Source: a bacterium (lineage in GTDB: Bacteria > UBA8248). Taken from it: a stretch of DNA of 64,000 nt. Positions 1-64,000 of the stretch are shown piece by piece (the stretch's first letter is position 1; every line of letters starts with the position of its first letter). The DNA is taken from positions 29,324-93,323 of the forward strand of contig CBDBZY010000056.1 of the NCBI GenBank assembly GCA_965213685.1, read 5' to 3'. Position numbers and translations under genes: made by a program. Below the pieces are notes generated by a model, which saw only the letters and a program-made list of their open reading frames with translations, searched no databases and was not told where the DNA came from.

Positions 1-13500: not shown

Positions 13501-14867
13501 AAGAGAATGAGGATTATAATCCTGTTCTTGCAACTGATCTTCTTCAACAACTTTTCAAAGGAATTGATGGTCATAGCCGAGATATTCCTTTTACTGAAGA
13601 GTACAAAGTTGATATGGCTCTTACTGTGTGTGGGTTTGCACTCAAAAAGTTGCAAGAAGTTGTAGAAATTGCCAGGAAAAAGAATGATCCAGTTGAGTAC
13701 CTGGAACGGGAAATGAAAGGGCCACTTTTCAGAATATTTAAAGATGAATACTATCAAATAGCTGAGGAGGTCACAGCTGCTTCTGCAGTTTGTGATCTAC
13801 TTTTGCGCTCAGTAAAGAAGGAGGTCATTAGCTCATTGAGCCCAGACATTGTCACCAGTATGAAAGGTAGTAAGGGTTTCTTTCACACCAAAAAGGGTTT
13901 GAAAGCAAAAATTCTTCTCGATATTGGGGAAGATCTTGATCATTGTAAGGGAAGAAATTTTGAGGACTGTAGGCTTTACCTCAAAGAGATAGATGCTAGT
14001 CTTCAAGTTTGGGTTAGACGCTACACTGAACAGCATTGTAGTGAAGGTAATCCATCAAGGCTTGCAATAATTGCCACAGACAAATTAAACACTGTTGTGT
14101 CAAATACAAAAAGAGCAGTAGTTTCTGTTACAAATGAATTTTTGGTAAAAGGCGGTGAGTTCAAAATTACACAATGGTTGAGTAAGTTTCACAGTATCCT
14201 AAATGAAAGTGGGAACTTACAACTAGATTTGACAGAATTGCTGCAACTTGGAGGTGTGCGTCAGTTACGAAATCTTACGTATTTCACAGAAGAACTTAAC
14301 AAAGGGCTTGATAACTTGTATTCCACACTTACAGCAGAGTTTGAGGATATGTCTGTTGCTGAAATACAAAAGTGGCAAACAAGACCTAATGATATTTTGT
14401 TTGAAGAGCTTGCAGGGTGTACTGAGCAATGTCCGTTTTGTAAAGAGCAATGTGATCTCACTGACAAAAACCACTTCCATTCCAGTAGTACAAGTGCTGA
14501 AGAAGCCCACAAGCACAGTGTGACCCTGCATCGTCCTTCTTGTCTTGGGGGTTTCAGATGGGTTAAATCTAATAAAATGATTTTGGATATATGCACTTCC
14601 TTGGTTGCCAGTGATTATAGGTTTCGGGATCTTAAAACAAAGTTAGAGTTTCATCCGTACAAGGAGTACTCAAAGTTCTATCCAGAATGGTCTATCACAG
14701 ATGACACATCACAGAAAGCTTCACTGTACTGGAAGTGGTTAGTAGGAAATTATAAAAAGAAAATTGCTGCAGAGTTTGCGATGGAGGAATGCGAAGTTCC
14801 TAGTGAGTGGAAGCAGCTGAAGTGGAGTGATGTTAAGAACAGCTTAAAGGATGCATACAAAGTGTAG
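7528..14867 (+). CDS. Interferon-induced very large GTPase 1 / URGCP-like protein (VLIG family); large terminal exon of about 2445 codons
   Basis: Uninterrupted 2453-aa ORF; G1 GLQSSGKST (11940), GRCTRGAFMQL, G3 DTEGLRA (12099), HDNELATFVIGLAN, C-terminal GCTEQCPFCKEQC; polypyrimidine-AG acceptor at 7526-7527, so the ORF-track Met is probably intronic. Confidence 0.92.
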
Positions 14868-15769
14868 TGTGAGACAAAACAAATGAGTGTAGGAAATACA
14901 TTAGACTGCAGTTGTAACCACAAAACTATTAGTATAGTCATTTTGTAGGCTTTCATTTTGGTATACCTTACTAGTTTTTATTCCTTTAGACATATATAAA
15001 CCTTGCTCATTATTCACTTGTTTAGACATATATAAACCTTGCCCATTATTCACTTGTATACTCCAAATTGTACACAAACATTTACAAGGATCTAGGCATT
15101 TGAATTTGGGAAGAAAACTGTACATTGGTTCTCAGGGTGATAGTCACATGTCTGGATATTTTGTGCCTGATGGCTTGTGTACTAGATAGTGTTTATTCCT
15201 ATTACACCTAGCTAGTTCTCTGCATGGCTTCCAACTGCCAGAGAATGTCTGGGACAGTCACTGATTTTGCTCCATGCAGAACCAGAGATGTCCAGTAGAT
15301 AAGACTTTCTGCTTAGCTGACATTTAACTAATAGATAGATCAAGGGTTAGGAATAGAGCACAACACCTGCAATTTCTTTTAGACAGGATGATCAGTGTTA
15401 TGTTCAGAGTGGAATTCAGATGAACACATTGTCAAACCAGTCAATGATGGTGATTATTTTGTACTCCTGGACATGAGTTGTGTGGTAAGGTATCACAAGA
15501 ATACTGAACAAGTGTAAGGAATATTCAACCAAGTCTTATTTAAAGATCATGGATTATCTAGTACTTACTACAAGAGTGTATTTTAGCTGTATCTAATTTC
15601 TCACATGTGACAGTCGCCAATTTAGCCGCAGACTTTGTTTTCTTTGTGCCTGAAAGGAGTGCGAGTGGGTATCGTCTTACTCCACCATACTATTGTACAA
15701 CAGACAATACACAAGTAACCCCACCTCTACATCATTTATTTACTGTATGATGCTCCCACTATTTTCAGC

Positions 15770-15868
15770 AAGAAGAAGAAGAAGAAGAAGAAGAAGAAGA
15801 AGAAGAAGAAGAAGAAGAAGAAGAAGAGGAAGAGGAAGAAGAGGAAGAGGAAGAGGAAGAGGAAGAGA
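15770..15868. repeat. (GAA)n/(GAAGAG)n microsatellite
   Basis: Seen directly. Confidence 0.95.
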
Positions 15869-16772
15869 ATATATATAGCTCATCTTAGGTGGGGTGTGAG
15901 AACTGATTAATCAAGTCACTGTGGTTCTTTTGTAAACACTGTCACTGTATTCCAAAGTAAACATGCATGAAGGCATTATCAGTATGGTACAGACAAGTAT
16001 GTTCTACTTCCAGGAAAGTGTTCTTCAGATCCAATATCTTCATAAAAACATTGCAGATCACTGTATGTTTTACCTCTTTCAACTTCTGTGTGAGTACCAC
16101 TTAGAATATTTAATAGATGACTGTGAAATGCTATCAAGTTGTAAGTGTCCGAGACATAGTCTAGGACCAATGCCTATAATACCATGGTAATAATTGTTTA
16201 GATGCCATACCTTGCATGACAAGTATTTATGAACGATACCAAGGCATGAGATATGAGCAGTAGTTTGGCATTAGATGAGAGTGATTCAGCTGAAGATGTG
16301 AAGGAGGAAACAGATACGCAGGATTCTTAGTGAAGCACCTGAAGCATGGAAAACATTCATAGTTGTGTGAGGGTTACTGTACTTGCTTTGTCTGTGTGTG
16401 TCCGCTACCACTCCCGCGGCACACATCGCTTTTACGCTCTAGGAGGTATATACAGGCTTGTATAGATTTTATCTCAAATTTCCTTGCGTTCAAGAGTTCA
16501 GGCATCGTTTGCCTACCGTGATTACTGCCGCGCTATTGCAGCGATCCATGGCTCTTTTTTCGACTATGTAAGCTTTTCCAGTTGCAGTGAAGCCAACGGT
16601 ACGCTAAACTTGCGTAGAATGCTTGTCAGCATTGCCAAGTAGTGGCTAAACTGTGCTGCTCTACAGTTCAGTTTCCGTATTTGCTCGGAACTTCTACGTT
16701 CAATACACGCAGTTGTAAGTTTCTGTATACTTCGTTGTAATGCTCCGCTACGTGCACATGTGTAGAATACAG

Positions 16773-16883
<111 letters not shown>

Positions 16884-17101
16884 TGTACAGTTCAACTTAG
16901 TGCATTGCATGTAATCAAGTGTGTATGTAGCAGTTACATTTGTATCAACCTGTCAAGTAATTAATGCATTAAAGGGCAGGTCACAGTAATTGTCTTGTGT
17001 GATCAACATTGCATGTATGCAAGCATGAATGTAGTTTGTGACTTTTTACCAAATGGTTAACACAAAAAGCACTTGAATCTGCATAAACCTTGCCCAGCTT
17101 A

Positions 17102-17180
17102 TCAGAGAGTCTCTAAACTCATGTAGGGATGGTGCTGACACACCCATACTCTGTACACACTAATACAAAAGCCTCCTAAA
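17102..17180 (+). mobile_element. Family 1 head fragment; the body probably resumes at about 22070-22590
   Basis: A|TCAGAGAGTC..ATGTAGGGATGGTGCTGACACACCCAT; 22070 onward (ATTCCAGTG..CCAATGATACCCCCCAAG) matches the consensus shortly downstream. Confidence 0.65.
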
Positions 17181-17332
17181 CCGTAAGGGTGGTCAGACAT
17201 CATGAATATTAATGAGGCGGCTGGTTGCTATGGGATTATATTTCGGAAAGTATGCTAGCTATGAATGCTACGATTGCGCCATTATAATGTCTGCATGCAC
17301 TACTGCTGATACACAAAGCTTCAGAACTCTTG

Positions 17333-18672
17333 CTAAAAGAGACCTTTTGGTGGCTGCATGGAAACAAAGTTAATGCCCATGGTTACAGGGAACTTGTGTG
17401 TACAGACTGCTAAGGAGATGTGTGGACATAATTTTATTGATTGTTGCCAGCTGCTCCTGCACCAGTGGGGAAGAGAGTGGAAAGGCACAGGAGAAGTAGC
17501 CTTCCGTAGTAAACTCATTGATGGGAGTTCCTCTGATGGATGGCCACAAGAGTGTTGTAGATGAAGTATCCACAAGTTGGCTGGATTTCCGCTGCTAAAC
17601 TGAATGCCTCTTGCTCCATCATTGAATGGATAGCAACAGGACTGTGTAAGGTGGGATTTGTGGCAGTCAAGGTCATCTGCTGCTGGCTCGTCATTCTCTT
17701 CAGGCTGTCTAGTGCAACAGAGGCAAGATTTGAGAGATTGCCATCTTGTGGTAGTCGGGCATGTGCACTCTGATCGATGCAACCATGGTTGGCATGATAG
17801 TACATGATGTGAGTTACCAACCACTGAAGAGCTACAGCCCTGCACACACAAAAGTCCTGATATGAGTGTTTGGCACCTTGCTTACTCACAACAAAGATGT
17901 GTAGCTCAGAGGATGTCTGAGGAAGTCAATGGGTAAATGATACCACATCTTGGGGCAGTAAGTAACACGCCCATCGTAGCCATACTGTCCTGGAGGCAAC
18001 CTGTATATGGACACGATAGGTGCAATCAACATCTCTTCACCTCGCAGCATTAAACTGAAAGTGCATGAAGCAATACATGAATATGTATATCAAATGTCAG
18101 TGTGGGTGTGTTCAGACTAAGACACACCTACATACTGTGGTATTAGACAGGAGTATGTAACATCCACTAGCCTGCAGCTGAGGAGGAACAGGGCCAGGAT
18201 TCATGTTGTTTGCACCTTGGGAATTTGCTTGTCCTGTGTACAGTGTACACACACTCAGTGAAATTGGCTTTGACACTCATTCCGGGGAATCTCTCCAGAC
18301 AAGTACTGCACTTGGAAACCTTACGTGCCACCAACCGTGCTTCTCTAGCTTTGGAAGTCGACTGGGCAGCACGATGAGCCCTAACGCGAATTCTCCGTCT
18401 TTCTAGTACGGCCGCTTGTCTAGCTTGAGTGGGCAGCATGACGAACCTTATCGCGAAGTCTCCGTCTCACTAGTCTCGCTGGAGACGAGGCCTGGTTGTA
18501 ACAGGCAGCTGCCTAGCTCCCTCGCTCGCTCTCTTCCGGAGGCATGGCCTGGTTGAAAGGTGTAGTTCCTTCCGCCTAGCTGCAGTCCTCGATCTTCGGA
18601 TGTGATCTAGCCGGCTTTACGTTTGCGCGTAGCGCGGGGGCACCCAGGGCCCAAAAGGACGTACGATATAAA
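17333..18672 (-). pseudogene. Degenerate Helitron-like Rep/helicase 5' region (DUF6570-type), copy 1
   Basis: Frameshifted pieces CSTCLERFPGM, EEMLIAPIVSIYRLPPGQYGY and QDFCVCRAVALQWLVTH are paralogous to copy 2; shared upstream motif CTTTACGTTTGCsCGTAGCGCGGGGGC at about 18615 and 20662. Confidence 0.7.
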
Positions 18673-18825
18673 ACTAGTGGAATGCGTAGCATTGTGGGCA
18701 AGCGGGAGCGACCCTGCCCCCAGTGGCAGAGTGTGCTGTGTGTAGCATAGAGAACATTAGAGTTATAGTATTTGAATTATAGTATTGAGTTGTAGTTAGG
18801 AAAGGGTTAATGAGTTGGAAAACAG

Positions 18826-20810
18826 TTCTTGATGGTACAGCGACAGGGACAAATGACTGTGGCAGTTGGGCGTCACACGATTCATCCTCTGCTGCTGCAT
18901 CACTTGTCGCTTGGTGATCAGTGGTTGAAGTATCTGGTGAGAGGCTGGATTCAGTTACAGATGTAAAGGTGGCCATGTTCTCATCGTGTGGGAGCTGCTC
19001 TAGTGCATTGGTGTCGATGGTCACACCCAGTGCACGGTAGTACTGGTTGTTGGAGAGCAGCCATTGCAGTGCTCGGAGCACTACAGCTCGTCTGACCCGG
19101 AAGTCACGGTGGGTGTGGTTGGCTCCCTCCTTTCTCACAACTATGACATCCAGTTCACGTGGTAGCCTTGGTAAACTCTGGGCAAAGGTAGCCACATCTT
19201 GGGACAGGTTGATGACATGCCCACTGTATCCATACTGCCCCTGTGGGAGTCTGTACACTGACATGATGGGCATAACAGCAGAGATGAGCATCTCCTCCAC
19301 CTGGGACAGCCCCTACAGACACAATCAGATAAGAAATTTAATTTTGAGTGACCCAAAATGAGGTAAGTAGGGTGAAAAGATATTTGATAAGAGTGCATGA
19401 CCTAAAAATAGTTACAGCTTACCATCAGCTCCACTGGTACAGGTCCAGGATGCATGTTGTTCTCTGTAGAGAATGCCTTGGGGCTTTGCTGATCCCTGTT
19501 GCACCGAATGCACTCAGTTCCAGCTGGGGTGATCCTGATCGTCATGCCAGGAAACCTCTCCATGCATGTCACACATGTAGACACATGTAGGCCAGCCATT
19601 CCGGAGTGGAACTTGTTCATCTTCGAGTGAACAACTGGCTGGTGAAGGAGAGGCTGGACAGAGGAGAGGGATACGGCCCACTGCATGTGTCCCTCCCTGT
19701 CATGACAACGTCGTGTTTCAGTCTCTTGTTGAGTCTCTGAAGTAATGCGCTGTCGCTGGCAGGTTCTCAGTCGTTGTAGTCGAGCCTTTCTCTCCTCGGG
19801 GGTTTCTTTAGCCAGTCGTTGCTGCTGTTCAAGTCGTACCTGCTGCAGGCGGGCCTCTCTCTCCTCAGGGGTTTCTTCAGCCAGTCGTTGCTGCTGTTCA
19901 AGTCGTACCTGCTGCAGGCGAGCCTCTCTCTCCTCAGGGGTTTCTTCAGCCAGTCGTTGCTGCTGTTCAAGTCGTACCTGCTGCAGGCGAGCCTCTCTCT
20001 CCTCGGGGGTTTCTTCAGCCAGTCGTTGCTGCTGTTCAAGTCGTACCTGCTGCAGGCGGGCCTCTCTCTCCTCGGGGGTTTCTTCAGCCAGTCGCTGCTG
20101 CTGTCTAAGTCGCACCTGCTGCAGGCGGGCCTCTCTCTCCTCGGGGGTTTCTTCAGCCAGTCGCTGCTGCTGTCTAAGTCGTACCTGCTGCAGGCGGGCC
20201 TCCCTTTCTTCGGACAGCTCTGACTGAGCTTGTCTCCGCTGGTAAGCGTGTCTCAATTCCTGCAGACGCGCCTGCCTCGCTTCGGTGGACTGGGCGGTAC
20301 GTCTTGCTCTCTCTCGAGCTCGGCGTCTTGATAGACGCGTTTCCCTTTCTTCTGCACTCTCTGTAGCGAGACGTTCTCTCTCGCGAGCTCGGCGTCTTGA
20401 TAGGCGCGTTTCCCTTTCTTCTGCACTCTCTGTGGCGAGATGTTCTCTCTCTCTAGCTCGGCGTCTTGATAGGCGCGTTTCCCTTTCTTCTGCACTCTCT
20501 GTAGCGAGATGTTCTTTCCTTCGAGCTCTGTCACGAGCTAATCGCCGCTCTCGAGCTTCCATGCGTTCAGAAGCAGGATGCTGTTGGTCGTCGGCAGCAA
20601 ACTTAATCCTGCTGGGCTTGGCTATAACTTGTAAGCACATGAAGATGACGTAACCGAGCCGTCTTTACGTTTGCCCGTAGCGCGGGGGCCCGCGGAGGCC
20701 TAAAAGCAGTGCCGGTCCGTCGTATGAAATAAATAAATAAATAAATAAATATATAGAGGGGGGCTCCGTTTGCACGACTAGGCTGGGGCTCGCTCCCGCT
20801 CGCCCAATTA
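18826..20810 (-). mobile_element. Helitron-like element 5' part: 23-aa STPR-like repeats, CxxC..CxxC and a DUF6570-type domain; 3' truncated, no HUH or helicase present
   Basis: ORF 19402-20640 has 69-bp repeats (ETPEEREARLQQVRLEQQQRLAE); a GT-AG intron at 19313-19422 joins PVPVELM|GLSQVEEMLISAVMPIMSVYRLPQGQYGYSGHVINL; terminus TAATTGGGCGAGCGGGAGCGAGCCC. Confidence 0.8.
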
Positions 20811-20815
20811 ACATA

Positions 20816-21987
20816 TCAGGGAGTCGGTAGACTCTCTATGTAGGGATGGCGCCGACACTCCCATAGTGCGCGTACATAGGAAAGCCTTCTTAACTCGCGA
20901 ATACTCGCGTTTTAAGCCTTTCTCGGCACGCGAATAGCCTATTCAACCGCTTCTCTACCCAACGATACCCCACAAGTAGCTAGAATGCATTTCTTGACTT
21001 ACTGCCAGATAATGGACGAAAGGTGATTTTGTTTTCCTTTTTTATTCTTCTTCTTCTTACGAGATTTCTTTCAAACGACTTTACTCGAAAGTGGCTGAAG
21101 TAATCACCATAGTTCTTTCACAGATCCACTGTAATCACTACGAAGTATGATCTGTGCTAACAAAATGTTAGTATCTTCTCTACTATGGGCAGAATCTAGA
21201 ACCCCAGACAACTTTACCATATTTGGAAGCCATTTTCAAATAATTATTGTCACGTGGCGCAAATTGTAAGCACGTGAGGGCGGGGCTTGCAAAGCCACGC
21301 CTATTAATTTCTCGATGGCAAAGGTTTGTCACTGAAGAGAGCGCGTTCTTACTTCGCCGTACAATTGTACAACGAACGTCAATGTAACTGGTATGAGTTA
21401 GCTAGTCAGATAGACTGAGGAAACTACTCTAGCTCAGGACTTTTTAGAGGGGCTCAGCCAGGCTCCCAACTTCGTAAGTGACAGAACACGAGGTTTACCC
21501 ACTCGTATCTCCGCCGCTGACTAGTAGCAATGGCTGCTCTGATCACTGATATGTTTGTTGGATTTTGAATGAAACTTGCAAGATCATTTTGTGTACTATT
21601 GTACAAGAAAAAGTACACAAACAAGTATGAAAAACATTTTCCAAAAATGTAGAGGGATGTAGGGATGGCAGTGCCAAAAACCACAGAAACTAGGTGTAGA
21701 GATGGCAGTGTACAGGCAAGACAGGTTATAAAAAGACTACACAAGCAACCCCATCCCTACATCTTTCTTTTTTCTCACCGCATGGTATTGATGTTCCCAG
21801 AATTGTCATAGCTAAACTCACAGAACAATTTCAAGGAAAAAGAAAGATGTAGGGATGGGGTTGCTTGTGTAGTCTTTTTATAACCTGTCTTGTCTGTACA
21901 CTGCCATCTCTACACCTAGTTTCTGTGGTTTTTGGCACTGCCATCCCTACATCCCTCTACATTTTTAGAAAATGTTTTTCATACTTG
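20816..21987 (+). mobile_element. Family 1 copy A (complete, young)
   Basis: A|TC head; arms 21622-21772 and 21837-21987 (151 bp, about 2 mismatches), 64-bp loop; ends TACTTG|T; near-identical to 54114-55305. Confidence 0.92.
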
Positions 21988-22993
21988 TAAATATATTAAT
22001 ATATAAAGAAACAGACAAGGGGCTATTGAGTTCAGATGAGTGGGCTCGCTTCCGCTCGCCCAATTAAATTATTCCAGTGTATCCAATGATACCCCCCAAG
22101 TTGCTAAAACGCATTGCTAGACCAACCAACGACACCAACTGAACCATCAGTTTCTTTAAAACATTTTTCAAACAGCACTTCTCAAAACTGGTTGAAGAAA
22201 TCACCATATGTTTTGCATAAATCTACTTTGGTCTATACGGAGTACAATCCTAGCAAGCACAACATTTGTACGCCTTTCTAAACTCTGGCAAACAGAAGTT
22301 AGGAGCCCCATACACTTCTTTACATTTAGAAGCCATTTCTAATACACTGTCACTTGGCACAGTTTAGTGCTGCCTGGAATTTTTTGGAGGGGTTCAATCC
22401 CCTCAACTAAAGAATGGGAGTGCCGACGCCCGCCCTTTCCACCATGCCCATGATATGTAGCAAAGGCTGTTGTGGTTGCTAATCTGTCTGAAAGTAACTT
22501 GTGAGAAGGATATCTCCCTTCAATGTGACTTGCAAAAAACACACAAATAAACAAAGAAGACTCTTTTCAAATATTTAAAGGGATGCAGGAAAGTCACTGT
22601 AGTTGATAGTGTTTAGACAGTGCTGGATTTCTCAGTTTCCTCAAAGCTGCAATCAGAAAGGTTTGATCTTTTTGTAACAGCACTACACACAGAGATTTGA
22701 AGGGTCATCACATGCAACAACATCCTAACACCAATCCAACACAGTCTATACACAGCTAAGGATCACACTTTGAAAGTAAGATTACTGATTACTGACTGGA
22801 TAGTAACCCAGAAGGGTCTCTCACTGCCATTATTTCGGTCAGGTGCATCATATGTACTTACAGTGCCATGATTTGTTACTTATGGTACCTGTGTATACTG
22901 CCTTGGTGACCCCAATGAAAGTACTGTTGGGTATTCTGGTACAAACTAGGTGCCAATAGTAGTAGGATGCTGCATGGGCCTATGTAATTATAG

Positions 22994-24133
22994 AAACATT
23001 TTCAAAAAGTGTAGAGGGATGTAGGGATGGCAGTGCCAAAAACCACATGAACTAGATTTTACATTTATGGCAGTGTGCAAGAAAGACAGATCATAGAAAG
23101 TCTACACAAGTAACCCCATCCCTACATCTCTTTTCACTTTTTTTAAACTGTACAATGCTGTTCCCATTCATCTCATAGCAGAGCTCAGAAGGATGTCCTA
23201 CTTGAAAAAACAATGTAGGGATGGGGTTTCTTGTGTAGTCTTTCTATGATCTATCTTGCTTACACTGCCATAAATGTATACATCCCTCTACATTTTTGAA
23301 TTAATACTTTTGTGCACTTTTTTGGTATCCTAATGAAGGATGTTGTTTTTACAAACGTCTATCAAATGCTAGCAAACGAATCAGCAAACACCAAAGTTTT
23401 CTGCTACATATTAAGGGCAGGGAACAGAGCCCCTTCAAAAAGTCCCAGACTTGACTAATACTTGACTAACTTCCTCACTGCATGTATGTAAACACCTGAT
23501 TCATACAGGTAGCAGCATCAAGAGGCTTGCTACATGTTGCTATCCCAGCATTGCCTGAATACTGCCACAAGACTCTACTGTGTTTCTTTACTCTTTGGTA
23601 GTGCGATTCCGACATCCTTTCTTATTTTATTAAAATCCTATATACACTTAGACTGTCAAAAGCATTGCGTAAAGTAGAAGTACGGCGGGCGTAGGGAATT
23701 ACGTCACGCACATTGTCACGTGGTATAGTACAAGTGCAATGGCGTCCAACGTTTGTACAGTATTGGAAACTCCAGCTTCCACCGAGTCGAATCGCCACGG
23801 TACGAGCATTCTGGTAGTAAAAGGCACTGCCCACACAAGATTGAAAGGGATTGGTGCAAAAGCCACAGTGATAGCTTTAGCCAGTTTTGACGTAGGCCGT
23901 TTGAAATAATCTCTAGAAGACGAAGAAGAAGAAAATGAACAAATCTAAAGTTTAGCCGTTTTCTGGCAGTAAGTCTAGCGATGCATTTTAGCCACTTAGG
24001 GGGTATTGTTCGATAGAAAAACATCGGGCTAAATGCCCAGAAAGGTTTAGAATACGAGCGTTTGCAAGTTTCGTATGTACGTGCACTATGGGCGTGCGAT
24101 GCCATCCCTACATAGAGTCTACCGACTCTCTGA
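22994..24133 (-). mobile_element. Family 1 copy 7
   Basis: Reverse head CCATCCCTACATAGAGTCTACCGACTCTCTGA|T; (GAA)n tract; palindrome about 22994-23310. Confidence 0.82.
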
Positions 24134-24340
24134 TACGGCATTGTCTACTTGCAGAGTTGTACAGTTGTGCATAATGTACTTCAAACTAAGAAAAGTATTG
24201 CTCTGCATGCACCAAAATAGTCACTTGTGTAATTGCAACCACGTACACACGTAACTGAGGTGCCAGATAAAGGAAGTGGGGTTAGTGTATCAGTAAAGTT
24301 GTGCATTAATCTCAAGCTGGTTTTGTAGCTTGGTGTACTA

Positions 24341-24550
24341 TCAGAGTTCTGATTGTAGGGATGGTGCCAACATATTTCGATGGTCATATGCCCAATGATA
24401 CCCTCCAAGTAGCTAAAATACGGCCAAACTTTTGATATGTTCATCTTTCTTCAAGCAACTTTCTCCTTTCTCCTGAAGCAGTCCTTGTAGTTTTTGCATA
24501 AATCCACTGCAATCATTGGTCATAGGTAAAATAAATCTTAGTACTGCATT
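24341..24550 (+). mobile_element. Family 1 degenerate head/body fragment
   Basis: A|TCAGAG..TGTAGGGATGGTGCCAAC..CCCAATGATACCCTCCAAGTAGCTAAAATA. Confidence 0.6.
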
Positions 24551-25072
24551 TCCGTGAAGAGATGCCACCCTTGAACAAACACCAGCCCCATTTAGGTGCT
24601 GGGTGTATTAGGGGATGTGTAACAAATAAATACTGGGCCTTGAATAGACATCAGGTTGAGTACTAGCTGAGATATGGTTCATTTTTCTCACACATACATC
24701 GTGTGGTATTCCACACTAGCAAGACCTTGCATGTTCCGGTGGCACAGAAGAGATTGTTGATGTGTTCTTCAAGTGGTGTATGCCATAGAGACTGCTGAGA
24801 AGACAAAAAAGAAGCCCCTTAGCGTAGGTGGACAAGTACATGTCAATAATAAATGCTGGTCCCATATAAATGCCAGGTATGGAGTGCTGTGAAGGAATTA
24901 AACCCTTGGGTCTTTTTGAGGAAATACAGTACCTTCCAAAATCTACTGCACAAAATTTGGAAGCCCCTAATGCTACACCACACTTGCAAAGTGGCTTATT
25001 ATTACAAATTACTTAATTTGTTGAAAAATGTCAGTTATACATTGACACACACTTGTATATTTTGTCTTACAG

Positions 25073-25179
25073 GCCACGGTTTCAAGCTGAGTCCTGTGGT
25101 GGGAAAAGTTATAGCTGAGCTGGTGATGGAAGAAAATCCCTCTTATGATTTGTCCCCTTTTAGATTGGATAGGTTCTAA
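25073..25179 (+). CDS. PIPOX: Terminal exon of a peroxisomal sarcosine / L-pipecolate oxidase (PIPOX/MSOX family)
   Basis: TTTGTCTTACAG acceptor, then [35 protein letters not shown], the characteristic C-terminus of this FAD oxidase family. Confidence 0.8.
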
Positions 25180-25747
25180 TTTTCTGTAACCATTGACTTT
25201 TGTTCATCAAATGAGTACTATTAGGGTGTGTATTGATAATTGCAAGAGTTGTGTACAAGATTGAGTTGTGGATGGTACACAAGCATCCTACACTTGACGA
25301 TGCCAGATTACTGGTAAACCGCCATTGGCTGGATAACTGGGCAAAGTGCAACTAGGCAATTAAAACCCGTCCTACGAGTTCACGGAATCACGCCTTCTCG
25401 CTCCGCGATGCTAGAATCCTGGCTGCAACAGTTACCAGACGCAATATTTTTTGCGTAGTAGACTCTACGTATGCTCGCGAGATTAACATCCCTCCACACA
25501 ATTTTTTTGGAAATGAATAATACTTGTATACGTATATGTAGCACTCAAAATTACGTGTGTATGCTTGACGTTTGTGGTTTTATACACATACGTAGTGAGG
25601 TTACGTTCCTAACTATAGACTGCAGAACAGACACTGAACTAGTAATGTCGTGTCCAACATCTATAATAGAAGCGACTGGTTGTGCTCATGAAAAGTTGCT
25701 GCATAGGGTGTTAAAAGAAATCTGGTTCATGAATACGTTACTTTATC

Positions 25748-25870
25748 AGGCATAGTTGTTAGACCAACGCGTATGTTAGACTCAGACTATCTAAGTCACG
25801 TTTCACATACGTCACTTACCAGGCATAGTTGTTAGACCAACGCGTATGTTAGACTCAGACCATGTAAGTC
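25748..25870. repeat. Short direct duplication of CAGGCATAGTTGTTAGACCAACGCGTATGTTAGACTCAGAC
   Basis: Two copies about 72 bp apart. Confidence 0.85.
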
Positions 25871-26194
25871 AACGTTTCCATCGTGACCCATGCATGCGTA
25901 TTGACACGTAGATCTAGCGGTCAAGGTCATAATGGCACTACTGTAACAACGTTCTCGAGCTCGCGCAGTCTGGAGATCTAGATCTCGTCCCCACCCCGTC
26001 ACGTGCCCTAAAACATCAATACGCATATGCAAGATGGAGGAAGTACAGAGTATTTGTTGGCATTCCCTCCTCGCTCTGTTGGTGGTGATGTTTGTAGGTG
26101 TAATGTAAGTTACATGCACATCATTCTTTCACCAAGTACTCACTGTCCTATATCGTTAGAGACGTGTGTAACATAATATGTTACATGTCAGTGT

Positions 26195-26645
26195 TGGGAT
26201 ATGGCTGTGTGCAGGCAAGACATGGCATACTAAGACTACATAAGTAACTCCATCCATACTATACATGTATGTCTTTTACAACTGTTTTTCCCTCACCTCA
26301 TTGATAGTCTGTCTCACCCACACTCTGCTATATATCCCTAAACCTACTTTCAATGGCTTTTGACACTGCCATACCTACATACGTACATCCCTCTACATTT
26401 TGGAGAATGTTTCTATACTGGTGTATATGTATGCCTTGTACGTTAAGTGACAGGAGGTTCTGGAAATGTACAGATAGACTTTAGCTACTTGGGAGATATC
26501 GCTGGGTAGAGAAATGCCTGAATGGGGTTGCTAAGTGCCTAGAAAGGCTTAGAACACTAGCATGGAGGAGTGAAGGCTATTGTATGTACACACATTATGG
26601 GCGTGTCAGCGCCATCCCTACATAGAGAGTCTACCGACTCTCTGA
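26195..26645 (-). mobile_element. Family 1 copy 9 (internally deleted)
   Basis: Intact reverse head at 26612-26645, joined via a shortened body to a degenerate palindrome at 26195-26420. Confidence 0.8.
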
Positions 26646-28470
26646 TATATACATGTACATTCCAGGCTGGAGCTGAGAGCTATAACATATTAGGCTCTGG
26701 TCAGAAGAGGTTGGACATGCATCACGTGTTGTAATGAATATCTTTAGAAAAGCAATTTTTTCAGAATCTTTTGGAACCTGTGCACCTGCTCTGTGTGGCC
26801 GAGTGCAGTAGTGGCCAAGTGCGGTACTAGGTTCCATTGCTGTGCCATGAGCCAGGAGAAGCGTCACAGGGGAAGACTCACTCCCACCAGACCCCTGACA
26901 CACTGCAGTTTAGCTCAAAAGCTGTAATTGACTTCATCAATCTGCACAAAACAGTGTGTCTCCAGTTCCTTGCCACATTCCTCACATAAATCAGTTCAAG
27001 AATCAGTTTCTGGAACACAAAGAGCAGCCATCTTTGTTGCCTCATTCCTAGGCTACCATCTCTCATAACGTAACTTGAGCACAACGTGCATGTTCTGGCA
27101 GACATGTTCACAAGTGAGCACATGCGCAGACTATAATGACATTCCAAAGTTACAGTTGCGTTAAAGTCCCTTCCGTGTTAGAGTCAAAAATCAGACTAAG
27201 GAGGGTAGAACTCGAGACTAGACAATCCAAAGAGGGAGAGGACAAAGGGGAAGATAGTGGGGATAAACAATATGCACATGTGCCATACACATCTCTTACC
27301 TTCTCTCTGCTTCTCTGATGCTCTCCTTCTGCATGTAATAACAGCCCATGGATTAACCTGTTTATAGACGGCAACCACCCCTTGTTGCTAGGCAACCACC
27401 AGTTGACCATCAGCAGTTTTTCCAGTAAATCATTGTTCTGTAGATGAAAACTGTTGGATTTCATGATTATTGACCGGCATGTACATGTAGTACAGTACAG
27501 CACAATTTTCACAGACAGATTCACATGTAGTACAGTACAGCACAATTTTCACAGACAGATTCCTTTGAAGCCTAGCTACAACGTCCACATATGCAAGGGG
27601 AGATCCCCTATTTACACAGTCAGATGTACAGATCATGAAAGTATGTGTATCTCCCCTACCAACGTACGTATCTTCAGTGTGCCCCATTTCCAGCAACCCC
27701 CTTTCTATACAGTTTGGCAGGTGTACAGATACTATTCATGAGGTACTTGTTACACTGGGAAGTAGGGGGAGGAACAGGCAAGGAAGTATTCACCACCAAC
27801 CATCACAGACACTCACCACCAACCATCACAGACACATGATAGACACAACGGCTGATAATACCACAACTCCAAGTATTCATCTGAATCACCCCCCACACAA
27901 CACACACCCCTTCTAAATCTGGTCATACATCTACAGGACCAGGACCCACCCACTATAGAACACACACATACTCCAAACATGCATGCACATATGCGTAACT
28001 TGTCCGGGTGGCATAAACACAAAAACTGCATTCACAAAGGTGCTTGTCAGGTTGAAAAGGGGTTCTGAAGACACAATGAGTTATGTACATAATGATGGTA
28101 CATGTTTGATGAAAGAAAGTGTATGAAGCGTAGACAAACATTCATCTAGCTCTATCACTTAGATGTTTTCTAGACAAGCGAATAATAGAACATTCAATTA
28201 CAGTTTCGGGAAAGGGTGGGGCACTACATGAGTCCATCACTCCCTCCCATCCTCTCTCCCTTCTCACCAAGAGCATACATGACTATCTACTAGTTGCTAG
28301 AGCACCTCGTCCACCGTGAACGCTTTTGCACAGAGAGCTGACAACTGTCTTACAGTGGTGTGTAGCTTTTTAAACGTTGGATAGACATAAGAGGTCAGTG
28401 CCACCATGGCACTGAACTGACATGCAACTCTTCATCTTATGAAGTGATGCACACAACAGTCACCCAATGT

Positions 28471-28511
28471 GCAGGACGCGCGTTTCGGCCATACCAGGCC
28501 TCATCAGCTGC
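28471..28511 (-). ncRNA. Minimal type I hammerhead ribozyme (Penelope-associated type)
   Basis: Minus strand: GCAG CUGAUGA GGCC-UGGUAU-GGCC GAAA C-GCGC-G UC CUGC. Core is complete, stems I and II pair, stem III is short and palindromic, and stem I extends via GUCACC/GGUGAC. Confidence 0.85.
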
Positions 28512-28989
28512 GCTGGGGTGACCGGGAGTGTGGGTACTACACGTCATACACGTGCAACACAGATGGCTGGCCTTAAGTCTTCACAGTCACACAGCTTGGT
28601 AGCTTATAGCAGTGCTCATCTTCTTCAGTCAGCTCAGCTTCCTCTTTAGGACAAACGCTACCTCGATGGTAACTATTGAAACGGCGCTTGTCGCGCCTAG
28701 CAACAACAGCCCCAGATACACAGGGAAACACAAACTTTACTCTCCCTCTAATTGTGACCTCAAGCTTGTTTTCATTGTGCAGCCGCTCTTTATCACGGGG
28801 TATGCTAGCACCCTGCATATAAGTATTGCCCAGGTCACTCGCATCAACCCTCTACATTTGAAATTTTGGGTTTCACTTTCAAATACTACACCTAAGAATA
28901 TCCAAGTGACAAACAGGCAAAAAAAGAGATTTATCAAAAATTGGTGAAAGTATATTGCATATGGTGTGAGATATTAGGAAAGTGTGATA

Positions 28990-29524
28990 CTGTAATACTT
29001 CTTCAATATCGTTTGCACAAAGTTTAGTCTCCCTGCTGTGGCGTGCCACCTGTTGGAAATACAGTACCAGTATATGTACACATAGTATTATTATTAGCAG
29101 TGTTAGCAATATATACATAGATTTACGTTTTGTACACTATTCTGCATATACGCATCCTTGCAAAATACTATCGGTATGCTCACCCTGTGTGTCAGCATAG
29201 GACTGTACATCAGACTGATAAGCATCATAGTACTGCATATTGCCATAGTGAGGTGGAGGTGATGGATGTGGTGCAAGATGCTCTACATGTAGAATTGTAT
29301 GTGGTTCTTCACGTATATATCTTTGCTAAATTGTATTGGCATTTTTCCTAACCCTGTGTGTCAGCATAGGACTGTACATCAGGATAGTCAAAGTCCTGCA
29401 TGCTTCCTAGTTCACCTTGAGACATCTCTGCACGATCATCAAACTGCTCTGTGGCAAAATCGTCATACACAATTGGAACACTCAGCACAGTCCCAACAGT
29501 GCAGAGGGTCAGGTAGGGCTTCAT
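28990..29524 (-). pseudogene. Secreted prepro-protein gene, partial copy 1: exons 29524-29353 and 29282-29184, broken exon from 29049
   Basis: MKPYLTLCTVGTVLSVP (signal-like) plus acidic segments ending DVQSYADTQ; canonical phase-1 GT-AG introns; the third exon is out of frame and truncated. Confidence 0.7.
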
Positions 29525-29617
29525 GATGACTGTGGTGGCTTCGTCAGGAGGTTGTTGATTGGAGATTTCGCTGGATGCTCCTGGAAGAACTAGTGCTGCA
29601 CTGCTGAACCTTCAGCT

Positions 29618-29627
29618 TTTTTATAGC
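29618..29627 (-). promoter_or_regulatory. TATA box of the secreted-protein gene
   Basis: CTATAAAAAA about 95 bp upstream of the ATG at 29524. Confidence 0.5.
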
Positions 29628-30469
29628 CCATAAGTGGCCCTCCCATACCAAAACGTTGGATGAGGAAGTAGTGCATGCAATAGGTTTTCGTGTACGTGTC
29701 ACATACTGTGTCGCACGTGCGTGACGTTAATTATCGTACTAGTTCGACATAATAGCAAAAATGGAAGTTTAATATTTAGCTAACGGTTAAACCGTTATAT
29801 AACTGGACAGTTGTCGAAGAGCAGACTTGCTGCAAACCGCAATAGGGCTACTAGCCATCAGAACCCTGCATCGCCCGTGCAAGCAGTGCGCAATACGCTT
29901 GTTTACGCAATCAGCATTCTCTAATTGCGATTGCGTGGTAAACTTCGTGCCAAGTGCGCGCGCGACCGAGGAACAGGACTGGGGGCCAGGAATCGCTCAG
30001 CCTGTGGGTCCACATGAAAGCTTACTTCTACCGCGCTCACGCCACCCACGCGCAAACGAACGCCCTCGTTTAGACCCACGCATTTCCTGTAGTTGGTACC
30101 GCACGGTTTGAGTAATGTAATTGGAACAGTATAGACCTTTTGTGCTAAGAATGTGGTGTATCTACGGGAGAGTCTGAGTAAAGGGTTTGATGATTCAATA
30201 TAGCTACTAGATTTCACTGTTACATGACAAAACTCACAAAAGAATGGTTGCATCGTGTATTGACCCCTCGGAAGTAAACGAACCTCCCCTATATACTGGC
30301 TGTTGTAGCAACAGCAAGAAACAAAAGAAACACGAAGTCAGGATTTCGAGTATGTGTGGATATCTCATTGTTTGCGTACGTGTGGTCTCTCGTCATTTGC
30401 TTACCTGTACATGCTCTGTGCGTGCCCGTACAACACACATATAAAGCAAGACTTCATGGGAACATTTAA

Positions 30470-31618
30470 GGGAGGGCGAGTCATGATTGCGTTCTTCCTC
30501 AATTACTCTACCGTCGCTTTCCTCCTACATTTACCAACGCTAAAACGACAGCAATTCGTTGGCGCGGTTGCAAATTCGCTGGGAAAAAATTCATACTTCC
30601 CGCTACCGTTGGACGTGCGGCGCTGTGTGGCGCCAACCGGTGAAGAGGTGGATGCTCGCCAAAGGGGAGTGAACTAGTTTATGCGCAATGGGTTGCTCGA
30701 GGCTTGGCTTGCTACTTTATGGCAGAATTTGCTACCGTTTTTCTAAATTCTGCAGAACGAAGAAAACGATTATATGTCTAGAAAGAAAGATTTAGCACGG
30801 ATTTTAAAGCAAACTTAGATAGCCAACATGCTTAGTAATCATCCACCGAAGTTTCGTCTCTGCAGCATTAGCCGTTATTGGCAAATGTTTTTTCTATAAT
30901 TAGCGATATGCATATTGCGTAAATTTTAAAATTCTATGAACCGACATATCACGCAAAACTACGTTATTTCGCTAACAGGCATCATTAGGAGAATACAATA
31001 AAACATAATTCAGGCAAAATCATGTCTTAGGGTTGTCCTGCCTTAAGGGAGGGCGAGTCATGATTGCGTTCTTCGTCAAATACTCTACCGTCGCTTTCCC
31101 CCTACATTTACCAACGCTAAAACGGCAGCAATTCTTTGGCGCGGTTGCAAATTGGCTGGGAAAAAATTCATATTTCCCGCTACCGTTGGACGTGCGGTGC
31201 TGTGTGGCGCCAACCGGTGAGGAGGTGGATGCTCGCCAAAGGGAGTGAACTAGTTTATGCGCAATGAGTTGCTCGAGGCTTGGCTTGCTACTTTACGGCA
31301 GAATTTGCTACCGTTTTCTAAATTCTGCAGCACGAAGAAAACGATTATATGTCTAGAAAGAAAGATTTAGCACGGATTTTTAAAGCAAACTTAGGTAGCC
31401 AACATGCTTAGTAATCATCCATCGAAGTTTCGTCTCTGCAGCATTAGCCGTTATTGGCAAATTTTTTTTCTATAATTAGCGATATGCATATTGCGTAAAT
31501 TTTATAATTCTATGAACCGACATATCACGCAAAACTACTTAATTTCGCTAACAGGCATCATTAGGAGAATACAATGAAACATAAATCAGGCAAAATCATG
31601 TCTTAGGGTCGTCCTGCC
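30470..31618 (+). mobile_element. Two head-to-tail Kolobok-type non-autonomous elements of about 573 bp (30470-31042, 31047-31618)
   Basis: TTAA at 30466, 31043 and 31619; GG...CC termini with imperfect TIRs sharing CATGATT. Confidence 0.85.
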
Positions 31619-31989
31619 TTAACTATGTGCACTTTGTATTCCGTATATCCCATGGTCTCAATAATCGGTGTCAATTGTTGCGTACACTTTCAATATGCCT
31701 CTAGCTCTGGGGCTCTGGTGCATTTTGGAATGGCGTCGTTCTCGGATTCCATTTGCTCTGCCTGCTGTCGGTCTCTGCACAGTATTGGCAATAGGCGGGC
31801 ACTTCATCGTTTAGACACAGTCCATGCCTGTGTGGAGTCTTGTATGTGTAAGTCGAACAGATACGGAGACTCACTAACACCCATTTTCCTTCTATATAAG
31901 TTCTTGACGTCGTGTCTGGTGTGGTGTCATCTCTAAATAACCCAGAAATGCTGTAGAAAGGAGCCTGCATTTGCTGAAGCTACACCCAG

Positions 31990-32357
31990 CAGTGGCGGCT
32001 CCTGGGGGGTTTCTGGGGTTTCTAAAAATTGGCCGAACTTCGCTCGCCATTAACATCAAGCGCAGCGCTACGCGTGCGCATTGAATATTGGCGGTGAGAA
32101 TGCAAGGTGACATTTGTACTGATTTTGTTTACACAACTGCTCAACATATGGCTCAAATTCAATCTCTGAAGGCCTAATTTTCAAAAATTTCCTGGGGGGG
32201 CATGCCCTCAGACTCCCTAAGTAGTCTCGCGCGCGTCGCATACGTTTCGCAAATACGTATGGCTCGCGAGATTACCCCCCAAGTACTGCAGTGTTTCGTC
32301 TGCAGCAAATTCTTAGCCCTTAGAAACTACTCAACTTTTGTTCAGGAGCCGCCCCTG
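31990..32357. mobile_element. hAT-like MITE
   Basis: TIRs CAGTGGCGGCTCCTG / CAGGAGCCGCCCCTG, flanked by a CCCAG duplication. Confidence 0.75.
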
Positions 32358-32982
32358 CCCAGAAATGTAAAAGGTACGTACAATTATGTTAATTATGTGA
32401 CTGTTGCAATCTCATTGGACTGCCATGAATTCCGGCAGGCGAAACGAAATCCTGGCCAGAGTGATCATGCAGAAATAATTTCTTCCAGTGAAAATTACAG
32501 CTGGCTTGCGAGACTAAGTATAGCCTACATAAGGACGTAAAGTATACACTTCCGTTGAGAGATATCCGGTATTAGGGATACGGTTACTTGTATGGTCTTG
32601 TATAACTTGTCCGCAATGCCTGCACACTGCCATTCCTACATTCTTATTTTATACTTTTGTAATATAGCTGGCACAAAAAGAACTCATTTTCTTGAACATT
32701 AATTTGCAGAGTGATGATACAGTGTTTGTCCCTCTCCTAAGTTGATCACAGTTGCTTATGATACTTGTCCACCCACTTCTTTGACGACATTATGTGGTTC
32801 TAGAAACGTTCATGGCCTAGTGGCACTTCTCTAGCACATGTACATACATACATGTGGGATATGCACTATGGACAGCATTGGCACAGCTAACTAACATTGT
32901 AGATGACTGATTCTAGCCTGAGTACAGTTATTTTTGTCCAGTTTCACAATCCAATGTCCATTACAGTGTCTTCTTAGTGGCA

Positions 32983-33887
32983 TTATTTAAGTCTGATTTC
33001 GAAAACTTCTCCAGGACATTTGTCATAGGGTGGATGTATTCCTGGACAGCTATGGAGGATTGGAATACCAGCACCAGGTTTTAGGTATTGTTTTCCAACA
33101 GGATAGTAAAGGATGATAGTATCTTGATCTTGAATAATTTGCCCACTCTTTTACCTTCAGCATAGATATGGAATACTTCAGCTCCACAGTATATCCAGGA
33201 ATCTGCTCTATGGAATCCATAGATCCTGTTTGGAAGACCAGGGCACTGGCTTTGTAGGTGTCCTCGGTTTCTGTACATTGAGAACCATTTCCTGGCTCTG
33301 GGGAAGTAAATTGCGACATAATCTCCCACTTGAATGAAACCTGGTCCGTTGTTGTGGTAGATTTGAAACACATTTTCGGCACATGTTGTCCAGTCACTTG
33401 TGTCCATGATCATGCCAGGGCAAGTGCTTGTGGAGCAGTATCCTGATCCTGTTGGGGGACACCTCAGATAGCTGTTTTTGTCATATCGAATCACAACAGT
33501 TTTTCCATGCATCACACCTGGAGTGAAGAGAAAGTAGTATAAGTAAAAAATGGTGTGTTTCTGTTTACTAACTTGTTGGCCGCCGCCACCCAAAAAACTC
33601 AGCCTTGGCAAGCTTCTCTATTCCCTGTGGGCGTTTCTTCAGCTCTTCAATATCTTTCTCAGGAAGTTTTATCTCTCCTTCACGACCTATTGAAAATACA
33701 GGCTACTACCAGTATATGCATGGCAGTAATAACAATAATAGAAATACGTATTGTACACAGTTTTGCACATGCATGTATCTTTGCAAAATACTACAGGTAT
33801 GCTCACCCTGTGTGTCAGCATAGGAATGTGTGTCAGAGTGATAAGCATCATCGTACTGCATGTTGCCATAGCCAGGTAGCATTTCCC
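32983..33887 (-). pseudogene. Secreted prepro-protein gene, partial copy 2: exons 33887-33807, 33686-33573 and 33517-32983 (three-repeat Cys domain; 1-nt frameshift at about 33142)
   Basis: Phase-1 GT-AG exons paralogous to copy 1; last exon has three repeats ending CPG...C(A/G/P)xxVFxI; no first exon found. Confidence 0.7.
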
Positions 33888-34023
33888 CTATATGAATTAT
33901 GTATTGTGCATAATTCTTCACATATACATTTTTGTAAAAATTTTGTATCGGCATTCTCACTCATGGACACTGTGCATGTACTATAGAGTAGTTCATGTGT
34001 TCCAGGTGAGTTGCTTTGCACTT

Positions 34024-34590
34024 TCATAGTATTGACATCCAATTACCTGCGTGGCTGTAATATGTGATGAAGCCATCAACAGTTAGTTGGGAGACGTGGT
34101 GCTTCCTCATGGTCTGGCTGCTGAGTGTGATGGCTTTCTGGATGTGGGCCACTAGTGACTGAGGCACCAGCCAGGTAATCACCACAGACCCCATTGTCAC
34201 TTTCATCTGCATCGAGTATCAAGATGAAAGGTAAAATGTGAAAGCACTTTTATACTGTTTAAAAATTACTCCAGGTCTTCTAATACCTGAATGCGTTTAC
34301 CACTCTTGCTGTGCTCTTTGGGTCTCATCTTTGTTTTTATCAGAAGGACCTACAGTCAGGAAAAATAATCTCATCGGCATATTTTATGTATAATCCCTAG
34401 AATGTGTGTGTGCATGTATACCTGAGTTTTCAGTGGGTGGCCTGGGTTTGACCACAGAGCCTTCACTCTCTTGGTCTGGTTCGAGAAAACATAGCTGCAA
34501 AATGATCACTAATAAAGTTGAGTTAATGTGATCACTATTCACATAGCATGAGCAGGATCAAAGGTACAACTGATGCTTTCTATTGTACAA
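34024..34590 (-). pseudogene. Fragments of another spliced gene (micro-exons plus a GSVVITWLVPQSLVAHI segment)
   Basis: Several AG/GT-bounded short segments and a protein-like 62-aa ORF; no coherent model. Confidence 0.3.
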
Positions 34591-34761
34591 TGAAAGGTGC
34601 TTCCAGTACAATTGTATGTTTGCAGCCTGTATAGCCATATATTGCATGACTTACCATCATGACCTATCATCATGTGGCACTGGTGTAATAATGCACTTAG
34701 CTGCATCCAGAATTTCAACTGCCATAAATGTGTGTGCATGGCTCACTGAGTTGTATACCTA

Positions 34762-35056
34762 CAAGTATTGAAACATTTTCCAAGAACGAAGAGGAGTGTA
34801 GGGATGGCACTGCCAAAAACCACAGGAACTACATAGGTGCAGGGATGGCAGTATGCAGGTTACACATGGACTACACAAGTAACCTCATCCCTACATCTCT
34901 TTTTATACATGACAAATGTAGGGGTGGGGTTACTTGTGTAGTCCTTGTGTAACGTGTCTTGCCTGCACACAGCCATCCCTATACACCTAGTTTTTGCGTT
35001 CATGGCACTGCCATCCCTACATCCCACTACATCTTCGAAAATGTTTTTAATACTTG
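34762..35056. mobile_element. Solo terminal palindrome of family 1
   Basis: A|CAAGTATTGAAACATTTTC...GAAAATGTTTTTAATACTTG|T with a shortened loop and no recognisable head or body adjacent. Confidence 0.8.
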
Positions 35057-35718
35057 TACGTTATGGCGTCTTATCTTGTGTAGCCCATCGACTGTCTCAT
35101 GAGTTTAAAGAGCCTATAGTCGATTTTGCTGGTGCAGGTTGGGACTCCCAAGGCCGGCGCAAGCGGTACGGCCAGTACGGTTTTGGCGACCCACTCCTTT
35201 GAACTGGTACGGTTGGCTCAGCCATGAACCATTGGTTAAATAGACAAATTATTGTCCCGCCCCAGGCCCGTAGGCAGCAAACAAAGTGTGTGGATGCTTT
35301 TTTAGGTGAAGTGGACCATCACCAAAACCCTCCGCGCAAAAACAATGCTAACTTATCTATTCAAAAATGTTGTTTACTTCATATAGCATAATGCTGATGA
35401 TACATGTAATTAGTTTTTCAAAAGGTGACGTACACTTAGGCATTTTTAACAATAATAATAATAATAATAATAATTATCTTTTATATACATGACACAGCCA
35501 GGGTGGCTATATGTCTTATTTGACTAATAACAAAGACCGGTATGCAAAAGCAGCTAAACAATTAATCATATAAGGGTCATGAGTCTGCATGAGTAAGATG
35601 AATTTCTCTATATATACGGCTCAGGGATTCAAAGTGCGGGTTGACTCTCCCTACCAGGTTGAAAAACTCCCTCCTTATATGTGCATTGCGGGTACATATG
35701 CATAGCAGGTGAGCTTCA

Positions 35719-37606
35719 TCACACCTACAGTAGTAGGTGTATATAGGGATTGGCCAGGGTCCTCAGCATCAAACCTGTACATTTGAAATTTGCAATTTTC
35801 ATTTTCACTATGGAAGCAATCTGACTTCTAGTGGTATCCAAGTTAAGAGTATGCAAAATGTTAACTGTACCTTAAAAATTGTGGGAAAATACTTTATAAG
35901 GTGTGTTATATACGCAAAAATTCATTTCACAAATTGTCCTTCTTGCTGTTCCAGTTGAAGAAGCGAAACTCAATAACCATATGCATAGTACCATTAACCA
36001 TGATAATGCACATGTAGGTACATGGCATTGATGGCTAGTGCATAGGCATAATTTTTTTTCGTTAACCCCTTCACTTCTTGAGATATTGATGATTATCTAG
36101 CATCTCCATGTACTTTGTGTATTGAACATACATTATAAATTCAAATGAGGGTAACTACGCGCGCTTTAATGAGCGCTTAAATCACCAATTTTTGCGCTTA
36201 CGTCTTAGATACGGTACATAGATACTTGAAATCCACTTACACGCATATGTCGCGTGGTCACTGGCCGGCTGGCAGCTGTTGCGCGCGCCGCATGCTCACG
36301 TGCACGTGCGCCGCGCCGTTCGGGCGGGCTTCTAGCGCAAAGACAAGTACCGCGAACCGTGCGTGTAGCCTCGCTGCCCCAGTAGTTCTTAGGCGACGGA
36401 CGGCTTTAGCTAAACGGGACTAGCGCGGCGAGTGTAGCCATGTTCTCTAGACGTGTGATAGCGCAATGTGGCCCACCGGCTGGCGTACCTTTCAACGCTT
36501 CAGTCTCGTGGACTACTGCACGCAATGTCGTTAGAAGTGGGGACCATTGAAAAAGGACTAGAGCAGAGACTATAGTGCGGTACCGTCCAATACTGTACGT
36601 ACATCCTAGGCTACATTCTTAAGCCGTTTGGAGGCCGTGTGGGGCCGCCATGGGCTGGGCCTTAGCAACGCAAGGACCCAGGGGTTATTTTTATGCCTTG
36701 GTTACGCAGCTGCCAATTTCTGACCTGCGTTTGACTGTGATATGTGTTGAAGTTACTATCAGGTCTGTGTTTGGTGGACTCGGAAGCTAAGAAGGCGTGC
36801 TCAACACAGGCTGAAACGAACCAGGGAGATCTATCTATATGCACACTGCACTGCTACATATACATGTACTCTGCATCACGTGCATATCACAGTGCACTAG
36901 CACAAGTAGTTCTTCCTGCATATATCATATCACCTGTTGAAATCCATGCAGAATTGGAAAAGGTTTTACTGATACATTTTACTGTGTGCTAGTGTGGCTT
37001 TCATTGTATTATTTTCAACACTCTTGCTGAAAGCAGCAAAAAAAGGAGAGGAGACAAGTAAATTAAAAAAATTCAAATTTCGAAGGGAATATAGGGATTG
37101 CATAAAAAAGGAATGGAGACAAACCTGGATGTAGAGTACATAGTTGTCATGGGAACGATGATGAAGCATGGAGTACCTCATGCCTGATTATGCAACACAA
37201 GCCCTATATTGTTGAGCTGAGTTTCATGGAAACACAGAAATCACATGACTTGATCAATGAAGGACCATCACTGACCACGGAGGGACCACCCCAGACCAAT
37301 GTGGTACATGTCACATTTAGGACAGAATTTAAGTCTGATTTTGAACTACCTATCCCTGTCATCTGTCTTGCACTCCTACACCAACTTGCATACTTTTGTG
37401 TATATAGTGATAGTAGCTTTTGAAGGGACACGTTGGTGGCTGCTCAACAATATAGGGCTTGTGTTGCATAATCCGGCATGAGGTACTCCATGCTTCATCA
37501 TCGTTCCCATGACAAGTAGTTACAATAATAGCATGTACTCTACATCCAGGTCTTGTCTCCATCCCTATAATATTCCTTTTGAAATTTCAATTTTTTAATT
37601 TACTTG
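35719..37606 (+). mobile_element. Palindrome-ended Helitron-like element, family 2, copy 1
   Basis: A|TCACACCTAC-AGTA-GTAGGTGT-ATATAGGGATTGG head; arms about 37055-37218 and 37442-37606; ends TACTTG|T. Confidence 0.85.
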
Positions 37607-37609
37607 TCT

Positions 37610-39720
37610 TCTATTAAATTACAGGCAGAGCAGAGTCTTTGTTTCACAGGAAGTGATGATGGCTTATGGTACCGACCGGTTTCAATAGCTAAGTGATGGC
37701 AGCTTACTCGTAGTTTTGTTAACATCAGAGTGTCAATGGTTATATCTCCCAAAGAGACTCCTGCCTCATTCTTTGCTAATTCAACTTCTATACCACCAAC
37801 AAAAAGGCTGAATAGCAGAGGGCTAAGGCTACAGCCTTGCCTGACTCCCTTCTCACACTTAAACAAGCCTGTTGCATGGGAAGAGTTAACCTTAACTCTT
37901 GCTGTAGCTTTGATATACATTGACTGCAATATTCTAATTATTTGACAACTCACACCTACTCTACCCAACCTGCTCCACAGTAGGTCATGCTGGACACTGT
38001 CGAAGGCTTTCTTTAGATCAACACAGTAGACAAACGAGGGAGAGGCATCCACTCTAGCTTTCTCAACTAAAGTAGTCAAGATGAAAATACAATCTGTTGT
38101 TCTTAGATTTTTTCTGAAACCATGTTGCACTTCTGGTAGTATATTGTTATTCTCTGCCCACTCAGTAAGTCTGGAGCTAAGTATAGACGTGAAGGTTTTG
38201 CCAATACAGTTCAACAGTGTGATGCCTCTGTAACTATTTGGTTCAGCGTTGTTCCCTGCTTTGTTAATCGGACAAATAAGTCCTTGTGACCATGCATCTA
38301 TCAGGGTAGTCTCCAGTGATTAAAATTCCATTAAACATCTCTGTCAGAAGGTTTACTAAGCTGTGTGGAAGAGCTTTGTACACCCCTGCAAGAATTCCAT
38401 CTATTCCCGGAGACCTATGGCATTTCATGTTCCTTATGGCTAAGCATCTTCTTGACATGAAATTTCATCATCCAACTCAGGCACATAGGTCAATACTCAC
38501 TGCGCATTGAAAACAATTGTAGCTAGGTGCACCACTTTCATGTAACAACTTGAAGTGAGAATGCAATTTTTCTGGTTCTAGATGTGAATTGGTACTACGT
38601 TCTCTTCTTTTCCTATTTATAAGATTCCAAATTTTTTAGGACTCATCATCAGTAATGTAGCATGTAACTTGTTCTGTGCTTCAATCTTTTTAGACTTATG
38701 TATTTTCTCTTCTGGGAAAAATATTCCACTCGATTTTGCATACTTAAACATTGCAAAACACCTTCTTAATTGGCATCATTAACCCGTCACTTTGCTGCCT
38801 TACACTCATCATCAAACCACCTGTTTCTAGGAAAATACTTTTAGGCTGTTTAAGGCATTTTTTTTGCGACCTTGAACAAAGGTTATTAGCATACCTTGAA
38901 GATTTTCAGTCAAAACATGAAGTGGGTCAATATTTAGCCTGTCCTTAATCGCTTGAATTGTCACATCATTCTCACTTATTGCCTGATCATAATCTGTACG
39001 AACTTGATCACTCCAATACAATGGTTGTATAAGGGGATACATCCGAAAACTTGAGGTTTCTTTCTTGTTTTTTTCATTCTGTTCTATGGAGAGGTCCATG
39101 GCTAGGTATAATGGACAGTGGTCTGAGAATGTTGGCAACTCGCCCACAAAAAATCTGTCACTTTACTGTACAGATTGGAAGACACAATAAAATAGTCAAC
39201 CACACTGCACCCCCTAGAAGTATAGCATGTATAATTTCCTTTAGGGTCTTTCTTGTGTCTGCCATTCATTATTCTCAGACCACAACTTATACACAAATCC
39301 AGGAGGAGTCTCCCTTGAGCATTTATTAGTGAATCTTGTGATATACGAGGACATATGTTACTATCTGGTACATAACCACAAGGTAAATCAATTGGTATGT
39401 CTGAATCTGCTGAGATGAAGTCACTCTGGTTTCCAGTTCTAGCATTAAAATCTCCACACAGTATTATGTGACCTTTGGATTAAAAATCGATCACCTCAGA
39501 TTCCAGAGCTGACCACTGGGATGCTTCATTGGAAGTGACTATTGAGGTGGCTGGGGGAATATAGCAAAAACAACAAAACAAATTGACCTTGGCACCAGGC
39601 ACTTGAATTTTAACCCATATTCTATCCTCAGAATTACTGGGCTCCTGCAACTTTACATGTATATTCAAGGATTTGTGTATGTATAAGAGTACTCCTCCGG
39701 ATCCCTCCTAGCTCGTATAA
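37610..39720 (-). mobile_element. Degenerate LINE (AP endonuclease + RT; RTE-X-like), internally deleted
   Basis: YIPP and VVDYFIVSS / SDHCP endonuclease motifs; QHGFRK, DLKKAFDSV, GVRQGCSLSPLLF; C-terminal KLRVSCHHLAIETGRY..RLC; the YADD region is missing. Confidence 0.88.
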
Positions 39721-40102
39721 TTGGATGCGTCTCCAAACCGTCACGATGCCAAAGAACCTTTTACCCGAAAATGGTGCATTTTGGCGGCCATTTTTTTGTA
39801 GTGTACGTTGTGATCGTAAAACGTTGACGTCACGAATGCTGATATCTTATTTACATCACCGTTATCGTTCTTTTTTTGTTTTTGTTTGAAGGGCCATGCC
39901 TTGGTGCATGGGTCAAGTGCTAAGTGGGTGGGAAAGCATTGTGAATAGAGTAGCTAAGAGAGAGGTTGGGGAGAAAATAGTGTGTGGTAAGTCAGCTATG
40001 GGTGGTGGGATAGTCAAGTAAAGGTCAATTCAAGGAAGAAATTGTATAAGAGCATGTTAGATGAAAATGTAGATGCATGGAAATATAATTGTAAGCTGTG
40101 GA

Positions 40103-40586
40103 TAGGCTTGTCCCAATTATGCTAGCATAATTTTAGAATAATGGGGACAGTTTCAAGTAGAATTAATAATGCTAAATTAATAGGTAGGTTTTTTCACATT
40201 TTGGAGGCGGGGCTCATAATTTGGTGGAAGAGGTATGAGGAAAACCTTCCTAAGTGGTCAAAAGCGTGAAAAGACATGCTCCTGTTGCAGCCTTCATCAG
40301 CTGCTGCTGAATGCCATTTTATCGATCCCTCTCAGATCAACAAGAGCTTGCATTGAAAGATTATAGAGAAACCTCTGTGATGTTACAATACATTTCCAGT
40401 TTGTGTAACCTTTTCATAAGTGTTTTTTTGCATTATGTTCTCATCAAAAATACTTTATTCATTGGAATAATTGGCAAGTGATTAAAGAATAATCGACATG
40501 CATTATGGGAATAATAGGTAGGTTTTTTCGAGCATAAAACAATAGAATAATAGGCAATTTTTTTGAGCATAATTGGGACAAGCCTA
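40103..40586. mobile_element. hAT MITE
   Basis: 20-bp TIR TAGGCTTGTCCCAATTATGC; perfect 8-bp TSD GCTGTGGA (40095-40102, 40587-40594). Confidence 0.92.
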
Positions 40587-41193
40587 GCTGTGGAAGGAGG
40601 TGAAAGATTTGATTAGGAAGAAGATAATAGGTATTTTTGTATAGAAGGTAAATATGAGGGAGGTAGGAAAGAATTTTGGGCTTTTTTGGTAGAAGGACAA
40701 AGAGTAAGAAGAAGGCAATAGAATCCATTGGAAGTGATAAGGGAGTATTGGTCACTAGCACTAGGGCTAAGTTACAAGTTTTACAAAAGCATTATAAAGC
40801 TTTGGGTAGGATGAGTGAGGATAGTGATTTTGATAGTGAATGGAAAGAGGAAGTTGAAACCAAAATAGGTATGTGCAGTAGTATACCTGTGTGAAAATGA
40901 GCATCTAGATGGGGAATTGCATAAAGGGGAGATAGAGAAGTGTGTTTGTAAAATAAAGAATAACAAGACTGGGGAAGTGATGGTTTAGTAGAGGAGTTAT
41001 TGAAGTATGGGGGGATAGGAATGGTGGACCTGCTGCATCAGCTTTTAAAAGTAGTTTGACATGAAGAAACTGTACCTAAGCAGTGTAGGGAGTGTGTAAT
41101 GTGTTTAAGAAGTGGGATAAGGAAGATCCTGGTAAGGTTCAGGGGTATTACATTGTTAAGACTAAGTGTAGTGGGTAAAGTCTTATGTAAAGT

Positions 41194-43259
<2,066 letters not shown>

Positions 43260-43396
43260 TAAAGTAATGAATAACAGGTTAGTCCAGTATTTGGTTTGTG
43301 GTGGCAAATTGCATGAAAGGCAAGCAGGAGTTCGTTTTACATGAAGTTGTGCAGGTTAGATTAAAGGAAGGTAAGGTAACATATGCATTCTTTTTA

Positions 43397-44290
43397 AGTT
43401 TAATACTAGTATTAAACTAGGTTAATATCATAGGCCGGAAAGCAAGGCTCAAGCGCGGGTTGCGCATGCGCCTTAGAGTTGCAATCTATAAGCAGTTCTC
43501 TCTCCAGACACCTCCTGTGGCCGTGCCGACTCAATCTTCCGCCAGCTCGGAAAGCAAGGCTCAAGCGCGGGTTGCGCATGCGCCTTAGAGTTGCAATCTA
43601 TAAGCAGTTCTCTCTCCAGACAACTCCTGTGGCCGTGCCGACTCAATCTTCCGCCAGCTCCTCTGGCTCTACTACTTTCAAATAGAGCGCCCAGATGGTC
43701 CTCTGGCTCTACATGAGCGCCCAGATGGAGGACCAGGATGACCAGGCCGCTAGGAGGGATCAGGACGAAGCAAGCGGGAGATAGGGATTGAGACTGAGTA
43801 CGGAGTCATCAGCTGGCGGAAGATTGAGGCAGTACGGTCACTGGAGTTGTCTGGAGAGAGAACTGGCGATACTCACGGCGGCCGGGCCTATTACGCAAAT
43901 GAGCGGATGCAGAGAAACGAGGTTTGTACGCATGCGCACTGCCCCCGTGGATCGATCTTCGATACAATCGAATCCACAAATTGAACCAAGCAATCGATTT
44001 GAAGATTCAAATAAAAAAATCAAATCCAAGTATTGAATTGAAAAATCCAATTGAAGTGCGGAATCAAATTGAATTGAAAATCGAATTGAAATGTTCGATC
44101 GAATTGAAGTGCGGAATCAATGAAAATCGAATTGAAATGTTCGATCTATCGCACTATCAAATGGGATAGTCAAAAGCTATTTTTGATTGTTTAATTGTCT
44201 ATGGCACTATTAAATGTGATAGTCAACTTCCAAAAACTATTATTGATTGTTTAATTGTCGTCTACAAGATTGCAGGCTACGCTAAGTATT
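43397..44290. repeat. Unclassified structured repeat block
   Basis: Perfect 22-bp palindrome at 43397-43418; 112-bp tandem at 43436-43660 with an inverted partial copy at about 43810-43866; TCGAATTGAA-type iterations at 43960-44150. Confidence 0.7.
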
Positions 44291-44319
44291 TTTGGAACAA
44301 ATGGCATGCCATACCCCAA

Positions 44320-47300
44320 GGCTGGCCTTGGCAGCTCCCAGGCGTAGATGACAAGTGGCGGACATCGCCTATTGTGGTTGTGTTGCAGCCTCATTGTTAG
44401 TTCCTAGATCACCTAGTTGTTTTCATGTGACTAGGTCTCCTCACCTTCTCATCTTGATATTATGACATTACAGATGCATGTGATCATGCATGTCACTGAG
44501 ACTGTGCATGTTACTGAGATTGCAGCAAATCAGTCAGTCAGTCGCTGCCTCTACTTCTCCTATAGATCTCCTTTGCATTGGCAATCTGGTGGCTGGCCGG
44601 TACAAGTATATGGCTGACTTGCGAGTGCTAGAAGCTACGGCCACCAGCTCAGGCCCTGAGTGTTTTTCCCCAGCAACACCCCTGATCACCAGGGCCTGGC
44701 AGCAATCCTTGGAAGACCACCCAGACAAGGAATTTGCAAGTCAGGCATGACTCATGGCTTCTGTATTGGAGTAGACAGGTCCAAGGTACTCCGCTCATTG
44801 AGGGATGATAATCTTCCATCAGTGCAAACACTTCCCTCTCTTGTAGCAGAGCATTTGGCAGCAGAGCTAAAGGAAGGCAGACTACTTGGACCCCTTCCCC
44901 CACATCTGGCAAGAATGTGTCATATTGGCCTCATCCCTAAGCCCCATCAGTCAGGCAGATGGAGGCTTATTGTCGACTTATCATCTCCACATGGAGAGAG
45001 TGTCAAAGATGCAATTCCTGCTGACCCCTGTCGCATGTATTACTCCTCAGTTTTAGATGCTGCTGCCCTTGTGTGTCACTTGGGTCAGGGGGGCAGTCCT
45101 AGCAAAGATTGACCTCCTCCACGCATACAGAATCATCCCAGTGCATTCTGATGACCACCCATCGCTAGGCATTAGATGGGAGCACAATACATTCATTGAC
45201 ACGGCCCTTTCATTTGGACTGTGGTCAGCTCCAAAACGTTTCTCAGCCTTTGCTGATGCCCTGGCATGAGTAATGTGGCAGCGAGGCATCAAATGGCTAT
45301 TACACTACCTGGATGATTTTTTGTTTCTAGGGTGCCCAAACAGTGTGGACTGTGCATTGGCTCTACAGCAAGCCATGCATTGACACCTGCAAGTATCTTG
45401 GGGTCCCTGTGGCTGCACACAAGACAGAAGGCCCCACTACCTGCTTGACTTTCCTTGGCATCCAGATTGACACGGCAGCAATGTGCCTCAGTCTAGCGGA
45501 AGACAAACTGTCACAAATACGGGCCATGGTTTGGCAGTGGAGGAGCTGTCATACTGCTACAAAGTGAGTGCTGCAGTCCTTGATACGTCATCTTAGCCAT
45601 GCAGCCATAGTTGTACTACCAGATCACACATTTCTGCGTTGCATGATTCACCTAATGAAGGTAGCAAAATTACCCCATCACCACATCCGCCTGACAGCAG
45701 ACTTCAGGTCAGACCTACAGTGGTGGGCCTCATTTCTCCCAGGCTGGAATGGTCGTTACATTCTGCCTCAGTCTGAGCCCATCCACACAGTCATGTCTGA
45801 TGCATCTGGCTCCTGGGGTTGTGGAGCTGTGTCTGACTCTGGCAGGTGCAATGGCCAGAGCATTTGGCCCAAGTGAATATTGTAGTCAAAGAGATGCTTC
45901 CAGTTGTGATTGCAGTGGCCATTTGGGGACGCAGCTGGGCAAAAAATATGCTTCTGGTGAGGTCAGATAACATGGCTGTGGTGTGTGCTCTCTCGGCAGG
46001 GACAGCAAAAGACTCCAAACTTATGCATCTATTGCGCTGCCTTCACTTCTTTATGGCAAGCTACCAGATTGGTATATGTGCCAAACACATTGGTGTTTCT
46101 AACTCTGCTGCAGATGCTCTGTCACGTAACAACTTGCCTGCCTTTTATCTATGCACCCCACAGGCTGCCAAGGAGCCATCACTTGTTCTCCCTCAACTGC
46201 TGGACATGCTCATGTGGCAGTGCCCCAACTGGACATCAGCCAGCTAGAGGAAAATGTTTCTTACTACCTTGGACAGGCATTAGTACCATCAACACAGATT
46301 ACAGATCGGGTCAGAAGCAATTCCTTCAGTTCTGTCATGACTCAGCTCTTCAACCATGGCCATTGACAGAGCATCTATTCTGTTTGTTTGTGGGCAAGGA
46401 GAACCTGTGTCATCAGACTATCAAGTGTTATCTCTCCGCTCAAGTGTTATCTCTCCACTGTGCGCTTCCTCAGCATTACCACAGGACGAGGTGACCCGTT
46501 TGGCCCTGGAGCCCTCCCTGTGCTCCAATACGTCCTTAGGGGAGTTAAGTGGGTGCCAAGGCCCCCAGCTCGCACGCGGCTACCGGTTACCCCAGCCATC
46601 CTCAGAACACTCAAGTCTCGGTGGGCCCCCCATGCATGTGAGATAGACTATGTCATGCTCTGGGCTGCATGCTGTGTGGGATTCTTTGGCTTTCTGAGGA
46701 CTGGTGAGTTCACTGTCAGATCAGCGGACAAATTCAACCCCGCATCTTCTCTAATGTTGGAAGATGTAGCACATGATAATCCTGCACTGGTGAGAATCAG
46801 AGCAAAACAGACCCATTTGGGCATGGGGTTGACATTTTTCTTGGGTGGACACAAGCAGATGTGTGTCCTGTTTCTGCCTTGTTATCCTACATTGCAATTG
46901 GTCCATCAGTGTATGGCCCCCTGTTTGTGTTTGGAGATGGGTCTTTTTTGTCAAGAGACAAGCTAGTATCAGCAGTGCGAGCAGCACTGGAGCAGGCTGG
47001 GATGGATGCAAAAAGCTACAGGGGCTATAGCTTTAGAATTGGTGTTGCTACCACAGCAGCCCAAGTTGGTCTGGAGGACTCCATTGTGAAGATGCTTGGC
47101 AGGTGGGAGTCTACAGCATACCAACGGTATATCCAACCCCAAGACAGACTCTGGCAGCACTGTCAGTGCATATAGTTCACTGATTCTTTTGTCACTGTCA
47201 GGCAGTAACGAGTCATGCAGCTGTCTCTAGTAGAGAATTCATGTTTGGGTGTTCTTATATGTGTTCCTACATTTAGTTGTACATGTATAGGTATGTAGAA

Positions 47301-47880
47301 TACCAGGAGCCCATAAGCACCGTAAAGTGGCGCCAAGGAACGTTCAACAGCGCATGATAGCTTGGAACAGCGATGTACTAACCACAGCAGCCAGGTTATG
47401 CCCTTGTTTGGTACACAGTTACATAACAGCTGCTACAGAAGCTACATAAGTGTACAACTTCTACAGGTGTAACAGTTGTGTGGATTCTACAACTGCCGTA
47501 TATGGTCAATGGCAGAGAGGTCAAGGTTCCCATTTAGGACATTGCTGTTCTAGCTATTGGATGCTCCTTGGCGCCGCTTTGCGGCGCTTATGGGCTCCTG
47601 AGAATATGTATACAGAATAGACAAATATATAGTATATTTGGGCAGAATGGGGTGATTGTTGTACTCAACCCATTCTAAAGTTTGTCCAGGGGGCCAGAAA
47701 TTTACCCCAGCATGCATGGCAATCCCTGGAGATAGGCAGACTTGCCCACCAATGGGCATGTTGGGGTGCATGACATCATGGGTTGAGGCAAGTCACCCCT
47801 ATCGGTCCGTGGGCTTATGCCCACAACCATTACTCCCAACTATGGGTGGTCCACTATATGCGTGACCTGTGTAGTGTTGA
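44320..47880 (+). mobile_element. Degenerate tyrosine-recombinase retrotransposon (DIRS order, Ngaro-like): RT, RNase H, YR; gag not seen
   Basis: WRLIVDLS, KIDLLHAYR, FGLWSAP, HYLDDF; SDASG..SDNMAVV..NSAADALSR; GFFGFLRTGEF and YSFRIGVAT..LGRWESTAYQRYI. Confidence 0.9.
47304..47600. mobile_element. MITE in the 3' region of the YR element
   Basis: TIRs CAGGAGCCCATAAGC.. / ..GCTTATGGGCTCCTG (about 45 bp, imperfect); flanks AGAATAC / AGAATAT. Confidence 0.8.
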
Positions 47881-50186
47881 TTAAGGGGTACTATAGTGGC
47901 ATAGAGATAGATATTAAAAAAAGCTTGTGAAACTGTGTGGTGTGATGGCCTGTGGTTAAAGTTATGGGAAATGGGTGTTAGGGGGAAAGTATGGAGGGCA
48001 ATTAACAACTTTTCTACAAGTGCGGTGCTTTTAGAAGGGAGAAGTCAGAAACATTTTGGTTTAGAACAGGGCGTGGCACAAGGTTGTAGCTTGTCCCTTA
48101 TATTGATTTCCGTTTTTATTAATGATCCCTTAATAGAGGTTGAAAAGGCAGGGTTAGGAGTGCAGCATAACAATGGTAAGAGCATTGGAGGTTTGCTTTT
48201 TGCAGATGACTTTGTAGGCATGAGTGATTCAAGTGAAAATTTACAGAAGCTTACTGACATTGTCCATAAGTTTTGTAATCAGTGGAGGTTGTGAAGGCGA
48301 GTGTAAGTTAGTGTGCTGTAATGGTATTTTCAAAAGTTAAGTATCTGGTAGCTGGACATGGGGTGAGCATACTATACCACAAGCACCAAGTTATTGAATT
48401 TTAGGAATTGATTTTTCATCTGATGGTGGGTGGGATGCTCATGTGAAGAGAGAGTTAGTAATGGAAGGAATAATGTTAATCAGCTTCACAGTATTATTAG
48501 TGATAGGAATATATTTGAGTGCCCGAAAACTTTTACTTCTGTCAGTCCTTAGACCTAGTATAAGGTATGATAGTGAAGTTTGGAAATGCATTAGAATCAA
48601 TTCTCTTGGGGGGTCAGAGCTAAAAAGATTCTTGGATGCTCCTCTAGGACTTGTAATGAGGCAGTTAGAGGGGACATGGGTTTAGAGACCTTGAAGAGTT
48701 GTAGTGACAAGACTAAGCATAAGTGGTGGTACAAACTAGCATCTATGTCAGTAAGGAGGCTTTTAAATCAGGAATGGAAGATGAAACCACGTAGAGGCAG
48801 ACAGAGGAAGCCTTGGAATAAGTATGTAGATGAATTATTTGATGTGCTAGGATTGCCTAAAGGAGAATTGTTAGATGCTATTACGAAGGGGCAATGTCTA
48901 TTAAGCCTGTTTTTTGTCGAATGTGAATGAATGTGTAAGTAATAGAGAAAGTAAGAGGTATCTATGTGGAAGTATTGAATAGGTTAGAGTTGTATAAAAA
49001 TTTGGTAAGGAAGTAGAGTTCAAGAAGTACCTTGATGGAGTTAGTGATGCCAGAAATAGACTCTTGTTTAAATTTGGGTCAGGAACACATGGTTCGAATG
49101 AGGAGTTAGGTAGGCATAGGGGAAGGAATGGCAGGACTGAGTGTGTTTTATGTGGCAATGAGTGGGAGAGTGTTGTCCATGTTTTATGGGAGTGTCCTGC
49201 TTACAAGGATAGTAGGGAAGAGTTCATGATTAAGCTCAGGTCCACATTAGGAGAGGCTTTGAAAGACTTTGAAGCATTACATAATATTGAGAGGGCTTCT
49301 TTTGTGTTAGGTTGTGAGCTTTGGACAGAGAATTTTGATTCTATGCTTGCTTTAGTAAAGGAGTACATAACTGATGTGTGGGATGTTAGGAAGGTTAAAT
49401 TATATGGAGAACCATGCTCTACCCAGCCTCAGTCTCAGTCCTCGGCTGGGGATCTGAGGGATGGCACTGTGGTTGGGGGGCAGAGAAGAGGTAAGTTTGG
49501 TAAGTTCAGTCACTCAGAGAGAGTGACAGGTAAGTTATCTACATGTATAAATAATGATTCATGTAAAGCTGGCTCCGCCTATGCTAGATGCATGGTCAAT
49601 TGCAGGATTCCTAGGGCAGCCTCTTGAGCATTATTAGAAGAATACGACTTTTGTAAGGGCACAGTATGCACAGAAATGGAAGAGATTTGTGTAAATCACA
49701 GTGATAACTCCAGCCACTGTTGATGTAGCAAGAGTTATTCATTTTTTTAAGTTCAGATAAAAACGGCACTATGTGTTATTTAAATATTATTGTGCTTTGC
49801 AGGGGCGGAGTAAGCACTTCTTAAATGATCAGGCCAAGGGGCGTGGCTGAACCCATGCTCACAGTTGTAATATGATGTTACTATTTTCACGTGGCTTTGG
49901 AGCAGTCCCTATGCGCTAGCCTAGCCTGTTCATTAACTACGCCTTGCGTTGGTTGAGAAACACTAGAATGAGATAATAATGCCTAAACACAAGCTACAAG
50001 GTCAGGTGCATTTTCAAGTTTTAGGCTTTCCATGTTGTTACAATCTTCACATTATCTAGGGTATCGACTCTTATTCTTCACAATGTGCTGTAATGTTATT
50101 GCAAGGTTCCACTAGCAGTGAATTGCTGGCCAATGATACACAATTTCGTTGCTGTGTACTTCTTTACAAGGAGCTTGTTGTCTTAA

Positions 50187-50759
50187 GGCAGGACGACCCT
50201 AAGACATGATTTTGCCTGATTTATGTTTTATTGTATTCTCCTAATGATGCCTGTTAGCGAAATAACGTAGTTTTGCGTGATATGTCGGTTCATAGAATTA
50301 TAAAATTTACGCAATATGCATATCGCTAATTATAGAAAAACCATTTGCCGATAACGGCTAATGCTGCAGAGACGAAACTTCGGGGGATGATTACTAAGCA
50401 TGTTGGCTATCTAAGTTTGCTTTAAAAATCCGTGCTAAATCTTTCTTTCTAGACATATAATCGTTTTCTTCGTGCTGCAGAATTTAGAAAAACGGTAGCA
50501 AATTCTGCCGTAAAGTAGCAAGCCAAGCCTCGAGCAACCCATTGCGCATAAACTAGTTCACTCCCCTTTGGCGAGCATCCACCTCTTCACCGGGTGGCGC
50601 CACACAGCGCCGCACGTCCAACAGTAGCGGGAAATATGAATTTTTTCCCAGCGAATTTGCAACCGCGCCAAAGAATTGCTGTCGTTTTAGCGTTGGTAAA
50701 TGTAGGGGGAAAGCGACGGTAGAGTAATTGACGAAGAACGCAATCATGACTCGCCCTCA
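50187..50759 (-). mobile_element. Third copy of the Kolobok-type 573-bp element
   Basis: Reverse complement of 30470-31042, with TTAA on both sides. Confidence 0.9.
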
Positions 50760-50877
50760 TTAAGTTATGGCTGTAACATTAAACATGGGGAAACAAATTC
50801 ATAAAGCTATAGTTCGTGTATACAGAACAAAACTTTATATATGCTAAAACATTTTCACTTTTCCTTTGTTCCTTTCT

Positions 50878-53800
50878 TTACTGTTGTTTTTCTTTGCTTT
50901 GTCCTCCTTGGTTTGAGACTTTTTGGTTCTTAAAATAGGGAATACTTCCAACTGCACCACCTACACCTGCTCCTAGTAATGCACCTATCAGTGCTTTTGC
51001 AGCAGTAGCACCCAAGTATGCACCAAGACCACCCCCTATCGCTACCCCAAGCACTGCTCCTCCACCCACACAAATAAGGTAAAACCATGCATCACCATCT
51101 ACTGCCACAGCATTTTCCTTCTCACCATCTACTGCCACAGCATTTTCCTTCTCACCATCTACTGCCACAGCATTTTCCTTCTCACCATCTACTGCCACAG
51201 CATTTTCCTTCTTTAACTCGAGGGCTTTCCGCAGACTCTGATTTTCCTCCTGCAGACCCTGATTCTTCTCCTGCAGACCCTGATTCTCCTCCTGCAGGTC
51301 CTGAACTTTTTTCTGCAGATTCTGAAGTTCTTGTGTCTGTTCTTTATCCCTTTTTTCATACTCCTCTACCTTTTGTGTAAGCTTCTCAACTTGTTTTTCA
51401 TACCCCACTACCATTTGTTTCAGCTGCTTAACGTCTTCTTGAAGATTATCAATAAGTGGTTGACAAAGTTTGGCAATTTGCTCAGAAACCATGTCCTGCA
51501 TCTTCTTTTCCTGTATCTTCTTTTCCTGTATCTTCTTTTCCTGTATCTTCTTTACCTGCATCATATTTTCCTGTATCATTTCTTCCAAGCATCGCTGGGT
51601 TGGTTTTGAATAGTTATCCTCTAGATACTCTTTCAGGACAGGATCAAAGTCTGTGAGATCTTCTTTGCATAGATATTCTAAAACCTTCTGAGGAATATCA
51701 TCACAAGTAGCATCTTCAGGTACAATGTGATGAACATTGCACGCCATTGCCTTTCTAAGGACATTTGCAGCTTCTCTCATGAGGACATGATGGTCATCCT
51801 GTTTTGATCGTAGGCTTCTGATTATCTCCCTCAACCTTCTACTGATATCATCATGTTCACTAGGGAGTTTTTCCGAAATGTAGCAATGAATCATCCATAG
51901 ATGCCTCATTGTGCCACTGTATATTTTCAGAGCTGAATGCCTGTATATGGAAGAAATAAAGTAAATGAGTTGGATAGAGTCTGTAGCAGCTATAACATTT
52001 ATTGAATACAGGCATGTCATAAAGTGGAGGAGTCTGGATCTTTCTTTAACCAAGTTAAGGAGCGGCACCTATACTATACCTTGTCCTACGTGTAGGACTA
52101 TACAATACTATGAAAAGCTTTAACCATGGGCTCATACAACAGTGGACCTACACTTATTCTCAGCTACAACCATTAGACTGTGTAAGCTTAATGTGACGAG
52201 TTAGTGTTGTGCCTACGCACTAATAACGGTAATGAATATCACTATTGCCCATACATTGTACTTTCTGAGCTTGTGTGCAGACTTTGACGCCAGTTTTTGT
52301 GCCAGAAACGTGAGCTGTACCTTACCATATTTAGTGCTCTATCAAATAGCACGAGACTGTTCAAAATATTTTGATTGGGTGAATGGGAGCGAGCCTGTTT
52401 ACACATTTATATACCTACGTTCTTTTGGCCCCCGGGTTCCCACAAATGTAAAGCCAGCTCAATGATATAGTCCCCTGCACTCCCTCACGCGTAAAATCAC
52501 TCACAGCAGAGGGCCTGGGAACAAGGCTAGAGATAGAGCACTGCAGCTAGTGGACGAGCTACACCTTACAACCAGGTCATGCCTCCAGAAGAGAGTGAGC
52601 GAGGGAGCTAGGCGGCTGCCTGTTACAACCAGGCCTCGTCTTTAGTACACGGTGCTGGGACTCATGTTTCGGAGTAGTCAAAAGGCGACTGGATTTTATT
52701 TTACTGGGGGAGACATTGCAGAATTGTTAAGTCATAATATTACAAGTAAATTAAAGAATTGAAATTTTGAAGGGAATATAGGGATTACATAAAAAGGAAT
52801 GGAGACAAGACCTGAATGTAGAGTACATGCTATTATTGTAACTAGTTGTCATGGGAACGATGATGAAGCATGGAATACCTCATGCCTGATTATGCAACAC
52901 AAGCCCTATATTGTTGAGCAACCACCAACATGTCCCTTCAAAAGCTACTATCACTATATACACAAAAGTATGCAAGTTGGTGTGGGAGTGCAAAGCTACA
53001 AGACAGATGACAGGGATAGGGAGTATATAGTTTTGAAATCAGACTTAAATTCTGTCCTAAATGTGACATTGGTACATGTACCACATTGGTCTGGGGTGGT
53101 CCCTCTGTGGTCAGTGATGGTCCTTCATTGATTGAGGCATGTGATTTCTGTGTTTCCATGAAACTCAGCTCAACAATATAGGGCTTGTGTTGCATAATCA
53201 GGCATGAGGTACTCCATGCTTCATCATCGTTCCCATGACAACTAGTTACAATAATAGCATGTACTCTACATCCAGGTCTTGTCTCCATTCCTTTTTATAC
53301 AATCCCTATATTCCCTTCAAAATTTCAATTTTTTAAATTTACTTGTCTCCTCTCCTCTTTTTTTTTGCTGCTTTCAGCAGGAGTGTTGAAAATAATACAA
53401 TGAAAGCCACACTAGCACACAGTTACATGTATCAGTAAGACCTTTTCCAATTGTGCATGGATTTCAACAGGTGATATGATATATGCAGGAAGAACTACTT
53501 GTGCTAGTGCACTGTGATATGCACGTGATGCAGAGTACATGTATATGTAGCAGTGCAGTGTGCATATAGATGTCCCTGGTTCGTTTCAGCCTGTGTTGAG
53601 CACGCCTTCTTAGCTTCCGAGTCCACCAAACATAGACCTGATAGTAACTTCAACACATATCACAGTCGAACGCAGGTCAGCAGCTGCATAACCAAGGCAT
53701 AAAAATAAGCCCTGGGTCCATGCGTTGCTAAGGCCATAGTCTATACAATCTATGCTAAGGCCCAGTCCATGGCCGCCCCACACGGCCTCCAAATGGCTTG

Positions 53801-64000: not shown

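Follow-up and report, generated by a model that had tools for sequence, protein, structure and literature searches.

Two element families with a common set of terminal signals, probably non-autonomous Helitron2-type transposons, in metazoan-like DNA of a nominally prokaryotic assembly

The window, the whole stretch of 64,000 nucleotides analysed here (C56:29324-93323), belongs to an assembly of 7.97 Mb in 71 contigs that is filed as prokaryote. Two repeat families in it, families 1 and 2, have the same layout in different letters. They are very probably non-autonomous rolling-circle transposons of the Helitron2/HLE2 type in a metazoan-like host, and their shared ends would be the signals of a DUF6570-Rep-PIF1 helicase-OTU lineage. 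The putative signal set comprises host A, TC, an 8-bp stem-loop and a 12-nt repeat ahead of the body on the left side and, on the right side, the 12-nt repeat again, inverted and 35 nt away from the end, then a short hairpin and CT(T/A)G followed by host T. The first-pass annotation had read this shared grammar as the cis signals of one transposase lineage, and the dispersal of the copies, their precise ends, the co-variation of stem and repeat and, for family 1, the linkage to a RepHel gene bear that reading out. It had also taken the architecture to be a class-level feature, which agrees with Helitron2/HLE2 elements as described in PMC3627910, PMC4067079, PMC5148889 and PMC11417382. The finding is real but largely ordinary, since this transposon class is already known to be recognised through end signals of this kind.

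Layout of the elements in the window

The coordinates are collected in Table 1, in which, as in the text, ^ marks an element boundary or insertion point. The layout proposed for family 2, namely A^TC, an 8-bp stem-loop and a 12-nt motif, is recovered in both copies at exactly the coordinates given. Copy 1 follows a host A at 35718, has its TC at 35719-20 and closes with ...TACTTG at 37606, after which comes T. In copy 2, a 2-nt AC insertion separates TC from the stem, and about 650 bp of internal sequence found in copy 1 is missing. A repetition of the motif about 35 bp from the far end had been claimed, and an inverted copy is indeed found there; in copy 1 it is degenerate and occupies 37559-37569 (37561-69 in a scan for TRTAGGGAT, 37 nt from the end). 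Family 2 also ends in the long palindrome ascribed to it. The arms in copy 2 are 172 nt long (52748-52919 and 53168-53339) and 97% complementary, and those in copy 1 are about 162-165 nt long and interrupted by indels. Folded as single-stranded DNA, the palindrome of copy 2 reaches -217 kcal/mol compared with -61 kcal/mol for shuffles (z = -35). The bodies of the two families are as dissimilar as had been noted, their best BLAST match having an E-value of just 0.007 over 66 nt at the palindrome start.

Table 1 Positions of the elements, of their parts and of the RepHel gene (window coordinates except for the last row)
Feature	Position	Strand	Length	Remarks
Family 2 copy 1, whole non-autonomous Helitron-like element	35719..37606	+	1888 bp	from sequence and empty site
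Copy 1, 5' terminus	35719..35740	+		TC, 8-bp stem (35721-28 / 35733-40), 4-nt loop AGTA
Copy 1, 5' copy of the 12-nt asymmetric terminal inverted repeat	35741..35752	+		ATATAGGGATTG
Copy 1, left arm of 3' palindrome	37055..37217	+		starts CAAGTA; motif at 37089-37100
Copy 1, right arm (3' terminal region)	37442..37606	+		A/T-rich mini-palindrome, ...TACTTG, then host T
Family 2 copy 2	52743..54069	-	1327 bp	starts at 54069, ends at 52743, then T
Family 1 copy	4579..5740	+	1162 bp	
Family 1 copy	20816..21987	+	1172 bp	head of TC, hairpin and ATGTAGGGATGG; palindrome arms 21621-21775 / 21834-21988, 155 nt
Family 1 copy	54114..55305	+	1192 bp	(CTT)n microsatellite near position 230; ends TACTT^T
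Decayed RepHel gene	C64:~107335-116644			DUF6570, Helitron_like_N, PIF1 helicase and OTU protease across several frames

Copy 1 of family 2 sits inside a repeat that bears a reverse transcriptase, and the adjoining ORF (37600-38319, minus strand) is RVT_1. The family 2 interior holds no ORF with a family match and no Rfam match, and a captured gene or RNA was dropped as a candidate on these grounds. The family 1 copy that begins at 54114 lies 44 bp from the head of copy 2 of family 2. The window also holds a type I hammerhead ribozyme and microsatellites.

Terminal hairpins and the 12-nt repeat

The 5' hairpin of copy 1 has a predicted DNA folding energy of -7.6 kcal/mol (z = -2.7). Across 30 heads, 23 of them distinct, pairing of the stem is kept in 98.4% of cells; in a sliding control in which the 3' partner was shifted by 1-3 columns, 33-58% are paired, and the covariation score of the stem is matched by 0 of 500 shuffles. 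Between the families, five of the eight pairs are changed on both sides and three are identical, so the stem has been exchanged largely and not, as first annotated, completely. These five compensations split just two lineages, so few events may underlie them. The 8-bp stem length is kept as proposed, and so is the RGTA loop in 14 of the 15 family 2 heads. AGTA as the family 2 loop does not stand, as it occurs in four heads, beside GGTA in ten and GCTA in one; being mostly GGTA, the loop is essentially common to both families.

Perfect 8-bp stems that follow TC and enclose an NGTA loop number 63 in the assembly, of which 52 are of one kind, nine of the other and two unrelated, and no hybrid was seen among them. 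A third head family was rejected because only two kinds recur and the two other matches are without the motif. The other CAAGTA...TACTTG palindromes considered as a third family turned out to be family 2 subfamilies, inner parts of family 2 or unrelated palindromes.

As an asymmetric terminal inverted repeat, the 12-nt motif has an inverted copy that stops 34-36 nt before the 3' end in a set of 41 elements, and in 36 of these it shows perfect complementarity to the copy in the head. The 5' and 3' copies read ATGTAGGGATGG and CCATCCCTACAT in family 1 as against ATATAGGGATTG and CAATCCCTATAT in family 2; the two positions that differ between the families change together in both copies, and the core TAGGGAT is identical. 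The motif is present once more, in opposite orientation, at the inner end of each palindrome arm in both families, with the variant ATATAGGGC in family 2. The 3' repeat of family 1 is followed by a 7-bp hairpin that ends 12 nt before the terminus, as seen in the copy beginning at 20816, where it stops 12 nt before the terminal CTTG. The A/T-rich short 3' hairpin of family 2 scores no better than shuffles in DNA folding.

Maintenance of the long 3' palindrome

Overall, the palindrome arms measure 150-172 nt and are 96-99% complementary. At 49 family 1 loci, the median complementarity of the arms within a copy is 97.9%, and the median identity of left arms between copies is 91.4%. Among 46 copies, 335 departures from the consensus are present on both arms and 176 on one arm, and compensated changes are seen in 46 alignment columns of the palindrome. 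The excess of two-arm over one-arm changes, together with the compensated columns, indicates that the palindrome is maintained while subfamilies diverge. Its upkeep could result either from selection on active copies or from repair within a hairpin formed at the single-strand stage.

At each of the 55 family 1 palindrome loci, at least one flank is element-internal sequence. A regular-expression search recognised such sequence on one side of 39 loci and on both sides of three, and the flanks of the remaining 13 were judged by eye. Because no locus has unique flanks on both sides, the palindrome is not separately mobile, and an independent mobile unit of this kind is excluded. A full-text literature search, the reach of which did not extend to Repbase, returned no precedent for Helitrons with long 3' palindromes.

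Dispersal and insertion sites

The head pattern occurs 9 times in the window at up to one mismatch, compared with 0.01 expected, and TRTAGGGAT occurs 44 times, compared with 0.85. The pattern search of the whole assembly that had been proposed gives 71 exact heads and no match to the reversed control pattern. These heads are confined to five contigs of 43-50% GC (C16, C18, C41, C56 and C64; 3.66 Mb together). When up to two stem mismatches are allowed, 88 heads are found, 84 of them preceded by A and 75 carrying TC. Family 2 contributes 15 heads with 14 distinct flanks. Its tail-like BLAST rows number 38, of which 20 come from the left arm read backwards and have an internal flank. The 18 others, which represent true 3' ends, are all followed by T and have 15 distinct flanks. 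The family 2 copies are 70-95% identical to the query and occur on all five contigs, and with the 14 distinct 5' and 15 distinct 3' flanks this dismisses a mere local inverted duplication, against which a check had been called for. The true 3' ends fall into three tail subfamilies, with CTTG in 12 and CTAG in six. The TACTTG^T closure attributed to family 2 thus describes both window copies, and CTTG the majority of the ends, and the six CTAG ends depart from it.

Each of 47 heads was paired with the next tail, giving 41 un-nested pairs shorter than 2.5 kb, the median being 1202 bp. The bases that flank these 41 elements are A at position -1 in all 41, T at +1 in 40, T at -2 in 28 and A at +2 in 31. 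Empty sites were sought in the assembly by joining 60-nt flanks (47 queries), and full-length paralogous empty sites of 87-100% identity were obtained for seven. In these seven, exactly the stretch from TC to CTT(G) is missing, none has a target duplication, and the junction is A^T in six and A^C in one. Copy 1 of family 2 has its own empty site (G000:C64:276490-276607, 93% identity over 120 nt), in which the flanks are joined exactly at A^T and which lies in another copy of the same reverse-transcriptase repeat. The empty sites are part of kilobase-scale paralogous segments, where several filled and empty pairs are 94-99% identical, so those insertions are younger than the duplications. Matches of 2 nt between the flanks, seen in 19 of the 41 elements, are explained by a preference for TA^TA targets, both TAs being present in the empty sites checked.

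Elsewhere, none of 25 head-pattern matches in prokaryote genomes and none of 51 in metagenome contigs has a complementary stem; with 3-8 stem mismatches and at most two motif copies per locus, they are chance matches. Since neither collection is oriented towards eukaryotes, this result is silent on other animals.

The coding copy and the origin of the window

In a Pfam search of the whole assembly, Helitron_like_N and PIF1 occur together on C64 only, within a RepHel gene that yields E-values of 7e-11 for DUF6570, 1e-15 for Helitron_like_N, 5e-18 for PIF1 and 5e-10 for OTU, Helitron_like_N and PIF1 both exceeding the Pfam cut-offs. The spread of these domains over several frames indicates that the gene is decayed. 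Its 3' end is a right arm of family 1 type, ...TTACTTG^T, and from 107332 it aligns with family 1 from position ~230; the left palindrome arm is represented by only about 25 nt. The copy is frameshifted and its own 5' head is missing, another abundant foldback repeat being inserted at C64:106944-107334. A head-like sequence at C64:106600-106630 was rejected as its head because it lies on the opposite strand. A second, divergent Rep fragment is found about 570 bp behind a head of family 1 type that is broken by an insertion. Intact relatives of the C64 RepHel are 2104-2242 aa long with the same domain order, including DUF6570. No endonuclease family was found in the C64 copy, in three intact relatives or among the Pfam domains of the best 120 homologues, and no coding copy with family 2 ends was found in the 3.66 Mb of host-like contigs. 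The search for coding members that had been suggested thus succeeded for family 1, with one long decayed RepHel that retains the 3' end and part of the 5' region, and returned none with family 2 ends. From its DUF6570 and the terminal structure, this RepHel is a putative member of HLE2.

Most contigs of the assembly have a GC content of about 65%, and a few large ones have 43-53%. The products encoded by the window include a 2454-aa URGCP-like GTPase, STPR repeats and two reverse transcriptases. Judged by its sequence, the window is metazoan-like host DNA co-assembled with bacterial contigs of 65% GC. The closest named relative of RepHel is a protein of the sponge Ephydatia muelleri (55% identity), and this one named match suggests a sponge-like affinity of the host.

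Comparison with known Helitron systems

Helitron2 is described by Bao & Jurka 2013 (PMC3627910) as having hairpins at both ends and asymmetric terminal repeats of 8-15 bp, the 3' repeat being placed just upstream of the 3' hairpin; compensatory mutations are noted there, and pairing of the two repeats is proposed to set the replication endpoint. The present elements share with that description the hairpins at both ends, the subterminal 3' repeat before the 3' hairpin, the compensatory changes, a RepHel without endonuclease and the absence of target duplication. However, the 5' repeat of Helitron2 lies within 0-2 nt of the end and contributes to the hairpin, whereas here it follows the hairpin and lies 22 nt in. 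The distance from the 3' repeat to the end is 20-30 nt in Helitron2 and 34-36 nt here, and the target is TTTT^T or C there and (T)A^T(A) here. The long 3' palindrome has no counterpart among the Helitron2 features described in the accessible text of that article. According to Li et al. 2024 (PMC11417382), published targets of Helitron2/Helentron are T^T or T^C, and Helitron annotation tools take T^T targets for HLE2. Unlike in Helentron, an AP endonuclease domain fused to RepHel is missing here.

Li et al. 2024 (PMC11417382) report that DUF6570 is almost exclusive to HLE2 and that in proto-Helentron and HLE2-reverse the left repeat is preceded by a 5' stem-loop; sponges are unmentioned in the main text. 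As far as their descriptions go (PMC4067079, PMC11417382), proto-Helentron of Phytophthora and the HLE2-reverse elements FoHeli3/4/5 resemble the present lineage in having DUF6570 and OTU. Thomas et al. 2014 (PMC4067079) describe a proto-Helentron that inserts at A^T, ends in CTAG and carries OTU, and both the insertion site and the CTAG end, the latter at 6 of 18 family 2 ends, recur here. However, proto-Helentron is described from oomycetes only, with OTU as a separate ORF and a TT start (PMC4067079, PMC11417382), whereas the present elements start with TC.

With TNAT^T as their insertion site, FoHeli1 and FoHeli2 of Fusarium oxysporum begin with TCAG followed by a hairpin (Chellapan et al. 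2016, PMC5148889). A TC start with a hairpin, group-specific stems, a 12-bp inverted repeat, a hairpin at each terminus and insertion before T, which in FoHeli follows ...AT, are common to these and the present elements. The differences are that FoHeli1 and FoHeli2 are fungal, end in ATTTT and have 5-bp 5' stems with a 3-nt loop, and that the accessible text describes no long palindrome for them (PMC5148889). The HINE/DINE-1 modules of Thomas et al. 2014 (PMC4067079) and Vojvoda Zeljko et al. 2020 (PMC7492417) are similar in their 5' repeat with a hairpin-forming partner, in a microsatellite in the left part, which is (CTT)n in family 1, and in related flanks around unrelated internal sequence. 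They also have a 3' repeat, 38-60 nt from the end, and a 3' palindrome, in a modular layout like that seen here. In contrast, HINEs are described as having T-rich (TT) targets, endonuclease-encoding partners and 3' palindromes of 5-10 bp (PMC4067079, PMC7492417), and the palindromes here are of 150-170 bp.

Proposed mechanism of transposition

By analogy with the established Helitron mechanism and the proposal of Bao & Jurka (PMC3627910, as far as its accessible text describes it), an HUH nuclease would nick at A^TC and the helicase would peel the strand from 5' to 3', as in Helitrons. The second cut would be set by the 3' repeat, the hairpin and CTNG, and the single strand would then circularise and integrate at (T)A^T(A). 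The two repeat copies may pair with each other or give a protein an identical site at either end. Once single-stranded, the 150-170-bp palindrome would fold back into a long hairpin. This hairpin may serve to reinforce termination, and its arms would be kept alike by repair inside it.

Alternative explanations

The elements could instead be derivatives of canonical Helitron1 (HLE1) with incidental extra hairpins, in which case the inverted 12-nt motif would be functionless. They do share with canonical Helitron1 the 5'-TC, the A^T target and the lack of duplication, and the family 1 hairpin, at about 12 nt from the 3' end, falls within the canonical hairpin-to-3'-end spacing of 10-12 nt given by Chellapan et al. 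2016 (PMC5148889). The canonical 3' end is CTRR, to which CTAG at 6 of 18 family 2 ends conforms, whereas most ends are CTTG. However, Helitron1 is described by Bao & Jurka 2013 (PMC3627910) as having neither a 5' hairpin nor terminal inverted repeats, whereas here the 5' hairpin is kept by compensation and the 12-nt repeat, of which the two copies match perfectly in 36 of 41 elements, has changed at both ends together from one family to the other; moreover, DUF6570, which lies upstream of Rep, is the domain reported to be almost exclusive to HLE2 (PMC11417382). We therefore consider a Helitron1 origin improbable. It is hardly credible that the elements are of foldback or MITE-type cut-and-paste nature with the long palindrome as the mobile unit: inverted arms of 150-172 nt with 96-99% complementarity would suit such elements, but the ends are asymmetric, target duplication is absent at all seven empty sites and every one of the 55 family 1 palindrome loci borders element-internal sequence. 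Least probable of all, and practically negligible, is an origin of family 2 by nothing more than a segmental duplication with inversion within the locus, or as an insertion sequence of the bacterium. In its favour are the opposite orientation of the two copies in the window, which lie 15 kb from each other, and the prokaryote label of the assembly; yet the distinct flanks on five contigs speak against a local event, and a bacterial origin is contradicted by the 43-50% GC of the carrier contigs compared with about 65% for most contigs, by the reverse transcriptases and URGCP-like GTPase that the carrier contigs encode, by the sponge protein as the nearest named relative of RepHel and by the lack of a complementary stem in all prokaryote and metagenome head matches.

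A different question within the Helitron2/HLE2 reading is whether the two families are served by two distinct, related RepHel enzymes, each reading its own variant of stem and repeat. Each family has its own consistent stem and its own bases at two repeat positions, hybrids are absent among the 63 perfect-stem heads, and a second, divergent Rep fragment exists. However, the 3.66 Mb of element-carrying contigs contain one long RepHel lineage only, and the common loop GGTA and core TAGGGAT fit recognition of structure plus core by one enzyme. We regard two enzymes as a serious possibility, though somewhat doubtful on balance.

Implications

The non-autonomous Helitron2/HLE2-type reading accounts for what are the dominant repeats of the window, and it marks the whole window and no fewer than five contigs (3.66 Mb) of a nominally prokaryotic assembly as host animal DNA. 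Comparison of the two families, in which the stems and both repeat copies have changed in step, favours recognition of structure plus a short core, as opposed to the complete sequence, by Helitron2-type enzymes. The architecture and DUF6570 are those of HLE2, but the boundaries are A^TC and CTNG^T, which suggests Helitron1-like cutting rules acting on HLE2 elements. More tentatively, and at present rather against the odds, the elements may constitute an undescribed metazoan sub-type that bridges both groups by combining HLE2 content and architecture with Helitron1 cutting rules and an actively kept 150-170-bp palindrome, which would serve as a functional terminator or single-strand-stage structure. 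If so, the palindrome would be a working structure and not debris. The A^T target together with HLE2 features and a maintained palindrome are modest additions that could inform Helitron annotation tools.

Repeats and coding frames around the Helitron-like families

The two non-autonomous Helitron-like families (families 1 and 2) share their end signals, and their heads, that is, the 5' ends consisting of TC, a stem-loop and a 12-nt motif, are found in several arrangements. Two of the three family-2 heads that lie in like orientation within 20 kb on C16, another contig of the same assembly (G000), have identical 5' flanks, and the homology is limited to the first ~530 nt. This cluster may represent a tandem or segmental arrangement, or multi-headed elements. 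In the window, the head of the minus-strand family-2 copy (54069) and that of a plus-strand family-1 copy (54114) stand back to back with a gap of 44 bp.

One family-1 copy on contig C64 lies between two direct repeats of 8 nt that are identical to each other (TACAATAA), which is the sole case among the 41 un-nested elements used for flank statistics (1/41). Duplications of variable length have been reported for some Helitron2 non-autonomous elements (Bao & Jurka 2013, PMC3627910).

The 23-aa STPR repeats arise from a 69-bp tandem repeat at 19706-20528, and this STPR-encoding array lies immediately upstream of a family-1 copy (20816-21987). STPRs are listed among Helitron-captured domains (Li et al. 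2024, PMC11417382).

An abundant foldback repeat distinct from both families has arms of ~171 and 218 nt and is present in ~45 copies with a mutual identity of 94-99%, one of which interrupts the 5' region of the decayed Helitron coding copy on C64. The window also encodes a type I hammerhead ribozyme, a motif that animal genomes frequently carry as a component of retrozyme or Penelope-like repeats.

Coordinates of features in the window and on contigs C16 and C64 of G000
Feature	Location	Strand	Support
Family-1 copy with 8-nt direct repeat	G000:C64, reverse-strand coordinates 51862-53033	-	
URGCP-like GTPase, unbroken 2454-aa frame	window 7503-14867	+	URGCP_GTPase E 4e-129; URGCP E 2e-81
STPR-encoding frame	window 19402-20664	-	STPR E 9e-32
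Foldback repeat	window 30466-31622, 50182-50758; G000:C64:106944-107334		
Family-2 heads	G000:C16:407402, 416188, 427692	+	
Type I hammerhead ribozyme	window 28469-28513	-	Rfam 37.5 bits, E 7.7e-6, exceeding the gathering score

Origin of the DNA

The assembly, which is filed as a single prokaryote genome, is a mixture of bacterial contigs with ~65% GC and large contigs with 43-50% GC. The latter (C16, C18, C41, C56, which includes the window, and C64) carry animal-type genes and transposons. Therefore, the whole window is host (sponge-like) DNA, not bacterial.
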